A stretch of 64,000 nt of DNA, taken from Planctomycetales bacterium (GTDB lineage: Bacteria; Planctomycetota; Phycisphaerae; SM23-33). The notes below the pieces were generated by a model. The model saw only the letters and a program-made list of their open reading frames with translations, had not been told where the DNA came from and searched no databases. Within the stretch, counting starts at the first letter, position 1, and each line of letters starts with the position of its first letter. The stretch lies in contig JAUWNJ010000001.1 in assembly GCA_030612725.1 (NCBI GenBank), forward strand, positions 134,648 through 198,647. Reading direction: 5' to 3'. Made by a program: the position numbers and the translations under genes. This document shows positions 1 to 64,000 of this stretch, piece after piece.

Positions 1-1248
1 GAATGATTTTGTCATTGCGAAGTTGGTGTTTTCCGTGGCCGGATCGAAGGCTATCCAGACTCGCGGCGGATTGGCACTGGTCAGGACCAATGCGCCCGAA
101 CCTATGCTGACGAGTCGCTTCTGCTGCGGCGCGCCGACCGGTTCCCATCCCGTAGCCCGACGAACGGCCACAGGTGATAAGTCAACACTCGCCAGAATGG
201 GATGATCGGACAGTACGTCGGCGTCGCGTAAGGCGAAATTTTCCGGCGACTTACCTTTCCGCCACCCCGTCGGCGGCGCGGGCGGGTCAATTACCACCGC
301 AGGCAGACCGGCGGCGGGTAACTTACCGATAGCGATAACGGCGTCGGCCTTGGTCGGGTCGGACACCAGGCGCAGGGCGGGATGTTTCCGAACGAAACGC
401 CGAATAAGCGGGTCAGGCCGGCCTATTATCGCCACGTCGGCCGTTACCTTCCGTCGCCGAACCGCATAGGCCCATGCATCAGGACCCACTCCCTGGTTGG
501 TAATAATGACCGAGTAATAATCACCCGCGCCGGATATTTCCATCACGAACGATTGTCGCCCTCCGGGCCGAAGGTCGTATTCGGGAAATACGGAACTGAC
601 GCCATTACCACTGACGATAACCATGCCCTGTTGTGGCTCGGCCATGTGGTTTCGCAATGCCACGAAGACCTGGACGTTTTTTTCGCCGATGTATCTGACG
701 GCGAATGCGTCGATAGTTACATTCCCCGGCCTGACGGGCAGGGCAATGGTGGTTGTATTGGGGCCGTCTTCGAGTTTCAGTGTTGCCGCAGCGAAACGGT
801 AAGTATGTTGGACGTCCCCGCTCATTACCGGAAGGGTCAGGTCTTCAGCGGCAACGGGGAGCGTGCGAACCTTGTATGCTCGCAGGGTTGCCTCGTGCGG
901 GCTGATAAAATCGCTCGTTCCACCCAAGACCGTTGGCAATATCAGGCGAACGCGGTCGTTGTCCGATAGTCGTTGCAGGAACGCGTGAGTGATTTCTCCG
1001 AGCGTCTCGTGTTCTTCATCCCCAAGCCACGTCAGTTCCGCCGATGGCCAGATGGCTATGGCGATGCGTCTTGCGGGTGCTTCGGAGTAGAACACAGGCT
1101 GCGACAGTGCGATTCCCGCCGCTGTTGCACCGGCCAGAAGCATCAGCCAGGCCGCTGAAATGCGTCGGGTCTTTTTCGCCGCCGGGCCAAGCGATTCGAA
1201 CGTTCGCTGCCAAAGTCGGAGGCTACCGACTGGAATTACCTTGTGCAT
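1..1248 (-). CDS. Hypothetical membrane-anchored protein; 3' end runs off the window start. It is absent from the ORF track because no stop falls inside the window.
   Basis: The minus strand is open for about 416 codons from ATG at 1246-1248 (MHKVIPVGSLRLW...). An N-terminal hydrophobic helix (AAWLMLLAGATAAGIAL) is followed by a large soluble domain. It resembles the N-terminal double-TM/BatA-like proteins seen again at 23329-25848. Confidence 0.55.
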   Translation of the reverse strand, partial: MHKVIPVGSLRLWQRTFESLGPAAKKTRRISAAWLMLLAGATAAGIALSQPVFYSEAPARRIAIAIWPSAELTWLGDEEHETLGEITHAFLQRLSDNDRVRLILPTVLGGTSDFISPHEATLRAYKVRTLPVAAEDLTLPVMSGDVQHTYRFAAATLKLEDGPNTTTIALPVRPGNVTIDAFAVRYIGEKNVQVFVALRNHMAEPQQGMVIVSGNGVSSVFPEYDLRPGGRQSFVMEISGAGDYYSVIITNQGVGPDAWAYAVRRRKVTADVAIIGRPDPLIRRFVRKHPALRLVSDPTKADAVIAIGKLPAAGLPAVVIDPPAPPTGWRKGKSPENFALRDADVLSDHPILASVDLSPVAVRRATGWEPVGAPQQKRLVSIGSGALVLTSANPPRVWIAFDPATENTNFAMTKSF

Positions 1249-1340
1249 CGGTCGGCGAAGCGCCCAAAACGCCGCCGCCGCCACCGGAACCAAAGATAAC
1301 AATGCCCATGGATAAATTAATTGCATCTAAAAACCCGTCG

Positions 1341-1460
1341 GAAATTGTAGTCGGTAGCCGGTAGTCAGTAGTCAGGAAAAGAAGAAATAGTCGGATGTTG
1401 GATTCTTTTCTTCGTTTCTTTTTTACCGGCTACTGGCTATCGACTACGGGCTACTAATCA
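1341..1460. repeat. Imperfect palindromic intergenic element of about 120 bp. It contains GTAGCCGGTAGTCAGTAGT, which is also found at 16727-16745.
   Basis: TAGTCGGTAGCCGGTAGTCAGTAGTCAGG ... ACCGGCTACTGGCTATCGACTACGGGCTACT form inverted arms. The central AAAAGAAGAAA and TTTTCTTCGTTTCTTTTTT are also complementary. Confidence 0.5.
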
Positions 1461-2453
1461 CAATTGTCCCAAATTGTGTTTTTTGATAACCGCTCTGAGC
1501 AGGAGGTAGTTTTTTCCTTTGTAGCGATACACCTCTCCGGATATGTGGAAGATCGCCCCGAATCCCGTTCCTTTATTTGACAGCGTCTCCATTCGCTCCA
1601 GGTATATATTCGGAAGGACTCGCATGGGCGGTTCGCGCAGCGTATTGTCGGCCTCGAATGCGACGCGGGACCATTTTTGCCCTTTCTCGCGGTACAGCAG
1701 TCTTGCCAGCCTGTGAACGGTATTTTTCCCGGGTCCGGAGCGTAGCGTTTTGCCCGATGGTACGCCTGACGTCGAAGGTTCGACTTTGGGCAGTTTCGGC
1801 TTGATGTCCGGTACGATCGGTCGACTTGGCGTCTTGCCGAGCAATTCAGCGGCGACATCATCGGCGGAAGCCCCCGATGGTCTGCTCGTAGCCGGTTGGC
1901 TCGTTGGTTCGACGATGCTCACCACAGGCGGTTCGGCAGGCTTGCTTGTTGTCGTTGTCGTAGCCGGTTCGGTGGTCGGTCTGCTCGTAGCAGCCGGGGC
2001 GGACGAGGTCGATTTCGGTATCAGAAGCACCCGGTGCAGAAGCATGTAGTACCCGCCTCGATACCGGTGGACCTCGCCGGAGAGTTTGAATTTCGCTTTG
2101 GGGTTTTCGGGGAGTTCCTTTTCAAGAGCCTCCAGCGACTCGCACGGAAGAAGATACAGCACGCCCACTCGCGGGTCTTTTATTGTGTTCCACTTATCGG
2201 CGGGGTCCCTGGCGATAGAAGCGACCCGGTCGATAATCATCACGCCGCCCGGAAGCATCGCCCGCCGCCCGCGTGACGGTTTAATCGACGTCGGAAGTGT
2301 AATGGGAACCTCATTCTGGTCGAACGGAGCAATTCGTAGCCCGTTCGCCGGAACACTTGTCGGACTGGTTGAACGGTCGGAAGACTGCGCCGCAGCCCAA
2401 GCCGCTATCGCCAATGCACAAACCATCCAGAATATCCGCATCGGTAACTTCAT
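1458..2453 (-). CDS. Secreted hypothetical protein with a Pro/Thr/Ser-rich linker
   Basis: Signal peptide MKLPMRIFWMVCALAIAAWAAAQS; low-complexity region TSRPTTEPATTTTTSKPAEPP; no recognisable catalytic motifs. Confidence 0.5.
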   Translation of the reverse strand: MKLPMRIFWMVCALAIAAWAAAQSSDRSTSPTSVPANGLRIAPFDQNEVPITLPTSIKPSRGRRAMLPGGVMIIDRVASIARDPADKWNTIKDPRVGVLYLLPCESLEALEKELPENPKAKFKLSGEVHRYRGGYYMLLHRVLLIPKSTSSAPAATSRPTTEPATTTTTSKPAEPPVVSIVEPTSQPATSRPSGASADDVAAELLGKTPSRPIVPDIKPKLPKVEPSTSGVPSGKTLRSGPGKNTVHRLARLLYREKGQKWSRVAFEADNTLREPPMRVLPNIYLERMETLSNKGTGFGAIFHISGEVYRYKGKNYLLLRAVIKKHNLGQL

Positions 2454-2508
2454 AATACCCTATTCCACAGACAACCATTCTACGACCGTCAGGCTCGACT
2501 GTTCAAGT

Positions 2509-2555
2509 CTATTGGCGCACGAGCGCGGGAAGTGCCCACTATATCGTAACCCCCT
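2509..2555. repeat. Left copy of a split palindromic element flanking the PEP-CTERM gene (blocks A+, B-, C-)
   Basis: CTATTGGCGCACGAGCG-CGGGAAGTGCCCAC-TATATC-GTAACCCCC. Block A is a direct repeat of 3700-3716. Blocks B and C are reverse complements of 3673-3699. Confidence 0.55.
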
Positions 2556-2616
2556 GTCGAAGATCCGCCGTGGCGGGGATGCGATTTCGGCAGTCCTTCT
2601 GCCGTCTGGATTAAAC

Positions 2617-3473
2617 TCAGGACCTGCGCCTGCGTAACATTGCCAGCCCGCCGATAGCCAGAAGCGACAGGCTCGCCGGTTCGGGAATGACTGCGACCCA
2701 GGCCTCAGTGTTACCACTGGGGTTGGTCCCGGTGCCCACGATGGTCGTCCCGTCGGTGGATACGCCTGTTGCCTGGGTCAAAGTCCAGCCGGTAAGGTCC
2801 ACGCCCAGGTCCGTCAGTACATCCATGAGGCTTCTCATGCCTTCGTCGGCATCCCAGACGAACGCCTCGGAGCCCGAGGCCGAGGTGCCCTGCCCGACCA
2901 CGACAGACCCGTCGGCAGAGACGCCTTTCGCCTCGCTGGAGAAATCGCCGCCCGGCAGGTCGCCCAAGCCAACCATCCCCCCGCCCGCCGTCCAGCGGAA
3001 CGCCTCCCAGCCCGATGCCGAGATGCTCCTCCCGACCACGACAGACCCGTCGGCAGAGACACCAAGCACCCAGCTGTAGAACTCGCCGCCCGTCAGGTCG
3101 CCCAGGCCAACCATCCCGCCGGCCGCCGTCCAGCGGTACGCCTCCAGGCCCGAGGCCGAGGTGCTCCCCCCGACCACGACAGACCCGTCGGCAGAGACGG
3201 CATACGCGCTGCTGGAGAAATCGCCGCCCGGCAGGTCGCCCAGACCGACCATCCCGCCAGCCTGCGTCCAGCGGAACGCCTCAGGACCCGAGCCCCAGTT
3301 GCCTGTCCCGACCACGACAGACCCATCGGCAGAGACGCCATACGCACAGCTCCAGAAAACACCGCCCGGCAGGTCGCCCAGGCCGGTAAAACTCACCGCC
3401 GCTGAGGCCCGCCCGGCCAAGACGCCCATCAGTATCACCGCCAGTAACAAAACAATCCACTTGCGCTCCATGT
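2617..3473 (-). CDS. PEP-CTERM sorting-domain protein with four internal repeats of about 42 aa
   Basis: Starts MERKWIVLLLAVILMGVLAGRASA (the ORF-track Met at 3651 lies further upstream; the internal Met at 3471-3473 gives a signal peptide). Repeats GLGDLPGGxFxSxAxxVSADGSVVVG. C-terminal PEPASLSLLAIGGLAMLRRRRS is a PEP-CTERM motif plus TM helix plus basic tail. Confidence 0.7.
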
Positions 3474-3672
3474 TCAGTCTCCTTTTCCTTCGTTCTGAAG
3501 ATGTCCCATTTGTCCAACACCGACCCCTCTCTTTTAACTGCACTGCTTCCAAAGCGAGCCGGAGCCATGACGTATAGTATATCACACGTTGTCCCTTTAT
3601 CAAAAATCTCCTCAAAAAATTAGGGATTTTCGAGGTTAAATGGGGGTACAAAAGGCTTCACTCAACTACCCG

Positions 3673-3716
3673 AGGGGGTTACAATGTCTGGGCACTTCCC
3701 TATTGGCCCACGAGCG
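3673..3716. repeat. Right copy of the split palindromic element (blocks C+, B+, A+)
   Basis: GGGGGTTAC-AATGTCT-GGGCACTTCC-CTATTGGCCCACGAGCGG. Together with 2509-2555 it reconstitutes C-B-A-B'-C' if the intervening 1.1 kb is removed. Confidence 0.55.
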
Positions 3717-3735
3717 GTTTTGAGGTAATAGATGG

Positions 3736-3953
3736 CATGATGGATAAATACGAGATAATCATTTTCTGGAGCGAGGAAGACAAGGCATATATCGCCGAGG
3801 TTCCTGAACTACCGGGCTGCATGGCCCACTGGCGACAGTCATGAGGCCGCTTTGGCCAATATCCGCTCGGCAGTGGAATTATGGATTGAAACCGCCAGGG
3901 AATTCGGCGACCCGATCCCCGAACCCAAAGGCCATCGGCTCGTCTTCGCGTAG
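3736..3953 (+). pseudogene. HicB-family (UPF0150) antitoxin remnant with a +1 frameshift; no hicA partner seen
   Basis: MMDKYEIIIFWSEEDKAYIAEVPELPGCMAH then TGA. The next frame continues (G)DSHEAALANIRSAVELWIETAREFGDPIPEPKG, the canonical HicB core. One extra T in CAC-T-GGCGAC breaks the frame. Confidence 0.5.
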
Positions 3954-3987
3954 AAATTAGTCGCTGTGGTTGCGGTGCTCGATCCGA

Positions 3988-4809
3988 TCAATCATCTTTT
4001 TTTGGTTTTTCCAGCAGCATTTTCTTCAGCAGTTTCGGTACGCCCATTTTCAATCGACCGGCGAAAGTAAATTTCTGACGTTGCCTGCTGATGATTCTCC
4101 GGGCGAAGGCCTTTGCTACTCCTTTTCCGTCGGCGCGTGCGCGGACTTTGAACATCGCGGTCTTTCCGGACGGGATGGGTTTCAGGTCCGGCTCGTTAAT
4201 CCGCATAACTACTTCGTCGCCGTATTTCAGAGCGCCGCTGAGTTCCTCCAGCGGTAGTTCGAACGTGTTGGGGTTATCTACTTCGAAGGACAGTTCCATC
4301 CATGACGGCGGGCCTTTGATATACCTGACCTTGCGGAACCGCCAGGACGGTTTCCGAAACGCCGGCATCAGACCGTTGCGAGATACGCGCACAGGTATCT
4401 TCAGGCCTAGAAAATGAAACTTCGACTCGGTGCTGAACCGGTACGGAATTTCCTCTTTCGCGCGAATTTTCGATAACAGCGGCGCCAAATTCGCAAATTC
4501 CACTGAAACCGGTACGCGGACGATTGACGTCTTATTAGCGGGCAAATTCATGACGGGCGTCGGCAGCGCGCCGTGGACGATCTCCGTACCAGCGGACGTA
4601 ACCTGGTAATTCAGGCTCGAAAAATTGAGTTCGAAACCATTGGGGTTGGTTACCTTCATATCGAAGAGAAGATCGATCTTCTTGAAATCGAAACCCCCCA
4701 CGTCGATACTGTGAATCTTGACAATGGGCGGCTTGACGCAGCCGACCGAGACGCTCATCAATAAGGCTGCGACGATTGCGACTGACGCTCTTTGGCGTGT
4801 CGTTCTCAT
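3988..4809 (-). CDS. Lipoprotein with LEA14-like/WHy (LEA_2) domains
   Basis: Lipobox VSVGC. Two repeats resemble the NDR1/HIN1-like late-embryogenesis-abundant fold (IDVGGFDFKKIDLLFDMKVTNPN; SFEVDNPNTFELPLEELSGALKYGDEVV). Confidence 0.45.
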   Translation of the reverse strand: MRTTRQRASVAIVAALLMSVSVGCVKPPIVKIHSIDVGGFDFKKIDLLFDMKVTNPNGFELNFSSLNYQVTSAGTEIVHGALPTPVMNLPANKTSIVRVPVSVEFANLAPLLSKIRAKEEIPYRFSTESKFHFLGLKIPVRVSRNGLMPAFRKPSWRFRKVRYIKGPPSWMELSFEVDNPNTFELPLEELSGALKYGDEVVMRINEPDLKPIPSGKTAMFKVRARADGKGVAKAFARRIISRQRQKFTFAGRLKMGVPKLLKKMLLEKPKKDD

Positions 4810-4820
4810 CTTTTCGCCTC

Positions 4821-6896
4821 CTACTGGTTCGCCTGTCGAGTATAGTTCAACAATCCGCCGGCTGCGAGAATTTCACGCTGGCGGGCGCTGAGGTTGACCC
4901 GGCAGGTGAAATTGAAATCCTTTGTGGTGTTGCGGACGGTAACGGTTTCGGCGGAACCGACAACCTCTGCGACGTTTTCGATGATGAGTTGGTCGCCGGC
5001 GTCTATACGGTCGTAATCACCGGCCTGTTCGAAGGAAAGCGGCAGGATGGCGAAGTTGACCAGGTTTGCCTGGTGGATTCGCTCGATGGTTTTGGCGATA
5101 ACGACCCGGACGCCCAGGTACATCGGACACAGGGCTGCGTGCTCGCGCGACGAACCCTGCCCGTATGAATCGCCCGCGACGATAACGCCGCACCGCCCGG
5201 CCTGTTTGACCGACGTCGCACGTTCGGCGAAGGTTGGCTCGCCCGGTTCGTTCAGCGGCGCGAAGACGTGCTTTGCGTATTCCGGCACATTCGAGCGGAG
5301 TTTCAGCAGCGTCCCTGCCGGCATGATATGGTCGGTGGTAATCTTCTCGCCGACCTTGATGACGGTAACCCCGTCGATTTTTTCCGGCAGCGGTTCTCCG
5401 GCGGGCGGTTTGACGATTGTGGGGCCTCGAATAATTTTGACCTTGGCCGATTCGTCCGGCGGCAGCGGGGGGGTAATCATACCATCGTCAATCAGGAATT
5501 TTTCGACCTGCTGGATTTGCGGATACTCCGCAGACAGTTTTCGCGGGTCGGTGATTTCGCCCGTCAGGGCAGCAGCCACGGCGACCTCCGGCGAAACGAG
5601 ATATGTCTTGTCGCCCTTCGTTCCGGAGCGTCCGGCGAAGTTGCGGTTGAACGTCCGCAGGCTCAACCGACCGTCGCCCGGCGAGAAGCCCTGCCCGATG
5701 CAAGGTCCGCAACCACATTCCAGAATCCGCGCACCGGCGGCTACCATATCGCCCAGCGAACCGTTATCGACCAGCATCTTCAGCACCTGGCGGCTGCCCG
5801 GCGCGATGCCGAGTTCCACACGCGGGTGGACCTTGCGACCCTTAAGCACGGCTGCACACAACATCAGATCGCGAAGGCTGGAATTCGTACACGAACCGAT
5901 AAGCACCTGGTCCACCTTCGTTCCGGCCAGGTCGGTTATGGTTACGACGTTTCCCGGAGACGACGGCGCAGCGGCCATGGGTACGACGTCGGATAAGTCG
6001 ATTACGACCCTGCTGAAACTTACGCTGACCATACCGTCGTCTGGTTCGGATATTTCCGCGTCGGGGCAGTGCCTGCGGATGTTCTCGATAACGGCTGCGT
6101 CCTGCTCGGCGTCGAGGCGCTTGGTTATCCGGTCGTACTCGGCGTCGGCATCGGCCGACAGTGCGGTGAACTGCTCGGTACGTTCCTGGGCGGCGAGAAA
6201 AGCCTGCGTTGCCTCGTCGGACGGGAAAACACTGGTCGTTACGCCCAATTCCGCGCCCATGTTGGTACAGGTCGCACGGGCAGGAACCGAAAGCGACGCA
6301 ACGCCTTCGCCGCAGTATTCGACCACCGCGCCGACGTTGCCGCGAGTTGTCATAATGCTCAGCAGTTTCAGAATAATGTCCTTGGGCGTAACCCAATCGC
6401 TCAATCGGCCTTGGAGTTCCACAGCCACAACGGCTGGGCTTGTCAGATAGAACGCTCCGCCTCCCATTGCCACAGATACGTCAAGCCCTCCGGCTCCGAT
6501 TGCCAGAGCGCCTATTCCCCCGGCGGTGGGCGTATGCGAGTCGCTGCCAAGGAGCGTCCTGCCCGGCGCGGCGAATCGCTCAAGATGAACCTGGTGGCAG
6601 ATACCGTTACCGGGTCGGCTGTGATACGCCCCGACTTTCGCGGCTACGGACTGGAGGTACAAATGGTCGTTGTGGTTTTCGGGTCCGAACTGGGACATGT
6701 TGTGGTCCACGTAGCTGACCGACATCTCCGTCCGGACGCGCGGTACGCCCATCGCCTCGAACAGCAGGAATGCCGTCGTACCGGTGGCGTCCTGCGTGAG
6801 TGTCTGGTCGATGCGGATACCGATTTCTTCGCCGGTCTCCAGTTCGCCGTCAACGACGTGGGCGGCGAGAATCTTTTCCGTTAGTGTGCCTTGCAT
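4821..6896 (-). CDS. Aconitase-family hydratase (691 aa, catalytic plus swivel domains fused)
   Basis: Aconitase signatures GSDSHT, ILECGCGPCIGQG and SGTKGDKTYLVSPEVAVAAALTG; C-terminal swivel-domain-like region. Confidence 0.8.
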   Translation of the reverse strand: MQGTLTEKILAAHVVDGELETGEEIGIRIDQTLTQDATGTTAFLLFEAMGVPRVRTEMSVSYVDHNMSQFGPENHNDHLYLQSVAAKVGAYHSRPGNGICHQVHLERFAAPGRTLLGSDSHTPTAGGIGALAIGAGGLDVSVAMGGGAFYLTSPAVVAVELQGRLSDWVTPKDIILKLLSIMTTRGNVGAVVEYCGEGVASLSVPARATCTNMGAELGVTTSVFPSDEATQAFLAAQERTEQFTALSADADAEYDRITKRLDAEQDAAVIENIRRHCPDAEISEPDDGMVSVSFSRVVIDLSDVVPMAAAPSSPGNVVTITDLAGTKVDQVLIGSCTNSSLRDLMLCAAVLKGRKVHPRVELGIAPGSRQVLKMLVDNGSLGDMVAAGARILECGCGPCIGQGFSPGDGRLSLRTFNRNFAGRSGTKGDKTYLVSPEVAVAAALTGEITDPRKLSAEYPQIQQVEKFLIDDGMITPPLPPDESAKVKIIRGPTIVKPPAGEPLPEKIDGVTVIKVGEKITTDHIMPAGTLLKLRSNVPEYAKHVFAPLNEPGEPTFAERATSVKQAGRCGVIVAGDSYGQGSSREHAALCPMYLGVRVVIAKTIERIHQANLVNFAILPLSFEQAGDYDRIDAGDQLIIENVAEVVGSAETVTVRNTTKDFNFTCRVNLSARQREILAAGGLLNYTRQANQ

Positions 6897-6931
6897 GGAA
6901 AAACTCCGAATTGTTTCCGTCCGGGTTTATT

Positions 6932-7690
6932 TTACCGGTTGCGACGGTATGTTTTTCTCGGTGGTGTTCCGTTCCAGTGTTCCAGCCAGAATTTCATCGC
7001 CACTTCCGGGTGCCGTTCATGCCCGCTGCCGGGAATGACTTTGGTGGTAACTTTGAAACCCGCCGATCGTAGGTAAGCGATGCCCTTCTCTGATTGGTCC
7101 TTAATCGTGCCCAGGTCGTTCTGGGTATAATAGACCATCACAGGCGTCTTGACGGCTTCGGGCGGATACCATCCGTCCAGTGCGTTGCGATTGAAATTAC
7201 CGCTGCGTGATACAACGACGGAGAAAATGTCCGGATGCCTCATCCCGATGAAATAGACTGGGAACCCTCCACCGGAGAATCCCGTCATCATAATGTTCCG
7301 CCGGTCGATGTTGTAGATGTAGTGCATCTGCCCGATAATGCTCATAATCAGGCATTCGTCGCGCAGGAGTTGATTGATGTCGCCTGCGCCGAGTATCCCG
7401 TCGGTGCTGGTGAGTTTCGGGCAGATGAGGAGACATCCGTAATTTTCGGCCAGCATCTTCCATTCACCGACATGGTGAGCGGCTACGTCGAACGGGGCGG
7501 TTCCGTGGCAGGAGACGATTACCGGCGTGGGTCTGTCACGACGGTAGGTGCTAGGGACGTAAAGGTAATACAGTCTTCCGGTAATAGGCTCGACCAGAAG
7601 CCTGGGGTCAACAGGCGTATTCTGATCCTGGGGCACGGCACAGCCTGCCAGGCACAACAAGACCAAACATATTGTCAGGAAAATACGCAT
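6932..7690 (-). CDS. Alpha/beta-hydrolase lipoprotein of the esterase/PHB-depolymerase family
   Basis: Lipobox LAGCAV; nucleophile elbow GFSGGG; HGTAP near the N-terminus, typical of the esterase_phb family. Confidence 0.6.
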   Translation of the reverse strand: MRIFLTICLVLLCLAGCAVPQDQNTPVDPRLLVEPITGRLYYLYVPSTYRRDRPTPVIVSCHGTAPFDVAAHHVGEWKMLAENYGCLLICPKLTSTDGILGAGDINQLLRDECLIMSIIGQMHYIYNIDRRNIMMTGFSGGGFPVYFIGMRHPDIFSVVVSRSGNFNRNALDGWYPPEAVKTPVMVYYTQNDLGTIKDQSEKGIAYLRSAGFKVTTKVIPGSGHERHPEVAMKFWLEHWNGTPPRKTYRRNR

Positions 7691-8036
7691 CTCATTCGCG
7701 CTCGCACATTTATTTGTCCGGATGCCTTCGTGTGAACATAAGGTAATATAAAATCACGCCGCCAAAAAGCAAGCGCCGATGGAGCGCAGCATCGTCATCG
7801 GCATAGAGATATTTCCGCGTTGACTGGTCATAAATATTCACGATGTGATCAAAAAAACATCCGACAAAAAATCTTCAACGCATTTGTGCTAAAGTGAAGG
7901 CGCGCTTTGTGTCGAAAAAATTTTTAGTTAAAAGATTTTTTATGTTTGGAAAAAGTAAGCAGTCTGTGTAAAAAACTATTACGTGGTTTAATGGAAAACT
8001 TTTTTGGAAACACCTAACCCGAGAGGAGGTGGCAAA

Positions 8037-8252
8037 ATGGCAAAGAAGAAAGCCAAAAAGAAAGCCACGAAGAAGAAGGTAGCAAAGAAGACGACGACGA
8101 AGAAAAAAGCAACAAAGAAGAAAGTAGCAAAGAAAAAGGTAGCGAAGAAAAAAGTGGTAAAGAAAAAAGTGGTAAAGAAAAAAGCCACGAAGAAGAAAGT
8201 GGCGAAGAAAAAAACCGCAAAGAAAAAAGTAGCGAAGAAGAAAAAGAGATAA
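8037..8252 (+). CDS. Lysine-rich histone H1-like nucleoid protein
   Basis: MAKKKAKKKATKKKVAKKTTTKKKATKKKVAKKKVAKKKVVKKK... (about 45% Lys, tandem KKKAxKKKVA repeats). GGAGG sits 6 nt before ATG 8037. The upstream region 7700-8030 is AT-rich. Confidence 0.7.
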   Translation: MAKKKAKKKATKKKVAKKTTTKKKATKKKVAKKKVAKKKVVKKKVVKKKATKKKVAKKKTAKKKVAKKKKR

Positions 8253-8305
8253 GTTCCACGGTTGAAAACAGCCGGAACGAAACATACGAGACCTGAAAGG
8301 GTTTC

Positions 8306-9358
8306 GTGAGCAGCAGGCGCCCTTGCCACGGCGGTGCCTGCTGCTTTTTTTATGCGCTTCGTAACACGAGCGAGACACCCGCGGGCACGTATGAACTTGC
8401 AGGGTCGGCAAACGGGCCTATAATATCGTGCGTGCGAACAATCGCTATAACCAACCAAAAAGGCGGCGTGGGAAAGACCACAACGACCGCCAATCTCGGT
8501 GCGGCCTTGGCTGGACGCGGAAAAAACGTCTGCCTTATCGATCTGGACCCGCAGGCACACCTCGCGATGCACTTCGGTATCGACCCGAAGACGACACAGG
8601 CGAGTATGTACGACGTCCTTACCTCCGATACGCCACTTACTCGCGCTGCCGTCGGCATCGAAAAAAACCTGACAGTCGTCCCGTCGGTAATCGACCTTGC
8701 AGCCGCCGAGGTCGAACTCGCCGGGGCCGTCGGGCGCGAGCAGATACTCCGCGACCGTATCACCGAAGAAAATCTACCGTACGATCTTATAATAATCGAC
8801 TGCCCGCCAAGCCTGGGTCTGCTGACGCTCAACTCGCTTGCAGCGGCGGACGAAGTCCTTATCCCGCTCCAGCCTCACTTCCTCGCCCTCCAGGGACTCG
8901 GACAACTCCTGGAGACCGTCTCGCTGGTGCGTCGTCGGATCAACCCGTCCCTGACCGTCGCCGGCGTAATCTTCTGCATGTTCGAGACCGGAACCCGCCT
9001 GTCGGGTGAAGTAGTCGATGACGTGCGGAACTTTTTCGCATCCGCGCGAGGCGGCGACGCGCCGTGGTCGCAGACGCATATTTTCCAGACTCGCATCCGA
9101 CGCAACGTCAAACTCGCAGAGTGCCCCAGTTACGGAACGACCATCTGGAATTACGACCCGTTGAGCCACGGGGCTGAAGACTACGCCGCTCTGGCAGATG
9201 AATTCCTGACCGCATTTATTAACGACGACGAAAATAACGCCGAGCAGGTAGAGCAGGACACCGCTATCGAGGTCGGTGAACCGGCTGTCGCCGGTGATGA
9301 AGCCGCCGCCGAACCTGTCGAACCGCAGGCAGCTCAATCCGCCGATACGCCACAATGA
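8306..9358 (+). CDS. ParA/Soj-family P-loop ATPase with an acidic C-terminal extension; no parB nearby
   Basis: Deviant Walker A KGGVGKTTTTANL; motifs DLDPQ and IIDCPPSLG; C-terminal tail DDENNAEQVEQDTAIEVGEPAVAGDEAAAEPVEP. The start codon is uncertain, since the conserved core begins around residue 43. Confidence 0.75.
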   Translation: MSSRRPCHGGACCFFYALRNTSETPAGTYELAGSANGPIISCVRTIAITNQKGGVGKTTTTANLGAALAGRGKNVCLIDLDPQAHLAMHFGIDPKTTQASMYDVLTSDTPLTRAAVGIEKNLTVVPSVIDLAAAEVELAGAVGREQILRDRITEENLPYDLIIIDCPPSLGLLTLNSLAAADEVLIPLQPHFLALQGLGQLLETVSLVRRRINPSLTVAGVIFCMFETGTRLSGEVVDDVRNFFASARGGDAPWSQTHIFQTRIRRNVKLAECPSYGTTIWNYDPLSHGAEDYAALADEFLTAFINDDENNAEQVEQDTAIEVGEPAVAGDEAAAEPVEPQAAQSADTPQ

Positions 9359-9750
9359 CCAGACCTTCGCACATCATGCGCCGTCGGCTAGTCCTGTCAG
9401 CCTGTCTTATCGTCTGGGCCGGCGCGCTTATCGCCACTCACCTTCCCGCCGACCGACTGCCGATGGCGGGCGTCTCCGATAAGTTGCTCCATGCCGCCGG
9501 TTACTTCGTCATTTCCGGTTTGTTCTGGTTGACGTTGCGGGTTCACGGAGTTGCAGCGGGCAAACGCATCGCCCTTGTCTTTTTCACAATGCTCGCCTAT
9601 GCCGCAATTGACGAGATAACCCAGCCACTGGTCGGAAGGGATAATTCCCTCGGAGATTGGTTTGCCGACGCAACGGGCATGATTATCGCGCTGATACTTC
9701 TGGAATTGCTGACATTGGCCAGATCATGGTCGCCGCGACGGAAGAAATAA
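9355..9750 (+). CDS. VanZ-like membrane protein
   Basis: Small polytopic protein with the HxxGY and DExxQ pattern of the VanZ family (LHAAGYFVISG...AAIDEITQ). It overlaps the parA-like stop (ATGA), suggesting translational coupling. Confidence 0.5.
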   Translation: MTRPSHIMRRRLVLSACLIVWAGALIATHLPADRLPMAGVSDKLLHAAGYFVISGLFWLTLRVHGVAAGKRIALVFFTMLAYAAIDEITQPLVGRDNSLGDWFADATGMIIALILLELLTLARSWSPRRKK

Positions 9751-9777
9751 CTCATAGGCTGGGACGGAGCCTACGGG

Positions 9778-11310
<1,533 letters not shown>

Positions 11311-11532
11311 TGGGTAATTAAGACTTTCATCGGCGTTTCAACGCCGCTTACCTTAATAGGCCGAAGCAACGCGCCCGTTCGCATAGCGAGCGTTGCACCC
11401 CGGCCGAGACCATACCCAATGTCGCGTGCAATGCAGCATGATACAAGTATTGTAAGAGATTCTCCCCGTTTTTCCAACGATATTCCGCGCCGAACTCAAA
11501 ACTTGCCGCTCGGACCTGACTTTTATTTGTGG

Positions 11533-12225
11533 TTATTTTTCCTGTGTAAGACGCTCGAAGCACTCTTGCGGCGAGGCCGACAGAATCTTCCGGGCTGCCT
11601 GTTTCTTAAGGGCCTCCAAAGCCTCGTCGCCGCAGGAGACGCCGCGATTCTTCATCGCGAAGAACTCTGACGGTATCAGGCCGGGTCGGAGACGAAACGT
11701 CAGCGTTTTACCCGTCGAGATCCGCCTGGCCTTGAAGGTGAAACTCTTCAAAGACATTCCCTTGGCCTTCTTTTTGGGCTTGGCGAGTTTTCTTCCGGTG
11801 TAAAATTTCATCACATCCCAAACTCCCCGCATGGCTCCGGCCACCGACAGTTCAAAATCCGCATCGGATGGGGTTTCATCGGGAAAGAGCGCGCCGGCTG
11901 TATATCGTATCGCCTGGTAGCCCGCGGCGATACCGACGCAAAGCCCGTCGTCGTGATCATCTTCCGGTTCGGCTTTGGATGATTTTTTCGGCGTTGCGGA
12001 TGTTACCGTTCCGGCGTGATCTTCGTGGGCGTGATGGTAGTCCATTGCCTGGGCGAAGGTGATGGTTTCGACTTTCCCGCCGGAGCGGCGAACGCGCAGC
12101 GGCTCGGTCTTCGCGCTTATTTTCTGAACGTCGGAAGGGTTGGTGCATCCGGGTTGGGTCAAAGCCCATCCGGTCAGGATCAGGGCGGCGACTACTGTCA
12201 ATATCGTTGGTTTTACCTTGTGCAT
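11533..12225 (-). CDS. Lipoprotein with a His-rich segment and a possible FmdE-like fold
   Basis: Lipobox QPGCT; HHAHEDHAG; GLCVGIAAGYQAIRY resembles the FmdE/FwdE core weakly; C-terminal CGDEA...PQEC. Start taken at MHKVK. Confidence 0.4.
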   Translation of the reverse strand: MHKVKPTILTVVAALILTGWALTQPGCTNPSDVQKISAKTEPLRVRRSGGKVETITFAQAMDYHHAHEDHAGTVTSATPKKSSKAEPEDDHDDGLCVGIAAGYQAIRYTAGALFPDETPSDADFELSVAGAMRGVWDVMKFYTGRKLAKPKKKAKGMSLKSFTFKARRISTGKTLTFRLRPGLIPSEFFAMKNRGVSCGDEALEALKKQAARKILSASPQECFERLTQEK

Positions 12226-12263
12226 TTCGTTCTCCAATTAAACAGGTAGTGTCAAGAGCATAT

Positions 12264-12983
12264 TCAGGGTTTTTTCGCGCTCCAGAAGGGTTTGTCCCTG
12301 TTCCAGAAGCCCATGGGGACATTTTCTTTCGCGGATGCTGTAACGTGCGAGTCCAGAAAGACGATATTGAGTTTGTCCCGATGGCGGTAATCGAGATTTT
12401 CTGCGACGCAGGCGTGATAAAGAACGACTCCCGGACCCAGGGACGTACCCCAGCAGTCCGCCAGGGCGAGAACCTCCGAAGGACTCTCAAATTCCGGCAT
12501 CCTGCGATATTCCGTGTGGTCCGGCCTGCCCCCCAGTCCCCAAGTCCCGTTCATGCCGTAACTGAGAGCGTAGTCGCGCGACACGCTTGGCTCGCCCTGC
12601 CGCGGTCGGGTTCTCATTAGCTTTGACTTATCGTGACTGGGACACATAATCGCCGATGCCTTCTCCGGCAGGCCGATCAGATGCCCTTGGTCATCATACG
12701 ACAGTGAGACGCCGACATATTGCAGTAAGCCTTCGTTCATGAACCAGTGTTGCCGACTGACAGGCTCGCGATTCGGCGGTTCTGCCGAGGGTAGCCAATC
12801 GTCGTTTTCGCCGGCATAGAGATTCGTCGCCAGGCCCAGGTTCCGCAAAGTCGTACTGCACACGACCTGCCGTGCCGCCTCCTTGGCCATTCCAAGTGAA
12901 GGCAGCATGATACTCACCAGCAGCGCGATAATCGCCACCACGACGAGTAATTCGACTAACGTAAATCCCTTTTGCTGAAACAT
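12264..12983 (-). CDS. Prepilin-type N-terminal cleavage/methylation protein with a DUF1559 (H-X9-DG) domain
   Basis: MFQQKGFTLVELLVVVAIIALL is a class III signal. The C-terminal HRDKLNIVFLDSHV is the H-X9-DG motif typical of Planctomycetes. Confidence 0.8.
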   Translation of the reverse strand: MFQQKGFTLVELLVVVAIIALLVSIMLPSLGMAKEAARQVVCSTTLRNLGLATNLYAGENDDWLPSAEPPNREPVSRQHWFMNEGLLQYVGVSLSYDDQGHLIGLPEKASAIMCPSHDKSKLMRTRPRQGEPSVSRDYALSYGMNGTWGLGGRPDHTEYRRMPEFESPSEVLALADCWGTSLGPGVVLYHACVAENLDYRHRDKLNIVFLDSHVTASAKENVPMGFWNRDKPFWSAKKP

Positions 12984-13097
12984 TGATTTATTTCCGTTTT
13001 CAGAATGGGTGGCACAATCCCCAAGAGATTATGCCACCCGCTTTCTAAAGCCGGCAGATGAGCGGCGCGAATCTGCCGGAAACGATTTCAAGCCGTC

Positions 13098-13772
13098 TTA
13101 CTTTCCGGCACTTTCGCGTTGCTCAAGCGACGATCTTCGGGTGCGGCGACGCAGGAGCACCCCCCAGCTCCCGCATGCCAGTAATAGCATCGTTGCCGGT
13201 TCCGGAACGCTTCCAACGGCGTCGATGAACCTGCCGCTTTGGGGGCCGGCAACTTCCCTGATGACCTTTACGTAATGAACGTCATCCACCAACCCATTGA
13301 AGTCGAATTCAAGGTTGTCAAAATAACCCGCCATTCCGGCACCGATTGTGCCGATTTGGACGTAGTTGGCTTCCGCGTTATCGGGACTGGCCCAGACCGA
13401 TGAGACGCCGTTTGGCCCGCCGCAGGTAACGATCAGAAGATCGTCGCCGGTAACGTCTTTGAGTGCCGCGTCGAAGTGAACGGTAAAGGATGCGTCACCG
13501 AAAGACCTCCAACCGGCGACTGAATCCTGATCATCGCTCGCGTCCCAGGCGTAACCGTTCCCGTTCTGATCGCCATCCGGCGCGCCGGTCAACCACCAGG
13601 TCGTGGACGCCGTCATCAGTTCCGGCGACGCGAGGAAACCGTAGTTCTGAACGTCTCCCGTCCAGGCGGTAACATCGTCCGCCCAGTACCGACCGTCTTC
13701 CCATGCCGCGGAGGCCGAACCGGCCAACCCGACAACAAACAATGCTGCAATTGCAATTTTTCTGTGTTTCAT
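13098..13772 (-). CDS. PEP-CTERM sorting-domain protein
   Basis: Signal peptide MKHRKIAIAALFVVGLAGSASA; C-terminal VPEPATMLLLACGSWGVLLRRRTRR. Confidence 0.7.
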   Translation of the reverse strand: MKHRKIAIAALFVVGLAGSASAAWEDGRYWADDVTAWTGDVQNYGFLASPELMTASTTWWLTGAPDGDQNGNGYAWDASDDQDSVAGWRSFGDASFTVHFDAALKDVTGDDLLIVTCGGPNGVSSVWASPDNAEANYVQIGTIGAGMAGYFDNLEFDFNGLVDDVHYVKVIREVAGPQSGRFIDAVGSVPEPATMLLLACGSWGVLLRRRTRRSSLEQRESAGK

Positions 13773-13932
13773 GGTTTTTTCCTTTTCCTTTAAAACAAAA
13801 GCCCAAAATGGTTGTTGGGTGGGTCGGCCTTCGGGCTTACCTGCCTTGTCTTCAAGTACGTTCCATCAAAACCCTCTCTTTCACATTTTTGCTCACCTCC
13901 TTTTTCTCGTTTTAGTTCCTGTATCATGCAAA

Positions 13933-13972
13933 AAGGGAGCAGTCAGACGCATGGCGTCTTGAATGCTCCCTT
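13933..13972 (-). terminator. Nested hairpin followed by a T-run on the minus strand; candidate intrinsic terminator for the feo operon
   Basis: AAGGGAGCA-gtc-AGACGC-atg-GCGTCT-tgaa-TGCTCCCTT. The minus-strand transcript continues with UUUUUGCAUG. Confidence 0.35.
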
Positions 13973-14357
13973 GCTGGCTTGTTGCTGCTGGCTGGGTTGC
14001 GTTATTTCGTCAAAATCAACTTGTCGTTCCGCGTAATCCTCAAGCGGTACAACTCCTGACCATGACGTATTGTTATCTCCTGGCCGTGAGTGAAAAGGTT
14101 CTGCGAATCAATGACGGGCGCCGCCTCAACAGACTTTACCAAGCCGATAGCCGATGGGCTTACCGCTTCGCAAAATCGCTGCGAATCACACGAACCACTC
14201 TCTGAAACGTCTTTGTCCACAATAATCCCAATGAAAAACCACACTGAAAGTTTTATCTATCTAACATTGTATATAAACATAAACTTTCGTCAAGCAAAAA
14301 ATGGAGTTTTTTGGCGGAAATTTTGCGGGCAATTCTAACTTGTTCTATATCAGAGTG

Positions 14358-14513
14358 TTATGCTACATTTGTTTTATTTGAATTGCAGGAATTTCTCATT
14401 GGGCAGTGTCCGCAGGGGCCTTTTGCCTTGTCGGTGAGGCTCCGATAGAGCGACCATGCCGCACCGGCAAGGGCTACGAAAACAACAACGCCCACTATCA
14501 CGTATTCCCACAT
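14358..14513 (-). CDS. FeoB-associated Cys-rich small membrane protein (51 aa), absent from the ORF track
   Basis: MWEYVIVGVVVFVALAGAAWSLYRSLTDKAKGPCGHCPMRNSCNSNKTNVA: a TM helix, then YRSL, then a CGHC...C tail. It starts 13 nt after the feoB stop. Confidence 0.55.
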   Translation of the reverse strand: MWEYVIVGVVVFVALAGAAWSLYRSLTDKAKGPCGHCPMRNSCNSNKTNVA

Positions 14514-14525
14514 GTCCGATTTCCC

Positions 14526-16706
14526 TTATACCAGTCGTGAGCCGACTTGATAGACGATTGTCGTCAGCACCCACGCAAGTACGGTGAGGTAGGTTACCTG
14601 GAGCATCGCCCATTGCCACCCGGCTTCGCGCACCGTTACCGCCAAGGTTACCATGCAGGGCATGCTTATCAGGCAAAACAACATGATGCAGAATCCTATC
14701 AGCGGCGTGTATTTCGCAGCGAGTTTTTCGCGGAGATCCACGGATTCTTCGTCAACGTCGTCGCCGACCGAATAGAGCACGCCCATCTGTCCGACGAAGA
14801 CCTCTTTGGCGGCGAATGCCGCAATAGCGGCGGTGGAAATTTTCCAGTCGAATCCGCAGGGCTTGAACACCGGCGCGATGGTTTTCCCTGCCCGACCTAT
14901 GGCGGAGTGTTCAAGTTCGGCTTCACGCTCGGCGGCGTCGATCTTGGTGATCCGGTCGGAAATCTGTGTGGCGTCGGCCTGTTGTTCGGCCTGAACGACG
15001 GTGCGTTGTTGCTCAAAGACAGCCCGTTTTTCGTCGCCCAGTTTAGGCCAATACGCCAGCGCCCAGAGAACCACGACGATAGCAAGGATGATCGTTCCGG
15101 CCTTTTTTATGTAAAGCCAGGTCCGCTCCCACATATGTATCGCCAGTCCTTTGATTGTCGGCATGCGGTAGGGGGGTAGTTCCATAACGAACGGTGTGGC
15201 TTCACCTTTGAGGAGAGTTCCCCGGAAAATCTTCGCACAGATAATCGCCAATGCGATGCCTATCATGTAGATAAGAAACAACCATAGCGCGTGATTGGTT
15301 ACCGGGAAGATTCCAAAGAGCCACAAGACAATGTTTATAGGGAAGAACGCACCGAGTATAAGGACGTATATCGGCAAGCGCGCCCCGCAACTCATGAGGG
15401 GCAGCACGAGTATGGTGGTCAGGCGGTCGCGGCGGGTCTCCAGCGTCCGGGTGGCCATAATGGCCGGTACGGTGCACCCGAAACCTATCAGCATTGGGAT
15501 GAAACTCTTTCCGTGCAGTCCTATCTTGTGCATCAGGCGGTCGATAACGAAGGCGGCGCGGGCCATATAGCCGGAGTCTTCCAGGAACGCAATCGCCAGG
15601 AACAGCAGCATTATCAACGGCGTGAAGACCAGCACGGCTCCGACACCTTCGATAATCCCATCGACCAGCAGGCTCCGCAGTACGCTGTCAGCGCCCGATT
15701 CGCCCCAGAGTCCGCTGACGGCTCCGGCGAGGTCGCCTTTCCATCCGTCAAAGGCATCGACCACCGGATTACCCACCGAGAAGGTCAGTTGAAAGACCAG
15801 ATACATCAGGATCGCGAATATCGGCAGACCGAGGTAGCGGTTGGTCATTACCGCGTCGATTCTGTCGGAGTGCTCGTGGCGTCTCTCGACGGATTGCGTA
15901 ACGGCCTCGGTGCATGCGCCGGAAATGAACCCATATCGCCGGTCAGCGAATATAATCTCGGCAACGTCGCCGCAGATGCTCTCGATGTGCTTTCGGATTC
16001 GCTCGGCTTCGAGCGTCAGTTCTTCTATGTGTTCCGGGCACACCTGTCCGAGGCGTTTAATCGTTTCGTCGTCGTTTTCCAGTAGTTTTATGGCAAACCA
16101 TCGCGAGCGCTGCTTGCTGCACTTTTGTTCGACCAGTTCGGTCAGTTGCAGGATGTGCGGTTCGACTTCTCTGCCGTAATTGGGATATCGCTGCTCGGAT
16201 GTGGTTTTTCCGACCGATGCCAGGGCGGCATCGAGCAGTTCGGAGATTCCTTTGCCCTTATGCCCGACCGTGTTGACTATCGGAACGCCCAGCAGTTCGG
16301 AGAGTTTTTCCTCGTCGATGTTATATCCCCTGCTGGCGGCTACGTCCGACATGTTGAACGCCAGCACCAGCGGTACGCCCAGTTCCATCAGCTGCGTTGC
16401 CAGGTACAGGTTTCGTTCGAGGTTGGACGAATCCACGATATCGACGACCACGTCGGGCTTTTCGTCCAGAAGGAAATTGCGGGTAACGACCTCTTCGATG
16501 CTGTAGGCCGTCAGGCTGTAGGTTCCGGGCAGATCGACCACATCCAGACGGACGTCGCCGTGGGTGGCCGAGCCCGTCTTCTTTTCGACTGTTACTCCGG
16601 GATAGTTTCCCACGTGCTGGCGTGCGCCGGTAATGGCGTTGAAGACCGTTGTTTTACCGGAGTTGGGATTACCTGCCAGTGCAATCGTAAGATGCTTGTC
16701 TTTCAT
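14526..16706 (-). CDS. feoB: Ferrous iron transporter B
   Basis: N-terminal G-protein domain GNPNSGKTTVFN and DLPGTYS, followed by a polytopic membrane domain with Gate motifs. Confidence 0.9.
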   Translation of the reverse strand: MKDKHLTIALAGNPNSGKTTVFNAITGARQHVGNYPGVTVEKKTGSATHGDVRLDVVDLPGTYSLTAYSIEEVVTRNFLLDEKPDVVVDIVDSSNLERNLYLATQLMELGVPLVLAFNMSDVAASRGYNIDEEKLSELLGVPIVNTVGHKGKGISELLDAALASVGKTTSEQRYPNYGREVEPHILQLTELVEQKCSKQRSRWFAIKLLENDDETIKRLGQVCPEHIEELTLEAERIRKHIESICGDVAEIIFADRRYGFISGACTEAVTQSVERRHEHSDRIDAVMTNRYLGLPIFAILMYLVFQLTFSVGNPVVDAFDGWKGDLAGAVSGLWGESGADSVLRSLLVDGIIEGVGAVLVFTPLIMLLFLAIAFLEDSGYMARAAFVIDRLMHKIGLHGKSFIPMLIGFGCTVPAIMATRTLETRRDRLTTILVLPLMSCGARLPIYVLILGAFFPINIVLWLFGIFPVTNHALWLFLIYMIGIALAIICAKIFRGTLLKGEATPFVMELPPYRMPTIKGLAIHMWERTWLYIKKAGTIILAIVVVLWALAYWPKLGDEKRAVFEQQRTVVQAEQQADATQISDRITKIDAAEREAELEHSAIGRAGKTIAPVFKPCGFDWKISTAAIAAFAAKEVFVGQMGVLYSVGDDVDEESVDLREKLAAKYTPLIGFCIMLFCLISMPCMVTLAVTVREAGWQWAMLQVTYLTVLAWVLTTIVYQVGSRLV

Positions 16707-16744
16707 GGGTTATGTCCTGATAATAGTAGCCGGTAGTCAGTAGT

Positions 16745-16908
16745 AAAATCCGAATGTCGAATATCGAAATGCGAAACAATATCGAATCACCGAAATACGA
16801 ATTTTCAAAACGCCGTCCGGAAACTCCTGCCGTTATTGTTTTGAACATTTGAATTTTGTATTTCGAATTTGTTTCGGATTTCGTGCTTTGGATTTCGGAT
16901 TTTTTCAC
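16745..16908. repeat. AT-rich imperfect palindromic element of about 165 bp between feoA and feoB (copy 1)
   Basis: Arms built from AAATCCGAA/TTCGGATTT, CGAAACAA/TTGTTTCG and TTCAAAAC/GTTTTGAA. Homologous to 19250-19418 at roughly 75% identity. Confidence 0.6.
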
Positions 16909-16914
16909 CGGCGT

Positions 16915-17169
16915 CTATTCCGGCCTGACGAGTATTCGATGTACCATTCCTCTTCCCAGGACGAATTTGCTTCCTTTTACCGATACGATGAACGGTCCGG
17001 GTCCGCGATTGATAATTTCCAGGTTCTCTCCCGGCGCCAGACCCATCTCGGCCAGGCGGTGCGTCAGTCCTCTTCCGGCGTTTCGCACTCCGGCGAATGT
17101 AACGGTTTGTCCTACCAGCGTCATTGCCAGCGGCATTGTCGGAAGCGAATTATTGTTTCGGTCGTTCAT
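16915..17169 (-). CDS. feoA: FeoA
   Basis: SH3-like FeoA domain (LAMTLVGQTVTFAGVRNAGRGLTHRLAEMGLAPGENLEII). Confidence 0.75.
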   Translation of the reverse strand: MNDRNNNSLPTMPLAMTLVGQTVTFAGVRNAGRGLTHRLAEMGLAPGENLEIINRGPGPFIVSVKGSKFVLGRGMVHRILVRPE

Positions 17170-17876
17170 TCTTCGTCGGGTTCCACGGTAATGCCGGAGG
17201 CTTCGGTTTTCCTGAGTGTCAGGTGATATTTGCGGATGCGGATTTCGATCGGGTCGCCCAGCGGCGCGACTCGCTCGACCTTGAACGGCGTACCGGGAGT
17301 AACGCCCATGTCCATAAGCCTCCGACGTGCCGGACCGACCCCGCCGCTGATTTTCACGATTTTACCACCTCGCCCCGGTTTCATTTGATCCATTGTCGTT
17401 GTCAAGGTTGATTGCTCCGATGTTCCAGGCTGGTTTTGCCGGCAATAGTCCGAAAACTTTTTCGCCCATTCCGATCCGCCCTGCGGGCACTGTTGGGTGA
17501 ACGCCGCCAACAGGCTCAGCCGCTCCATTACGACATCATCCACCACGTGTTCCATCCGGCAGGCGTTTTCTTCAGCAACGGTAGGGGCGATGTTCAATAC
17601 GTCTATCAGGAAGGACATCAGTAACTCGTGCTTATCGAGGACCTTCTGGGCAAGTTCCGTTCCGCGAGGCGTAAGAGTTACAAACTGGTACGGGTCGTGG
17701 TTGACCAACCCGTCATCGGCAAGATGCTTCAGTGCCGCCGTTACCGACGATTTACTCACGTTGGTTGCTACGGCAATGTCGCGCACACGTGCCACACCGT
17801 CCTGACGCACAAGAACGAGCACGGCTTCGAGGTAATCCTCAAGACGACGAGTAAGTTTCAGACTCTTTTTCGCCAT
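17166..17876 (-). CDS. DtxR/MntR-family metal-dependent repressor with a C-terminal FeoA/SH3-like domain
   Basis: HTH region TRRLEDYLEAVLVLVRQDGVARVRDIAVATNVSKSSVTAALKHLADDGLV, a metal-binding/dimerisation domain, and a C-terminal FeoA-like domain. Start taken at MAKKS (17876). Confidence 0.7.
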   Translation of the reverse strand: MAKKSLKLTRRLEDYLEAVLVLVRQDGVARVRDIAVATNVSKSSVTAALKHLADDGLVNHDPYQFVTLTPRGTELAQKVLDKHELLMSFLIDVLNIAPTVAEENACRMEHVVDDVVMERLSLLAAFTQQCPQGGSEWAKKFSDYCRQNQPGTSEQSTLTTTMDQMKPGRGGKIVKISGGVGPARRRLMDMGVTPGTPFKVERVAPLGDPIEIRIRKYHLTLRKTEASGITVEPDEE

Positions 17877-17960
17877 TGACTGTTGCACTCGAGACATAAA
17901 CAGGAAAGTTTGCCTCCTAAAACAGTGTACGCCCCGTGCAACACGAGTCAAGAAGAAAAT

Positions 17961-19232
17961 TCAACTTGAGGGTTGGTGGGATTTATTCTTCGATGCCCGA
18001 CCTTCTGATTCTGTCAACGCCAGTCGCAGGTGGTTTATTGTCGTCAGTGCGGCGCGTCGGCGGATGATGTCGCGGGCGCCGCTGAAAATATGGCGATGAA
18101 CCTTTGACGAGGATGGCCCGGAAAGAGCGATATATACCAGTCCGACGGGCTTGTCGTCCGATCCGCCGTCCGGGCCGGCGATTCCGGTAACTGACAGGGC
18201 GAAATCCGCCCCGAATTTCTCTCTCACGCCGCGGGCCATTGTATCGGCCACCTGTTCGCTGACAGCACCGTGGGATTCGATTACTTCGGCAGGGACGTTC
18301 AGCGTCGCCGTCTTGGCGGAATTTGCGTATGCGACGATGCCGCCGAGGAAATATTCGCTGGCTCCGGGCGTCTCGGTCATCATCTGGCCTATCATTCCGC
18401 CGGTGCATGATTCCGCCGTTGCCAGCGTCATCCCGCAGTCCTTCAGGGCGTCGCCGACAACAGACGCAAGTGTCTGCTCGTCTTGCCCGAAGATGAGTTC
18501 GCCAAGTCGGTGGCGGATTTCATTGGCTGTGTTTTCGGCGGCAGCGTCGGTGTCGGCGGGCGTTTGTCCTGTGGCGACGATTCGTATAGAGATGATTCCG
18601 CCCTTGGCGGTCGTGCCGACCTTCGGATTGGCGTCGCGGGCCATCAGGTCGGCGATTCGCTCGCCGATGTCGGATTCGCCGGTACCGAATGCGTGGAGAA
18701 CCCTGCGTGCCAAAGCCCCAGCCACGCCCAGTCGAGGCGCGACTTGCCGCTCGAACATCTCGGTCATTTCATTCGGAGGACCCGGAAGGGCGAAAACATC
18801 AACCCGACCCAGACGTGCGGCGATACCCGGGGCTGTTCCACAATCGTTGTCCATCGCTTCTGCTCCGGCGGGAATCATTGCCTGGGTAAGATTGGAAGGT
18901 TTCATCGTCCGGCCGATCCGGTCGAAAAACGCCTTGATACGTTTGGCTGAATGTGCGTCTTCGATAAGTTCGACGCCCATGGCGTCGGCAAGTGCCCGGC
19001 GGGTCAGGTCGTCGAGTGTCGGGCCTAGTCCGCCTGTGATAATGACCAGTTCAGCCTCGGCGGCGGCGCCGATAATGGCTTGAGTAATCCGATTCGCGTC
19101 GTCGCCGACGGTAACGTGACGGACAGCGACGATCCCGCGTTCAGCCAGGCGGGCAGAAAGATAGGCGCTGTTGGTATCGACGCTCGCCCCGCCGATAAGT
19201 TCATCTCCGATTGATATAATGATTGTCTGCAT
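17961..19232 (-). CDS. cinA: CinA-family protein (competence/damage-inducible; NMN deamidase)
   Basis: N-terminal MoCF-binding-like domain (IIISIGDELIGG...VIITGGLGPT) plus C-terminal CinA domain (LATAESCTGGMIG). Confidence 0.85.
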   Translation of the reverse strand: MQTIIISIGDELIGGASVDTNSAYLSARLAERGIVAVRHVTVGDDANRITQAIIGAAAEAELVIITGGLGPTLDDLTRRALADAMGVELIEDAHSAKRIKAFFDRIGRTMKPSNLTQAMIPAGAEAMDNDCGTAPGIAARLGRVDVFALPGPPNEMTEMFERQVAPRLGVAGALARRVLHAFGTGESDIGERIADLMARDANPKVGTTAKGGIISIRIVATGQTPADTDAAAENTANEIRHRLGELIFGQDEQTLASVVGDALKDCGMTLATAESCTGGMIGQMMTETPGASEYFLGGIVAYANSAKTATLNVPAEVIESHGAVSEQVADTMARGVREKFGADFALSVTGIAGPDGGSDDKPVGLVYIALSGPSSSKVHRHIFSGARDIIRRRAALTTINHLRLALTESEGRASKNKSHQPSS

Positions 19233-19249
19233 AGTACGTCTATATTAGA

Positions 19250-19418
19250 AGCAAAACCGAAATCCGAAGCACGAAATCCGAAACAATATTGAATGACCAA
19301 AATCCAAATTCTCAAAACTCCTCCTCTAACAGGTTTCGACGAGATTGTTTTGAAAATTCGAATTTCGGATTTAGAATTTGTTTCGGATTTCGATATTCGG
19401 ATTTCGGATTTGGGCGCA
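19250..19418. repeat. AT-rich imperfect palindromic element (copy 2) upstream of cinA
   Basis: AAAACCGAAATCCGAAGCACGAAATCCGAAACAATATTGAATGACC ... GTTTTGAAAATTCGAATTTCGGATTTAGAATTTGTTTCGGATTTCG. Confidence 0.6.
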
Positions 19419-19423
19419 GCCGG

Positions 19424-19762
19424 TTATTTCATGTGTTCCGGTACGAGCGGTTCTGCCAGGGCGAATCGGTCCCAACTCATACCTCCGCATTTCGGGCACA
19501 GGCCGCTTTTCGGTATCACCCCGTGCGCCGGGGCGTATCCACAGTAATGGCAGTTGATAAACATCCGCTTGGGTCTGGCGGCAGAGGGCGGAACGCGAAA
19601 ATAGTCACTGCAGGCGGCATCGGTCAAACGGGCGTAATGCGGGCGACCCGGTCGCCTTTTACGGTCAGCCAACCTGCTCCGAGTTTTAATGTTGCCGGCG
19701 CTCATACGTTTCAATTCCCGCTGTCTGTCGGGTCGGTGGTGCACTGCGAACAGACACACCAA
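19424..19762 (-). CDS. Small basic zinc-ribbon protein (hypothetical)
   Basis: CHYCGY...CPKCGG four-Cys ribbon; N-terminal Arg-rich region. Start uncertain. Confidence 0.3.
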   Translation of the reverse strand: MVCLFAVHHRPDRQRELKRMSAGNIKTRSRLADRKRRPGRPHYARLTDAACSDYFRVPPSAARPKRMFINCHYCGYAPAHGVIPKSGLCPKCGGMSWDRFALAEPLVPEHMK

Positions 19763-19946
19763 CCTGCTATTATTTTAGACGTTTCCGGCGGCAAATAGTT
19801 TCGGATAATTTGGGGATTTTGGCAGTTTCGTCCTTACTCTATGTTTGGCAAGGTGTTATGGCCACCGTTGACTCAATAAAACTATTCCCCCTCTTGCTTA
19901 CCGAGGGGTTTCACGCCCGCAAACTTACGCGTATAATGTCTCCGAC

Positions 19947-20435
19947 ATGAATTACCTGAAAAAATGTCTCTGCCTGGTGTTTCTGACCGGCGTAATGGGC
20001 GGGTGTGAAGTTGTCTCGCCTGTTTACAGGCAGAGTACTGGTGGTTATCTCGGTGCGGACATTACGCCCAAGAACACCTGGAGCGTTCGAGGCGATCTTG
20101 CCAATCCCGCTGCCGCTGCCGATGAGGATATTTCCACTGCCGCTCGCAGCAACTACGGTTATACAGGGGCAGAATTGATAATCGACCTGAAGAAGGTCTG
20201 CCTCTTTCAGACCGTTATCCTCGAGCACGGAACCGCCAAAAGCGGGCACTGCCGGGAGGTCGATATATCCACTGGTGTGGACGGTAAAAATTTCAGCAAA
20301 AAACACGTCGCACCCGGAACACGTCGCTTTACGATCATTTCGCTACCGGCTCCGACGCTCGCGAGATACGTTCGCATCAAGGCCGTCAGTCCCGGAAGAG
20401 GCCGATGGTACATCGCGGAGGTTTATATACAGTAG
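19947..20435 (+). CDS. Lipoprotein with an F5/8 type C (discoidin)-like domain
   Basis: Lipobox LTGVMGGC. The C-terminal ARYVRIKAVSPGRGRWYIAEVYI is typical of discoidin/carbohydrate-binding domains. Confidence 0.5.
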   Translation: MNYLKKCLCLVFLTGVMGGCEVVSPVYRQSTGGYLGADITPKNTWSVRGDLANPAAAADEDISTAARSNYGYTGAELIIDLKKVCLFQTVILEHGTAKSGHCREVDISTGVDGKNFSKKHVAPGTRRFTIISLPAPTLARYVRIKAVSPGRGRWYIAEVYIQ

Positions 20436-20454
20436 GGACTTGGGACTAGGGACC
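20435..20454. repeat. GGGACTTGGGACTAGGG motif, also found at 45138-45168
   Basis: It overlaps the stop of the preceding gene. A single CAATCCG-like unit (AAATCCGCAATCACC) follows. Confidence 0.5.
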
Positions 20455-20583
20455 AGGAACCAGGCAACAGAATAAAAAGCAAAATCCGCAATCACCTGGC
20501 CCCTCTCGCCGCACCCGACGCCGAGCAGCGCATCGCCCGTAGTTTGGGTGAAAAAAGCGTTCAGCGTTCTTTTTTTATCTTTT

Positions 20584-20611
20584 GCTGACTGCTGACTGCT
20601 GACTGCTGATT
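20584..20611. repeat. (CTGACTG)x4 heptamer microsatellite
   Basis: CTGACTGCTGACTGCTGACTGCTGATTG. Confidence 0.7.
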
Positions 20612-20631
20612 GCTTCAAAAAGGAAAACGAC

Positions 20632-21090
20632 ATGAACGAAGAAAACGCAGCAGGTACATCGGGAACTGACACAAAATTTGTGATTATCGCTGGTTCGCTG
20701 CTTTTGGTGATTATTGCGCTGTTGGCGGGGCTGGCGTTGCGTATGCGAACCCGTGCGATGCGGGCTGAACGCGATGTTGCCGCTCTGCGGAGCCAACTGA
20801 AGTTTGCGACCGGCGCAGGCGTGCGATTCTCAGGCGGCCCGGGTTCCCCCGACGCGATGATCCAGCAGATGGTTGCCAAGGCAATTCGCCGTCATAAAGT
20901 GCAGCCTGAAAATCTCCGGGCAGAGCAGGTTCACCTCAACGGACGGGACGTAAAGGCCCTCCGCCTGCCGGTAGATGTCGCCGAGAGGTTCGGCTTCAGC
21001 CCCGGCGACGTGATAATCGTGGATGAACCTGCGCCGACAACCACAACGGCGCCGAATAAGACAACGCGTCGCCGTACCGGCGACGGCTAA
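20632..21090 (+). CDS. Membrane-anchored protein with a C-terminal AbrB/MazE (SpoVT-AbrB)-like domain
   Basis: TM helix FVIIAGSLLLVIIALLAGLAL; C-terminal VHLNGRDVKALRLPVDVAERFGFSPGDVIIVDE resembles the swapped-hairpin motif. Confidence 0.4.
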   Translation: MNEENAAGTSGTDTKFVIIAGSLLLVIIALLAGLALRMRTRAMRAERDVAALRSQLKFATGAGVRFSGGPGSPDAMIQQMVAKAIRRHKVQPENLRAEQVHLNGRDVKALRLPVDVAERFGFSPGDVIIVDEPAPTTTTAPNKTTRRRTGDG

Positions 21091-21161
21091 ACGGATTTTC
21101 CGATAGTTCGGTTTGCCCGCTGAAGCCTTGGCGAAGGCGGGTATTTCGGTAGAATAACGTC

Positions 21162-22760
21162 ATGGCTAAGAGTTTTGTGCGAATATCGCTGGCGACTAAG
21201 TTTCGCGTTTTGTTCGCCATTTCCGGGATGGCGATTATCGTCTCGGCGATGGCGCTTCCGTGGTACTTCACGGAGCGTCTGACCGAGGCCGCCGCCGAGC
21301 GTTCAGCCTCCGAGATAGCCCGCCTGGCACTGCACGAATGGGAGCAGAATCGCCATGTCGCTCCGTTGGCCCAAAGCGCCGTCGCCAGATACTTCACTGC
21401 CGGGGCGGACGGGCGGCGCGGGCCTGATTTCATCTCGCTCCTGGCTAAGGACAAGGACGCCGGAGCGATGGATGAATCCGTCCGGCGGGCGGTATCGCTC
21501 TTCAACGACGATCAGCATCGCAAAATGGTCCTGATAACCGAGGAAGACGAGGAAGGGCGAAAACTCTATCGCTGCCTCCACGCCGTGCGAGCGAAGGCTT
21601 CATACCTTTCAGGCAACTCCGGACGGAGCGAACCGGACATCCAACTGGGACAGTTAATCGGCGTTATTGACATCACAATTCCCCCGCCGGCTGGGGCGCT
21701 GATCTGGTGGACGCGAGGAATGTTCGTGCTGGGCGCAATCATCGCGGCAATGACGGCCTTAATTACGCTCCGTTTTATCGCCCGCCAGGTTGTCCTGAAA
21801 CCTATTCGCCAACTCGACGACCTGGCAAACAAGGTTGCCGAGGGCGACTTGAGCGTGCGATGCAACCTGGTCGGCGGAGATGAATTCGAAAAACTCTCGC
21901 AGCGATTCAACGAAATGCTCGACGTCATCAGCGTCCAGACCGACCAACTTCGCCAGGCAAACCGGGCGCTGGACCTTCGGCTGAGCGAACTGGCCGAGGC
22001 AAACGTCGCGCTGTATGAAACAGATCGTATCAAAAACGAGTTTCTCGCCAACGTCTCGCACGAGTTGCGGACGCCGCTCAACAGCATTATCGGTTTCGCC
22101 GAACTACTGGGGCAAACCGACGACGAGAAACGTCGGCGACATGCCGGAAACATCCTCACTTCGGCGCGACTGCTGGAGGGAATCGTCAACGACCTGCTAA
22201 CGGCTGCTAAAATCGAATCCGGTACCGGCGAGGTCAGACGGGATAAGGTTTCAATAACCGATCTGGTCGAGACGCTCGGGCAACTTATCCGCCCCATGGC
22301 CGATAAGAACCACCTCCGAATCGCCGCCAAAGCAGCCGAAGGCGTTCCTGTGATAACCACCGACCCCGGAAAGGTTCAGCAGATACTCTATAACCTGCTG
22401 AGCAATGCCATCAAGTTCACACCGCCCGACGGCGACGTTACCATCTCCGCCCGTCGGGTCGCCGCTACCGTCTCGCCTCTCAAGGTCGATTCGGTGGCGA
22501 TGGCGGTGGCCGACACGGGTCCGGGAATCCCCGCTGCCGACCAGAAGCGGATATTTGAAAAATTCTCACGCCTGGATAATACGATGACCCGCGAGCACGG
22601 AGGGGCAGGACTGGGACTGGCAATCTCGAAAACGCTCACGGGTCTGCTGGGCGGAAGACTCACCCTCGACAGCGAACCGGGACACGGAGCCACCTTCACA
22701 CTCATCCTTCCCGTCAACCCGCCCGGTCAACGCGACGAAAATAAAACGCGCGACCAGTGA
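21162..22760 (+). CDS. Sensor histidine kinase (TM, HAMP, HisKA, HATPase_c)
   Basis: H-box FLANVSHELRTPLNSIIGFAELL; N, G1 and G2 boxes (LLSNAIKFT, DTGPGIP, GGAGLGLAI). Confidence 0.85.
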   Translation: MAKSFVRISLATKFRVLFAISGMAIIVSAMALPWYFTERLTEAAAERSASEIARLALHEWEQNRHVAPLAQSAVARYFTAGADGRRGPDFISLLAKDKDAGAMDESVRRAVSLFNDDQHRKMVLITEEDEEGRKLYRCLHAVRAKASYLSGNSGRSEPDIQLGQLIGVIDITIPPPAGALIWWTRGMFVLGAIIAAMTALITLRFIARQVVLKPIRQLDDLANKVAEGDLSVRCNLVGGDEFEKLSQRFNEMLDVISVQTDQLRQANRALDLRLSELAEANVALYETDRIKNEFLANVSHELRTPLNSIIGFAELLGQTDDEKRRRHAGNILTSARLLEGIVNDLLTAAKIESGTGEVRRDKVSITDLVETLGQLIRPMADKNHLRIAAKAAEGVPVITTDPGKVQQILYNLLSNAIKFTPPDGDVTISARRVAATVSPLKVDSVAMAVADTGPGIPAADQKRIFEKFSRLDNTMTREHGGAGLGLAISKTLTGLLGGRLTLDSEPGHGATFTLILPVNPPGQRDENKTRDQ

Positions 22761-22794
22761 AGGTGATTCACGGTCTTCCGGGAATCCGGTTGTA

Positions 22795-23223
22795 TCAATA
22801 CCACACGGTAACGATGACGTTCGGCTCCGGTTTTTTACCCTCCATCGTTCCGATGACCTGGCCGACGTATTTGACCTCAACTTCGTTGCTGTCAAGCCAC
22901 TCGTTTATCGTCTCGGCCATGTGGTCGAGAGCGGATACCGTTAGTTTCGAGTGGAACAGTCGGCAGCGGACGGCTCCGGTGCCCGTAAGGATCGGCGTCC
23001 GTTTATACCGATGCTCCTGATCCGTGGTTCCGGTGTGTGCGCCGAAGGCTTGAATCTTAGTCGATGACCGCCCCGAAATCGGTCCGGAAGCGTCTTCCTC
23101 ATCGGCAAGCGACAGCGGCGCAAGATCGTCGTAATCCAATGGAATGGGGGCTTCTTCCGGAGTGGAAGTTTCTTCCGGGATAGAGGTTTCTTCCGGGGTG
23201 GGGGTTGTTTCGTCTTGAGACAT
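22795..23223 (-). CDS. Hypothetical protein with an acidic PEET-rich N-terminus
   Basis: MSQDETTPTPEETSIPEETSTPEE... and a conserved-looking C-terminal ...INEWLDSNEVEVKYVGQVIGTMEGKKPEPNVIVTVWY. Confidence 0.4.
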   Translation of the reverse strand: MSQDETTPTPEETSIPEETSTPEEAPIPLDYDDLAPLSLADEEDASGPISGRSSTKIQAFGAHTGTTDQEHRYKRTPILTGTGAVRCRLFHSKLTVSALDHMAETINEWLDSNEVEVKYVGQVIGTMEGKKPEPNVIVTVWY

Positions 23224-23328
23224 CGTTCTTCTCCTGAACAGGAAATATAAATATGATGGCAAAAACTCAATTACCAATCCATACATTATACGCTCGCCGG
23301 CGTCGAGAACAAGAAAGTCTCGGTAATT

Positions 23329-25848
23329 TCATCGTCGGGTAATGCGTGCGAGGCACCATTCGCCAAGCATCAGCGCCAGGCCGACCCCGAGCAACCACGG
23401 CCAAAGGTCTGTCATTCGACGAGAATATGACTGCTTCAGCACGTCGCGTAGTTTCTCCGCGGGAACGATTTTCCCGCCGGTCAGATCGGCAAGCCGTCGA
23501 AGAGATTTGCTGTCCGCCCCAATTGATCGGTACTCGCACCGGTACAGTACGCTTGCCTGACCACGCCAGAGAGTAACGCCCTTGTGGTCCCGAACGGCTA
23601 CGCCTGCCGGCAAATCCGCAGGCCAATCGGTCCGGGCGAGATACTTACCGGGAGCCACCTGGTCAAAATTCGCGCCGCGAGTCTCTTCGCCGCCGACGGA
23701 GATAATCTCGGCCAAAAGTTCCAGTTTGTTGACGGGCAAACCTTTGTTCCGTGCAGTCAGTATGATTTCAAGCCGCCCGGCACGTCGCTTAATTGCCGCG
23801 TCAAACCTCGGATCGTTGATTCCGCGAAGAGTCCATTTAATTGAGGCAGAGATCAGTTTCGCTGCCTCGGCGGAACGAGCCCACGCTTCGTTGTCATTTT
23901 TCGAGATGGGCACCGCCAGGCAGACGCACCGGCCCAGTCCGGACCGACATCGCCCGCCGACAGGCTCGCCACCTGTTGTGCGGACGAGTATTTCAGCGTT
24001 TTTTCGAGCGGCAGAGAGGATGTAGGCGTCGATGTCCGGCAGGGCGGTCAGTCCGGTGTCGAACAGTGCAGCCGGAATGGTCAGCGCGGTGCGCTTCCGT
24101 CGCAGAACGTCGCCCCTGCCTCGCCGAACGAGTTTTGCGAAAACTTTCGCCAATCCGGCAAGCCGGTCCCGCTCGACGTAGGGCGCACCCAGCAATTTCG
24201 CCAGCGATTTGATGGGCGCGACAGTATCGCCCGACGACGCCGAAGAATTTTCCCGAATGGCAACCACAGCCAGGCCGGCTTTTGAGCGACGCAAAGCGTC
24301 GGCCCATTCGGAGGGGTCAAACTGCTCGGTTTTCAGGTCGCTGACAATCAGCAGCATCGTTTTTCGACCTGTCGGTGGCGGTTTTGACAGGGCGGCTTCG
24401 ATGGCGGGGGTTACTCTGGTCGAACCGGATGGACGGACTTTTTTCATCGCCTCGCGCAAGGCTGTGAAATCGCCCGGCGAGTTGCCGCTGTCATAAACCA
24501 CTTCGGGGCGATCGGAAAAGGCGATGACCGTCAGCGTATCTCGTGCGGTGAGGTGGTCTTTGAGTGCAATGACGGCTTCGGAGGCGAGGTCGAATTTTAT
24601 CTGCGATGACCCGCCGCCGGTGCGGGCGGTTAGCTGGGTCATCGAACCGGACTTATCCAGCAGCACCACCAGCCGCAGCGGACGACGCTCAAACGGATTT
24701 GCCAGAAGCGGCAGTACCCGGTTGAGCGGGTCTTCCCGATCGGACGGCGTTTCGTGCGGGCCTGTACCGATAAGGGTCAATCCACCCCCCGCGCGGACAT
24801 ACCGGGCCAGTGCCCGCCGCTGCGCCGACGAAAGAGACGAACCCGTCGCGTCGGACACGATAACAGCGGAAAATCGGGCCAGTGCCGAAGCGTCATCCGG
24901 CATGGCATCGTGCGGAATGAATGTAACAGGATAACGAATTTCGCGGAGTATAGACCGGGCATCCTTTCCAATACCAACTGCGGCGATGACCTGGCGGACC
25001 GGAAGGACCAATGTCGAAGCCGAGTCGTTCTCGGTGATAACCACGTCGCCGGTAAGACTTACGGAGTATTGGCCCCATGCGTCGGACGCGACGGCGTCGG
25101 TAACTCGAACGGTGCTCGGCGAATTGCCCGTCAGCGACAGTTTCCGGACTCCGAGCGGATGAGATTGTCCTCGACGGGTGATTGTCAGCGTCCGTTTCAA
25201 CGGGGAATTGGCGGAAACATCGGCCGTTATTTCGACCTGCGTATCGGAGATTCGTCGGGCGGCGAAAGCGACGATTCTTGCATCTGCCGGCGGTGCGTTC
25301 AGCGGAACGATGCGTACCTGAACGCCAAGGTCGGCAACGGCCTGGGCGGCGGCCGAGTAGTCAGTCTCGGTGAATCGCCCGTCGGTTTCGATAATCGCAG
25401 CGGACAGGGCGTTTGGGCCTCGTGATGCGATTAGCCGCAATGCCGGTGCGATAAGCGTGGCGTGGTGGTGCAGGTTTTCAACCTGTGCGGCGTGGGAGAT
25501 ACCGTCGGCGAAACCGAACTGCTCAACCTTCGCGCCGGACGGGAAATCCGATTTCCGAATGCCCCGCCCCTGCCCCCGCACCGATCCGGACACATCGCTC
25601 AGCAACAGGTAAGGTAAATCCGCCTGCTTTCCGATCGGCGCTTTCGGGCGCGCCAGAGCAGTCGCCACCAGCGTCAGCGCGATGCACTGCGCGACTACAG
25701 CCGGGATGGGAATTCGCCGCCCATGCCGCCCGGCAAACCACGCCGACAGTACCGGCATCGCCGCCAGCGGGATCGTAACCAGCCAGACCGGGCAGGTGAA
25801 TAACAACCAACTTTCGCCGATAACGGAACCGACCATCCGGTACTCCAC
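23329..25848 (-). CDS. Large BatA-like membrane protein with a VWA domain
   Basis: N-terminal double-TM segment (WLLFTCPVWLVTIPLAAMPVLSAWF...); VWA MIDAS motif LVVLLDKSGSM; C-terminal TM helix. Confidence 0.65.
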   Translation of the reverse strand: MEYRMVGSVIGESWLLFTCPVWLVTIPLAAMPVLSAWFAGRHGRRIPIPAVVAQCIALTLVATALARPKAPIGKQADLPYLLLSDVSGSVRGQGRGIRKSDFPSGAKVEQFGFADGISHAAQVENLHHHATLIAPALRLIASRGPNALSAAIIETDGRFTETDYSAAAQAVADLGVQVRIVPLNAPPADARIVAFAARRISDTQVEITADVSANSPLKRTLTITRRGQSHPLGVRKLSLTGNSPSTVRVTDAVASDAWGQYSVSLTGDVVITENDSASTLVLPVRQVIAAVGIGKDARSILREIRYPVTFIPHDAMPDDASALARFSAVIVSDATGSSLSSAQRRALARYVRAGGGLTLIGTGPHETPSDREDPLNRVLPLLANPFERRPLRLVVLLDKSGSMTQLTARTGGGSSQIKFDLASEAVIALKDHLTARDTLTVIAFSDRPEVVYDSGNSPGDFTALREAMKKVRPSGSTRVTPAIEAALSKPPPTGRKTMLLIVSDLKTEQFDPSEWADALRRSKAGLAVVAIRENSSASSGDTVAPIKSLAKLLGAPYVERDRLAGLAKVFAKLVRRGRGDVLRRKRTALTIPAALFDTGLTALPDIDAYILSAARKNAEILVRTTGGEPVGGRCRSGLGRCVCLAVPISKNDNEAWARSAEAAKLISASIKWTLRGINDPRFDAAIKRRAGRLEIILTARNKGLPVNKLELLAEIISVGGEETRGANFDQVAPGKYLARTDWPADLPAGVAVRDHKGVTLWRGQASVLYRCEYRSIGADSKSLRRLADLTGGKIVPAEKLRDVLKQSYSRRMTDLWPWLLGVGLALMLGEWCLARITRR

Positions 25849-25863
25849 CGATTAGTAGTAGTA

Positions 25864-25945
25864 TGTAGGCTGGGACGGAGCAAAGCGGAGTCCCACCTTT
25901 TTGCAGCGAGAAAGGTGGGACTCCGCTTTGCTCCGTCCCAGCCTA
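25864..25945. repeat. Perfect 36-bp-arm palindrome (hairpin) between two same-strand genes
   Basis: GTAGGCTGGGACGGAGCAAAGCGGAGTCCCACCTTT-ttgcagcgag-AAAGGTGGGACTCCGCTTTGCTCCGTCCCAGCCTAC. Half-copies occur at 38437-38462 and 9763-9778. Confidence 0.7.
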
Positions 25946-26815
25946 CTATTGACCACCGACTACCATTTTTTTGACTGGCGTTGCGAAGACCTCCGGCACG
26001 ATTATCACGACCGTCTCGAACTGAAGAGCCTTCCTCTGGTGTATCAGGAAATGATATCCCGGACTGCTCCGTCGTCGCGCTTCTGCCGCAGGACCGATAA
26101 GAATAAAATCGCCCCGTGGAACCTTTAATCTGAAATCCATACCGTCGAGGCCGTAATAGATCGGTTCGGAGACAAGGGCGTATTTTCCCGAACGTTTAAT
26201 ATATCCTTTGCGTCGCCGGTTGGAACGGATCGCCGCAGCCGCCGTTATGTGAACAGCCGAGGGGTCGTCGTAGTTTATTGTGGCTGTTGTTACCAGCACG
26301 TTGTCGCCGGCGGGGTAATCTCGCCCGACGAGCGATGCGTCCCGACGGTAGGTGAAAATTGTCTGCGATTTATTAGAAGATTTAAAGACTATGGGCATGG
26401 GCCTTCCGGGGCTGGACAAAACCGAGGTCTGAACCAGTGGTTGTCCCGTAAGACTCTGAAGAATGGCGGTAACGTTTTTCCATGCGCCCTTGCGCCCCAA
26501 CCCGACGCGGACACCGTTGCCGGTCAATGCCGAACCAACATGAGCGCCCGCCGGTTCTTCGTCGAGGTAACTCCACAAGTCCTCCGAGTCGCTCACCGAC
26601 CCCACCGGTACCTGCACGGTTATCAGGTTCGTGCGTATCACCAGGACGAAATCTCGAGGATTTTGCTTGTGTGCATCAGTGAAGGGTTCCAGCGTAACGC
26701 CTTCAAGGGTCGGAGGCTCGCCGCGAGGGAATGGGGACTCTTCCGGGGTTTTGCACCCACCCAAAGCCGACAATACCGCAATAAGCAGCACACAGATTGG
26801 ACGCCATCGTTTCAT
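25946..26815 (-). CDS. Hypothetical lipoprotein
   Basis: Lipobox ALGGCKT; no recognisable domain. Confidence 0.45.
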   Translation of the reverse strand: MKRWRPICVLLIAVLSALGGCKTPEESPFPRGEPPTLEGVTLEPFTDAHKQNPRDFVLVIRTNLITVQVPVGSVSDSEDLWSYLDEEPAGAHVGSALTGNGVRVGLGRKGAWKNVTAILQSLTGQPLVQTSVLSSPGRPMPIVFKSSNKSQTIFTYRRDASLVGRDYPAGDNVLVTTATINYDDPSAVHITAAAAIRSNRRRKGYIKRSGKYALVSEPIYYGLDGMDFRLKVPRGDFILIGPAAEARRRSSPGYHFLIHQRKALQFETVVIIVPEVFATPVKKMVVGGQ

Positions 26816-26904
26816 AGCACTAAAACCTGTGCATGATAGTAGCGTCTAACCCCATCCGATGTCAAAGCCGACGGATAGCTATCCGTCGGCTTCGGTGTCC
26901 TTTA

Positions 26905-27663
26905 TCACAGTGTATCGTTCTGGCCGACAGGTTCCCGGAGATCAGCCTGCATGATGCTGAGGCTTGCTCTACGCCAGCCTCGAATAAACTTCATCTGAAC
27001 GACGATGCTCAGCAGCAGTACAAAGACCGGATATCCTATGAAGCGGTCGTAGTATAGAACCTTCGTTAATATCGTTACGTTCTTTGCGTCCCAGACCATC
27101 CGGCTTGTCCAGTCGATAAGGTCGTCGAGGTTATACAGCGCTCCGCAGGCTAAGGTGCTTCCTGTAACCTGCTGCCAGGGAATCAGGAACACCAACAGCA
27201 GTAATGACCAGAAGAATCCGCCGATGAACCCTGCCGTACCCCCGGTTCGTCCGACGAGCGACAACTGTACCGCCGTCAGCATCGTGAGAACCAACAACAT
27301 TCCCGCCGCCATGGCGATAAATTTCGTCATCGGAAGAGCCCAACGCAGCACCTCATACCATGTCCAGGCATTGTCGTCGGTTTTGGCGTCCGAAGCATCA
27401 GCCGGTGCGGTGGTCGCCTGCTCGTTCCTGGCCTGAGCAACGCCAGATAACTGCGGCGCATCGTCAATTACTCCGACATATCGCACCGATACAAACGCTG
27501 CCGCCTGAACGACGAGCGAAAGCACGATCAACCACCACAGGTAATTCTTGGCCCGACGAACAGTAAAAAGAGCGGCGTGATATTCTTCATTCTCAAGAGG
27601 CGAGCGGACAGGCTCCATAATCGATGACTCCTTCATATATGGTTGCAGAATCCATTCCTGCAT
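26905..27663 (-). CDS. Hypothetical polytopic membrane protein
   Basis: At least four predicted TM helices; no motifs. Confidence 0.4.
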   Translation of the reverse strand: MQEWILQPYMKESSIMEPVRSPLENEEYHAALFTVRRAKNYLWWLIVLSLVVQAAAFVSVRYVGVIDDAPQLSGVAQARNEQATTAPADASDAKTDDNAWTWYEVLRWALPMTKFIAMAAGMLLVLTMLTAVQLSLVGRTGGTAGFIGGFFWSLLLLVFLIPWQQVTGSTLACGALYNLDDLIDWTSRMVWDAKNVTILTKVLYYDRFIGYPVFVLLLSIVVQMKFIRGWRRASLSIMQADLREPVGQNDTL

Positions 27664-27822
27664 TCCTGTATGTTCATCGGTTCAAAAGGCGATTATCCAT
27701 TAGGTCTGCGGTTCGTTTATGTACACAAGCGAGCGAGTGGTAGGCTTGCAACCTTCCGCTCGCCCGTGTTAATTCGGAAAATTCCAATGAGGTTTGGGCC
27801 TCTGTTAAGACGCAGCAGCGCC

Positions 27823-28404
27823 TTACTTCATGGCCTTCGCCATCTCTTCGTACATTTCCTTATGGATTTTCTCGGCGGTGTAACCTTTCTTTCCAATTTT
27901 GCTGGTGGCATCCTTCATAGCCTTAGTCAGGGCTTCGAACATTTTCAGTGTCATGCCCATGTCCTTCATTTGATTTTCGTCGGCCATGTCTTTCGCGTCA
28001 ATCTTCCATTCGCCGTCTTTCTTGACGAGGTTCAACGGTTCTTTTTGACCCTTTTTGGTGGCAGTGGCCTTGTCGCCGTCTATCTTGATTTCCATGTCTT
28101 CAAGCCACTTGTCATCCTTAAAATCGTCCAGGTAGCTTTTAGGGATGGCGTCTTCGCCATATTCCTTTACCATGGCCTCTTTGAATTTCATCTTGGCGTA
28201 CGTCACTTCGCACATGACGCCCAGGAACTTTTCCTGGTCTTCCGTCGCGTCGAAACAGGCGACGAACGCTTCACTGTCGCCGTCTTGCATCGCCTTGACC
28301 ATGTTCTCCAGAGCCTCTTTCGGCGTCGATGCCTTCTTGCTGCAACCAGCCGATAAAGAGAGACTCAAGCAAGCAATAACCGCCAATATCATCTTACATT
28401 TCAT
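27823..28404 (-). CDS. Lysine-rich lipoprotein; the gene is visibly AT-rich relative to its neighbours
   Basis: Lipobox LSAGCSK; K/E/M-rich sequence. GC is clearly below the surrounding ~60% (estimated by eye). Confidence 0.5.
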   Translation of the reverse strand: MKCKMILAVIACLSLSLSAGCSKKASTPKEALENMVKAMQDGDSEAFVACFDATEDQEKFLGVMCEVTYAKMKFKEAMVKEYGEDAIPKSYLDDFKDDKWLEDMEIKIDGDKATATKKGQKEPLNLVKKDGEWKIDAKDMADENQMKDMGMTLKMFEALTKAMKDATSKIGKKGYTAEKIHKEMYEEMAKAMK

Positions 28405-28446
28405 CTTTCTTTCCTTTTCATGGGTCATTAAACGCTTTCATCTAAC

Positions 28447-31440
28447 TCACTTTACTACCAGATTTACCAATCGGTCCGGTACGACGATTTTCTTGATGAT
28501 TGTTTTTCCTTCAACGGCGGCTGCGACTTTTGGCTCGGCCAGTGCGGCGGCGATGATTGTTTCTTCGGCGGCGTCGGCGCTGACGGTAATAAGTCCACGC
28601 ATCTTACCGTTGACCTGAACGGCCAGTTCGACCGTATCTTCAACCAGCAGCGATTCGTTATATTCCGGCCAGGGTTCGTAAGTCAGCGATTCGTCGTGCC
28701 CCAGTTTTTGCCAGAGTTCTTCGGCCAGGTGCGGCGCGAACGGCGCAAGAACCAATAAGAACCGCCCAGCCTGGCCCTTCGAAATCGCACCGGCCTTGAA
28801 AACCACGTTGACAAATTCCATCATCGCGGCAATTGCGGTGTTGAACTTCATGGCCTCGATGTCGTCGCCGGCCTTCCTGATGAGTTTGTGCAAGGCACGC
28901 TCGACTTTTTCGTCGCCGGCTTTGTCAATCAGTAACGATTGAATATCCTCACCACCCGCTATCATTCGCCAGACTCGATGCAGGAAGCGATGCACGCCGG
29001 GCACGTCGCGGGTGTTCCAGGGTTTGGAGGCCTCCAACGGCCCCATGAACATTTCGTACAGGCGGAAGGTGTCGGCTCCGTATTCGGCGATGACTTCGTC
29101 GGGGTTGACGACGTTCTTGAGGCTCTTGGACATTTTTTCGACGGATTCTGCCAGGACTTCGCCGGTTTGCCTGTGTACGGGTTTGTCGCCGGAGGTGTTC
29201 ACGTCCTCGTATCCGACGCAGACGCCGCGCTTGTCGCGGTAGGCATAGGAGCGGATCATGCCCTGGTTGAAGAGTTTTCCGAACGGTTCAGACCCGGAGA
29301 CATAGCCAAGGTCGAACAGCACCTTGTGCCAGAATCGCGAGTAGAGCAGATGCAGCACGGCATGCTCGGCTCCGCCGACGTAAAGGTCAATGCCACCGAT
29401 TGTGGATTGCGGATTGCGGATTGCGGATTCCTCGCTCGGCGGTTTCATCCAGTACTTTTCAACATCACTATTGCAGAAGGATTTGTCGTTTTTCGGGTCG
29501 AGGAAGCGGAGGTAGTACCAGCACGATCCTGCCCATTGCGGCATGGTGTTGACTTCACGTTTTGCAGGCCCGCCACAGGACGGGCAGGTGGTATTGTTCC
29601 AATCGGTCGCCTTTGCCAACGGCGGAGCCGGCGGGGCGTCGGGGTCGTCGCTGGCCGACGGGGTGAAGTCGTCCATCTCCGGCAACTTGAGTGGAAGTTG
29701 ATCTTCGCCCAGCGCGACCGTTCCGCACTTCTCGCAGTGGATAATCGGGAACGGCTCGCCCCAGTACCGCTGCCGGCTGAAGAGCCAGTCCCGCAACTTG
29801 TAATTCACAGCCGCCTGACCAAGCCCCTGCTCGTCAAGCCAGGCGGTAATCTTCTTCTTGAACTCCGCCGTCGTCATGCCGTCATACGGGCCGGAATTGA
29901 CGGCGATGCCATCGCCGGTGAAAGGCAACTTCTCTAGTACAATATCACTTCCCTCCAAACCAAAATCCTGCAGGAGACTTTCTATCTGCCGCTTAGGACC
30001 CCTAACCGTCATTTGGGAAGAGTCACTACTGATTGAGCCTCCAAGATAATATTTTTGTTGAACCAGACTTGGGCTACCTTTCTTTGAGAAAAAGATTCTC
30101 CTGTCAAAGGAACAATTATAACTTTCAACAACCCGTATAATTGGAAGATTAAACGCACCCGCAAATTCGTAGTCTCTTTCGTCGTGGGCCGGGACAGCCA
30201 TTATCGCGCCGGTGCCGTAACCCATCATTACATAGTCAGCCACCCAGATAGGAATTTTCTCGTCGTTGACCGGATTAATCGCATAAGCGCCGGTGAAGAC
30301 GCCGGTTTTTTCCTTCGTATCAGCGGTGCGGTCGAGTTCGGATTTGTGGGAGGCTTCTTGTACATACCTGTCAACCGCATCTCGCTGCTCGTCGGTGGTA
30401 ATCTGCTCTACCAGCGGATGCTCCGGCGCGAGGACCATATATGTAGCGCCAAACAAAGTATCGGGGCGTGTGGTATAGACTCTTATAACTTCATCATTAC
30501 CCACAACAGTAAAATCAACATCGGCCCCCTCGCTTCTACCGATCCAGTTTCGCTGCATAATCTTTATCGACTCAGGCCAGTCGAGTTCGTCCAGCCCTTC
30601 CAGCAGGCGGTCGGAATATGCGGTGATGCGGAGCATCCATTGCTTGAGGTTCTTGCGATAGACAGGCCAGTCGCCGCGGTCGGATTTGCCTTCGTTGGTA
30701 ACTTCCTCGTTGGAAAGAACCGTCCCGAGTTTCGGGCACCAGTTGACCGGAACCTCCGCCATGTACGCCAGGCGGTATTCGTCAATCAGCCGGCGCTGCT
30801 GGTCGGGGGCAAGTTTCTGGAACTTCCTCTGGCCGTAGGCGACGCCCTCCAGACTTATGTTTGGAATCCGGTTATAGGGAGCCACGGGGACGACGTTTCC
30901 GCCTGCATCTACAGCCAGTTCGCCGGAAAAGAGTTTGTCAATCAGTTCCTCGATCGGCCTGGCTGCGTCGGCGTCCGGGTCGTACCAACTGTTGAACATC
31001 TTCAGGAAAATCCACTGTGTCCAGCGGTAGTAGTCCGGCTCGGTCGTAGCCAAACGGCGCGACCAGTCGTAACTGAAGCCGAACATCTTTATCTGACGCT
31101 CGATGTTGGCGATGTTGGCAGCCGTGGTTTCGCGCGGGTGGACGCCGTGCTCGACGGCGTATTGTTCCGCCGGCAGGCCGAAGGAATCGTAACCCATCGG
31201 GTGCAGGACATTGAAACCCCTCATCCGCTTATAGCGGGCGACAATGTCGGTGGCAGTGTATCCTTCCGGGTGTCCGACGTGCAGGCCTGCGCCGGACGGG
31301 TACGGGAACATGTCCAGGATGTAGAACTTGGGCTTATCGGCGAAATCCGCCTCATCCGGGTTAGGCTGGACGAAAGTCCCGTTTTCCTGCCAATACGCCT
31401 GCCACTTCTTCTCAATTTCCGTAAAATCGTATTTTTCCAT
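28447..31440 (-). CDS. leuS: Leucyl-tRNA synthetase
   Basis: HVGHPEGY (HIGH motif), KMSKS, and editing and anticodon-binding domains. Start taken at MEKYDF (31440) rather than the track's upstream alternative start. Confidence 0.9.
29401..29430. repeat. (CGGATTG)x3 / (CAATCCG)x3 heptamer repeat, in-frame inside leuS
   Basis: TGTGGATTGCGGATTGCGGATTGCGGATTCC encodes [10 protein letters not shown] on the minus strand, inside a roughly 15-aa insertion relative to canonical LeuS before the GG.EH region. Confidence 0.75.
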
Positions 31441-31445
31441 TATTA

Positions 31446-31751
31446 TCACCAATCGCTCATGCGTTTGTGGACCTGCCGGCAAGTCATTCCGATAATCAGA
31501 AATTCCTTTCGCGGATTCGTCGGGCCTGATACCAGCGTTACGTCTTTTTTGCTCACGCCGAGCGCGTTTGCCAGTATAGCGGCAACGGCCTTGTTGGCCT
31601 TGCCTTTCTCCGCCGGTTGTGATGTCGCTATCTTCAGGCAATCGCCCAACACGCCGACGATCCGATCCCGCGACGCGCCCGGCACGACCTTCACCGGAAT
31701 GACTGTACCATCATGAACGTCTCGAATGCTGATTCCAGCAATTTCTGTCAT
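31446..31751 (-). CDS. DUF167/YggU-family protein
   Basis: [14 protein letters not shown]...[38 protein letters not shown] is characteristic of DUF167. Confidence 0.6.
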
Positions 31752-31789
31752 TGAACAGATTTCCAATTTTCAATTAATACTACAGTGCA

Positions 31790-32060
31790 GCCTATCCAGG
31801 ATGATAATTGTTTAGTCCCGAAGGGACAAGGGATGGTAGCCGTGGGCGTCAGCCCACGGACATCGGTGATACAACAACTTCAGCCCCGGAGGGGCGCCGG
31901 AAAACTCGCTAATAGACTTCCACTCGTCATACGTTCTTTCCGACGTCCCTTCGGGACTAAATTTTTCCGGCCTTTCTCCGGGGGCTTACGCCCCCGGCTA
32001 CTGTCCTCCGGCCCTTCGGGCCTGTGATAGGTTACGGTAACCGAAAGGGCCGCCGAATGT
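31790..32060. other. Hairpin-dense non-coding region of about 270 nt: candidate structured ncRNA or REP cluster
   Basis: AGTCCCGAAGGGAC and GTCCCTTCGGGACT are mutually complementary 130 nt apart. There are also local hairpins GCCGTGGGCGTCAGCCCACGG, CCGGGGGCTTACGCCCCCGG, GGCCCTTCGGGCC and GGTTACGGTAACC (tetraloop-like UUCG/GNRA). Confidence 0.35.
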
Positions 32061-32085
32061 TCTTTCAATTGGCAATTGGCAATCA

Positions 32086-32643
32086 TTACAGCATCCCTTC
32101 CTGTTTCGCGTAATCGAACACTCCTCCGGCTGCGATGATTGGTCCGACGTCGCCGAGCGGCGATAGGTCGAATTGCTCGGAAGTTCGCAGGTTCTTCAGC
32201 ACGGCAGCGGCAGTGTCTATCTCGATCTCGTCGCCGGTGGTGAATTTTTCCACCAGGCGATTCGGCGTCTCGAACGGTACGAGGTATCCGCCGTTGACGC
32301 TGTTGCGATAGAAGATTCTCGCGTATGACTGGGCCACGACGACTGATACGCCCGCTTCGGCCAGCGCCAGCGGCGCATGCTCGCGTGACGAGCCACAGCC
32401 GAAGTTTTTACCGGCAATAACCACGGTGAATTCGCTGGCGAATTCGTCGCCGACGACAAATGGGATGTTCCCATCGGGCAGACCCGACTGCGTCGGCGGG
32501 ACGCCGATGAGGGCGTACTTTCCGAAATACCTGCGTTCGTCCGCGTCGGCGGGGTTGTAGGAAAGATACTCGGCTGGGATTATCTGGTCGGTGTCGATGT
32601 TGTCGCCGAGAACAAACACCTTTCCGCGAATGACATTTTCCAT
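32086..32643 (-). CDS. leuD: 3-isopropylmalate dehydratase small subunit (LeuD-like, short type)
   Basis: IDTDQIIP, GCGSSREHAP, YARIFYRN; no adjacent leuC. Confidence 0.7.
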   Translation of the reverse strand: MENVIRGKVFVLGDNIDTDQIIPAEYLSYNPADADERRYFGKYALIGVPPTQSGLPDGNIPFVVGDEFASEFTVVIAGKNFGCGSSREHAPLALAEAGVSVVVAQSYARIFYRNSVNGGYLVPFETPNRLVEKFTTGDEIEIDTAAAVLKNLRTSEQFDLSPLGDVGPIIAAGGVFDYAKQEGML

Positions 32644-32700
32644 ATTTTTATCCTTTCGATGGTTCGCAGGTATTCTATCGCATGGTGCAGTGTTCCGAAA

Positions 32701-32770
32701 GGTTAGAGGTTAGAGGTTAGGTTCCGCGATAGTGAGCGGTTGTCTGTTTTCTCACCTCTCACCTCTCACC
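32701..32770. repeat. (GGTTAGA)x3 followed by (TCTCACC)x3: imperfect inverted tandem heptamers
   Basis: GGTTAGAGGTTAGAGGTTAGG ...34 nt... TCTCACCTCTCACCTCTCACC. The arms can pair 8 of 9 positions. Further on, the GGAGGGAGACCT motif is duplicated (32795-32806 and 32845-32856). Confidence 0.5.
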
Positions 32771-33061
32771 TTAAAAAAAGGGCGACACCCAGGCGGAGGG
32801 AGACCTGAGAATCGCCCCTACTTGCCGCAACCCTTGGTGCAGGTGGAGGGAGACCTACACCTTAAGTGGGTGCGGCGGACATTCGCGACAATAACGCCTA
32901 TCCGATTTTTCCGATTATTACATTACTACGTTATTCTTCGACAAAACCGAAGAAAATTCTTGAGAATTTTTTTCGCCTCGCGTACCTTTCCCATCAACTT
33001 TAACGATTTTGCCGGTTTATAGTTCTGATCTTCAGCCTGTTTTTTGTTCGTTCACTCGCTA

Positions 33062-36000
33062 TCAACTGCATCCCAACGATGCGCCACAGTTAAAGCATTT
33101 ATAACAGTTCCCGTTTCGTACCGTAATCGCTCCGCATACGTCGCATGGCGGGGCGTCCTCCTGGAAATGTGAGAACTGCTGATCGATACGATTGATGGTA
33201 CGCACTGCCTTCATTTTCTCAAGCCCAGCCGCTGTAAGATCGTCCGGATTGTGGTCGTTTTCGCCGTTTCCGCCGTCACCACCTGTAAGTAAATCGGCGC
33301 CGGGGGCCGGTACATCCTTGCTGCCGGTCCGGCCGGCGCCTCGCATCCCGGGGGCTGAATCATCCTTGCTGCCACCCGCAGAAACCGGAACTGTTGACCC
33401 GCCGCGACCTGCCGTGCGACCCGTCGCGGTAGTCATACCGGTTTGGTTCAAAAAATTCATGTCCAACCAGCGGAATATATAATCAACGATACTCTTGGCG
33501 AACGGGATGTCCGGATTTGCGGTCATTCCGCCCGGTTCGAAACGCTGGTGCGAGAATTTTCTCGTCAAAGCGTCCAGCGGGACGCCGTACTGGAGGCACA
33601 GGCTGATTGCCGTTGCGAATGCGTCCATCATTCCGCCGACGGTCGAACCTTCCTTGGCCATTGTGATGAACACCTCGCCTGGAACACCGTCGTCGTGCAG
33701 TCCGACGGTTATGTACCCCTCGTGCCCGCCGACCTCGAACTTATGAGTCAGCGACTGGCGAGTCGCCGGAAGACGACGCCGGCGGGGGAGCGGCTTGGAC
33801 GAAGAAGTTTCGACTTTGGTTTTTTCAGGCTCCTCGACCTCTTCGTCGTCTTTTTTCAGGTTCAAAGGTTGGGAAACCTTTGAACCGTCGCGATAGATAG
33901 CAACGGCTTTGAGTCCCATCTTCCATCCGCTGATGAAAGCGTCACGAATATCATCGACGGTCGAATCTTTGGGCATGTTGACGGTCTTTGAGATCGCCCC
34001 GGACAGGAAAGGCTGGACCGCCGCCATCATTCGCAGGTGCCCGGTGTAGTGGATGGATCGGTTGCCGTTGACCGGCTTGAAGGCGCAATCGAATATCGCC
34101 AGATGCTTTTCATTCATATCGGGCGCCCCTTCGATTGTGTCGTTTTCTTCGATGTGCTGGAGTATCCGCCCGATCTGCTCCTTACTGTACTCAAGCCTCT
34201 CCAGCGCCAGCGGGACGGTCTGGTTGACGAGTTTGAACATTCCCCCACCGGCCAGTATCTTATACTTCACCAGCGCGATGTCAGGCTCAACACCGGTAGT
34301 GTCGCAGTCCATCAGGAACCCGATCGTACCGGTCGGCGCAAGCAATGTAGCCTGTGCGTTTCGGTATCCGCTGGTCAGACCGGCTGCGATTGCTTCGTCC
34401 CAACCGGTGCGGGCAGCGTCGATCATCTCGGTCGGGCAGGCCGAGCGGTCTATGTCCTCGACTGCCTGACGGTGCATCCGCATCACGTTAATCATCGCTC
34501 GTCGGTTAGGGGCGAACTCCGGGAACGGACCGATCTGACTGGCGAGTTCGGCGCTGGTTGCGTATGCTTCTGCCGTCATTATCGCCGTTATGGCGGCGGC
34601 TACGGCGCGTCCGGGATCGCTGTCGTATGCCCATCCAAGACTCATAATCAGCGCGCCGAGGTTCGCATAACCAAGCCCCAGCGGGCGGAACTCGTGACTG
34701 TTGCGGCAAATCTTCTCCGTCGGATAACTGGCGTGATCTATTATCGTCTCCTGGGCGATAATGAATATCCTCGCGGCGCGACGGAAACCGTCTATATCAA
34801 ACGAACCGTCCGCCTGGCGGAACTTCATCAGGTTGATACTCGCAAGGTTGCACGCAGAATCGTCAAGGAACATATACTCGCTGCACGGGTTGGAGGCGTT
34901 TATCCGACCGCTGACCGGGCAGGTGTGCCAATCGTTAATTGTCGTGTCGTACTGCACGCCCGGATCGCCGCAGAGATGGCAACTCGAAGCCATTTTTTTG
35001 AGCAACTCGGCTGCACGATACCGACCTGTTACCTTCTCGGGATCAGTAACAGCGTGCGTGCACCATTCCCGGTCGTTCTGGGCGGCCTGGAGAAAATCCT
35101 CCGTCAATCGAATCGACAGATTGGAGTTCTGGTACATCACCGTCCCGTAGGCTTCGCCGTTGTAATCGCCGTCGTAACCGGCGTCTATAAGCGCCCAGGC
35201 CTTCTTTTCCTCTTTGGCTTTGCACTCGATAAATTCGAGGATGTCCGGATGGTCGCATCTTAGCGATTGCATCTTGGCGGCCCGGCGGGTCTTACCACCG
35301 GACTTGACGACGGCGGCTATCTGGTCGAAGACGCGCATGAAACTCAACGGACCGGAAGGAATCCCGCCGCCGGAAAGTTTCTCCTTGCTCGACCGAAGCG
35401 TCGAGAGGTCCGTTCCCGTCCCGGAACCATACTTGAAGAGCATCGCCTCCGAAGCCGCCAGGCGCATGATGTCTTCCATCGTGTCATCGACGCTCTGGAT
35501 AAAACAGGCTGAACACTGCGGGTATTTATAACCCTGAAGCGTCTTGGCCGGCGATTTGCTCTGCTTGTCCCAATGGAAATTACCTTCCGAACCTTCCACG
35601 CCTTTGACGTGGAAAAGCCCTACGTTGAACCATACCGGGGAATTGAACGCCCCGTACTGATTCAGGCACAACCAGGACAATTCGTCATGGAAAGCATCGG
35701 CGTCGGCGTCGGAAGCGAAGACGCCGTCCTCGCGCGCCCAGTCGGCGATGGTCCGGCTGACACGGTGAATCAACTCCCGCACCGATTTTTCGCGCTCCGG
35801 CGTATCCTGCTCGCCGAAGAAATATTTACTGACGACGACGTTTGTAGCCAATTGGCTCCACTGTTCGGGAACCTCCACGTCGTTCTGTTCGAAGATAACT
35901 TCTCCGTTTTCGTCTTTGATGGAGGCAGAGCGTTTCTCCCAGGTTATCTGTTCGAAGGGATCGACCCCTTCGGGGCAGAAATGCCTTTCCACCCGAAGCC

Positions 36001-36079
36001 CGTCCGGCGCATCCCTGATTGCCTCTGTCTCGCCAACACCGTCCTGATCCGTCAGTACCGAAGAAGAATGAACTGTCAT
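33062..36079 (-). CDS. nrdJ: Class II (adenosylcobalamin-dependent) ribonucleotide reductase
   Basis: About 1000 aa; ten-stranded barrel motifs (NPCSE...); C-terminal CDVCG...CYKCFNCG zinc ribbon. Confidence 0.85.
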   Translation of the reverse strand: MTVHSSSVLTDQDGVGETEAIRDAPDGLRVERHFCPEGVDPFEQITWEKRSASIKDENGEVIFEQNDVEVPEQWSQLATNVVVSKYFFGEQDTPEREKSVRELIHRVSRTIADWAREDGVFASDADADAFHDELSWLCLNQYGAFNSPVWFNVGLFHVKGVEGSEGNFHWDKQSKSPAKTLQGYKYPQCSACFIQSVDDTMEDIMRLAASEAMLFKYGSGTGTDLSTLRSSKEKLSGGGIPSGPLSFMRVFDQIAAVVKSGGKTRRAAKMQSLRCDHPDILEFIECKAKEEKKAWALIDAGYDGDYNGEAYGTVMYQNSNLSIRLTEDFLQAAQNDREWCTHAVTDPEKVTGRYRAAELLKKMASSCHLCGDPGVQYDTTINDWHTCPVSGRINASNPCSEYMFLDDSACNLASINLMKFRQADGSFDIDGFRRAARIFIIAQETIIDHASYPTEKICRNSHEFRPLGLGYANLGALIMSLGWAYDSDPGRAVAAAITAIMTAEAYATSAELASQIGPFPEFAPNRRAMINVMRMHRQAVEDIDRSACPTEMIDAARTGWDEAIAAGLTSGYRNAQATLLAPTGTIGFLMDCDTTGVEPDIALVKYKILAGGGMFKLVNQTVPLALERLEYSKEQIGRILQHIEENDTIEGAPDMNEKHLAIFDCAFKPVNGNRSIHYTGHLRMMAAVQPFLSGAISKTVNMPKDSTVDDIRDAFISGWKMGLKAVAIYRDGSKVSQPLNLKKDDEEVEEPEKTKVETSSSKPLPRRRRLPATRQSLTHKFEVGGHEGYITVGLHDDGVPGEVFITMAKEGSTVGGMMDAFATAISLCLQYGVPLDALTRKFSHQRFEPGGMTANPDIPFAKSIVDYIFRWLDMNFLNQTGMTTATGRTAGRGGSTVPVSAGGSKDDSAPGMRGAGRTGSKDVPAPGADLLTGGDGGNGENDHNPDDLTAAGLEKMKAVRTINRIDQQFSHFQEDAPPCDVCGAITVRNGNCYKCFNCGASLGCS

Positions 36080-36287
36080 CAGATACCTCTTGCTACTTTG
36101 TTCTAATAAGAATGAATAAAACGATTAATTCGACGAAACAACTCTGACCTGATAAAGATTCGAATCCCACCGCCGCCATACGGGACGCTTTTTCACCGCG
36201 GACTAACCAAGTCCAAACCCCGTGAGAATTACTACCCGCCGAGGATTTGGGAACAGAATCGACAAAGAGCTACGCGTTACCACACTG

Positions 36288-36340
36288 TCCCGCAATCATC
36301 AAGCATAACCCTATATGTTGAGGTGGTCAAGCAATATTTA
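36288..36340. promoter_or_regulatory. Pair of NrdR-box-like AT palindromes about 210-260 nt upstream of nrdJ
   Basis: CCCTATATGTTG and CAAAATATAGTGC have centres about 31-35 bp apart, resembling tandem NrdR operators (acaCTATATaTaGtgt). Confidence 0.3.
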
Positions 36341-36756
36341 ACCAAAATATAGTGCTTTTTTATAAGTGTCGTTCTCTAAAGGGATTCCCTTCAATAAAAA
36401 ATTTGCCCAACAGGAATTAACACCCCCGAATTACTGTTTTTACCGAGATTGATACCATATGGTGGGTGCAATGCGCTCGGCAGGCACAAATTGTGGAAAT
36501 CCTGTTGGAAGGTGTTGGTAATTTTCCTGTTATGAGGTGATACCGCGTACGATAAGTTAATGCGCCCGTCTGAGATAAACGAGTCGCGATTGCAAGGGAG
36601 CGGTCATTAAGACTTTCGCATTGGTCTGACCGCTCGCTTGCGGTCGCGGCTGGTAAGATGCTCCTGCACGATGAGCGCATTATTTTTCGTACGTGGTATC
36701 TCTCGCCAGGCGATCAAAAAACTTTCACTTCAACTTGACTTACTGTCGAGTCGATG

Positions 36757-36777
36757 TTATTATGAACGCAGGTTCAT
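36757..36777. promoter_or_regulatory. Perfect 9-4-9 palindrome 13 nt upstream of the DUF134 start codon; candidate autoregulatory operator
   Basis: GTTATGAAC-GCAG-GTTCATAAC. Confidence 0.5.
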
Positions 36778-36789
36778 AACGAGATAATT

Positions 36790-37170
36790 ATGCCCAGACC
36801 CAGATTACAACGGATAGTATCGGCTCAACCGGTCGTTACGGTTTATAAGCCGGCCGGCGTACCCGCCGGCTCTCTTGAGTGGGTCAATCTTACACTTGAT
36901 GAGTTCGAGGCGATCAGATTGATTGATGGCGAGGGTTTGGACCAGGAATCCGCTGCGGGACAAATGGGCATTTCCCGCCCGACGGTAACGCGGATATTGG
37001 CTTCTGCCCGGGGTAAAATTGCCCGGTTCCTCACGCACGGTCATGCTCTTCTGATTCAGGGCGGCCCGGTTATTTCCCCTCTTCCCGGGCGCGGACCTGG
37101 AAGAGGTGGGGGGTTGGGTCGTGGTCGCGGCGGACGCGGTGGACGCGGAAGAGGAAGAATGGGAATATGA
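36790..37170 (+). CDS. DUF134 (UPF0251) predicted DNA-binding protein with a C-terminal RGG/Gly-Arg tail
   Basis: MPRPRLQRIVSAQP...YKPAGVP...LTLDEFEAIRLIDGEGLDQESAAGQMGISRPTVTRILASARGKIA matches the DUF134 core; tail GRGPGRGGGLGRGRGGRGGRGRGRMGI. Confidence 0.6.
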   Translation: MPRPRLQRIVSAQPVVTVYKPAGVPAGSLEWVNLTLDEFEAIRLIDGEGLDQESAAGQMGISRPTVTRILASARGKIARFLTHGHALLIQGGPVISPLPGRGPGRGGGLGRGRGGRGGRGRGRMGI

Positions 37171-38057
37171 AAACGTTTTTCGATTGCATTCCGTGTTTTG
37201 TACACCAGTCGCTGGACTCGGTTCGGATGACGACGACTGACGAGGCGGTCCACGAGCGGCTGCTGCGCGAGGTACTGCGAACCCTCGCCGAGATGGACAT
37301 GCGCCAGTCGCCGCCGGCAATGGCCAAACGCATCCACCGAATTATTCGGGAGATGACAGGCCAAGCCGATCCGTACCACGACGCCAAGGAGCGATTCAAT
37401 CGGTTGGCAATGGATATTTATCCGGAACTCGCCGCGCAGGTCGAGCGTTCAGCGAATCCGCTCGAAACGGCTGTTCGTCTGGCGATCGCCGGTAATGTCA
37501 TAGATATGGGCGTGAACCATAACCTGAGCGACGAACATGTCCACGAGGGTATCGACCATGCCCTGGACGCGCCGTTTGAGGCCGACATTGCCGCATTTGG
37601 CGAAGAGATTTCGAACGCGGCAAATATCCTCTATCTCGCCGACAACGCGGGCGAGATCGTCTTTGACCAACTGCTGATAAAGCAGTTGTTGGCCGAGAAG
37701 GTAACGGTCGCGGTCAAAGGTTCGCCAATCATAAACGACGCCACAATGGAAGACGCCGAAACGACCGGCCTGACCAAACTGGTAAAAGTTATCGATAACG
37801 GTTCGGACGCGCCCGGCACGATTCTTGAAGATTGCAGCGACGATTTTCGACGGCGTTTCGACGAAGCGGACCTGGTCATCGCCAAGGGTCAGGGCAACTA
37901 CGAGACGCTCAATGAGGTCGGAAGGGACATTTTTTTCATTCTCAAGGCCAAATGTCCGGTAATCGCCAGAGATATTGGTTGCCATGTCGGCAGCCTGGTT
38001 TTGCGTCGGTCCCGGTCAACAATAATGAAAGAAGGTGATAGTCATGCCAAGAGGTAA
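37167..38057 (+). CDS. DUF89-family protein (ARMT1-like metal-dependent damage-control phosphatase fold)
   Basis: N-terminal CIPCFVHQ; RLAIAGNVIDMG; GSPIINDAT; strong resemblance to archaeal stand-alone DUF89 proteins. Overlaps the DUF134 stop by 4 nt. Confidence 0.6.
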   Translation: MKTFFDCIPCFVHQSLDSVRMTTTDEAVHERLLREVLRTLAEMDMRQSPPAMAKRIHRIIREMTGQADPYHDAKERFNRLAMDIYPELAAQVERSANPLETAVRLAIAGNVIDMGVNHNLSDEHVHEGIDHALDAPFEADIAAFGEEISNAANILYLADNAGEIVFDQLLIKQLLAEKVTVAVKGSPIINDATMEDAETTGLTKLVKVIDNGSDAPGTILEDCSDDFRRRFDEADLVIAKGQGNYETLNEVGRDIFFILKAKCPVIARDIGCHVGSLVLRRSRSTIMKEGDSHAKR

Positions 38058-38346
38058 CGGAACAGGCCCGGCGGGTGGCGGCGGACAAGGTAGCGGACAA
38101 GGTAGCGGACAAGGTGGTAGACAAGGTGGTGGACAAGGTGGTGGACAAGGTGGCGGACAAGGTGGCGGACAAGGTGGCGGACGCGGACGAGGACAGGGAC
38201 GCGGACGAATGGGCGGACCATTTGCCGCAGGAGCAGGCGGAGATTGCGTCTGCCCGAATTGCGGGCACAAGGCCCCACATGTGGCCGGTCAACCCTGTAA
38301 TCAGCAGTCCTGCCCGAAGTGCGGTGCAACAATGGCCAGAGGCTAA
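38044..38346 (+). CDS. DUF5320-like small protein: MPRGxGTGP N-terminus, (GQGG)n repeat, C-terminal double CPxCG zinc ribbon
   Basis: MPRGNGTGPAGGGGQGSGQGSGQGGRQGGGQGGGQGGGQGGGQGGGRGRGQGRGRMGG...GDCVCPNCGHKAPHVAGQPCNQQSCPKCGATMARG. An AAGGTGA RBS sits 7 nt upstream. The start overlaps the DUF89 gene by 14 nt. Confidence 0.5.
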   Translation: MPRGNGTGPAGGGGQGSGQGSGQGGRQGGGQGGGQGGGQGGGQGGGRGRGQGRGRMGGPFAAGAGGDCVCPNCGHKAPHVAGQPCNQQSCPKCGATMARG

Positions 38347-38436
38347 CCGGACAACGCGCCTTGTATGGGGAGCAGCCTTACGAGCCGCGACCGTGAGGGA
38401 GCGGTCAGGCCGATGCGAGAGTAGGTAGACTGAGAC

Positions 38437-38462
38437 GGAGCAGAGCGGAGTCCCACCTTTTT
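38437..38462. repeat. Half-copy of the 25864-25945 palindrome family (GACGGAGCAGAGCGGAGTCCCACCTTTTT)
   Basis: Shares GGAGCA(A/G)AGCGGAGTCCCACCTTTTT with 25873-25900; followed by CCCTTTTTTCA. Confidence 0.5.
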
Positions 38463-38470
38463 CCCTTTTT

Positions 38471-39202
38471 TCATCGGTTTGCGTGTCGCCGGAATGCTGT
38501 CCCTGCCAGAAGCCAACTGACTGTGAGCATCGTCGCCAAGACCAGGATGGGTATCCAGGGAGTAGGGAACCACGATTGGCCTGTAACACCGAAGCGCAGC
38601 AACTCCACCGTATGCGTCAGCGGCGAGACCATTGCAATCGGTCTGGCCCATGCCGGAAGGGCGTCGAGAGGCATGAACACGCCGCTGATGAACAGGATCG
38701 GGAATCGGAAAAAGTTCAACAGCGTCATCGCCTCGAAGACTTCTCTCACCCGCACCGCGATGATCATGCCAAGCAGGGCGAAGGTCGCCGCTCCGGCGAG
38801 CAGGCCGACGATAAAAACCGGAAGGTGAACCATCGGCATTTTCAGCAGCACCACCAGGCCAAGCGTAAGGACCGTCGAGGTGGCTACGCCGTAGGCCGCT
38901 GCGCTGACGACCTTTCCCAGAACAATCGTCTGATGCGATACAGGCGCAAGGAGCAGACGCTGCAAAGTCCCGGACCGCTTTTCCCACGTAATGACGATGG
39001 CGGCCATTGAGGTATTACCGAACAGGAGGGTCATTCCGATGATCCCCGGCGCAACGGTAAGATAAGTGGAAGGATTCTTGACGTATATGGCAAGCATCAG
39101 GACGGCGGGAAAGAGCAGTCCCCAGGTTACCAGCGGCGGCTTGGAGTAGTAACTTTCGACGTCCTTTCGACTGATGAACAATGCGCGTGCGATTTGGATC
39201 AT
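38471..39202 (-). CDS. ABC-2 type transporter permease
   Basis: Six TM helices; ABC-2 signature region; its start overlaps the ATPase stop (4 nt). Confidence 0.75.
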   Translation of the reverse strand: MIQIARALFISRKDVESYYSKPPLVTWGLLFPAVLMLAIYVKNPSTYLTVAPGIIGMTLLFGNTSMAAIVITWEKRSGTLQRLLLAPVSHQTIVLGKVVSAAAYGVATSTVLTLGLVVLLKMPMVHLPVFIVGLLAGAATFALLGMIIAVRVREVFEAMTLLNFFRFPILFISGVFMPLDALPAWARPIAMVSPLTHTVELLRFGVTGQSWFPTPWIPILVLATMLTVSWLLAGTAFRRHANR

Positions 39203-40155
39203 CGGCGCACCTCCGATCCGGCGGAGTTTTTCTCGAGGATCGCCATGAAGGCCTCTTCGAGACTCGGCGTCTCAGTGCTGATTTTCAGGATTTTCAGGCC
39301 TGATTTTTCCGCCCAGGCGACAATCTGCATTGTGGTCTGGTGGACATCGGCCACCTCGAACCGCCATTTTTCATCTGTGATGTTGGCGGACATAACGGCA
39401 GGGCACGCGGCGAGCAGGGTATCGACCGGGACATTTGCGGAAAAGACTACGGAGAGGATTTCGGCCCCGGCTGCCTGTCTGCCTATCTCGTCAGTCGCGC
39501 CTTCGGTAACGACTTTGCCTTTTATGAGGATGAGCACTTGGTCGGAGAGGTCCTCGGCTTCGGCGAGGTTGTGAGTCGTCAGGAAAACCGTCGTTCCGTG
39601 TCGGTTGATGGTTCGGATGAGTTCCCGAAGCGTCCGTGCGCTGGGCACGTCCAGCCCGGACGTCGGCTCATCGAAAAAGACCACTTCGGGGCTGTGCACC
39701 AGCGAGGCGGCAACGGTCAGGCGGCGTTTCATTCCGCGCGACAGCGCACGGAAGCGAACGGAGGCCTTTTCGGTAAGGTCGAACGTCTCCAGAAGTTCGT
39801 CCACTCGTCGGCGCCGCTCCGACCGCCCCAGGCCGTACAACTGACCGAGGTATTCCAGGTTCCGCCGGCAGGTGAGTTCCGGGTAGAGATTGGATTCTTC
39901 CGGAACGACGCCGATTCGTTGCTTGACGGCGACGCCTTCGCGATCAATGTCGAATCCGCAGACGCTCACCTGTCCGGCGTCGCGGTGCAGCAGACCGGCA
40001 AGGATGTTGATGGTGGTCGTCTTGCCGGCGCCGTTAGGCCCGAGGTAGGCGAATATCTCGCCTCGCCGGACGGTAAAATCGACCCGGTCCAAAGCCACAA
40101 GGTCGCCGTACCGGCGCATCAGGCCACGAACCTCGATTACGTTGTCGTTGCCCAC
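39199..40155 (-). CDS. ABC transporter ATP-binding protein
   Basis: Walker A GPNGAGKTT, signature LSRGMKRRL, Walker B VVFFDEPTSGLD. Confidence 0.85.
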   Translation of the reverse strand: MGNDNVIEVRGLMRRYGDLVALDRVDFTVRRGEIFAYLGPNGAGKTTTINILAGLLHRDAGQVSVCGFDIDREGVAVKQRIGVVPEESNLYPELTCRRNLEYLGQLYGLGRSERRRRVDELLETFDLTEKASVRFRALSRGMKRRLTVAASLVHSPEVVFFDEPTSGLDVPSARTLRELIRTINRHGTTVFLTTHNLAEAEDLSDQVLILIKGKVVTEGATDEIGRQAAGAEILSVVFSANVPVDTLLAACPAVMSANITDEKWRFEVADVHQTTMQIVAWAEKSGLKILKISTETPSLEEAFMAILEKNSAGSEVRR

Positions 40156-40168
40156 ATTTATCTCGTAA

Positions 40169-40241
40169 CACGGGCGTCTCGCCCGTAAGTAGCATGGCCG
40201 TCTCGGCCATGTTCTGTTCTTTCACGGGCGAGACGGCCGTG
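40169..40241. promoter_or_regulatory. Three consecutive short hairpins with GTCTCG/CGAGAC-type loops between the Cys-rich ORF and the ABC ATPase gene
   Basis: ACGGGCG-tctc-GCCCGT; CATGGCCG-tctc-GGCCATG; CACGGGCG-agac-GGCCGTG. Confidence 0.45.
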
Positions 40242-40259
40242 CCACGCCCAATTGCCCTA

Positions 40260-40400
40260 TTTGCAGCAATCATCCTTGGGTGCGCACGGGTGTTCGGTTA
40301 CGTCGCCGTGGCATTTCCGGATCTGCTCGGGCGAGCAGTCTTCGGGTCTGCCCTTCAGGTTTTCGGGCTTTTCGCAACAGGGTTTGTTTTCTTCGCACAT
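40260..40400 (-). CDS. 47-aa Cys/His-rich putative metal-binding peptide, absent from the ORF track; overlaps the ArsR 3' end in another frame
   Basis: MCEENKPCCEKPENLKGRPEDCSPEQIRKCHGDVTEHPCAPKDDCCK (8 Cys, 2 His), TAG stop at 40257-40259. Its ATG lies inside the ...CCATGTGCG... of the ArsR C-terminus, a 45-nt overlap. Confidence 0.45.
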
Positions 40401-40786
40401 GGTTTTATCCTTTCAGAAATTTTCTGTTGACACTGCTTTATGTCGGCGGTGCCAGGTTCTAAAAAACGGTCTGTTACATTTTTCCATTTGGCGATGGTTT
40501 TGTTGTTCAGACGATAGTGAACGTAGTAGCCGTGTTTTTCGTCTGTAACCAGTCCGGCGTCGCGGAGTATTCGCAGGTGTTGCGAGACGGCCCCGGCCGT
40601 TACGCCAAGCTTCGCCGACATCGCCCCGACACACAATGCCCGACCCTTGAGCAACTCAATAATCCGCACTCGTGTATCCACGGACAGGACTTTGCAGATT
40701 CTGGCGAGTTCACGTGCATCGCTCACAGTTTGGCCATCCTTTTTAGTATCCGCTAAAAAACTAATACAAAATCCAGGGAATGTCAA
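40355..40786 (-). CDS. ArsR/SmtB-family metalloregulator
   Basis: Winged-helix core LARICKVLSVDTRVRIIELLKGRALCVGAMSAKLGVTAGAVSQHLRILRDAGLV with the CVG metal-site Cys. Start uncertain. Confidence 0.7.
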   Translation of the reverse strand: MTFPGFCISFLADTKKDGQTVSDARELARICKVLSVDTRVRIIELLKGRALCVGAMSAKLGVTAGAVSQHLRILRDAGLVTDEKHGYYVHYRLNNKTIAKWKNVTDRFLEPGTADIKQCQQKISERIKPCAKKTNPVAKSPKT

Positions 40787-40906
40787 GCAATTAAAGGAAG
40801 TGATTTTCGACGGGTAAAACCGTTACCGGTCCCGCCTTGTGAATAACGCAATCTCAAAAAAATACATTCTCTGGAAAAAGAGCGCGGCGTCGTTTATTAA
40901 TGCGGC

Positions 40907-42307
40907 ATGCTCGGCGACGCATTTCAACCTGAAATTCGCGAATTGATTATCAGGAAAGATTTCGCGATGCTCAAGAAGTACATGACCGCTCTGGACTCAC
41001 CGGACGTAGCCGAACTTGTCGGCGACCTGGACGGCGAGGAACTCGGCGTAGTCTTCCGTCTCCTTCCACGCCAAATCGCAGCCGAGGTCTTTTCGCTCCT
41101 GGAACTGGAAAAACAGGAACACCTTCTGGAGGTGCTTTACGGTGAGGCCCTTGCCGGCATCCTCAACGAGATGCCGCCGGACGACCGGACGGAACTGCTC
41201 GAAGACCTTCCCGAAGATGTCGCAACCAGGTTAATCGGAAGCCTCAGCCCAGCCGAACGCCAGGTCGCCACCGACCTGCTTCGGTATCCTGAAGATTCCA
41301 TAGGTCGGCTTATGACGCCGGAGTTTGTCGCCATTGACGCCGGCGCTACCGTCCGCGGCGTGCTGGACCACCTCCGCGAAGTCGCACCGCAGAAAGAGAC
41401 CATCAACGTCCTGTATGTCGTCGATTCCGACGGCAGGCTAATAGACGACATCAGCCTGGAAGATTTGGTACTGGCTGAACCCGATTCCGTCGTCGGCGAA
41501 ATTATCGACCGCCACCCGGTAAGCCTCCAGGCCACCGCCGACCGCGAGGAGGCTGTCGATATTATCAAGAAATACGACGCCGTCGCCCTTCCGGTCGTCG
41601 ATGAAACCGGAATCATGGTCGGTATCGTTACCATCGACGACGTGATGGACGTAGCCGAGGAAGAAAACACCGAGGACTTCCAGAAGATGGCCGGCGTCGG
41701 CGCTCTGGAAGAACCCTACTTCGCGACGACTTATCCCGAAATGCTCCGCAAGCGACTGCCTTGGCTGGCGATGCTGTTCGCTGCCGAGATATTGACCGTC
41801 CTTGCCCTGACGAATTTCCAAAACACCCTCAACGTAGCAATGTTCGCGCTGATAGTGCTCTTCATGCCGCTGGTCAACGCCACCGCCGGTAACACAGGTT
41901 CGCAAATGGCAGGTCTGGTAATTCGAGGTCTGGCAGTCCGCGAAATGGAGCCGGGGCACTGGTGGCGGATACTGATGCGCGAATTGGCCCTGGGCTCGAC
42001 GATGGGGGTGATACTGGGCGTGCTGGGAGTGGTCGCTGCGATGGTGCTGCTGAGCCTGGGTCAAGCCGGCGCTTCCATGTCGGATGTCTCGCGATGGTCC
42101 AATGCCATCGCCGTCGGCGTCAGTATCACAGCGGCTGTAATTGTCGCAAATCTCGCCGGAGCCATGATACCGCTCCTGTTCAAACGCCTCGGAATGGACC
42201 CCGCCGTTACGTCCGGCCCGTTCCTCGCCTCAATAATGGACGTAACCGGCGTGATGATATATTTCTCCGTCGCATCGGGAATACTGGTGCTGCTGCAAAC
42301 AACATAG
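40907..42307 (+). CDS. mgtE: Magnesium transporter MgtE
   Basis: MgtE N domain, tandem CBS domains and a C-terminal MgtE TM domain (PFLASIMDVTG). Confidence 0.85.
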   Translation: MLGDAFQPEIRELIIRKDFAMLKKYMTALDSPDVAELVGDLDGEELGVVFRLLPRQIAAEVFSLLELEKQEHLLEVLYGEALAGILNEMPPDDRTELLEDLPEDVATRLIGSLSPAERQVATDLLRYPEDSIGRLMTPEFVAIDAGATVRGVLDHLREVAPQKETINVLYVVDSDGRLIDDISLEDLVLAEPDSVVGEIIDRHPVSLQATADREEAVDIIKKYDAVALPVVDETGIMVGIVTIDDVMDVAEEENTEDFQKMAGVGALEEPYFATTYPEMLRKRLPWLAMLFAAEILTVLALTNFQNTLNVAMFALIVLFMPLVNATAGNTGSQMAGLVIRGLAVREMEPGHWWRILMRELALGSTMGVILGVLGVVAAMVLLSLGQAGASMSDVSRWSNAIAVGVSITAAVIVANLAGAMIPLLFKRLGMDPAVTSGPFLASIMDVTGVMIYFSVASGILVLLQTT

Positions 42308-42382
42308 CCGGCAGTGTGCGTTCAAAGGTTGAGGGCAGCCATAGAAGTCCGGAATGTCAGGGACAATTTACGGAGAACAATC

Positions 42383-44017
42383 ATGAAGACGAAAAATACT
42401 GAAGATCGGACAAATCAAAGGGATAATACCCGCGCATTTTCAATGGTAAGCCTGATTGCAGGCCTGGCTATTGCGTCTATGCCATTGCCCGCCGCTGCGG
42501 CAAAGGCGCCCGTTCCATCTTTGACCCTTTCAAACGCCAAGGCCACTGCCGTCAGGGACACTTCCGTGGTCATTTGGTGGGACACGGTTGTACCGGCTGA
42601 CGGGCGGATAGAGTACGGATTGAACGCCAGGTACGGCAAATCGACGAAGAAAAAAGGTTTGAGTTATTTCCATACCGTCAAGGTTGCAGGCCTTACGCCC
42701 GGAACGACGTATCACTACAGAATCAGGGCAAAGGACTCCGGGGGCAAAGAGGCGGTATCCAAAGATTACACCTTTACCACCCGCACCGCGAAGGAACTGG
42801 AAAAGACAATACGAGCGGCAAGAAAGAACCACGACCTGCCCAAGACCTATTATGTCAAAACAAACGGAGATGATTCCGCCGACGGCCTGTCTCCAAAAAC
42901 CGCCTGGCGACATCCTTCTTGTGCCGCTCAGCAAGTCGAGGCAGGAGATACGATTCGTCTTATAGACGACCCCAAAAACCCTGATGACGGAGTCTGGAAA
43001 GATGAGCATATAGTTTTTTCTAATTCCGGCATTGACGTAGCGCCTATTACAATAACTTCTCACAACGGCGCGCCGACTCTGGACGGGGTTGATGATGCGC
43101 CTAAAGAGGCGGGGATCAAAATAGAGAACGGCAAGGGTTACATTGATATAACCGGAAAACTCGTTATAAAAAATTATTTCAATGGGATATATGCTTCAGA
43201 TGTGCATCACATAAATATCAAAGACGTAACATTAACTTCCAATTGTGCCTTTCAAATACATTTCAAGCCGAACTGCAAGCATATATGTATAGACGGCGTG
43301 GAAATTACGGATAACGACAAGGGAAAAAGAGGAGGCGCCATTGTTTTCCAAAGTTGGAGAGCGCCGAGCAAATATCTGACGGTTAGAAACAGCAGATTCA
43401 AGACGAACCGGCATGACGCCATTAATTATCACACCAACACCCAGTACGGCCTGGTGGAGAACAATACGATCCACGACGCTTCATACGGCGCGGCAATAAT
43501 GATTCACAATTACAGCAATAAGAACATAGTCATAAGAAACAACAAGATAATAGACAGCACAAGGGGAATCCAACTCGTCGGCGTGGAGAACTGTTTAGTG
43601 CAGGACAATACTATCACGAACAGCCGTGCCCGCTACGGAATTTTGCTCTTTACCTACGAGGATCATCGCAGCTGGATAAAGAACGTTACAATAAGAAACA
43701 ACACGATCAAACGGTCCGCGGCTATGGGTATATACTTTGTGGTTGGGAAGAAAGCGGCAATATCGGATGTGCTTTGTGAGAACAATTCGATGGAGAAGTC
43801 CTTCAGCCTCGAAGGCGCGAATATATCCGACATTACAGTGAGGAATATGCGAGACAAGGCGAGAACATTTATAATAAAAAAGCATCCTGTTTCGAATCTG
43901 CGAGTCGAATTCACGGATGGCAGGAAATTTTCCGTTGACGGAAAAGGCAAATATCCGGCCTATACATTCCCGTCCGGAACTCGTGGAACTCACAAGATTA
44001 AGGTGATTGGGAAATAG
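42383..44017 (+). CDS. Secreted protein: purple-acid-phosphatase-N/FN3-like domain plus right-handed parallel beta-helix repeats. The beta-helix-encoding 3' two-thirds is AT-rich.
   Basis: Signal MVSLIAGLAIASMPLPAAAA; VVIWWDT...GTTYHYRIRAKD (PAP N/FN3-like); PbH1-like repeats NNTIHD, IRNNKI, DNTITN, IRNNTI. DNA from about 42950 onward is visibly lower in GC than the gene's 5' part. GGAGAA RBS before ATG 42383. Confidence 0.6.
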   Translation: MKTKNTEDRTNQRDNTRAFSMVSLIAGLAIASMPLPAAAAKAPVPSLTLSNAKATAVRDTSVVIWWDTVVPADGRIEYGLNARYGKSTKKKGLSYFHTVKVAGLTPGTTYHYRIRAKDSGGKEAVSKDYTFTTRTAKELEKTIRAARKNHDLPKTYYVKTNGDDSADGLSPKTAWRHPSCAAQQVEAGDTIRLIDDPKNPDDGVWKDEHIVFSNSGIDVAPITITSHNGAPTLDGVDDAPKEAGIKIENGKGYIDITGKLVIKNYFNGIYASDVHHINIKDVTLTSNCAFQIHFKPNCKHICIDGVEITDNDKGKRGGAIVFQSWRAPSKYLTVRNSRFKTNRHDAINYHTNTQYGLVENNTIHDASYGAAIMIHNYSNKNIVIRNNKIIDSTRGIQLVGVENCLVQDNTITNSRARYGILLFTYEDHRSWIKNVTIRNNTIKRSAAMGIYFVVGKKAAISDVLCENNSMEKSFSLEGANISDITVRNMRDKARTFIIKKHPVSNLRVEFTDGRKFSVDGKGKYPAYTFPSGTRGTHKIKVIGK

Positions 44018-44092
44018 GGGAATTAAGGGCGGCGTCTTTAAGTTGGAGCGCCCCCTGGGGGCAGGCAAACACCGCGAACACGGCGCCCGCCG

Positions 44093-44884
44093 ATGAAATC
44101 AGGAAAGTGTGCGAGTAGCATGTGTGAATCGGAGAAAGTCGCAATCGATAGCCCCGGCGAATCGCCGTTTGGCGGTTTATCATTGCTGGGCCGATTCGGC
44201 AGGCTGTCTGTTGTTACGCTGGTGGTTTCGAATCTGATCCCCCTGTTCGGGGTGATTTTTGCGGGGTGGCGAGTGTTTCCCATCATGCTGCTCTTCAGCC
44301 TCGAAAATATCATTATCGGATTCTACAACGTTCTCCGCATGTGCATGGCTCCCTGCGACCTCGAAGAACTCGAAAGAACAAGTGAAGGCATCCACACCAA
44401 ACAGGGATTGATACTTTTCTTTTGCGTCCACTACGGCATGTTCGTTTTCGGGCACCTGTTTTTCGTAATCGTCTTTTTCGGCCTGGCTGGATTATCCGGG
44501 GGCGAACACCAGACAGGAACAACAATCTCGGTATCATGGGAGGACGCTGTTGCTACCGGCGAGCCTCTGGTTACAAATTGGTGGGGACTCGGCATCGCGT
44601 TTGTAGCCTGTTTTATCAGCCACGGGGTCTCCTATGTGAAGAACTTCATCGGATCCGGCGAATATAAACGGGTAACTGCCAACAAACTGATGATCAGACC
44701 TTATGGTCGGATGATCGTTCTGCACATTACGATAATCTTCGGCGCTTTCCTTGTAGTATCTACGGGAACGCACGTTGCCGCCATTGTGCTTCTGGTCGTT
44801 CTGAAGTTGATTCTGGACCTGGCTGGACACCTGTACGAGAGGAAGAAGTTTCGTCAGCGTACCCAGGGGGAAATACCGGGATAA
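44093..44884 (+). CDS. Hypothetical polytopic membrane protein
   Basis: Five or six TM helices; no known motif. Start uncertain. Confidence 0.4.
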   Translation: MKSGKCASSMCESEKVAIDSPGESPFGGLSLLGRFGRLSVVTLVVSNLIPLFGVIFAGWRVFPIMLLFSLENIIIGFYNVLRMCMAPCDLEELERTSEGIHTKQGLILFFCVHYGMFVFGHLFFVIVFFGLAGLSGGEHQTGTTISVSWEDAVATGEPLVTNWWGLGIAFVACFISHGVSYVKNFIGSGEYKRVTANKLMIRPYGRMIVLHITIIFGAFLVVSTGTHVAAIVLLVVLKLILDLAGHLYERKKFRQRTQGEIPG

Positions 44885-44973
44885 TATCGGGCCTGTTGCG
44901 GATGCCGTGGGGAAACCCTTCCTGAAACTCAACTGGTACAGTTTTTGGGGGGCAGACCACCTTGACCGCGCTG

Positions 44974-45112
44974 CGTTCGCGTTTGCGCGCGCAAAGGCGA
45001 ACGTAAAAATCAGGGTCACGAAAAATTCCAAAAAAACTTTTCCCAAGGCCGCCAAGGACTTATGGCGTCGCTATCCGTTTTGTGTTCGCCTTTGCGCGCG
45101 CAAACGCGAACG
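44974..45112. mobile_element. MITE-like unit of about 140 bp bounded by two 30-bp quasi-palindromes that are exact reverse complements of each other
   Basis: CGTTCGCGTTTGCGCGCGCAAAGGCGAACG (44974-45003) and GTTCGCCTTTGCGCGCGCAAACGCGAACG (45084-45112). The 80-bp core is AT-rich. Confidence 0.4.
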
Positions 45113-45137
45113 GAAAAGATAATATAGAGAACAGATA

Positions 45138-45168
45138 GGGACTTGGGACTAGGGTTTAGGGACTAGGG
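45138..45168. repeat. GGGACTTGGGACTAGGGTTTAGGGACTAGGG, second locus of the GGGACTTGGGACTAGGG motif
   Basis: Identical 17-mer to 20435-20451; an AACAGAA...AAAA tract follows at both loci. Confidence 0.6.
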
Positions 45169-45193
45169 AACAGAAGAAAAGAAAAATAGATGA

Positions 45194-45296
45194 ACCAATC
45201 AACCAGTCAACCAGTCAACCAATCAACCAATCAACGGATTAACCGGAATACCGGAATACCGAGGGATCCGCAATCCGCAATCCACAATCCGCAATG
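45194..45296. repeat. Composite microsatellite block: (CAACCARTx5), (CCGGAATA)x2, (ATCCGCA)x4
   Basis: CCAATCAACCAGTCAACCAGTCAACCAATCAACCAATCAACGG...AACCGGAATACCGGAATACC...GGATCCGCAATCCGCAATCCACAATCCGCAATGG. Confidence 0.75.
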
Positions 45297-45410
45297 GCAC
45301 TCTGGGCCGTTTAGGCAAGCCAGGCAATGGTGGATTTTTTGAAATGGGCGAAAAAATGACCCCGAAAATCGTAACTGCTTGCACGCCAAGGATTTGCGGA
45401 TTTTGGAAAC

Positions 45411-45515
45411 TTTCCCAATTGTTCCCAATCGTTCCGAATCGTTCCCAATCGTTCCCATTTGTTCCCAATCGTTCCGAATCGTTCCGAATTGTTCCGTTTC
45501 GTTCCGTTTCGTTCC
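45411..45515. repeat. About 10-11 tandem copies of a 10-mer (TTCC[CG]AAT[CT]G)
   Basis: TTCCCAATTGTTCCCAATCGTTCCGAATCGTTCCCAATCGTTCCCATTTGTTCCCAATCGTTCCGAATCGTTCCGAATTGTTCCGTTTCGTTCCGTTTCGTTCCGG. Confidence 0.8.
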
Positions 45516-45547
45516 GGTTAAAGGCGCTGCTCATTTGGGACGGACCG

Positions 45548-46363
45548 TTACCGTTCCGGTGCGAAGAGTTCGTCCATCTTCGCAGCCACGTCGTCTGCCT
45601 GCATGAGCGTCTGTCCTATCAGGACGGTATTGACGCCCGCGTCGGCCAGACGCTTTGTGTCGGTTCGCGTCTTGATTCCCGATTCGCTCACGAGCACCGT
45701 CCGATCGGGGACAAGTTCCGCCAGCCTGAGAGTCGTGGCGATGTCCGTCTCGAATGTTGTCAAGTCGCGGTTGTTGATTCCGAGCAAACTATAGGATGCG
45801 TGCGGGAATCCGATCATCGACCGGATGCGCATGAAGTTGTCTGGGTTGTGGGTTTCGACCAGGCAGGTGAGTTTCAGCGAAGCAGCAAGTATCATCAGGT
45901 CGGTCAGTTCGCCGGGCGTGAGGCACTCGGCTATCAGGAGTATCGCGTCGGCTCCGGCGACTCGACTTTGGAGAACCTGGTACGGGTCGATGATGAAGTC
46001 CTTTCGCAGGACGGGAAGGCTGACTGCCTGGCGAACGGCTTGGAGGTCGTCGAGCGAACCGCTGAAGTATTGTTCGTCGGTCAGGACGCTGATGGCGTCA
46101 GCGCCTGCGTCTGCGTATTTTCGGGCGATTGCGGCGGGGTCGAAATCAGCGCAAATCACCCCGGCCGACGGCGAGGCCTTTTTGACTTCGGCGATGACGT
46201 TGAGGAGTTTTTCGCCCTTGCGTGTGCACGCGGAGAAGAAGTTCCGCACCGGCGGCGCGTCGGCGATACCGGCTTGGAGTTGCTCGATCGGACGGCTGCG
46301 TTTGAGGCGGGCGATTTCTTTCCGCTTGGTTTCGACGATTCGGTCTAATATATTCCCAGTCAC
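45548..46363 (-). CDS. trpC: Indole-3-glycerol phosphate synthase
   Basis: IAEVKKASPS, LRKDFIIDPYQ, LIGINNRDL: IGPS signatures. Confidence 0.85.
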   Translation of the reverse strand: MTGNILDRIVETKRKEIARLKRSRPIEQLQAGIADAPPVRNFFSACTRKGEKLLNVIAEVKKASPSAGVICADFDPAAIARKYADAGADAISVLTDEQYFSGSLDDLQAVRQAVSLPVLRKDFIIDPYQVLQSRVAGADAILLIAECLTPGELTDLMILAASLKLTCLVETHNPDNFMRIRSMIGFPHASYSLLGINNRDLTTFETDIATTLRLAELVPDRTVLVSESGIKTRTDTKRLADAGVNTVLIGQTLMQADDVAAKMDELFAPER

Positions 46364-46393
46364 GAAAGGTTACATTAAAAGGCTATCGAAACG

Positions 46394-47278
46394 ATGTCAA
46401 ACGGTTTAGTTTCTCTGATACTGGCTGCGACGACGCATCCGTCGAGCGACGGGGTATTGACAGGCCGGATGCTTGCGCTTCTGGCGATGGGGATTTGCGT
46501 GCTTGCGGTCTGGACATTTTTCCGCCTGTTGCGTCCTGGAAAGTTTTTTCTATCCGACACGCCGGGCCGGTCGAACTCGCTGCACATCCTGCATATTTTC
46601 GCAGTGTACATTGCGCACATGGTTGTCGGTTGGCTGGCGCTGTTGGTCATAGCGTTCTGGCAGGGCGTCGAGTTGGTATCAGGTGAACCCGCACCGATGA
46701 CCGTGAGTCTCCCGGCAACGGGCGTCAGGTTGGTGGTACTTATCGTCGGGGTGATGGTTGTCGCGTCGATGACGTTTTCCGGCGGCGTGAGGCGCGGGTT
46801 GGGATTCAGCAGCCGGAGATGGCTCATCGATACCGGGCGAGCGATTGTGGGGTTTCTGGCGATCCTTCCGCTGTGCATCGCGGCATTGATGTTGATGAAA
46901 TATCTGGTTGACAGGGGCATCCTGCCTATTGATCTGACGGAGCATCCTGCCCTGGGGTTTGTTCGCCAGGCATCGACGGCGTGGGTGGTCGTGGTGTTCG
47001 TCGTTGTTGCTGTCCTTGCGCCGATCGGGGAGGAGTTGTTTTTTCGCGGGCTTGTCCAATCGCTTCTTCGCAAGCATCTCGGTGGTCCCTGGCCTGCGAT
47101 ACTGGCGACGTCGGTCATCTTCGCAGCCGTTCATGTGCCCATCTATAAGGACATGCCCGCGCTTTTCCTGCTTAGTGTGGCATTGGGGTACAACTACGAG
47201 CGGACGGGACGATTGCTCAGTCCGATACTAATGCACGCCATATTCAACGCCGCGATGCTTTGGCATGTGTTAGGTTGA
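46394..47278 (+). CDS. CPBP-family (CAAX protease/Abi) intramembrane metalloprotease
   Basis: EELFFRG and FAAVH motifs with surrounding TM helices. Confidence 0.7.
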   Translation: MSNGLVSLILAATTHPSSDGVLTGRMLALLAMGICVLAVWTFFRLLRPGKFFLSDTPGRSNSLHILHIFAVYIAHMVVGWLALLVIAFWQGVELVSGEPAPMTVSLPATGVRLVVLIVGVMVVASMTFSGGVRRGLGFSSRRWLIDTGRAIVGFLAILPLCIAALMLMKYLVDRGILPIDLTEHPALGFVRQASTAWVVVVFVVVAVLAPIGEELFFRGLVQSLLRKHLGGPWPAILATSVIFAAVHVPIYKDMPALFLLSVALGYNYERTGRLLSPILMHAIFNAAMLWHVLG

Positions 47279-47600
47279 AGCAGAAAAAGGAGAAGAGAGA
47301 TAGCGATAATGCGCATAAAAAAAGACTGCCGGTGCGGGGAATCCGGCCTCCTCGCCAAATCTCCGCACTCCAGCAGCCTTTACATAAGTACCCTCTCGTT
47401 TGCCTCTCCAGTAAATCCAGGCAAAGGGTCGATGAGCCTCCCGCCCGGCGGCATGAGCATTGCTCGCTGAGCAGAGTCCATAACTGAACTTATTATACGC
47501 GGAAACGGGGATTTCGTCAAGTGAAATTTGATTTTTCCGGAAATGCGTAGCACGGGCGATGCGTAGCATCACTACGCGAGACGCCCTGTTACTGATGAGG

Positions 47601-48296
47601 TTACCTGATGAGGTCTGTGATGATACGAACCATTTCGGGCATCCTGTCCGCCAGTAATCCGAGCGGTGCGACCAGCATTGTCGTGGCGATCAGCAGGAAC
47701 GTAACGGCCATGGGCGTAGCGACGGTTGGTATCTCAGCCAGTTGTGAGGAGATAAGTTTTTCAAATCTTCCGCCGAAATCGGCTACATCGTCGCCTTCGG
47801 TCGAAATTGAGACATTTCTCAGAAGCGGCATGGTCGAAAATTTCAGCACGAAGTTTTTTTTCTGCAGCGTGAGACTTTTGTTTCGTCGCTCGAAGGGTTC
47901 GCCCATTTCCTTCAGTGCTCGCTCTGCGGCGCGAAGGGCTGCCGGGAGGGTAATGTTATAGACGACCCAGTTGCCCGCCCGTCGCGGCGCCAGCACTATC
48001 GCAACGGAGATCATTACGCCGATTACCGCCGGTAGCGCCCAGACGGAGGTTCCGAAGTAATTCATCACGGGCACGCAGAAGACAGGGGCGAAGGCTGCGT
48101 TGAGCAGGATAAAGTCGCTGCGTGCGGCGAGTATCTGGGGATTGGGCCGACTGTTGAGCAGTCCCAGGAGCAGGAAATAAACCGCCACAGGCGCCACAAC
48201 CGCTGCGACCTGAACGGCAAGACTAAATTGTTCGCTACCAACCATAGCAGAGTACCCTGACCTTGATATTCTACTCGATATCCTGCGGTTTTGCAA
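47601..48296 (-). CDS. Hypothetical membrane protein
   Basis: TM helices; no motifs. Start ambiguous (MVGSEQ at 48245 is an alternative). Confidence 0.35.
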   Translation of the reverse strand: MQNRRISSRISRSGYSAMVGSEQFSLAVQVAAVVAPVAVYFLLLGLLNSRPNPQILAARSDFILLNAAFAPVFCVPVMNYFGTSVWALPAVIGVMISVAIVLAPRRAGNWVVYNITLPAALRAAERALKEMGEPFERRNKSLTLQKKNFVLKFSTMPLLRNVSISTEGDDVADFGGRFEKLISSQLAEIPTVATPMAVTFLLIATTMLVAPLGLLADRMPEMVRIITDLIR

Positions 48297-48615
48297 CCTT
48301 TCTGTATCCGATTGCGTGAATTACGTCAAGAACTTCAGTCCACGTGGGGAACTGGCGGTTATTGACGCTTTTGTACCGTTTTATTGCCATGAGGAATTCG
48401 AACTGTTCGTCGGTCATTTCGCCTTCTTCGGCGGCCTTTCGGGATTCGCTTCGTCGGTGTCCCGGACCGCGCCGACGGTCCAGCCCCACGCGCTGCTCAA
48501 TGACATTAATCCGCCGTTCCGAGTCTTTGCGTCGATTTTCACCTTTACGCTTCTCGTCCGTCAAACCGGCGTTGTCCTGATCCGTCTTCTTCGCAGATGT
48601 TTTATCTTCAGTCAC
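48271..48615 (-). CDS. Hypothetical small basic protein
   Basis: Arg-rich N-terminal half (RRINVIEQRVGLDRRRGPGHRR); structured-looking C-terminal half (EQFEFLMAIKRYKSVNNRQFPTWTEVLDVIHAIGYRK). Confidence 0.35.
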   Translation of the reverse strand: MTEDKTSAKKTDQDNAGLTDEKRKGENRRKDSERRINVIEQRVGLDRRRGPGHRRSESRKAAEEGEMTDEQFEFLMAIKRYKSVNNRQFPTWTEVLDVIHAIGYRKVAKPQDIE

Positions 48616-48694
48616 GTGCCGTTCTCCTGGGAGATAAATCTTTCCCTGACTCTTCTATCGGCACGATGCTTCTGTAAGTGCAGGGTTCTACAAA

Positions 48695-49060
48695 CTAGAA
48701 ATATTCATTTTCTTCGTCGTCGTGGCGTTCTGTCTTGAAGCCGTCGGCGGGTCCGAATTCGTCTTCTGACTCATTGTTGTCGTCTTCTTCGCAGAAGCTT
48801 CCTATTTCATCCAGTTGCGATATGCACTCTTTGGCATCGGTCAACATTGATTCGGGGACGAGAATCGGTACGCCCTTATGTTGTCGTTTGCTCCGAGCGG
48901 GTGGAGGTTCGTAGTCCTCGTCCATTATCGCCGGTATGTCGTGGTCCTCCAGAAGTTGGCAGTACCAGTCTGCCTGTTCAAAGGAATGGGCGTACACCAC
49001 AGGCACGTATCCGCTAAAGTTTTCCGATTCCAAATCACCAGGTTTGTTCTTCGACATCAC
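48695..49060 (-). CDS. DUF2007-like small acidic protein (PII-like putative signal-transducing fold)
   Basis: YVPVVYAHSFEQADWYCQLLEDHDIPAIM pattern, then an acidic tail EEDDNNESEDE...DDEENEYF. Confidence 0.4.
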   Translation of the reverse strand: MMSKNKPGDLESENFSGYVPVVYAHSFEQADWYCQLLEDHDIPAIMDEDYEPPPARSKRQHKGVPILVPESMLTDAKECISQLDEIGSFCEEDDNNESEDEFGPADGFKTERHDDEENEYF

Positions 49061-49535
49061 ATCACCATACTAATGTTGGCCACTGAAACTATTTACCTCG
49101 TTACAGACTTCGAACGCAAACATAATTTTTCGACTATCTCCAAAGCATTTCAAGAGTAAAAACGCCTTCGGCGAGAAAATTTTCTAACCCCGTCCGGGGC
49201 GCGACGGTAAGATGTCAAGCCGACGAACGCGGTATCCGATATATAGCGAAGGCAGGGTACAACCGCTGGGGAATGCCTGAAATGCTCTGAACCCATCTGC
49301 CGGCGGACAAGCGGATAAAACAGGCCCGTGAAATAATTGAAAAAGGTTACAATGATTACTCGCCGGACACTCACGACCTGCATACGAGTTGATTTGTGAA
49401 GATGCGCCGTTTGCTGTGATTCGTCGTTAAAAAACCTTGAAAAATAAAGAACAACATCAAAAACCTTGGTTTTCCGGGCGAGTTCTGGTACATTGCCGCA
49501 ATGTTGATTCCGGTGGTATTATCGGGAAATAGATT

Positions 49536-50270
49536 ATGAAAATTGCGATGGTTGCATTGGTTTTGGTGGTGTCGGCCCTTGCAGGATGCTCGCCGACCAA
49601 CGATGAGTATGTTACCGACGCCAGGCTTGATCAAGGGCTTGTGATTATCCTTCCGGGCATCGAGGGCGAAGGGGCCAACAGCTACAACATTCGCCGGGGA
49701 CTTCTTTCGGCGGGGGTCGGGTCGGCCATTCCGATTTACCGATGGGGGCGCCCCATCCCATTGGCGGGGGTGCTACTGAACCAGACCGATTTTCTCGGCA
49801 ACCATCTTGCCGGGGGAAGGATCGCCAGGTTCATCGAAAATTATCAGGATACCCATCCCGGAAAACCGGTCTGGATAATCGGGCATAGCGGCGGCGGTGG
49901 CGTCGCGGTCTTCGCCGCTGAAGAACTGGAGGAAAACCGGAAAATCGACGGGCTGGTGCTTCTCTCGGCCAGTATCTCCGGAAACTACGACCTTACCAAG
50001 GCCCTGTCGCATTGCCGGAGCGGGATTGTGAATTTCTATTCCGGGCGTGACGAGATACTCGGCGCGACCCTTTTCGTCGGAAACGTCGATGGTGGGCGTG
50101 CGCGTTCAGCAGGACTTGGCGGATTCGATAAGAACCCGTCGGGACTCCGGGAAGTCCCCTGGCACAGTGGAATGTCGTCCAGCGGGAACCACGGCGGACA
50201 CATGGACTCCACCAGCCCAAGGTTCATTACAAGGTACGTCGCGCCGCGAATGAGGGGGTCGGGGTGGTAG
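49536..50270 (+). CDS. Alpha/beta hydrolase lipoprotein
   Basis: Lipobox LAGCSP; nucleophile elbow GHSGGG; possible TTGGTT/TACATT promoter around 49466-49500. Confidence 0.55.
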   Translation: MKIAMVALVLVVSALAGCSPTNDEYVTDARLDQGLVIILPGIEGEGANSYNIRRGLLSAGVGSAIPIYRWGRPIPLAGVLLNQTDFLGNHLAGGRIARFIENYQDTHPGKPVWIIGHSGGGGVAVFAAEELEENRKIDGLVLLSASISGNYDLTKALSHCRSGIVNFYSGRDEILGATLFVGNVDGGRARSAGLGGFDKNPSGLREVPWHSGMSSSGNHGGHMDSTSPRFITRYVAPRMRGSGW

Positions 50271-50457
50271 TACTTCGTTGGATTTGAATCTGTCAGCATG
50301 ATGATGCGACACAGACCTGCCCGCCCACTGAAAACAACAAGGAATGCACGGCGGGCAGGCGGGCAGGTCTGTGTCGAATTAATAATGCCTGGAGAGTCAT
50401 TGATTTAATAATGGACAGAATATCTGCAGGCGGTGCCACAGAAAAAGAAAGGCAAAC

Positions 50458-51399
50458 ATGGCAAAATATCTGGTTACAGGCGGAGCGGGATTTATCGGTT
50501 CCAATCTCGTCAGGTACATATTGGCGAAGGGGCATGACGTTGTTGTTGTCGATAATTTCGCCACCGGAAAACGTCAGAATATCGTCGATTTCGTCGATAA
50601 GATTGAATTTATCGAAGGCGACATTCGCGATCGCGATACGATGGACAAAGCCGTCGCCGGCGCGTCCGCGATTTTTCACGAGGCGGCATTGGGGTCGGTC
50701 CCGCGAAGCGTTAAGGAACCGCTCATAAGTCACGACGTCAACGTCAACGGTACGCTGACGGTGCTTGAATCGGCCAGGGCCGGCGGGGTGAAGCGGGTCA
50801 TTTTTGCGGCGAGTTCAGCGGCTTACGGTAACAGGGAGGAATCCCCCAAGCATGAGGCTATGACGCCGCTACCGATCAGTCCATACGCTGCAAACAAGGT
50901 GGCTTGTGAGTCTTACATGCGGGCCTATGCCGCCTGTTACGGTATGGAAACGCTGTGTCTGCGCTATTTCAATGTTTTCGGGCGTTACCAGGACCCCGAG
51001 GGCGCGTACGCAGCGGTGATTCCCGCCTTCGTATCAAGCATACTCAAAGGTCAAAAACCCGTGGTCTTCGGCGACGGCGAACAAAGCCGGGACTTCTGCT
51101 ATATCGACAACGTCTGCGAGGCGAACTGGTTGGCGGCCAACGCACCGGCCCAGGTCTGCAATGGAGCCGCGATCAATATCGCCTGCCATGCGCACACGAC
51201 CCTTAATGAAATTCTCGCCATGTTGAAAGAACTGATGGATTCCGACATCGAGACCGAATATACCGATACGCGTCCCGGCGACGTGAAGCACAGTCTTGCC
51301 GACGTGTCGCTGGCAAAAAAGACGATAGGATACGAACCGAAGGTCTTCTTCGCCGACGGAATTCGCAAGGCGATTAACTGGTACACTGAGAACCTGTAA
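50458..51399 (+). CDS. NAD-dependent epimerase/dehydratase (UDP-sugar 4-epimerase-like, extended SDR)
   Basis: GGAGFIGS Rossmann motif, catalytic YAANK, about 310 aa. Confidence 0.85.
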   Translation: MAKYLVTGGAGFIGSNLVRYILAKGHDVVVVDNFATGKRQNIVDFVDKIEFIEGDIRDRDTMDKAVAGASAIFHEAALGSVPRSVKEPLISHDVNVNGTLTVLESARAGGVKRVIFAASSAAYGNREESPKHEAMTPLPISPYAANKVACESYMRAYAACYGMETLCLRYFNVFGRYQDPEGAYAAVIPAFVSSILKGQKPVVFGDGEQSRDFCYIDNVCEANWLAANAPAQVCNGAAINIACHAHTTLNEILAMLKELMDSDIETEYTDTRPGDVKHSLADVSLAKKTIGYEPKVFFADGIRKAINWYTENL

Positions 51400-51456
51400 C
51401 CCTCGAATTTTTATCGGCGTGCTTAGCCCAATGGGGCGGGCTTTTGTGAGGTATGC

Positions 51457-52476
51457 GTGGCGGAACACAAACTGAACATCCTGTTCACCTGTGCCGGTCG
51501 GCGGGTCGTCCTGTTGGAGGCTTTCCGTCGGGCAATGAAGGAACTGGACGTAGCCGGGAAAATTCTGGCGACGGATATAACCAACGCATCGGCTGCATTT
51601 CATAAAGCCGATAAGGGTATAGTGGTTCCCCCGACCGGGACGGTCGAATATATTCCCGCCCTGTTGAAAATCTGCACTTCCGAAAATATCGGTCTGGTTA
51701 TTCCGCTGACGGACCTTGACCTTCGCAGCCTGACGCGCCGGCGTGAAGAGTTTTCCTCTATCGGCAGCGAAATAATGATAGGTTCGCCGGAGACCATTGG
51801 GATGTGTCGGGACAAGACCCTCACAAGTAAGTTTCTCCGACGGATTGGTCTTCAGACCATTCGCACCTTCTCTCTGGAGCAGTTCAGGGAAAAGCCGTTT
51901 TTTCCGTGTTTCATCAAGCCGATTCGCGGTTCGGCGAGTATCGGGACCGGCAAGCTTCATTCCGAAGCCGAGATGAACGCCCACCTGGCGACCTATGGAA
52001 ACCTGATGCTCTTTCAGGATTACGTTCCCGGTGCGGAGTACACACTCGATATTTACCGAAGTCGTAGCGGAAAGGTTCTCAGCGTGGTTCCTCGCCAGCG
52101 GTTGGCTATCCGCGCCGGTGAGGTAGAGAAGGGCCTGACCGTTAACGACAGCGAATTAATCGACGCCGCCGTCTGTCTCGGTGAAAATCTGGACGGTCTC
52201 TGGGGCGTCGTCAACGCCCAGTGCCGAAGACCCTCCGGCGACAAAGCGCACTTTTTCGAGATTAATCCGCGTTTCGGCGGCGGCGCGCCGTTGTCAATTA
52301 ACGCCGGAGCGGACTTACCGAGATACGTCCTGGAAGAAACGCTGGGTATGCCCATATCGGCCGGGATGGGAAAATTCCAACCGGACATGCTAATGCTGCG
52401 ATACGATGACGCGGTATTCGTCCATGCCGATAATCCTTCAGAACTACCGGGTTTCGATACGCCACAAAAAAGATAA
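51457..52476 (+). CDS. ATP-grasp domain protein (carbamoyl-phosphate-synthase-like short form)
   Basis: CFIKPIRGSASIG...FEINPRFGGG are ATP-grasp signatures. GTG start. The stop overlaps the next gene's ATG (TAAATG). Confidence 0.65.
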   Translation: MAEHKLNILFTCAGRRVVLLEAFRRAMKELDVAGKILATDITNASAAFHKADKGIVVPPTGTVEYIPALLKICTSENIGLVIPLTDLDLRSLTRRREEFSSIGSEIMIGSPETIGMCRDKTLTSKFLRRIGLQTIRTFSLEQFREKPFFPCFIKPIRGSASIGTGKLHSEAEMNAHLATYGNLMLFQDYVPGAEYTLDIYRSRSGKVLSVVPRQRLAIRAGEVEKGLTVNDSELIDAAVCLGENLDGLWGVVNAQCRRPSGDKAHFFEINPRFGGGAPLSINAGADLPRYVLEETLGMPISAGMGKFQPDMLMLRYDDAVFVHADNPSELPGFDTPQKR

Positions 52477-53187
52477 ATGACTGTCATGCCCGTACGACCC
52501 AGTCGCATCCAAGCCGTCGTCTTCGACCTGGACGACACGCTCTTTCTCGAGCGCAATTACGTTCGCAGCGGATTCGCCGCTGTGGGCGAATACCTCCGTA
52601 ACCAGACCGGTCGGCGCGTAACGTTCGAGCAGTGGATGTGGCGACGATTCGTATCAGGCCGGCGCGAAGGAATGTTTGACTCGCTCAGCAAGCACTTCAA
52701 CCTGTCTCTGACGAGCAAGGATATTCACCGACTTATCGAGGTTTATCGCTCTCACAGGCCTGACATTCGTCCGTGCCGGGGCGTCGAGGCGGTGCTGGCG
52801 TCTCTTCGCCGACGCAGGATGAAACTGGGGCTGATTTCCGACGGCTTCCTGCCCGCCCAGCCACTGAAACTACAGGCAATCGGGCTGGGGAAATACTTCC
52901 ATAAAGTCATCTTCACTGAGCAGATGGGTCGGGATGCGTGGAAGCCTTCGCTTCGGGCGTTTGAGTCGATCCGTCGGGCATTGCGCGTCCCGCACGCCGG
53001 ATGTGTTTATGTAGCCGATAACCCAGCGAAGGATTTTATCGCCCCTAACGGCTTGGGTTGGATGACGGTTCAGTGGCGCAGGGGCCGGCAGGTTCACGCG
53101 GGCAATCCCGCACCGCGGGGAGGGTGCCCTCAAAGAATCGTCCGTTCAGGCCCGGAACTGCTGAGGTTGGTAGCACGTTTTATGTGA
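52477..53187 (+). CDS. HAD-superfamily hydrolase (subfamily IA-like)
   Basis: Motif I VVFDLDDTL; motif III-like region ADNPAKDF. Confidence 0.7.
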   Translation: MTVMPVRPSRIQAVVFDLDDTLFLERNYVRSGFAAVGEYLRNQTGRRVTFEQWMWRRFVSGRREGMFDSLSKHFNLSLTSKDIHRLIEVYRSHRPDIRPCRGVEAVLASLRRRRMKLGLISDGFLPAQPLKLQAIGLGKYFHKVIFTEQMGRDAWKPSLRAFESIRRALRVPHAGCVYVADNPAKDFIAPNGLGWMTVQWRRGRQVHAGNPAPRGGCPQRIVRSGPELLRLVARFM

Positions 53188-54205
53188 ACAAGCGTATTTT
53201 GCTCGGTTCGGTCGATGCGACGCTTTGGGTTGGCTGGGGTTGGGGTTGAATTTCTTCTTCGTCCGATTCAAAGCCGACGGCTTGGCGCACGACATAGACG
53301 GGTCTGCCCCTGGTTTCGTCGTAGATTCTTCCGACGTATTCGCCGCAGATACCGATTGCCGCCAGTTGCATACCCGTCAATCCGACGGCCAGCATCACCA
53401 AGTTGGCGAGAATCGCTCCACCGAGAAAAGGCCAGAGTATCAGTGCGAAGACGCCATAGAGTATCGCCACCGCCGTCATTGCCGCACCTGTCAGTCCGAT
53501 CAATCGAAGCGGCATCACGGAGAAATCGAACAGGCCGGCGGATCCTATCGGCGCCGGTTTGCCCGACGTGTCTCCGGGAGCGGAATCGTATTGAACCTCT
53601 GCCTGGCGGAAGCCCACCCAGCGAACCATGCCGCGAAGAAAACGCGACCTCTCGCGCACCTGGCGGAGAACATCGACGACCTTTCGGTCCAGCAGGCGGA
53701 AATCCGACCGGTTGGTTACGTCCATACCCGTTAACCGTCGGGCCAGGCCGTGGACGCACCTTCTTGCCAACCGGCGAGGCAAAGATGAAGATGCCTCTTC
53801 GGTGTGCGTTTTGACCGTGCAGACCACCTCGTATCCCTGACGCCATCTGGCGACGAGTTCGGCGATAATCTCCGGGTGGTGTCGTCCGGCGGCGTCGATG
53901 CTGATAACGGCCAGACCTGTCGCGTAGTCGTAACCGGCGGTTATCGCTTCGGCGTCTCCAAAGGTGCGAGAGAACGAAACATATCTGACGCGCTCGTCGT
54001 CTTCGCCGAAGCCGCAAATAATCTCCAGCGATTCGTCAGTTGAACCGTCGTCGATGAAAATAATCTCGTACGACTGATCCAGTTTGTCCGCAGCCTGGCG
54101 CAAATTCGAATAGAACTCCGGCAGACTTTGGGCTTCGTTGAAAACCGGAACGACGAAACTGAATGTAGTTTCCGCGATGTCGTGATGCTCATCCATAGCA
54201 ATCAA
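53180..54205 (-). CDS. GT2 polyprenyl-phosphate glycosyltransferase (DPM1/ArnC-like) with C-terminal TM helices
   Basis: FSFVVPVFNEAQSL, IIFIDDGSTD, DAD-like region, two C-terminal TM helices. Confidence 0.8.
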   Translation of the reverse strand: MIAMDEHHDIAETTFSFVVPVFNEAQSLPEFYSNLRQAADKLDQSYEIIFIDDGSTDESLEIICGFGEDDERVRYVSFSRTFGDAEAITAGYDYATGLAVISIDAAGRHHPEIIAELVARWRQGYEVVCTVKTHTEEASSSLPRRLARRCVHGLARRLTGMDVTNRSDFRLLDRKVVDVLRQVRERSRFLRGMVRWVGFRQAEVQYDSAPGDTSGKPAPIGSAGLFDFSVMPLRLIGLTGAAMTAVAILYGVFALILWPFLGGAILANLVMLAVGLTGMQLAAIGICGEYVGRIYDETRGRPVYVVRQAVGFESDEEEIQPQPQPTQSVASTEPSKIRLFT

Positions 54206-54259
54206 CCTTGAATTTCACCATAGACTAACTACTCCTGCGGATTTGTAAAGACCACAAGT

Positions 54260-55084
54260 TTACAGATTGTCCGCTTTGGTGTTGCAGAGCCAATCGGAAG
54301 CTGTTTCCAGTAGTACGTGATGCAGCGCGAGGATCGTCTGGTAATCGAAAGCCACGTCCACGTCGTTAAAGCCCTGTGGCGATTCGTGAGTCATCGGCAT
54401 TGCAGCGCCGGCGTGATAGAACATAGCCGTCTGGCCCAGCGCCGGCGGGCACTCGCCGCGAGGTCCGTCTTCGGTAACCTCCGGCATCCAACTGTTATAT
54501 GGGATGTCCTGCGAGTCGAGGTCCTTGGCGTATTGCTGGGCGAAGGCGAGGATGTCTTCCTTTACCGCCACCGGCGCATAGTCAGTCTGGAGGATAGCGG
54601 GCGGGGCGTGGAAGCCGTGGAGGTTCAGCAGCATATCGGGGCCTTCGGCACTGACAACTTTCATTATGGCGGTCGTGGTGCGGCTCATCGGGTCGATCCA
54701 GTTGTCTTGCGCTAGGTTCACGCCTTCGTCGTCGAAGTAGCATCCCAGAAAGCCCACGTCGCCCCGCATCGGATGGACCTCTTTGCATCCGGGCCAGCCG
54801 TAGAGCGAGCCGTCCTTGCGTGTGCCCTGACCGACGCGGTGCATCTCTTCTTCCGGCAGGCCTACCCATCCGTCGTAGGGGTAGCGGGCGCGCCCGTCGG
54901 GATTGGCGATGGGGATAATAATCAGCCGCAGCCGCTGGAGTTTTTCCCGCAGTTCAGGCTGGGGCTTGCCGGCGATGTCTTTTCCGGTTTCCAAGACGTT
55001 GATAATCGACAGAGCGCCGATTGTCCCTTCCGGTTCTGCTCCGTGTGCTCCTGCCTGGATCATCAGCACGGGTCTTTTTCGCAC
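54260..55084 (-). CDS. M14-family zinc carboxypeptidase-like protein (succinylglutamate desuccinylase/aspartoacylase superfamily). The N-terminus is possibly truncated by a frameshift.
   Basis: HGAEPEG and NLHGFH zinc-binding motifs; GTG start. The same frame stays open about 150 nt further upstream with no start codon, while an ATG at 55259 is in a different frame. Confidence 0.6.
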   Translation of the reverse strand: MRKRPVLMIQAGAHGAEPEGTIGALSIINVLETGKDIAGKPQPELREKLQRLRLIIIPIANPDGRARYPYDGWVGLPEEEMHRVGQGTRKDGSLYGWPGCKEVHPMRGDVGFLGCYFDDEGVNLAQDNWIDPMSRTTTAIMKVVSAEGPDMLLNLHGFHAPPAILQTDYAPVAVKEDILAFAQQYAKDLDSQDIPYNSWMPEVTEDGPRGECPPALGQTAMFYHAGAAMPMTHESPQGFNDVDVAFDYQTILALHHVLLETASDWLCNTKADNL

Positions 55085-55275
55085 GCCAGGCCCGCGGCGG
55101 TAGTAGGCATCGGGCTTACGCGCACCCAGGGCGGAGTTCCAGTTCGCCGTTCCGCGAAGTTCCGGCTCGGCGTCGCCGTAAGTTACCGACCGGACTGTCC
55201 TGCCACCGGGGGATTGGGACCGAACTGGTCAGAATTTCACCTGATTGATTTTCGCTCATTGCAGTAGTTTCTTTC

Positions 55276-56004
55276 TTATTTCTGACAACATGCTTTCACC
55301 GCTGCAAGCAGGGCTATTGAGGCGGTTTCGATTCGGAGAATCAAACTTCCCAGCCGGACGCCGGCAAATCCGCTCTTTCCTGCCGCGGCGGTCTCATCGT
55401 CGGTTAGCCCGCCTTCCGGGCCGATAAGGATAACGATACTTTTTCCCACCGACCATCCATTCAGAACGGACGGAATTGTCGTGTCGCCTTCGGCGTGGCC
55501 TAGAATCTTTATATCAGCATCGGTGGAGGCAAGGAAGTTTTTCAGCGTTTTCGTTTCGGCGATTTCCGGCAGGAAATTGCTTCGGCACTGCTTGGCTGCG
55601 GCGATACATGTCCTGCGCCATCTCTCGGACGGGGCGGTTGTTGCGACGCTGCGATGAAAGATAATCGGCGTCAGGCGAGCGGCCCCCAGTTCGGTCGCCT
55701 TTTCCAGCAGCCAATCCAGCCGCTTGCCTTTGGGGATTGCGAACGCCAGATCCACCAGCGGTTCGGGGCGATTTTTGGCCTCCTGCTGACGGAGAATATG
55801 AACATCCGCCTGCTTTCGTCCGTGCAGGCGAAGCGTACCGTCGGCGCTGCCTCCGGCTCCGTCGAAGAGATTGACCTCCGCACCGTCTTTGAGTCGCAGG
55901 ACGTCGATGGCGTGGTGCGCCTCATCGGCGGACAACTCAACCGTCTCGCCGACCAGCGACTCGACGAAGAAGCGGCGCAAGTGATTCCTGCTGGTCTTAT
56001 CCAT
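55276..56004 (-). CDS. rsmE: 16S rRNA (uracil1498-N3)-methyltransferase
   Basis: PUA-like N-terminus; C-terminal SPOUT motifs (VILIGPEGGLTDDE...LGSLILRIETA). Confidence 0.75.
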   Translation of the reverse strand: MDKTSRNHLRRFFVESLVGETVELSADEAHHAIDVLRLKDGAEVNLFDGAGGSADGTLRLHGRKQADVHILRQQEAKNRPEPLVDLAFAIPKGKRLDWLLEKATELGAARLTPIIFHRSVATTAPSERWRRTCIAAAKQCRSNFLPEIAETKTLKNFLASTDADIKILGHAEGDTTIPSVLNGWSVGKSIVILIGPEGGLTDDETAAAGKSGFAGVRLGSLILRIETASIALLAAVKACCQK

Positions 56005-56052
56005 ATCTAAAACAAAAAGGCAAACCACAAAGAACACAAAGAAAAAAACTTT

Positions 56053-57987
56053 CTACTTCTTCTGTTCTTTGTGGTCTTTGTGCCCTTTGTGGTTCATTCT
56101 GTCAGTTTCCGTCGGCACGTCGCGTTTTCGGCCCGACAGCAGCAATATGTCTCGCAGATGTTCGATGTTGGACGCATCAGTCCATCGCTGGCGGAATTTA
56201 GGCTCCTGAACGATGTGAGCGATGGCCATCAGGGCGCGAAGGTGATAGTTTCTCTCGTCGCGCGACCCGACCAGGACGAACGCCGCCCGGACCGGCTCGT
56301 CCTGGCCGGCGAAATGCACGCCCTCTTTGCATCGAATCAGGAGGATTTCGAATGTCTTTTCGCCGTCAACGATAATATGCGGGATAGCCAGGCCCGGTTC
56401 GATGACCGTGCTGGAGGCGGTCTCTCGCTGTCGGAACAGTTCGAGAAGGTGCTGCTTGTCGATATCCATTCGCCCGGCCAGGGCTTCGGCAGCGAGGGTG
56501 AACATTTCTTCGGCGGATACTTTTTCGCCGATGTCCAGGATGTCGCACTTGCGGACAAGATGGTCGAACCTGTCGCGGACGACGTCGTCGCGCTCGAGTG
56601 CGATTTCTTTGAGTTCCTCCTCGAGCGTGCTGCGATAGATTTCCTTCGAGACCGCGCTTCGGACCATATAGACCAGCGCGCTTTCCCGGCTGATGCTGCG
56701 TCGGACATAGACGAAATACCAGATAACCCCTGCCAGGGCGAATGCGCCGGTCGTAATCAGCGGGACCGCTCCCATCTCCACGACGAGGAACCCGCACATC
56801 ACAATTCCGCTAATCTGCATCCACGGATACAGCGGCGAGCGGAACAGCGGGCGGTAGTTCTGGATTTTGCTGCCGCGCATGATAAGCACGGCTACGTTGA
56901 CCAGCAGAAAGAGCATGATCATCATCGTACTGGCGACCTTGACGAGGTTTTCGATACTCAGCAGTGTGATGACGACGATCATGAAACCGCTGGTGATGAA
57001 GATGCTCACGTGCGGCGTACCGAAGCGGGGCGAAATCTTCTGGAGGAATCCCGGAAGCAGTCCGTCGCGGCTCATTGCCATCGGGCTGCGGGAGGCAGAT
57101 AGTATGCCGCTGTTGGCAGTGGTGATAAACGCCAGCATCGCCGCCGCCGACAGGAGAATCAGCCCGCCTTTGCCCATGAATTTCTCGGCTGCCAGGCTCA
57201 GCGGCGTGAGATTGTTCTCAAGTGTATCTGCTTCCATCACGCCCACCACTATGAACGCAGCGGCGATGTAAAAAAGGGTAACGACCAGAGCGGCCAGGAA
57301 CATCCCAGCCGGAATGTTCCGTCCGGGATGATGGACCTCTTCGGCGATGCTGGCGACCTTGGTCAGGCCTCCGTAGGAGATGAAGACCAGTCCGGCCGTG
57401 GCGAAGACCTCGCCCCATCCCTTGTCCATAAAATTGGCGAAGTTTTCAAGCTCCATGGCGGGTGCTGGCATGCCCTTGACGACGAACACGCCCAGAATCG
57501 CCAGCAACACGGCTACCATAACGATTTGAAGCCGGCCTACGCCCTTGACGGTCAGGATGTTCAGGACGGTGAAGAACACGCAGGCGGCAATGGCGACGCC
57601 CTTAATCGGCCATTCGCCAATCTGTTCGCCGGGCAAAACAAGCCTGGCGAACGCACCAATACCGATGAGGGCGAATGCGGTTTTCAGGGCGATGCTGAAC
57701 CAGTTGGCCAGGCCCGCCAGCGTGCCCGGCAGCGGACCCATGCTGCGCTCGATGAAGAAGTAACTTCCCCCGCTCTTGGGCATTGCGGTTGCCAGTTCGG
57801 CCTTGGAAAGCATCGCTGGGATCACCATCACACCGGCCAGCGCGTAAGCGAGAATCATCGCAGGCCCGGCCTTGGCGAACGCCAGACCCGGAAGGACGAA
57901 CAGACCGGAACTTATCATCGCGCCGGCTGCGATGCAGAAAACGCCCCAGAATCCGAATTTGCGTTCAAGTTGAGCCAGTTTTCTCAC
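56053..57987 (-). CDS. APC-family amino acid permease fused to a C-terminal PTS EIIA(Fru/Ntr)-type domain
   Basis: 12-TM APC core (GSGLFVLPG...), then about 150 aa resembling EIIA type 2 (IPHIIVDGEKTFEILLIRCKEGVHF..PVRAAFVLVGS). Confidence 0.65.
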   Translation of the reverse strand: MRKLAQLERKFGFWGVFCIAAGAMISSGLFVLPGLAFAKAGPAMILAYALAGVMVIPAMLSKAELATAMPKSGGSYFFIERSMGPLPGTLAGLANWFSIALKTAFALIGIGAFARLVLPGEQIGEWPIKGVAIAACVFFTVLNILTVKGVGRLQIVMVAVLLAILGVFVVKGMPAPAMELENFANFMDKGWGEVFATAGLVFISYGGLTKVASIAEEVHHPGRNIPAGMFLAALVVTLFYIAAAFIVVGVMEADTLENNLTPLSLAAEKFMGKGGLILLSAAAMLAFITTANSGILSASRSPMAMSRDGLLPGFLQKISPRFGTPHVSIFITSGFMIVVITLLSIENLVKVASTMMIMLFLLVNVAVLIMRGSKIQNYRPLFRSPLYPWMQISGIVMCGFLVVEMGAVPLITTGAFALAGVIWYFVYVRRSISRESALVYMVRSAVSKEIYRSTLEEELKEIALERDDVVRDRFDHLVRKCDILDIGEKVSAEEMFTLAAEALAGRMDIDKQHLLELFRQRETASSTVIEPGLAIPHIIVDGEKTFEILLIRCKEGVHFAGQDEPVRAAFVLVGSRDERNYHLRALMAIAHIVQEPKFRQRWTDASNIEHLRDILLLSGRKRDVPTETDRMNHKGHKDHKEQKK

Positions 57988-58229
57988 CCTCAGAGAATCG
58001 TTTTTACGATGGGGATTCTAACCTGACGCTGCGATGAAAGGAAACGCCAAATACGTGCTGGAAAAAATAGCAGGGATACAGGGGATGCAAAGGATAGATA
58101 TTTGTTGTTAAAAAAAAAGAACAAAAGTATTTTATCCCCTGTATCCCTTGCATCCCTGCTAATCTTTCTGCAGATTCGAGTTTGCTCTACTTGCTTGACT
58201 TGAACTGAAGCGACATTGAGAATCCCTGC

Positions 58230-59276
58230 ATGGACAAACCGAAAGTAACCGCCGTCATTCCTTGCTACAACGTCTCGGAAGCCTGCGTGGACGTGATTGC
58301 CCGCTGCCAGGCTTACGCCGACCGGGTCATCGCCGTCGATGACGGTTCGACCGACGACACGCTGGAGTGGATAAAGACCACCGGATGCGAGGTCATCGCC
58401 CTACCGGAAAATCAGGGCAAGGGCGTGGCGCTGCGGCATGGATTCAAAGCCGCAATCGCCGACGACTGCGACTATGTCGTTACGCTCGACAGCGACGGCC
58501 AGCACCTGCCCGAAGAAATACCCAACCTCGTCTCGGCGGCGGTCGAGACCGGAAGCGACGTTGTCGTCGGCTCGCGCCGCGTTTCGGAGATGCCGCCACA
58601 GAGGCAGGTGGGAAACCTGCTGACGCGGTGGACCTTTCGCCTCCAGACAGGCAAAAAACTCCGCGATACGCAGACGGGTTATCGCCTCTTCACGCCGACC
58701 GCCTTGCGAAATATAATGCCGGGATTGTCGTGGGGCAGGTACGAGACCGAAATGGCGATGCTCTTCAACGCCGACCATGTGGGTCTGAAGATGACCACCG
58801 CGACGATATCCACCGTCTATATCGGCGACAATAAACTCACCTCCTTCCGCAACCTGCCCGATTCGATGCGGATATTTTTTGTTGTCCTGCGCTACGCCGC
58901 AGCCGGTATCTCATCGGCGGTACTGGAGTTCGCGCTGTTTTCTGCAATCGTGGGGCTGTTTCACATTCATTACATTCCGGCCCTGCTGATTTCACGGGCG
59001 GTCGCGCTGGTTAATCATTATCTCGTCTCGCGTTTTTTCGCGTTCCGCGTGCGGAAGAAGATTCACCGCGACGAGATGTTCCGCTACGCAGTGGTGGCCG
59101 GGATTAACCTGGCGGCGTCATTTGCGTTTCTGCATCTGATGATAAGCGCAGCCGGACTTAACGCGATACTTGCCAAGGCCGTCTCGCAAACCGTCCTGTT
59201 CTGGGTAACGTTTTTCCTTCTGAAGCAATACACGTTCAAAGTTTCCCTCCGCGCACAAGCAGCGGCAGGACCATAG
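58230..59276 (+). CDS. GT2 glycosyltransferase fused to a GtrA-like membrane domain
   Basis: TAVIPCYNVSEA...IAVDDGSTDDT (GT2) plus four C-terminal TM helices with the GtrA pattern. Confidence 0.75.
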   Translation: MDKPKVTAVIPCYNVSEACVDVIARCQAYADRVIAVDDGSTDDTLEWIKTTGCEVIALPENQGKGVALRHGFKAAIADDCDYVVTLDSDGQHLPEEIPNLVSAAVETGSDVVVGSRRVSEMPPQRQVGNLLTRWTFRLQTGKKLRDTQTGYRLFTPTALRNIMPGLSWGRYETEMAMLFNADHVGLKMTTATISTVYIGDNKLTSFRNLPDSMRIFFVVLRYAAAGISSAVLEFALFSAIVGLFHIHYIPALLISRAVALVNHYLVSRFFAFRVRKKIHRDEMFRYAVVAGINLAASFAFLHLMISAAGLNAILAKAVSQTVLFWVTFFLLKQYTFKVSLRAQAAAGP

Positions 59277-59408
59277 GGGAACGCTGAAAATCAGACACAA
59301 GGCGCCGTTTTTCGATGCAGTACTGGTTTCCTGTCGGCGTTTTGCCTTTGACAAGCAGCCTTTATCGGTCAAAATACCCTCTTTGGAACTTTTAACAGGG
59401 AGTCTGGA

Positions 59409-60233
59409 ATGCTTTGGGAAGAACTTACCGCCGATGATTTTGCACAGGCCGTTGTCGATTGCCGGCGAACATGCGTGCTGCCTATGGGCGTCCTCGAGCG
59501 CCACGGTCCTCACATGCCGCTCGGTACCGACATGATCGACGCCCATTACGTCGCCGCCCAGGCGGCCCGGCGCGAACCGACAGTGGTCTTTCCCCAGTGG
59601 TTCCTCGGGCAAATCCTCGAAGCTAGATGCTTCCCCGGAACGATAGCCATACCGCCGAAACTGCTGCTGGAAGTGATGCTGACCGTCCTCGACGAGATCG
59701 GACGGAACGGGTTCACCAAAATAATCATCTACAACGGCCACGGGGGAAATGGCGCACTGGTGAAATACCTTTGCCAAAGCCAGTTGGCCGAAGAAAAACC
59801 CTACAGTGTCTATTCGCTGTACTACGACGCCGGTATAAGCGACGAGGACCTCACCCACCTCCGCAAAGAGGTCTGGACCACCGAAGACCACCATGCCGGT
59901 GAGAGTGAAACATCACTGATAATGGCTCACCGTCCCGACCTGGTGAAGATGGACGCATTAGCCGGACAGGTCGGTAAAGCCCTGGGCCGACTCGACCACA
60001 TCAAACCCGGTTCTTCGACGATGGACTGGTACGCCGACTATCCGGAACATTACGCCGGCGACGCCCGGAAAGCATCAGCCGAGAAGGGCAAAGTCTTCGC
60101 CGAGGCTATGATTAACGGACTGGCGCGTTTTATCAGCGCCGTCAAGAACGACACCGTTGCGGGTGAACTGTCTGAGGAATTCTTCCGTCGCGAGCGGGAA
60201 TTGCGAAGCACCCGAAAGGAACGCGAAACGTGA
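59409..60233 (+). CDS. Creatininase-family amidohydrolase
   Basis: LPMGVLERHGPHMPLGTD and IYNGHGGN motifs. Confidence 0.8.
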   Translation: MLWEELTADDFAQAVVDCRRTCVLPMGVLERHGPHMPLGTDMIDAHYVAAQAARREPTVVFPQWFLGQILEARCFPGTIAIPPKLLLEVMLTVLDEIGRNGFTKIIIYNGHGGNGALVKYLCQSQLAEEKPYSVYSLYYDAGISDEDLTHLRKEVWTTEDHHAGESETSLIMAHRPDLVKMDALAGQVGKALGRLDHIKPGSSTMDWYADYPEHYAGDARKASAEKGKVFAEAMINGLARFISAVKNDTVAGELSEEFFRRERELRSTRKERET

Positions 60234-61144
60234 GTCATCACAGACGACATTTTCTGGAAAAGTTGCAGGTGCAGATCGCATCGGTTGGGGCGCTGGCGGC
60301 TGTTTATTTTCTCATCGCACCGGCGTTTCGGACCTGGGAACCTGGCGGGGCGGTTGTCTTTGTTCCGATGGGCGATTACGGACGACTTGCAATTTTTGCT
60401 GTCGCGGTCTGGATAATATCGGCCTGCTGTGCTGCGATGACGATTTCGGCCAGACCCGAAGGCGCGCTTCTGGCGACGATTATCGGAGCGGCGGGATTCA
60501 GTTTCGCCAGCGGCCCGATGCGAATGCTGCTGTGGCAATGGGACGGGCACTTCGGCAAACTCTTCGCGCTGCTGGTAGCCGAAGTTCTTGCAATGGTAGC
60601 CGTGACACTCGGCGCTATGGTAGTCATTTGTCTGGTCCGGGCAGGTATGCGACGCTCGTTCCCCAATCTGACCTGGGGTGCGCCGATACCAGCGGCGAAA
60701 ACCACCGAGAGTCAAACCGGTAAAACGCAGGCGACCCATGCCGCCGGAGCAGTTGTTATGGAACTGGCAATTGCGATGCTGCTGCTGGTGGTAACCTTCA
60801 GGTCAACAGACCGCGGACAGATCGCCTTCGCACTGGCGGCGAGTTTCTTCGTCGCTTCGGTGGCGGCCCATCAGATTTTTCCAATACGTGTATCAGCGCC
60901 GCTGTTGCTTGGTCCGATACTTATGGCGGTGCTGGTTTTCGGATTCGGATGGGCGGGTCTGGGTAGCGATGGGAACTCCAACTGGTATGCCGCGCAAATG
61001 GTCGCGCAAAACCTTCCCCTACGCGCCGCTCTGCCGATAGACTGGATGACACTGGGAACTGGCGGAGCAGTGGCGGGGTTCTGGCTTAGCAGCCGAATGC
61101 ACGAAACCAAACTGTCCGGACCGAAACCACAAAAAGAATCGTAA
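60230..61144 (+). CDS. Hypothetical polytopic membrane protein (GTG start overlapping the creatininase stop)
   Basis: Seven or eight TM helices; GTGA overlap. Confidence 0.4.
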   Translation: MSHHRRHFLEKLQVQIASVGALAAVYFLIAPAFRTWEPGGAVVFVPMGDYGRLAIFAVAVWIISACCAAMTISARPEGALLATIIGAAGFSFASGPMRMLLWQWDGHFGKLFALLVAEVLAMVAVTLGAMVVICLVRAGMRRSFPNLTWGAPIPAAKTTESQTGKTQATHAAGAVVMELAIAMLLLVVTFRSTDRGQIAFALAASFFVASVAAHQIFPIRVSAPLLLGPILMAVLVFGFGWAGLGSDGNSNWYAAQMVAQNLPLRAALPIDWMTLGTGGAVAGFWLSSRMHETKLSGPKPQKES

Positions 61145-61182
61145 ATCCTGTAACCAAACACACGAAAAGGAGATATACCAAA

Positions 61183-61950
61183 ATGAGTCATTCCTGTATC
61201 GCCGTGCAAATGTACACGCTTCGTGAGTTTCTCAAGACGCCCGCCGATATCGCCAAAACGCTGGCGAAGGTCAAAGCCATCGGCTACGAAGCCGTCCAGG
61301 TTTCCGGCTTTGGACCGTGCGACCCTGCCGAGGTGGCGAAAATCCTCGAAGGCGAAGGACTCATCTGCGCCTCTTCTCATACTTCGCTGGAGAGGCTGGA
61401 AGAAGAACTCGACGCCTTCATTGAAGAGCACCACCTCTGGGGATGTAAGCATACCGCCATAGCCTCAATGCCCGGAGAATATCACAATCCCGACGGCATC
61501 CTGACTTTTGCGTCCAAAGCTGACGAAATCGGAAGCAAACTCGCCCAGGCCGGTATCGTGCTTTCCTATCACAACCACGATTTCGAGTTCGCCAAAGCCG
61601 GCGATAAGACCTGGCTGGAGATACTTTACGACAACACCGACCCGAAGAACCTCCAGGCCGAACTGGACACCTACTGGGTTCAGTCCGGCGGAGGCGACCC
61701 GGCCGAGTGGATACGCAAATACCCCGGAAGGATGCAGATGATGCACGTCAAGGACATGGTCATCGGACCCGACGGACAACGGTTCGCCGAGATCGGCGAG
61801 GGCAACCTCAACTGGCCTGCGATTCTGTCGGCTGCTAAGGACACCGGAGTCGAATGGTATTGCGTCGAGCAGGATGACTGCTACGGGCGCGACCCGTTCG
61901 AGTCCCTGAAAATCTCACTGGAAAATCTCCACGAGATGGGATTGAAATAA
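61183..61950 (+). CDS. Sugar phosphate isomerase/epimerase (xylose-isomerase-like TIM barrel)
   Basis: AP-endonuclease-2/TIM-barrel pattern with HNHDFEF and metal-binding Glu/Asp/His residues. Confidence 0.7.
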   Translation: MSHSCIAVQMYTLREFLKTPADIAKTLAKVKAIGYEAVQVSGFGPCDPAEVAKILEGEGLICASSHTSLERLEEELDAFIEEHHLWGCKHTAIASMPGEYHNPDGILTFASKADEIGSKLAQAGIVLSYHNHDFEFAKAGDKTWLEILYDNTDPKNLQAELDTYWVQSGGGDPAEWIRKYPGRMQMMHVKDMVIGPDGQRFAEIGEGNLNWPAILSAAKDTGVEWYCVEQDDCYGRDPFESLKISLENLHEMGLK

Positions 61951-61968
61951 CGCTTAACGATTTGAATT

Positions 61969-63162
61969 ATGTCTGAAAATGAAAAATCCGGTTACTTCGG
62001 ACCTTACGGTGGGCAGTTCGTCCCCGAGACGCTGATGTCGGCATTGGCGCAGTTGCAGCGCGAGTATCGCGCTGCGATGGCCGATGAGACCTTCATTGCC
62101 GAGTTCGACCGTTGTCTGCGTGAAATCGCAGGCAGGCCGAGCGAGATGTACTTCGCGCGTCGGCTGACCGAGCAACTCGGCGGCGCGAAAATATATCTCA
62201 AGCGCGAGGACATGAACCACACCGGCGCGCACAAGATAAACAACACCCTTGGCCAGGCGCTGCTGACGCTGCGAATGGGTAAAAAGCGGGTTATCGCCGA
62301 GACAGGCGCAGGCCAGCACGGTGTGGCGACCGCGACGGCAGCGGCAGTCTTTGGCTTGGACTGCGAAGTGTACATGGGCACGGAGGACATTCGCCGACAG
62401 GCTTTGAATGTCTTCCGCATGGAACTTCTCGGCGCTCGCGTCATACCAGTTACCACCGGTCAGCGGACGCTCAAGGACGCCTGCAACGAGGCGATGCGTG
62501 ACTGGATGGGGTCGGTTGAGCATACGCACTACATACTAGGCTCGGTCGTCGGGCCTGCACCTTTCCCGGAAATGGTCCGCGAGTTTCAATGCTGCATCGG
62601 ACGAGAATCACGCGAGCAGATGCTCAAAATCGAAAGCCGATTGCCGGATACAATTGTCGCCTGTATCGGCGGCGGGTCAAATGCCGCCGGTATCTTCGTG
62701 CCGATGATCGACGATGAAACCGTCGAGATGATCGGCGTCGAAGCCGGCGGGCGCAGCATGGGTCTGGGCGACCACGCCGCATCGCTGGTGGCCGGGCAGC
62801 CGGGCGTGCTGCACGGGGCCAGAAGCTACGTGCTTCAGGATGCCGACGGGCAGACCGCGCAGGTTCACAGCGTCTCCGCCGGATTGGACTACCCCGGCGT
62901 CGGTCCTGAACACGCATACTGGAAAGACACCGGCAGAGTAAGATACACCACGTGCAGCGACGATGACGCACTCGATGCCGTCGTCGCGCTCTCGCGGGCA
63001 GAAGGGATTATCCCCGCCCTCGAGTCCGCCCACGCCGTCGCAGAGGCGATGAAAATCGCTCCGAAAATGAAGCCCGAGCAGATTCTCCTTATCAACCTCT
63101 CAGGCAGGGGAGATAAGGACTGCAACGAGATAGCGGATATTTTGGAACGACGGAAGAAATAG
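61969..63162 (+). CDS. trpB: Tryptophan synthase beta chain
   Basis: HTGAHKINN (PLP-lysine), GGGSNA, and the C-terminal consensus. Confidence 0.9.
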
Positions 63163-63193
63163 TCCAAGGATTACACAGATTATAAAGAAACAG

Positions 63194-64000
63194 ATGAGCA
63201 ATTTACGGGACAATCGATTGGTTAAAACGTTCGCTGACCTTCGTGCTGCGGGCAGGAAGGCGCTTATGCCTTTTTTGACTGCCGGTTATCCGGACCTGGA
63301 GACGACGGCTGCGTTGTTGAAGGATTTCGAGGCTCGCGGCGTGCGGATTGTGGAACTGGGAATTCCGTTTTCCGACCCGATTGCCGACGGACCTACGATC
63401 CAGACCTCCTATACCGACGCGCTTTCCAGCGGCGTTACCAGCGAAAAAATCTTCGATATGGTCCGCTCATATCGAAAATCTTCAAATCCGCAATCCGCAA
63501 TCCGCAATCCGCAATTGGCCTTAGTTGCGATGGTCAGTTATTCCATCGTCTTCAAGCATGGCGTCGAGTCGTATCTTGCCGAAGCAGCCGGTGCCGGCTT
63601 CGACGGAATTATCATCCCTGACCTGCCGCTGGAGGAAGCAGCCGACCTGGAACCGCTGGCGTCCTCAGCCGGCTTGGCCAATGTGATGCTTATCGCCCCG
63701 ACGACCCCGCCGGAGCGCAGACTTGAAATCGCCCGTCACTCGCGCGGGTTTATCTATTACATTTCCATCGCGGGCATCACCGGCGAGCGAGTCCGCCTGC
63801 CGGAGCAGAGCATCCGCACTGTGGCTGAACTTCGCACGCACACCGACACGCCGGTCTGCATCGGCTTTGGCGTTTCCAATGCCGAAACAGTCGCCCACGT
63901 TTGCGAGGTCGCCGACGGCGCGATTGTCGGCTCTGCCATCATCCACCGCATCACCGACGCCAAAGACGCCCCCCGCGACGAACTGGTCGGAAAAGTCGGC
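63194..64000 (+). CDS. trpA: Tryptophan synthase alpha chain (partial; runs off the window end)
   Basis: MSNLRDNRLVKTFADLRAAGRKALMPFLTAGYPDLETT...GVRIVELGIPFSDPIADGPTIQ; no stop before 64000. Confidence 0.8.
   Translation, partial: MSNLRDNRLVKTFADLRAAGRKALMPFLTAGYPDLETTAALLKDFEARGVRIVELGIPFSDPIADGPTIQTSYTDALSSGVTSEKIFDMVRSYRKSSNPQSAIRNPQLALVAMVSYSIVFKHGVESYLAEAAGAGFDGIIIPDLPLEEAADLEPLASSAGLANVMLIAPTTPPERRLEIARHSRGFIYYISIAGITGERVRLPEQSIRTVAELRTHTDTPVCIGFGVSNAETVAHVCEVADGAIVGSAIIHRITDAKDAPRDELVGKVG
63485..63515. repeat. (ATCCGCA)x4 heptamer repeat, in-frame inside trpA
   Basis: AAATCCGCAATCCGCAATCCGCAATCCGCAATTGG encodes [14 protein letters not shown]. It shares the SAIRNPQ peptide with the leuS insertion. 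Confidence 0.75.

Follow-up and report, generated by a model that had tools for sequence, protein, structure and literature searches.

A compact DUF134–DUF89–zinc-ribbon operon, probably self-repressed through a 20-bp palindrome conserved ahead of DUF134 genes

Closest described systems and architecture of the operon

A gene neighborhood of anaerobes that brings together DUF134, DUF5320 (PF17253), NifX-like (PF02579) and MinD/ParA-ferredoxin proteins is annotated in databases, and the literature that we searched assigns neither a function nor a DNA motif to these families, nor a function, a DNA motif or a regulon to DUF134/UPF0251 in particular. The window analyzed here, i.e., the whole stretch of 64 kb, encodes a clear member of DUF134, whose nearest relatives (loci L082/L083 and L162-L165) head that neighborhood with the same candidate operator upstream. 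In contrast to these relatives, the window retains just DUF134, DUF89 and a small zinc-ribbon-like protein, ZnR; genes for NifX-like (PF02579), DUF5320 or MinD-ferredoxin proteins were found nowhere in its 64 kb.

Previous work on IssA from Pyrococcus furiosus has described a NifX-like domain together with a disordered cationic Gly/Arg/aromatic tail in a protein that stores thioferrate (PMC5524996). The anaerobe cluster likewise pairs NifX-like proteins with Gly/Arg(/aromatic)-rich ones, which are separate proteins here (DUF5320 and ZnR). However, the window operon encodes no NifX-like domain, the tails of its ZnR and DUF134 are devoid of aromatics, and the likeness is confined to composition and gene context. 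As regards DUF89, PMC9062747, citing Huang et al. 2016, refers to a recombinant Pyrococcus protein as a metal-dependent phosphatase and assigns the structures from Pyrococcus and Archaeoglobus to subfamily I; the same work on DUF89 is also cited in PMC8669784. A further parallel is provided by helix-turn-helix repressors that regulate themselves from a palindromic operator on the core promoter, since a three-helix core and a symmetric candidate operator over the −10 hexamer are present in the window as well.

The window operon consists of three ORFs on the forward strand, located at positions 36790-37170 (DUF134), 37167-38057 (DUF89) and 38044-38346 (ZnR), which overlap by 4 and 14 nt, respectively, just as a preliminary description of this DNA had claimed. 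Upstream of them lies a sigma-70-type promoter (36735-36763, forward strand) composed of TTGACT, a spacer of 17 nt and TATTAT (36758-36763), with a TG ahead of the −10 hexamer. With 10 of 12 consensus matches, it is the top promoter-like site within positions 36000-38600. The promoter block is near-identical in locus L075, and the TTGAC-17-TATTAT layout is retained in L162-L165, while the sequence farther upstream is unrelated. These analyses showed that the three genes are translationally coupled behind a single strong sigma-70-type promoter. The proposal that they form one operon also agrees with the gene neighborhoods of the relatives, where the order of the trio is conserved in L075 (DUF134-DUF89-ZnR) as well as in L163 and L162 (DUF134-DUF89-(DUF5320-like)-ZnR-DUF5320-NifX). 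In L082/L083 the order is DUF134-NifX-DUF89-ZnR, and L083 additionally carries DUF5320-MinDFer4 x2.

The preliminary description had also attached importance to the neighboring nrdJ gene and to a nrdJ leader of 710 nt. This figure is the nrdJ-DUF134 intergenic distance and not a demonstrated leader, and a scan of positions 35500-39000 against Rfam (E ≤ 1) returned a sub-threshold S4-leader only, with no known riboswitch or leader between nrdJ and DUF134. nrdJ adjoins the operon only in L001 and L075, the closest of its relatives, whereas the upstream gene in L163 is URO-D. A functional link to nrdJ was consequently rejected, and the adjacency is incidental.

Repeats flank the operon, and it is uncertain whether they are part of the system. 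Ahead of the promoter, a hypervariable block carries a long hairpin-forming repeat (36579-36657) with 28-nt arms that are 82% complementary; the block (about 36530-36715) is unrelated in L075, where a different hairpin with 36-nt arms occupies the same place. A third repeat copy just past the operon (38377-38422) pairs with 36612-36657 as an inverted repeat of 46 nt (85% complementary), so that the operon lies between its two arms. The repeat core AGGGAGCGGTCA occurs four times in the window against 0.37 expected, and three of the four copies are at the operon flanks.

The palindromic box and its association with DUF134

The DUF134 box of the window (36760-36779) is a perfect 8-4-8 palindrome, TTATGAAC-gcag-GTTCATAA, whose left arm takes in the final 4 nt of the −10 hexamer and which spans the predicted transcription start of the operon. 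It had been described as a 9-4-9 palindrome located 13 nt before the ATG; both values had to be corrected, as the base preceding the left arm is A instead of G and the real gap is 10 nt. There are 22 perfect palindromes in the 64-kb window (arms of at least 8 nt, loops of 0-8 nt), which corresponds to a chance of about 2% per given 60 nt. By itself the palindrome is thus modest, and its significance derives from its conservation across loci.

A box of the form TTATGARC-N4-GYTCATAA was found upstream of 46 of 80 independent metagenomic DUF134 loci (at least 12 of 16 positions matching, at most 120 nt upstream), compared with about 1.3% of random 123-nt windows; these loci were picked by similarity (at least 51% identity), and the frequency may not hold family-wide. 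The consensus of 36 unique sites is TTATGARCATATGYTCATAA. When about 1.5 Mb were scanned, 53 matches were obtained at 14 or more of 16 positions, against a shuffle mean of 1.25. All 49 matches listed precede a DUF134-led operon, a small or MinD gene ahead of DUF134, or a DUF89-led operon. The last of these arrangements is found in L052, L054, L065 and L068, with DUF134 as the last gene in L052 and L065. Matches linked to DUF134 include archaea and CPR bacteria; some archaeal loci have palindromes that are related to the box yet different. Within the 64-kb window the operon box is the sole match, and no second one with up to three mismatches was detected, including ahead of nrdJ.

The position of the box relative to the promoter is constrained too. 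Three discrete spacings separate the −35 hexamer from the box (1-2, 8-9 or 19 nt), and with every one of them the box overlaps a −10-like hexamer; dozens of unrelated loci, metagenomic as well as genomic, have the same box at such fixed distances ahead of operons that contain DUF134. Both arms stay unchanged from one close relative to the next, unlike the central 4 nt, which read GCAG, GTAG or ATAC. Locus L164 has the box although no ZnR gene was called there, and DUF134 is therefore the constant partner of the box. Two features expected of an operator were thus found: a two-fold symmetric site over the −10 region and predicted transcription start of the regulator's own promoter, and conservation of this site before orthologous regulators in unrelated genomes. 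Autoregulation through the palindrome, which had been suggested earlier and which the window alone does not evidence, is now strongly backed by the frequencies in the 80 loci and in the 1.5-Mb scan.

From the position and conservation of the operator alone, DUF134 most likely represses its own promoter via the 20-bp palindrome. The protein, which is free of cysteine and has a helix-turn-helix of the sigma-region-4/DeoR type, would bind both half-sites as a dimer, and in this bound state it would block RNA polymerase, keeping the operon autorepressed until a signal releases it.

Features of the three encoded proteins

The first gene (36790-37170, forward strand) encodes a DUF134/UPF0251 protein of 126 aa, a predicted helix-turn-helix repressor without cysteine. 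Its assignment to the family, made earlier from the sequence, holds against PF02001 (E=1.2e-23, 83.9 bits with a gathering threshold of 27, profile positions 6-94 of 98), and sub-threshold matches to Sigma70_r4 were also obtained. The protein starts with MPRPRLQR, which contains the MPRPR motif, and has the invariant or near-invariant columns common to 29 homologues. In the AF2 model, residues 30-90 form, at pLDDT above 90, a core of three helices with one strand before and one after them. The best PDB matches of this model in Foldseek were ECF sigma region 4 and the DNA-binding domain of Bacillus subtilis DeoR bound to its operator (7BHY), with a probability of 1.0 and an rmsd of 0.6 Å over 40-49 residues, but with E values of only 0.03-0.3. 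What sets DUF134 apart from these domains is an N-terminal strand region of its own (MPRPR) and tails rich in Arg/Gly or in Cys. A sequence search of the PDB gave no significant match to DUF134, and no solved structure of the family was found.

The Arg/Gly tail that had been noted in DUF134 was confirmed; it comprises residues 98-126 (37081-37167, forward strand), ends in GRGRGRMGI and is predicted to be disordered (pLDDT below 50). In proteins that fuse DUF134 to a zinc ribbon, a linker leads up to the zinc-ribbon module; the tail matches this linker in a column-by-column alignment and ends exactly where the module would start. Neither the window protein nor those of L082/L083 contain any Cys, whereas other DUF134 subclasses are Cys-rich, with Cys motifs of their own or zinc ribbons.

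The second gene (37167-38057, forward strand) encodes a DUF89 (ARMT1-like) phosphatase of the subfamily-I type with 296 aa, for which metal-dependent activity is predicted by homology. Both its family assignment and its N-terminal CIPC motif stood up to scrutiny, since the protein matches PF01937 with E=3.3e-75 (253.6 bits, gathering threshold 25) and CIPC occupies residues 7-10. Its top PDB matches, over the full length, were 2FFJ from Archaeoglobus fulgidus (E=4e-49) and 2G8L, PH1575 from Pyrococcus horikoshii (E=5e-47). The N-terminal CxxC as well as AKC, DNAGE, INDAT and KGQGNYE, among them the candidate metal-site motifs, align with both structures. Despite this full-length similarity and the shared motifs, the window protein differs from PH1575 and 2FFJ in scoring below the NCBIfam equivalog cutoffs (206.9 versus 440 for NF040824, and 191.4 versus 500 for NF041594); it is a member of the family and not an equivalog of the named enzymes. 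The preliminary description recognized no described module with a DUF89 protein in this place. DUF89 is nothing unusual at such loci and is a recurrent neighbor, present at 24 of 80 ZnR loci and located directly upstream on the same strand at 13. We know of no description of DUF89 as a member of a DUF134 or sigma-54 regulon.

The third gene (38044-38346, forward strand) encodes ZnR, a Gly/Arg/Gln-rich protein of 100 aa that starts with MPRGNGTGP and ends in a zinc-ribbon-like Cys6-His module. We took ATG 38044 and not GTG 38035 as the start codon because the homologues begin at MPRG. The module (residues 66-100; 38239-38343, forward strand) is predicted to be folded, with pLDDT of about 90, and the remainder to be disordered. 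Its pattern is CxCPxCG...CPKCG, and C68, C70, C73, H79, C85, C90 and C93 are invariant. Among the scored candidates 211 homologues were retrieved at E ≤ 0.01, and the family, most members of which have 64-80 aa, comprises 2,069 cluster representatives at E ≤ 1e-3 (50%-identity clusters). Foldseek of the ZnR model against the PDB yielded just generic zinc ribbons and knuckles (E > 0.6), and a PDB sequence search with the ZnR profile gave nothing significant.

The third protein had been identified as DUF5320, an identity that failed in the HMM comparison: with either start, ZnR did not match PF17253 even at E ≤ 10, and NCBIfam gave no match either. Only about 6 of the 120 homologues listed for ZnR have a precomputed PF17253 match. 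By contrast, a classic DUF5320 protein scored E=4.6e-24 and begins with the same MPRG[DN]GTGP motif. Classic DUF5320 proteins have this N-terminus and a Gly/Arg-rich region in common with ZnR and are often encoded side by side with it (28 of 80 loci), but their C-terminus is a coiled coil instead of the Cys6-His module. ZnR belongs to a large family without a dedicated Pfam or NCBIfam model, and its motif in common with DUF5320 is the MPRGxGTGP start only. The other features reported earlier for this protein, namely that start, the (GQGG)n stretch encoded by a 12-nt tandem repeat and the C-terminal CPxCG module, were all recovered.

The 12-nt tandem repeat GGCGGACAAGGT (38080-38182, forward strand) is present in 8.6 copies (TRF score 164, 93% matches) and encodes the (GQGG)n tract in the disordered linker. 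A polymorphism in repeat length had been predicted, and L001, which is otherwise identical to the window over 6.3 kb, has exactly one 12-nt unit fewer; the tract is much shorter in L075 and L163. The repeat would merely lengthen the disordered linker, its copy number differing between assemblies.

Possible role of the operon and alternative explanations

NifX-like, DUF5320 and MinD-ferredoxin ATPase genes are additionally present in relatives, so that the cluster in the window is a pared-down one. Clusters of this type are widespread among anaerobic bacteria as well as archaea, and the comparison of loci makes it probable that the window version is a compact operon that represses itself. Its cargo would be the DUF89 metal-dependent phosphatase and the disordered Gly/Arg-rich ZnR with its putative metal-binding Cys6-His module. 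In the relatives, the predicted regulon would further include NifX/IssA-like proteins, classic DUF5320 and MinD-type ATPases with ferredoxin inserts. The neighbors across 80 ZnR loci were MinD-Fer4 (43) and NifX-like (43) genes, followed by the DUF5320 and DUF89 genes counted above. ZnR is also found fused to DUF134 (in DPANN archaea, Heimdallarchaeota and CPR bacteria) and in PDZ-(ZnR)n-NifX and rhodanese-(ZnR)3-NifX proteins. Given these regulon partners and these fusions to DUF134, NifX-like and rhodanese domains, iron-sulfur handling is the likeliest role, and the evidence suggests that the operon serves the handling or control of iron-sulfur (or sulfide/metal-cluster) species. As the window has no NifX-like, DUF5320 or MinD-ferredoxin gene, this link is made by association with relatives and fusions and not from the organism itself. 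ZnR could be either the metal- or redox-sensing partner missing from the Cys-free DUF134 or a component that handles clusters.

The first of these two roles can be extended to a detachable sensor of the repressor, in which the Cys6-His module would bind a metal or an iron-sulfur cluster, dock on the Cys-free DUF134, perhaps via GRGRMG-type tails, and switch DNA binding, leaving DUF89 as the sole true cargo. The DUF134-ZnR fusions in several phyla speak for it, as do the match of the window DUF134 tail to the fusion linker up to the point where the module begins and the Cys motifs or zinc ribbons that other DUF134 subclasses possess and the window clade lacks. Nevertheless, a sigma-54 PAS activator adjoins ZnR in 25 of the 80 ZnR loci, which have no DUF134, so that ZnR cannot be solely a DUF134 subunit. 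Together with the tandem ZnR arrays fused to NifX-like, PDZ and rhodanese domains, these loci are easier to reconcile with handling or transfer than with a dedicated co-repressor, and we regard the sensor model as possible but somewhat unlikely.

A broader and more speculative form of the iron-sulfur proposal would make DUF134 with its Cys-rich appendages, provided here by ZnR in trans, a dedicated iron-sulfur- or sulfide-status repressor of a split IssA-like system for storage and delivery that occurs across anaerobes, both bacterial and archaeal. NifX-like domains would hold the iron-sulfur polymer or cluster, and DUF5320, ZnR and DUF134 would wrap it with their cationic Gly/Arg(/aromatic) regions, as proposed for the IssA tail. 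MinD-ferredoxin ATPases would deliver it, and ZnR modules would pass metal or sulfur on (cf. rhodanese-(ZnR)3-NifX), with the window operon as a minimal sensor-plus-phosphatase core. We put this forward tentatively and consider it unlikely in its entirety.

It could also be argued that the box is bound by some other, global regulator, for example a redox regulator of the Rex or CRP/FNR type, and that DUF134 is merely one of its targets. The Rex consensus is TTGTGAA-N4-TTCACAA and that of CRP is TGTGA-N6-TCACA. Some box variants (TTGTGAAC or TTGTGCAC) do resemble the Rex half-site TTGTGAA, and the gene set appears redox-related. However, the gap between TGAA and TTCA is 6 nt in 36 of 36 unique box sites, versus 4 nt in the Rex consensus, and the box reads TATGA-N8-TCATA, which departs from the CRP consensus likewise. 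Moreover, the 64-kb window has one site only and the matches inspected in about 1.5 Mb are all linked to DUF134. Half-site positions 6-7 also tend to track the first residues of the DUF134 recognition helix, a weak trend that is confounded by phylogeny. The spacing of the half-sites and the fact that the matches go exclusively with DUF134 led us to reject a Rex or CRP/FNR site, and we judge a global regulator improbable.

The Arg/Gly tails might instead bind nucleic acids (RGG-type, possibly G-quadruplex or RNA), which would place the operon in RNA or DNA metabolism near nrdJ and not in that of metal clusters. A motif survey flagged DUF134 and DUF5320 of Methanosarcina mazei with an RG motif like that of G-quadruplex-binding proteins (PMC7565180), and the tail weakly matches the RG tail of Sm D1. 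Against this, nrdJ adjacency is limited to the closest relatives, the conserved neighbors and fusion partners are NifX-like, MinD-ferredoxin, rhodanese and radical-SAM proteins and not nucleic-acid enzymes, and IssA is a precedent for a cationic Gly/Arg tail that binds an inorganic polyanion (PMC5524996), all of which makes this explanation very improbable.

Finally, the palindrome can hardly be an RNA (or DNA) hairpin acting on stability, attenuation or translation in the 5′ leader, a reading that the promoter geometry and the weak fold led us to reject: a stem of 8 bp closed by a 4-nt loop could form 10 nt ahead of the start codon, and symmetric arm changes between loci would keep a hairpin as well, but the fold is weak (−8 kcal/mol, z=−1.67, equaled by 12 of 200 shuffles), the left arm lies in the −35/−10 spacer and is thus untranscribed at most loci, the predicted start of the window falls inside the box, many sites are asymmetric without compensation (e.g., GAAC/GGAC), and Rfam gave no match.

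For DUF134/UPF0251, a family of predicted regulators that is widespread among anaerobes, bacterial and archaeal alike, the present locus and its relatives supply a conserved 20-bp candidate operator along with a candidate target set, consisting of NifX-like proteins, DUF5320, MinD-ferredoxin ATPases, DUF89 and the model-less Cys6-His family of about 2,000 clusters (50% identity), whose module the fusions tie to NifX-like and rhodanese domains. A long-standing cluster of conserved hypothetical genes thereby becomes experimentally addressable, and the 1.6-kb, three-gene, single-operator form of the window is the simplest. If the iron-sulfur link is true, iron-sulfur storage of the IssA type would reach beyond the Thermococcales and acquire a regulator, and if the split IssA-like system exists as outlined, a first regulon would be delimited by the 20-bp box for a regulator family to which no function is assigned.

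The DUF134-DUF89-ZnR operon and its surroundings

The operon consists of three overlapping genes on the same strand, as the preliminary description had proposed, which encode a DUF134 protein (36790-37170, 126 aa), a DUF89 protein (37167-38057, 296 aa) and ZnR (38044-38346, 100 aa), with overlaps of 4 and 14 nt. The family assignments of the first two were upheld (PF02001, 83.9 bits, cutoff 27; PF01937, ARMT1-like/DUF89, 253.6 bits), and DUF134 also gave sub-threshold Sigma70_r4 matches. The third, previously assigned to DUF5320, had no match to PF17253 at thresholds up to E≤10; its sole matches in Pfam were to generic zinc-ribbon models, below threshold, and NCBIfam gave none. A sigma-70-type promoter (TTGACT-17-TATTAT with TG upstream of the -10, 10/12 consensus) ends at 36763 and a perfect palindromic box, TTATGAAC-gcag-GTTCATAA, occupies 36760-36779, its end lying 10 nt before the DUF134 ATG, so that the box overlaps the -10 and the expected transcription start. 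The palindrome is 8-4-8 and not 9-4-9 as first read, since an A precedes its left arm. These features establish the operon structure and the promoter/operator geometry.

The nearest solved structures to the window DUF89 are those of A. fulgidus (2FFJ) and P. horikoshii (2G8L), with which its CxxC, third Cys (AKC), DNAGE, INDAT and KGQGNYE motifs align; it scores below the NCBIfam equivalog cutoffs. PMC9062747 assigns the Pyrococcus and Archaeoglobus structures to subfamily I and, with reference to Huang et al. 2016, reports metal-dependent phosphatase activity of a recombinant Pyrococcus DUF89.

A 12-nt tandem repeat (38080-38182, 8.6 copies) encodes the Gly/Gln/Arg tract of ZnR. Over 6,343 nt, the independent Logan assembly of run SRR12623518 (L001) differs from the window by no mismatch and by a single 12-nt gap of exactly one repeat unit, in line with the length polymorphism predicted earlier; this difference may be an assembly artefact. 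The tracts of the related loci L075 and L163 are much shorter than that of the window, and the variation fits slippage in a length-tolerant disordered linker. The automatic gene calls of L001 (window 32050-38404) omit the DUF134 gene and place a wrong-frame 'VADK'-repeat ORF (window 38075-38428) over the ZnR gene; small Gly-rich genes like these are easily lost from annotations.

The operon is flanked on one side by nrdJ and an aconitase-C-domain gene and on the other by genes for an ABC-2 exporter, ArsR and MgtE, which are unrelated to it; nrdJ adjoins it only in L001 and L075 and its adjacency is incidental. The class II (B12-dependent) ribonucleotide reductase encoded at 33062-36079 (-) carries a TSCPD domain, a low-complexity Gly/Ala/Asp-rich insertion and a C-terminal CxxC...CxxC zinc ribbon, and no cobalamin riboswitch was found upstream of its gene. 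The 450 nt upstream of nrdJ (36080-36530) are about 94% identical to L075, matching coding-region conservation, and have no Rfam match. They hold a minus-strand promoter-like site (TTGACC-17-TATGCT, 36330-36302) and two imperfect palindromic boxes about 32 nt apart (~36307-36322, CCCTATATGTTGAGG; 36341-36356, CCAAAATATAGTGC), which resemble NrdR boxes. If so, the real nrdJ leader would be about 220 nt rather than 710 nt long. The next ~190 nt up to the DUF134 promoter (36530-36715) are unrelated to L075 and contain a long hairpin with 28-nt arms, L075 having its own with 36-nt arms (5719-5809). A third copy of the hairpin repeat directly follows the operon (38377-38422), which places the three genes between 46-nt inverted repeats (85% complementary); these may represent a terminator, a remnant of mobility or a REP- or MITE-like element. 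Near mgtE, a 47-aa Cys-rich ORF (40257-40400 (-), MCEENKPCCEKPENLKGRPEDCSPEQIRKCHGDVTEHPCAPKDDCCK) without a Pfam match overlaps the 3' end of the ArsR-family gene (40355-40786 (-)) and may encode a small metal-binding protein.

Conservation of the box and its predicted binding by DUF134

From the window alone the significance of the palindrome is modest, since the 64 kb contain 22 perfect palindromes whose arms reach 8 nt or more, a chance of about 2% in any given 60 nt, and no second copy of the box was found there with up to 3 mismatches allowed. The comparative evidence that it exceeds chance is decisive. Among 80 metagenomic loci encoding DUF134 relatives (51-78% identity), 46 carried a match of at least 12/16 to TTATGAAC-N4-GTTCATAA no more than 120 nt upstream, versus about 1.3% of random 123-nt windows, and 36 unique sites gave the consensus TTATGARCATATGYTCATAA. 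Matches of at least 14/16 numbered 53 in the ~1.5 Mb of sequence analysed, versus a mean of 1.25 in locally shuffled sequence. Both results support the autoregulation by DUF134 via the palindrome that had been suggested earlier, and the box is conserved together with DUF134.

Each of the 49 box matches listed lay immediately upstream of a DUF134 gene, before a small DUF5320-like or MinD gene preceding DUF134 (L035, L116/L121, L124), or before a DUF89-led operon (L052, L054, L065, L068), those of L052 and L065 ending with DUF134. A -35-like hexamer preceded the box at one of three discrete spacings (1-2, 8-9 or 19 nt), and at every one of these the box overlapped a -10-like hexamer. Members of the window's clade (L075, L082/L083, L162-L165) retain the promoter layout and both arms; they differ in the central four bases (GCAG, GTAG, ATAC) and are unrelated in sequence farther upstream. 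The same architecture was found in the more distant L064 (ATAATGAAC-gtgt-GTTCATAAT behind TTGACG-17-TATAAT), in L037 with two tandem sites, and in a nanoarchaeal fusion gene (TTATGCAT-tatt-ATGCATAA).

DUF134 is likely the protein that binds the box, because it is the only gene shared by all box-bearing operons; L164 has the box and no ZnR gene called. In the AF2 model its core (residues 30-90, pLDDT above 90) comprises a strand, three helices and a strand, followed by a disordered tail. The best Foldseek matches in the PDB, which holds no solved structure for the family, were ECF sigma region 4 domains and the operator-bound DNA-binding domain of B. subtilis DeoR (probability 1.0, rmsd 0.6 Å over 40-49 residues, with E only 0.03-0.3). 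Half-site positions 6-7 weakly track the first residues of the recognition helix (GAAC or GGAC for xTFS; GAGC for xTFA and QTFG), a trend confounded by phylogeny.

A Rex- or CRP/FNR-type site is unlikely, since the half-site spacing of the box differs from the consensus sequences of those regulators and the box was found only with DUF134. An RNA hairpin was rejected: the left arm lies upstream of the -10 in most loci, many sites have uncompensated asymmetries, folding is weak (-8 kcal/mol, z=-1.67) and Rfam gave no match. Repression of the operon by DUF134 through the box is predicted from its repressor-like geometry, the -10 or the start being covered whichever of the three spacings a locus has. 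DUF134 presumably binds as a dimer, which on the two half-sites would cover the -10/start, so that the operon would be autorepressed. We regard this core of operator and autoregulation as highly probable.

The window DUF134 has no cysteine, and its Arg/Gly tail aligns with the linker of DUF134-ZnR fusions, ending (…GRGRGRMGI) at the exact point where the module begins in them. Most other subclasses have a zinc ribbon of their own, a PCGCG motif, or CC at both the N- and the C-terminal end. Sorted by Cys pattern, L082-L161 comprised forms with N-terminal CC plus C-terminal RRCC(R/E)LHD, with PCGCGQR after an internal MPGRDGTGP motif, with an FKCxxCxHxW...CPxCK zinc ribbon, with fused ZnR, and Cys-free with an Arg/Gly tail (the window's clade). 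An 'MPRPRHCRRV' subclass stands at the distal end of operons without a box of its own.

The ZnR family and its gene neighbourhood

ZnR starts with MPRGNGTGP, continues with the Gly/Gln/Arg tract and ends in CVCPNCG...H...C...CPKCG. Its invariant residues (C68, C70, C73, H79, C85, C90, C93) are preceded by a conserved GRMGGPFAAGPGG motif. AF2 folded the last ~35 residues (pLDDT ~90) and predicted the first ~60 to be disordered, and Foldseek returned generic zinc ribbons only. Classic DUF5320 shares with ZnR the N-terminal MPRGxGTGP motif and nothing else, its own C-terminus being a coiled coil (PF17253, E=4.6e-24). Candidates from the indexed search yielded 211 homologues at E≤0.01, most of 64-80 aa, and an exhaustive profile search of 50%-identity cluster representatives yielded 2,069 at E≤1e-3 and 518 at E≤1e-10.

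Fusions that carry the module C-terminal to DUF134 exist in Woese-, Pace-, Nano- and Heimdallarchaeota, in CPR bacteria and in one bacterial clade (L098-L110). Other proteins have 3-5 copies of it in tandem, preceded by two PDZ domains and followed by one to three NifX-like domains (PF02579), and a further architecture is rhodanese-(ZnR)3-NifX-like. Seven such proteins (P0241, P0244, P0246, P0249, P0254, P0293, P0251; 600-1430 aa) have an N-terminal hydrophobic segment, Pro/Gly/Gln-rich repeats between the modules and C-terminal NifX-like domains, P0251 carrying a rhodanese domain where the others have PDZ domains. We know of no description of the PDZ/ZnR/NifX-like architecture; the ZnR family, for which no dedicated model exists, and its fusions are new here.

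We sampled 80 genomic ZnR loci, which include Planctomycetota, Chloroflexota (Anaerolineae), Geobacter, other Desulfobacterota, Lentisphaerota, Fibrobacterota, Omnitrophota, DPANN archaea and Bathyarchaeota. Neighbours were a MinD/ParA ATPase with a ferredoxin insert and a NifX-like protein (43/80 each), classic DUF5320 (28), a sigma-54 PAS activator (25), DUF89 (24, of which 13 directly upstream on the same strand), DUF134 (15), radical SAM (13) and an MBL-fold hydrolase (11). DUF134 and the activator never occurred together, and seven of the 25 loci with the activator had a strict -24/-12 promoter 1.5-2.3 kb ahead of ZnR (six at 2.0-2.3 kb), against a background of 0.009 per kb. It therefore seems that one gene set is under alternative control by either regulator, which is new here. 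The promoters have the form TGGCA-N-TTGCA, and the activator stands in for DUF134 beside the DUF89/DUF5320/ZnR/NifX cluster in, for example, L020, L024, L047, L066, L071 and L074.

DUF89 and ZnR are recurrent in the regulon. Within the window's clade the order is DUF134-DUF89-ZnR in L075, DUF134-DUF89-(DUF5320-like)-ZnR-DUF5320-NifX in L163 and L162, and DUF134-NifX-DUF89-ZnR in L082/L083, L083 continuing with DUF5320 and two MinDFer4 genes (MinD ATPase with ferredoxin insert). Given these fuller clusters, and since no NifX, DUF5320 or MinD-ferredoxin gene lies within the 64 kb of the window, the trio is a reduced variant of a recurrent regulon.

A possible iron-sulfur theme and significance

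An iron-sulfur, sulfide or metal-cluster theme is a tentative reading, to which NifX-like domains, ferredoxin-bearing MinD ATPases, radical SAM, rhodanese and Cys-rich modules point, as does the precedent of IssA. IssA has a NifX-like domain and a cationic Gly/Arg/aromatic tail, for which binding of anionic thioferrate has been proposed (PMC5524996). Chemically similar to that tail are the middle part of DUF5320 (Gly/Arg/aromatic) and the linkers of ZnR and DUF134 (Gly/Arg(/Gln)). ZnR could be a cluster-handling component, as its sigma-54 loci and its NifX and rhodanese fusions suggest, or a sensor partner of the Cys-free DUF134, as the DUF134-ZnR fusions suggest.

The literature searched, with names as whole words, assigned no function or DNA motif to DUF134, DUF5320 or UPF0251. 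As a kind of system, an autorepressed HTH operon is ordinary; what is new is a predicted operator and a regulon for the uncharacterised regulator family DUF134.

Follow-up and report, generated by a model that had tools for sequence, protein, structure and literature searches.

The ArsR/SmtB repressors are the textbook model of bacterial metal sensing and, to our knowledge, every sensing site described for them lies within the repressor itself. In SmtB, Cys61 is one of the ligands of the α3N site, the remaining ones coming from the N-terminal arm, and in sites of the CmtR, CadC and AfArsR type a flexible terminal tail gives cysteine ligands to a core cysteine. REP elements, which also figure in what follows, are known to occur inside operons, for example at malE-malF.

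Here we describe a locus in which an arsR gene is overlapped by the gene of a small Cys/His-rich protein, with three hairpins and the genes of an ABC exporter further downstream. It lies in a 64,000-nt stretch of DNA from a Planctomycetales bacterium, which is referred to as the window. We consider it probable that arsR, the peptide gene and the ABC genes form an autoregulated operon in which a Cys4His2 module is the cognate partner of ArsR, the hairpins being a trimer of REP units that stands outside the conserved system.

Results

Layout of the locus

The promoter, the operator, arsR, the peptide gene and the genes of the ABC ATPase and ABC-2 permease all lie on the minus strand (Table 1). 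The TTGACA-N17-TAnnAT layout seen upstream of arsR recurs in most related loci, across phyla; the copy in the window was missed by a consensus scan because its -10 element is weak. The inverted repeat that follows is identical in the close relative L008, and ATTAGCGGAKACTAAAAT or a TTAAG…CTTAA variant occupies the equivalent promoter site in loci of many phyla. An inverted-repeat operator that overlaps the repressor's own promoter is a trait of the ArsR/SmtB family; the candidate here, TTAGCGGATACTAA, is kept in many loci. From this layout we infer an autorepressed ArsR operon in which the repeat would serve as the operator. The likely true start of arsR is a GTG placed 11 nt after AAAAAGG, and the exact 123-aa ArsR is a called gene in public data.

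Table 1. Features of the arsR-peptide-ABC locus, in window coordinates
Feature	Position	Strand	Description
Sigma-70-type promoter of the operon	40758..40786	(-)	-35 TTGACA 40786-40781, 17-nt spacer, -10 TAGTTT 40763-40758; read from sequence
Putative ArsR operator	40740..40759	(-)	Inverted repeat TTTTTAGCGGATACTAAAAA, core TTAGCGGATACTAA, directly 3' of the -10
arsR	40355..40726	(-)	123 aa from GTG 40726; ORF 40786-40355; HTH_5
Shine-Dalgarno GAAAGGA of the peptide gene, within arsR	40408..40414	(-)	7 nt before the ATG
47-aa Cys/His-rich small protein gene	40257..40400	(-)	One C-x12-C-x7-CHG-x4-HPC module; 46-nt overlap with arsR
arsR stop TGA	40355..40357	(-)	Inside peptide codons CTG-AAG, Leu15-Lys16 of PENLKG
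REP unit C	40223..40245	(-)	GTGG-CACGGCCGTCTCGCCCGTG on the minus strand (sense to the operon mRNA); plus strand CACGGGCGAGACGGCCGTG-CCAC
REP unit B	40189..40211	(+)	GTAG-CATGGCCGTCTCGGCCATG, perfect 7-8 bp stem; head-to-head dimer with unit C
REP unit A	40165..40187	(+)	GTAA-CACGGGCGTCTCGCCCGTA; in tandem with unit B at a 24-nt spacing; its partner in the long RNA hairpin is unit C
ABC transporter ATPase, DrrA-like	39199..40155	(-)	GTG start 10 nt past the REP trimer; ABC_tran E=7e-31
ABC-2 type permease	38471..39202	(-)	4-nt overlap with the ATPase gene; ABC2_membrane E=3e-26

The ABC ATPase and ABC-2 permease genes that the original prediction placed downstream of the hairpins are indeed present, as judged by Pfam matches to ABC_tran and ABC2_membrane. 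The ATPase scores 294 bits against the drrA model TIGR01188, under its cut-off of 312; since the drrA/drrB equivalog cut-offs are not reached, the exporter is assigned at family level only.

A widespread family of small Cys/His proteins

The 47-aa open reading frame, whose translation is exactly the one quoted originally, contains 8 Cys and 2 His. It had been thought unlisted, and in this respect the prediction fails, an identical protein being a called gene in public NCBI/Logan data, on a 202,353-bp contig. A word-indexed search returned 48 homologues, with E values down to 1e-26, and their alignment (A1) defines the module M-C-x(3-8)-C-[QE]-K-P-E-N-L-K-G-x-P-E-D-C-S-P-E-Q-I-R-K-C-H-G-x4-H-P-C, or in short form MC…C-x-KPENLKG-PEDCSPEQIRKCHG…HPC. 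In this alignment M1, C9, C22 and C39 are invariant, and C2, C30, H31, H37 and P38 are conserved in at least 90% of sequences. Each module keeps four Cys and two His, with the ligand spacing C-x12-C-x7-CH-x5-H-x-C, which makes a metal-binding role of the peptide plausible. Members of 74-81 aa are tandem, two-module versions.

An exhaustive profile search with the family yielded 367 clusters at 50% identity, nearly all of 43-111 aa, and when one genome per species was scanned, 517 peptide loci were recovered, all in MAGs, from Planctomycetota, Desulfobacterota, Hydrogenedentota, Armatimonadota, Anaerolineales, WOR-3, TA06, Verrucomicrobiota and others. The question whether the small frame is conserved in related genomes can thus be answered with yes, both as a separate gene and fused to arsR. 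Neither the window peptide nor any of the 48 family members matched a Pfam or NCBIfam model, and sequence and profile searches of the PDB gave no match for the module. As regards metallothioneins (SmtA/BmtA), these Pfam and NCBIfam searches gave no match and the peptide has no CxC or CxxC clusters. We found no paper on the peptide family, on its ArsR subtype or on the REP core sequence. The SAO system (Haft & Gwadz) and the hgcAB ArsR2 regulator were considered, and the papers on them concern different systems. AlphaFold models the peptide alone with a pLDDT of 61 and a short helix at residues 24-31 only, an uninformative model that is compatible with a metal-dependent fold.

Three states of the arsR-peptide junction

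The peptide frame is -1 relative to arsR, and the last 15 arsR codons lie over the peptide gene, read in the alternate frame. Three states of this junction occur in related loci. (i) A gap of 1-159 nt separates arsR from the peptide gene in 19 loci. (ii) In 47 of 79 loci, which belong to several phyla and include the window and the relatives L008 and L009, the two genes overlap out of frame by 43, 46, 49 or 52 nt. In all 47 the arsR stop is the TGA in the peptide sequence cTGAag (Leu-Lys of PENLKG), and the overlap changes in length only with the number of codons at the peptide N-terminus. (iii) The two are fused in frame in 11 loci, all of them from Desulfobacterota. A search with one fusion as query returned 1196 ArsR-module proteins at E<=1e-10; the best 120 of these are all 152-196 aa long, are matched over nearly their full length and are annotated merely as 'ArsR family'. 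P0099 and P0161 exemplify such in-frame proteins.

An AAGGAG-like site stands 6-9 nt before the peptide ATG in essentially all of the 80 species-level loci compared, fusions included. The fusions retain the invariant Met-Cys (M114 and C115 of alignment A2) together with a strong internal Shine-Dalgarno sequence, GAAAGGAGG, at which the ArsR frame reads a consensus Glu-Arg-Arg. Since both this site and the Met are kept, the free module is probably translated in the fusion lineages as well. Within the overlap, the window and L008 differ by three substitutions, and each of the three alters an ArsR residue while leaving the peptide unchanged, which argues that selection acts on the peptide frame and that the ArsR tail is a by-product. 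The resemblance of KPCAKK to KPCCEK in the two frames, to which attention had been drawn, has no demonstrated meaning; the tail Cys of ArsR is merely a TGT read across the peptide ATG-TGC.

Homologues with conserved Cys and His columns, 517 loci, 367 clusters, a Shine-Dalgarno sequence with ATG and substitutions that are synonymous in the peptide frame only together show that the 47-aa open reading frame is a real gene of a widespread, unnamed family. The idea of a genuine overlapping small gene is in this way borne out by the conserved family, by the gene's own initiation signals and by the comparison with L008.

The same evidence bears on the possibility that a recent frameshift mutation, or a sequencing error, has split a longer ArsR with a Cys-rich tail. 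That two open reading frames overlap, and that in-frame ArsR-module proteins exist, is what such an event would leave behind. An overlap and a stop position common to 47 loci of many species and phyla, shared even by the closest relatives L008 and L009, would not be expected of it, nor would a peptide gene with its own Shine-Dalgarno sequence and ATG, and the in-frame fusions among the loci are confined to Desulfobacterota. We regard this explanation as exceedingly improbable. One half of the original idea of a longer ArsR with a Cys-rich tail stands, as the fused ArsRs end in a tail to which the peptide is homologous; the other half falls, the split seen here being no artefact. The identical stop position in 47 loci of several phyla indicates instead that the split is ancient.

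A further possibility is that programmed -1 ribosomal frameshifting in the overlap yields some ArsR-module fusion in the split lineages. The peptide does lie in the -1 frame, fused products are tolerated in other lineages, and the overlap holds a heptamer, A-AAC-CCU, of the X-XXY-YYZ form. This heptamer arises from the conserved Lys-Pro codons AAA-CCC, however, and is thus explained by the coding constraint on the peptide; with CCC as YYY it is no known efficient slippery site, no stimulatory structure was seen in the overlap, and in 19 loci the genes do not overlap but are separated by a gap. We therefore consider such frameshifting very unlikely.

Genomic neighbourhood across species

Neighbouring genes were counted in the 80 species-level loci, the denominators being the loci with enough flanking sequence. 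An arsR homologue lies directly upstream of the peptide gene, on the same strand, in 68 of 77 loci (88%) and is missing from that position in 9. An ABC ATPase gene follows within 1.5 kb downstream of the peptide gene in 40 of 63 loci (~63%), with an ABC-2 permease gene 3' of it in 39 of 63, so that the ABC genes are missing in about a third. The association proposed from the window, of the peptide gene with ArsR control and an ABC-2 exporter in one operon, is therefore a recurrent one. Between the peptide and ABC genes, 19 of 73 loci (~26%) carry the gene of a SAM methyltransferase of 200-217 aa; other inserts at this place encode DsrE-like proteins, TauE, a cupin, a membrane MarR-like protein or a second copy of the peptide. 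The methyltransferase was considered as an ArsM and rejected, since it lacks an invariant Cys and falls far short of the ArsM cut-offs; the DVU_1556 cut-off is missed by a wide margin as well. The accessory genes (DsrE-like, TauE, methyltransferase) hint at sulfur or methylation chemistry more than at plain metal efflux.

An operon that combines a small Cys-rich peptide with a methyltransferase and an ABC exporter could also suggest an exported, RiPP-like metallophore precursor, the peptide being the substrate of the ABC-2 exporter and the methyltransferase its tailoring enzyme. Such a precursor should show a leader and a core, but here the whole peptide is conserved without this division; no other maturation enzymes are present, the presumed tailoring enzyme is found in only about a quarter of the loci, as given above, and more than 1000 proteins carry the peptide joined to a cytoplasmic transcription factor. 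In our view this origin of the peptide is highly improbable.

The partner ArsR and its sensing site

Membership of the repressor in the ArsR/SmtB family is clear from HTH_5 (PF01022, E=8e-14) and from NF033788, against which it scores 78.4 bits over a cut-off of 55. Its PDB matches span the winged helix domain only. The best of them is SmtB (E=3e-11), in which Cys61 aligns with Cys32 of the window ArsR within a shared LCVG motif. Cys32 is the sole invariant cysteine among 74 distinct partner ArsRs (74/74), and His50 and His70, in the recognition helix and the wing, are likewise conserved. When the known sensing sites were looked for in ArsR (α3 CVC, α3N, α5 and α4C), none was found complete: the position of the second α3 Cys is a Gly, the α5 ligands of SmtB are not conserved, and there is no N-terminal arm. 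With a single invariant Cys, no arm and no α5 ligands, the repressor taken alone is thus without a complete sensing site of any known kind.

It is this gap, together with the translational coupling of the two genes and their massive fusion, read by Rosetta-stone logic, that leads us to propose the Cys4His2 module as the ligand-binding partner of ArsR. An AlphaFold model of one ArsR-module fusion has a confident ArsR domain and a module at pLDDT 50-67 that is not docked on it.

The main rival takes the peptide for a metallothionein-like buffer, or for a metallochaperone that feeds the methyltransferase or the exporter, and lets ArsR sense alone, in the logic of smtB-smtA. A window copy with 8 Cys and 2 His in 47 aa would suit this role, as would its co-transcription with the exporter, and folds that depend on metal are typically modelled by AlphaFold with low confidence. 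Some family members have two modules in tandem and some loci a further copy of the peptide, which fits buffering or chaperoning as well as it does sensing. Only four of the cysteines are conserved, however, and without CxC or CxxC clusters; the metallothionein families have no match to the peptide; the ArsR that would have to sense alone has no complete known site with which to do so; and fusing a buffer to a low-copy DNA-binding repressor, in over 1000 cases, would serve sequestration poorly. On balance we hold a buffer or chaperone to be somewhat unlikely, and the ligand-binding partner of ArsR is the reading that we carry forward.

The hairpins are REP elements by their sequence form

The three palindromic units originally noted at 40169-40241 are present, and with their 4-nt tags they extend over 40165-40245. 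They belong to one family of 18-19-nt palindromes, two in tandem and one inverted, spaced 24 and 30 nt apart. A search for palindromes that combine a GTCTC/GAGAC loop with a stem of 5 bp or more gave 2, where 0.17 were expected from shuffles, and a degenerate 19-mer pattern had 7 matches against 0.37 expected; the 64 kb hold a single cluster of the unit. As RNA, one nested long hairpin is preferred over three side by side (-57.7 kcal/mol, z = -6.8), the outer units A and C pairing into a stem of ~24 bp around the middle hairpin. An Rfam scan of the region gave only sub-threshold noise from microRNA models (E>=1). An intrinsic terminator was rejected, as there is no U-tract on the operon strand and the only terminator-like call falls on the opposite strand.

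The unit is absent from all 87 related peptide loci, whose junction 3' of the peptide gene is mostly tight or else carries heterogeneous, unrelated hairpins. Starting at the promoter, the window and L008 share ~90% identity as far as GTGGCRCGGSCGTC, which corresponds to the first 14 nt of unit C, half of that unit, and is all that L008 shares of it. Past this point they diverge fully: in L008 a methyltransferase gene comes next, in the window the remainder of the trimer followed by the ABC genes. In both of the closest relatives, L008 and L009, the methyltransferase gene holds the position of the hairpins. Given its location at this breakpoint, the trimer may have been involved when the methyltransferase gene was lost or gained.

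A metagenome scan for CAYGGSCGTCTCGSCCRTG found the unit on at least 120 unrelated contigs, many with 2-7 units; the contigs among the matches listed have up to 7 units and up to 4 sites each, some with units identical to unit B (for example L096 and L157), and the peptide operon was found on none of them. A GT-tetranucleotide stands on exactly one side in 117 of 140 units (GTGG in 58, GTAG in 24), the frequency of the GT dinucleotide being 5%. In the orientation set by this tag the loop reads GTCTC, ATCTT or GTCCC. Neighbouring units at 22-100 nt are arranged head to head ('+-') in 27 cases and in tandem ('++') in 10, and by a crude test the units are depleted in long stop-free stretches (65% versus 91% in the background). 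We found no paper that contains the unit CAYGGSCGTCTCGSCCRTG.

GTAG REPs have stems of 5-13 bp, are predominantly arranged as head-to-head (HH) dimers, form trimers made of a singleton and a dimer, and have been recorded in Planctomycetes and Verrucomicrobia (Di Nocera et al. 2013, PMC3733652). The units described here share with them the GC-rich palindrome, the tag at one end (GTAA, GTAG and GTGG in the window) and, under the definition given there, the arrangement in dimers, trimers and clusters with spacers of 20-100 nt. By these traits the hairpins classify as a trimer of GTAG-tagged REP units that is not part of the conserved system.

This leaves little room for an operon-specific RNA or DNA element, whether an attenuator, a riboswitch-like leader or an operator array, that would control the ABC genes by metal. 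The trimer does separate the peptide gene from the ABC genes, it folds very stably, its three units could pair with one another in more than one way, and some loci (L031 and L044, for example) have a terminator-like hairpin at the equivalent junction. Yet the unit is missing even from L008, which is 91% identical, no U-tract or Rfam match accompanies it, and it is dispersed over at least 120 unrelated contigs, the peptide operon being found on none of those listed. A regulatory element specific to this operon is therefore very unlikely, and the unusual leader of the original prediction gives way to a REP trimer whose place is taken in the closest relatives by a methyltransferase gene. The trimer may, by analogy with other REPs, shield the arsR-peptide transcript from 3' exonucleases, and may dampen or uncouple the expression of the ABC genes.

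Discussion

We propose that the operon would be transcribed, as arsR-peptide-ABC ATPase-ABC-2 permease, from the TTGACA/TAGTTT promoter and be autoregulated through the inverted-repeat operator, the peptide being separately initiated and its translation coupled to that of arsR. The Cys4His2 module would be a cognate, detachable, ligand-sensing partner of the SmtB-like ArsR, acting in trans as a free peptide in this organism and in cis as a fused tail in other lineages. It would bind a thiophilic inducer, either a soft metal or metalloid or a reactive sulfur species, and together with Cys32 of ArsR would release the repressor from the DNA, upon which the exporter would be switched on. The physical interaction of ArsR with the peptide, the sensing role and the nature of the inducer are our deductions. 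In its strictest form, the proposal is a two-polypeptide ArsR/SmtB sensor in which a translationally coupled Cys4His2 protein of 40-50 aa completes, in trans, the site around the invariant α3 Cys, the pair having toggled repeatedly between separate, overlapping and fused states; this we advance tentatively, as a possible reading.

What the comparison of loci has brought out is a large family of Cys/His proteins, 40-80 aa long, whose link with a single ArsR subtype shows in gene order, translational coupling and gene fusion and extends over hundreds of species of Planctomycetota, Desulfobacterota and other phyla of anaerobes. Thousands of 'ArsR family' annotations conceal an extra domain with an internal start site. 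If the peptide is a sensor subunit, it would represent a new sensing architecture and a new way to build an ArsR/SmtB regulator, and the inducer and substrate of a common arsR-ABC-2 operon would become directly testable; if the two-polypeptide sensor is true, it would govern a widespread, unnamed detoxification or export regulon of anaerobes (at least 517 species). The hairpins hold a more practical lesson, namely that stable hairpins within operons should be compared with REP families before they are called leaders.

We found no description in the literature of a split ArsR sensor of this kind. Judged by sequence and gene context, peptide and ArsR together make up a so far uncharacterised variant of ArsR/SmtB regulation, which shows both similarities to and differences from the known systems: (i) As in the DrrAB-type ABC-2 exporters, an ABC_tran ATPase with a DrrA-like C-terminal domain and an ABC2_membrane permease are encoded in tandem, here with a 4-nt gene overlap, but the window pair scores under the drrA and drrB cut-offs. 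(ii) With the GTAG-tagged REP/BIME elements, the hairpins have in common the 4-nt tag, a stem of 6-8 bp, a loop of 3-5 nt, the intergenic position within an operon and the dispersal, whereas the commonest tag in the CAYGGSCGTCTCGSCCRTG family is GTGG and not GTAG. (iii) The smtB-smtA pair of Synechococcus likewise joins a repressor to the gene of a small Cys-rich protein. SmtB has α5 ligands and an N-terminal arm, however, both of which are absent from the window ArsR, and SmtA/BmtA are unrelated to the small protein of the window; moreover smtB and smtA are divergently transcribed, whereas the genes described here are co-transcribed and translationally coupled, the small protein being fused to the repressor in other lineages. 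(iv) The sites of the CmtR, CadC and AfArsR type follow the same logic, that of one core cysteine with ligands from an appended Cys-rich segment, and the in-frame ArsR-module fusions look like such tailed ArsRs. Unlike these tails, the module is a conserved Cys4His2 unit of ~40 residues that has its own start codon and is, in most lineages, a separate polypeptide.

Fusion loci and a putative internal start site

Where the Cys/His-rich module is fused in frame to ArsR, the fusion ORFs keep an internal Shine-Dalgarno site, GAAAGGAGG, together with an invariant ATG-TGY, and in the consensus of the fusion proteins (alignment A2) Glu-Arg-Arg stands directly before Met-Cys, this tripeptide being the reading of the Shine-Dalgarno site. 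The retention of both elements suggests that these loci would give two products, the fusion protein and the free module. In some fused-type loci, L031 and L044 among them, the arsR-module gene is set apart from the ABC genes by a terminator-like structure, a strong hairpin with a T-run behind it, which may serve as an internal attenuator setting the ratio of regulator to transporter.

Elsewhere in the family, variable accessory genes stand after the peptide gene and ahead of the ABC genes, and two of these loci, L057 and L068, have a second peptide copy as well. The presence of DsrE-like and TauE genes among these inserts gives a hint of sulfur chemistry.

Operon surroundings and repeats

The region upstream of mgtE, which diverges from arsR, is also the arsR promoter region, since this neighbourhood is conserved (92% identity) in L008, the closest relative. 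On the other side, the ABC-2 permease gene is convergent with a gene trio, whose 103-aa ORF combines a long Gly-rich (GGGQ)n run with a C-terminal CxxC…CxxC zinc-ribbon.

Of unit C, one of the three REP palindromes between the peptide and ABC ATPase genes, L008 retains just the first 14 nt (GTGGCGCGGGCGTC), followed by a methyltransferase gene; the synteny breakpoint between the window and L008 thus lies inside a REP unit, a position that hints at a REP-associated rearrangement. The same REP family is found on unrelated metagenome contigs, L104, L125 and L191 being those noted. In L125 seven units follow one another in tandem, repeating every 25 nt; a single contig may also have units at several separate sites, as in L104, with 7 units spread over 4 sites.

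Other inverted repeats are present in the window. One is perfect over 36 nt with a 10-nt loop (GTAGGCTGGGACGGAGCAAAGCGGAGTCCCACCTTT … AAAGGTGGGACTCCGCTTTGCTCCGTCCCAGCCTAC), begins with GTAG and ends with CTAC; by these ends, it looks like another GTAG-tagged palindromic element of this genome, unrelated to the units at 40165-40245. Three long imperfect repeats (arms of 20-28 nt, complementarity 82-95%) have no sequence kinship with those units.

Features of the window and of related loci
Feature	Locus	Position	Strand	Remark
In-frame fusion ORF	L031	3656-4120
In-frame fusion ORF	L081	3656-4114
In-frame fusion ORFs	9 further Desulfobacterota loci			alignment A2
Terminator-like hairpin	L031	4121-4198		fused-type
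Terminator-like hairpin	L044			fused-type
DsrE-like gene	L012, L016, L057, L068, L072, L085, L087
TauE gene	L048
Cupin gene	L043, L061
Membrane MarR-like gene	L022, L030, L068, L087
MgtE Mg2+ transporter gene	window	40907-42307	+
DUF134 regulator, ARMT1-like damage-control phosphatase, 103-aa ORF	window	36790-38346	+
Unit C, the 14 nt shared with L008	window	40232-40245
Unit C remnant	L008	4150-4165		compared with window
REP array	L125	609-777
Perfect inverted repeat	window	25865-25946		flanked by minus-strand ORFs 23329-25848 and 25946-26815
Imperfect inverted repeats	window	36579-36654, 50304-50379, 56023-56094

Follow-up and report, generated by a model that had tools for sequence, protein, structure and literature searches.

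What is the dense cluster of short repeats that lies beyond the 3' end of trpC in this genome, and does it reflect a peculiarity of a single locus or the presence of a dispersed element? Within the window (i.e., the whole 64,000-nt stretch of DNA that was analyzed), the cluster lies in a 663-nt intergenic gap (44885-45547) bounded by two convergent genes. One of them encodes a DUF6498 membrane protein (44093..44884, plus strand; Pfam PF20108, E=3.8e-58; codon-usage score 66), with its 3' end pointing toward the repeats; the other is trpC (45548..46363, minus strand), encoding indole-3-glycerol-phosphate synthase (IGPS; Pfam PF00218, E=3.9e-84; a protein identical to it is recorded for a 202-kb NCBI contig), and only 28 nt separate its stop codon from the last repeat tract. 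A plus-strand ORF that would span 45344-46348, together with similar frames in other loci, was discarded as a shadow frame of convergent genes. TRF reported eight rows in the gap, covering 242 of its 663 nt (36%), whereas 200 dinucleotide shuffles gave on average 0.135 rows and 2.8 nt (~0.4%) and never more than 56 nt; the coverage averaged over the window is 3.4%, so that the gap exceeds it ~10-fold. The sequence-only reading of this region had called such a density unusual for a high-GC bacterium: the density is indeed unusual, but the genome is only moderately GC-rich (55.8%, as calculated for the window). Short repeats also occur elsewhere in the window, where period 7 is the commonest tandem-repeat class (12 of 31 non-redundant TRF arrays), heptamer arrays are found by TRF at at least 12 sites, mostly non-coding, and several other intergenic regions have small modules in common with the loci from metagenome-assembled genomes (MAGs) considered below. 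The intergenic DNA of this lineage is generally assembled from short repeat modules, and the element in the trpC gap is the largest of these assemblies.

All of the features previously listed in the gap (palindromes, 7- and 8-mer arrays, and 10-mers) were recovered in place by TRF and by direct reading. They fall within a composite element of ~600 nt (~44910-45519), for which a multiple alignment of copies established the module order: an optional module A, a linker, Pal-L, a core, Pal-R, a trailer, a hypervariable middle, a 3' unit, and a 10-mer tract, with a total length ranging from 0.45 to 0.9 kb across the family. The optional module A (..CTGAAACTCAACTGGTACAGTTTTTGGGGGGCAGACCA; 44910..44959, plus strand) occurs once in the window; at ≤4 mismatches it is found at 6 loci besides the window, with variants in L012, L019, and L013, and it is positioned 15-16 nt from Pal-L in ~10 of ~23 copies. 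The region 44910-45129, comprising this module and the entire 5' unit, gave an 87% alignment with locus L008. Module A may be a remnant of an IS or MITE end; it holds a 21-aa ORF stub without a Pfam hit, which leaves the link to an IS without backing from Pfam, and neither an inverted partner nor a full IS was found for it.

A left linker (CCTTGACCGCGCTGC; 44960..44974, plus strand; consensus YTTGACCGCGCTGY in ~10 copies) leads to the 5' unit, which consists of Pal-L (44975..45002; GTTCGCGTTTGCGCGCGCAAAGGCGAAC), a GC-rich quasi-palindrome of 28 nt centred on (CG)4, a highly conserved 81-nt core of 43% GC containing A-tracts and CCAAGGACTTATGG (45003..45083, plus strand), Pal-R (45084..45111; GTTCGCCTTTGCGCGCGCAAACGCGAAC), and a trailer (GGAAAAGATAATATAGAG; 45112..45129, plus strand) with the consensus GSAAAAGTTAATATAGAG in nearly all copies. 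Pal-R is an exact reverse complement of Pal-L, as had been described, and the core between them is indeed AT-richer, the lengths being 28 nt for each palindrome and 81 nt for the core. Shuffles of the window yielded 0 matches to this pairing at ≤3 mismatches. The palindrome pair, linked by the 81-nt conserved core, is present in every copy, and the flanks are retained in all of them (..GCTGC, then Pal-L, then GTAAAAAT; ..TTTTGT, then Pal-R, then GSAAAAGT); the individual palindromes are nearly symmetric in most copies, so that their orientation is not definable. Across 21 copies the outer stem of Pal-L, the palindrome that lay outside the search pattern, covaries (GTTCAC..GTGAAC vs. GTTCGC..GCGAAC, Fisher p=0.04). 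The 5' unit folds far better than its shuffles on both strands (z=-5.6).

The hypervariable middle opens with a G-tract heptamer array of ~5 TAGGGAC/TTGGGAC units (45136..45169, plus strand; TAGGGAC x4.9 by TRF), which in the window includes five G3 runs with 4-nt loops (45137-45167); in most copies this module has the same position and comprises 0-9 units or is swapped for TTGGGCA-type units. It is followed by a purine-rich spacer (AACAGAAGAAAAGAAAAATAGATG; 45170..45192, plus strand), homologous to (GAAAAGAA)n tracts of variable length in other copies, and by an AACCARTC 8-mer array (45193..45235, plus strand; AACCAATC x5.4 by TRF) that is also present, with varying unit number, in L011, L024, L019, L029, and others. 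The last part of the middle (45242..45295, plus strand; TRF) consists of ACCGGAAT x2.5 (45242-45261) and ATCCRCA x4.3 (ATCCGCA, 45266-45295), a sub-module that recurs with two and four units, respectively, in L001 and L025 and with two and two in L011, L023, and L010. The conserved 3' unit of ~115 nt (TTTAGGCAAG.CAGGCAA..GGATTTTTTGAAATGGGCGAAAAAATGACC..GCCAAGGATTTGCGGATTTTGG; 45294..45409, plus strand) is matched in 23 copies, with E-values from 1e-54 to 1e-41, by a profile constructed from them, and its mean column identity over 23 copies is 82%. The element closes with a 10-bp-phased tract (45410..45519, plus strand; TRF 10-mer TTCCGAATCG x10.5 at 45412-45516) of 11 units in register, the same number as had been estimated before. 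The tract presents a GC-rich/AT-trinucleotide motif at an exact 10-bp spacing over ~110-120 bp, and it is polar: CCSAAT-type units lead, CCGTTT-type units close, and the terminal sequence is ..GTTCCGTTTCGGCCCG. Among 21 complete tracts in the family, 17 have 9-13 units (mostly 11-12), with identical polarity in all.

The distribution of this architecture was assessed by an exact scan of the Pal-R pattern against 185,579 species-representative genomes, which yielded 27 loci, all of them in two Planctomycetales MAGs, CSMAG_432 and CSMAG_1454; in the window the exact pattern is present two times. Since the loci were collected by exact match to Pal-R, the conservation of Pal-R itself looks inflated in this sample, which is biased accordingly, and contigs end within ~750 nt of about 17 of the 27 matches. 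The MAG matches are surrounded by the modules of the window in unchanged order: heptamers, a purine tract, 8-mers, ACCGGAAT, ATCCRCA, and 10-mers. In blastn comparisons the region ~44929-45519 of the window aligned end-to-end with L024 (80% over 565 nt), L025, L012, L019, L008, L022, L006, L001, and L005, and in profile searches ~20 copies had a 5' unit linked to a 3' unit that faces the same way, at a distance of 55-435 nt. The window itself contains a single copy according to searches with the 5'- and 3'-unit profiles. Overall, the same architecture is shared by more than 20 sites in two related MAGs and by a position downstream of trpC in a third genome, and it was recovered from four independent assemblies; the flanks of most copies are unrelated to each other, and both flanks of the window copy are unique sequence. 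The module order at L011, a non-orthologous site in CSMAG_432, is exactly that of the window. Given this recurrence of the same order at non-orthologous sites, the five features of the gap are modules of one dispersed composite repeat and not, as had been proposed, separate features gathered locally (the same order is found in L011, L001, L025, and L024). When a degenerate palindrome pattern was searched for among the metagenome contigs of JGI and the viral contigs of IMG/VR, nothing matched, and the family is therefore restricted to a narrow clade. The trpC block represents a single copy of a mosaic intergenic repeat that is specific to one lineage, a clade of uncultured Planctomycetota.

Copies of the repeat are positioned preferentially at the ends of genes. 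Gene calls in the collected loci were obtained with a crude codon-usage caller trained on the window and validated on trpC and a CPBP-protease gene (both chosen over their shadow frames) and on the deposited gene calls of L028-L033 only. By these calls, no copy is located inside a gene; the neighbor is a gene 3' end for 15 of 20 tract sides and for 12 of 16 5' sides, which amounts to 27 of 36 flanks overall (p=0.002). Convergent genes flank seven of the nine copies for which both neighbors are known (p=0.001), and in five copies the tract ends as close as 6-13 nt from a stop codon.

The age of the trpC copy could be approached through orthologous loci in relatives, reached via TrpC homologs. 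In L029/L030 (TrpC 86% identical, flanking genes at ~79% DNA identity) the element follows trpC in the same orientation, and these loci have the derived junction AAACTTTCCCAA and 11 tract units in common with the window. Locus L035 (83%) has a ~70-nt scar that holds both edges of the element (GGAGTCCATCCGTTCAC ... GTTCCGTTTCGTTCCGTATCGGCCCG), and L031/L032 (83%) retain a weak remnant (E=0.0017); the neighboring 263-aa gene of L031, considered as a possible DUF6498 gene, is not one. A PIN/RHH toxin-antitoxin pair stands in place of the element in L033 (CSMAG_432), no element was detected at the trpC loci of L034 and L036, and the contig of the closest relative, L028 (92% DNA identity), stops 67 nt past trpC. 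Thus, with an ortholog in L029/L030 and a scar or remnants in L035 and L031/L032, the trpC copy is old and vertically inherited, and has later decayed or been replaced in some relatives, among which the 3' flank of trpC is a break in synteny.

Comparison of orthologous copies further points to an uneven turnover within the element. In L005 and L026, orthologs in the two MAGs, the 5' flank and the 5' unit are 96% identical, the 3' units are ~88% identical, and each tract has 11 units, while the middle regions are unalignable and the 3' flanks are different; the same pattern is repeated by the L007/L013 and window/L029 pairs. Unit numbers of the G-heptamer, 8-mer, ACCGGAAT, and ATCCRCA modules differ greatly from copy to copy, down to complete absence, and nested mini-hairpins are inserted in the middle of some copies. 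Fast turnover is confined to the middle, the ends and the 10-mer tract being stable; the middle would change via slippage, insertion of mini-repeats, and exchange between copies. With a narrow range of unit numbers that are identical between orthologs, the 10-mer tract is evidently not a slippage hot spot or a free-running microsatellite. The suggestion of a hot spot therefore holds in part: the 7-/8-mer middle behaves as one and differs wholly between orthologs, but the 10-mer array keeps its unit number.

A side-by-side comparison with known repeat systems revealed a number of likenesses as well as substantial differences. The closest parallels are with REPs and BIMEs, which are located between convergent genes, bind gyrase, and are targeted by IS (PMC1525189, PMC3733652, PMC6379681), and which also stabilize mRNA 3' ends and bind IHF (PMC3733652, PMC1525189, PMC3333891). 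The element resembles them in its 28-nt imperfect GC-rich palindromes (20-40 nt in the REP class) with many extragenic copies, in the pairing of these palindromes around a linker (an inverted pair in the window copy, with no definable orientation in most copies), in their mosaic combination with other short motifs, in a location favoring the 3' ends of genes and gaps between convergent genes, with some copies at orthologous sites, and possibly in being an IS target. REP super-families are marked at one end by a conserved tag, GTAG or CGTC, that stays unpaired (PMC3733652); the element differs from them, as both tags are absent beside its palindromes in all copies. The other differences from REPs and BIMEs include the linker, a long conserved 81-nt core; the linkage of the 5' unit to a ~115-nt 3' unit, a phased tract, and a 7-/8-mer cassette (for a total of 0.45-0.9 kb); the lack of a REP-associated transposase (RAYT) beside any copy in the MAG pieces (≤8 kb) and the 64-kb window; and the occurrence in a phylum other than those of enterobacteria and pseudomonads.

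Similar to the BOX repeat (boxA, a variable number of boxB, and boxC), the element is a modular dispersed intergenic repeat with conserved ends and variable internal modules (PMC3049150). In contrast to BOX, which is shorter than about 300 bp and has one kind of internal module, it contains several distinct arrays in a fixed order and a length-stable phased tract. We know of no sequence relationship between the two. Its heptamers are reminiscent of the period-7, mostly non-coding STRR arrays of cyanobacteria, Xanthomonas, and Beggiatoaceae (GGGNATC, GGGGA(C/T)T, TAACTGA), the parallel coming from cyanobacteria and Xanthomonas (PMC4692102, PMC4679880), and (GGGACTW)n, with at least four G3 runs and 4-nt loops, resembles G4-forming heptamers (PMC4692102). 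Unlike the STRRs, these arrays are modules of a larger conserved element and have different unit sequences, and the predicted G4 potential is not conserved, as some copies carry TTGGGCA/TTAGGCA (GGCA-type) units instead. Finally, the element shares with MITEs a small size, a non-coding, multi-copy, and intergenic character, and the hairpin-forming Pal-L and Pal-R that bound a short core, but these inverted repeats enclose only the first ~140 nt, the composite as a whole ends without inverted repeats and without a target-site duplication that could be delimited, and no parent IS was found. The term MITE-like, used in the sequence-only reading, is thus appropriate in the loose sense of a dispersed repeat with palindromes around an AT-richer core and inappropriate in the strict one, which implies terminal inverted repeats. 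Since neither a GTAG/CGTC tag nor terminal inverted repeats are present, the element is assigned neither to the tagged REPs nor to MITEs. Full-text literature searches returned no description of this element, nor of REP/BIME-like repeats of such architecture in the phylum.

Taken jointly, these observations are best accounted for, with a probability that we place at roughly 55%, by a lineage-specific mosaic repeat analogous to the E. coli BIME or pneumococcal BOX, resident at convergent gene ends and having a putative role at the DNA level. Conservation of the primary sequence, dyad symmetry, the (CG)4 centre, the A-tracts, and the 10-bp-phased motif are the features that suggest a DNA-level or simple hairpin element. 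The element would originally have spread as a non-autonomous repeat, and it would act on DNA as enterobacterial REPs and BIMEs do: its palindromes would form hairpins, cruciforms, or dyad binding sites at transcript ends, and a topoisomerase, a nucleoid protein, or another oligomerizing DNA-binding protein would find in the phased tract a stretch of bent or wrappable DNA, the wrapping taking place where supercoils accumulate from convergent transcription. The gyrase motif provides a precedent, with ~130 bp and periodic arms (PMC6379681), but by our own reasoning a phase of 10.0 bp is not what positive wrapping by gyrase should be expected to favor.

The alternative that survives best takes the element to be mobile, non-autonomous, and entirely selfish (MITE, REPIN, or PATE-like): it would be mobilized by a transposase in trans, bring no benefit to the host, and be merely tolerated at gene ends; we regard this as unlikely, albeit plausible enough to be weighed in some detail. 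Numerous dispersed copies with unrelated flanks, the frequent breakage of contigs at these copies, and the patchy presence at the trpC locus among relatives are all as expected of such an element; moreover, the short core with a hairpin on either side of it is reminiscent of the hairpins that are subterminal in IS200/IS605 and REPINs (PMC3333891), and module A is possibly an IS end. However, inverted repeats are missing from the ends of the composite, no inverted counterpart of module A was found, and no transposase adjoins any copy within the MAG pieces of ≤8 kb and the 64-kb window. Nor is a target-site duplication definable, as a clean orthologous empty site was not found among the relatives, which offer a scar (L035), a remnant (L031), or a replacement (L033). 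Several copies are orthologous at 79-86% DNA identity, hence there is no sign of recent movement, and the length and polarity of the tract are kept in paralogs and orthologs alike, which is unexpected for neutral junk.

The preferred reading of a resident mosaic repeat with a DNA-level role also has a more specific form, which we consider quite improbable at this level of detail: a putative module of DNA topology or architecture, in which a specific DNA-binding protein (a ribbon-helix-helix/ParR-like oligomer, a nucleoid protein, or a topoisomerase) would wrap the tract, with its fixed length of ~110-120 bp and exact 10-bp phasing, or would form a filament nucleated on it. The tract would be coupled to the palindrome doublet, prone to cruciform or Z-DNA formation, and to the G-tract array; located between convergent genes, the module would absorb or insulate transcription-driven supercoiling, with the variable cassette either tuning it or representing a tolerated spacer.

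A function at the RNA level ranks lower again and is in our view rather doubtful. According to this alternative, the element would belong to the 3' UTRs of the flanking convergent genes or be expressed as a separate small RNA, its palindromes would protect 3' ends, and, as one component of the same doubtful proposal, the minus strand of the tract, (CGGAACGAWW)n with GGA every 10 nt, would be a platform or a sponge for an RNA-binding protein. Indeed, copies adjoin stop codons and are thus transcribed unless termination falls inside them, REP hairpins are known mRNA stabilizers (PMC3733652), heptamer repeats elsewhere have been proposed as binding sites of S1, Csp, or CsrA (PMC4679880), and, as RNA, the minus strand of the tract folds somewhat more stably than its shuffles (z=-3.3), the exception in a set of single-sequence predictions for arrays, 3' unit, and tract that otherwise gave z from -0.7 to +1.2. 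Against an RNA role, no Rfam family matches: a search of the whole window at the gathering threshold gave no hit in the gap, and with E-values up to 5 the best match for the gap was MIR403, a plant microRNA, at 32.5 bits vs. a threshold of 70, a sub-threshold match attributable to the long hairpin. The 3' unit has no consensus structure in RNAalifold (23 copies, -0.5 kcal/mol, no covarying pairs), and GGA-rich motifs are located on different strands in different modules. The only promoter-like site found by a scan of the gap, on the minus strand inside the 8-mer array (45210-45183), is not conserved in other copies.

Two further candidate functions were rejected. The palindromes are not canonical terminators, as no U-runs follow them; a terminator scan of the gap found none, and a normal intrinsic terminator lies upstream of the element copy in L020. 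Mini-ORFs, namely a 21-codon frame from an ATG in the core and another starting with an ATG in the 3' unit, were dismissed since their starts are lost in several copies.

The idea of a locus-specific slippage or recombination hot spot of independent microsatellites, or of a low-complexity assembly artefact, invoked for a gap with ~10 times the average tandem-repeat density of the window and a synteny break at the 3' flank of trpC, is highly improbable in the face of an identical array order at non-orthologous sites in other genomes and of a 10-mer tract that is stable between orthologs, an artefact being excluded since four independent assemblies agree and unique sequence borders the window copy at either end.

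Overall, the comparative analysis of copies indicates that the block belongs to a new family of repeats, shared by a few related uncultured Planctomycetota, rather than marking a locus prone to mutation. Planctomycetota genomes are known mainly from MAGs, and their non-coding DNA is, to our knowledge, almost undescribed. This family breaks short-read assemblies at many sites and flags synteny breakpoints, and it could be used as a strain-typing marker, as in REP- and BOX-PCR. Its most intriguing and most testable feature is the length-stable 10-bp-phased tract, which keeps its length and polarity amid churning arrays and is thus a concrete candidate for DNA that is bent, or wrapped by a protein, where convergent genes end. 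In the preferred reading as a resident mosaic repeat, the family would carry the REP/BIME concept, in a form that is built differently, into a distant phylum.

Module A, the optional module of the mosaic intergenic repeat (the element) lying between the DUF6498 gene and trpC, runs on into about 150 nt of common sequence in three copies from the MAG CSMAG_432 (L018 1-120, L020 7200-7350 and L025 2756-2856). This extension contains a 20-codon ORF stub (MKGKNHSPEQIVRWTISPPSE), for which no Pfam match was found, and may represent the left end, in truncated form, of an insertion sequence that was inserted beside Pal-L, the left palindrome of the element. Lone modules of the element are also observed at three other sites in the window, namely a purine tract together with a TAGGGAC array at 20429-20485 and ATCCGCA arrays at 63484-63516 and 29398-29431, the latter oppositely oriented and located at, or within, the beginning of a long ORF. 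The 3' flank of trpC itself is different in each relative examined: a PIN and FitA-like RHH toxin-antitoxin pair overlaps the trpC stop in CSMAG_432 (L033 3394-4082), PhoU is located there in GCA_964449105 (L034 2480-2600), and a scar of the element is present in GCA_030667405 (L035 3808-3909).

A second dispersed repeat family is represented at window positions 16744-16903 and 19253-19411 (77-79% identity between these two copies), as well as in the first 66 nt of L028, the trpC locus of the closest relative; each copy is built of a centre of about 45 nt between two inverted heptamer arrays of the AAATCCG/TTCGGAT type. Heptamers also form the arms of a hairpin at 1347-1454, in which a GTAGTCA-type array stands opposite its inverted partner (TACCGGC..), with 92% identity to positions 7-109 of the CSMAG_432 locus L012. 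The gene at 32086-32643 is preceded upstream by near-complementary AGGTTAG and TCTCACC arrays (three units each, about 30 nt apart) at 32698-32772. Several MAG loci share with the window short intergenic modules (30-110 nt), a number of which are palindromic (window 13042-13082, 25860-25945, 26862-26895 and 58061-58177), the module at 26862-26895 having 18 matches across five loci.

Longer tandem repeats are observed in apparently coding DNA, namely a 138-nt unit in 3.8 copies (2860-3384), a Lys-rich 15/30-nt repeat (8040-8244) and 8.6 copies of GGCGGACAAGGT (38080-38218). The stretch at 47305-47547, which follows the CPBP-protease gene and was called intergenic, shares 90-91% identity with L028 and L033; since a 73-aa gene is called at the L028 counterpart, this stretch is probably a small conserved gene overlooked by the codon-usage caller.

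The Acido-Lenti-1 RNA motif (RF01687) occurs twice within a single intergenic region, at 31814-31859 on the minus strand and 31978-32023 on the plus strand (47 and 52 bits, respectively, vs. a gathering score of 37), with 118 nt between the two inverted copies, a layout that is MITE-like. This motif has so far been assigned to Acidobacteria and Lentisphaerae; the host of the pair described here is a Planctomycetota genome.
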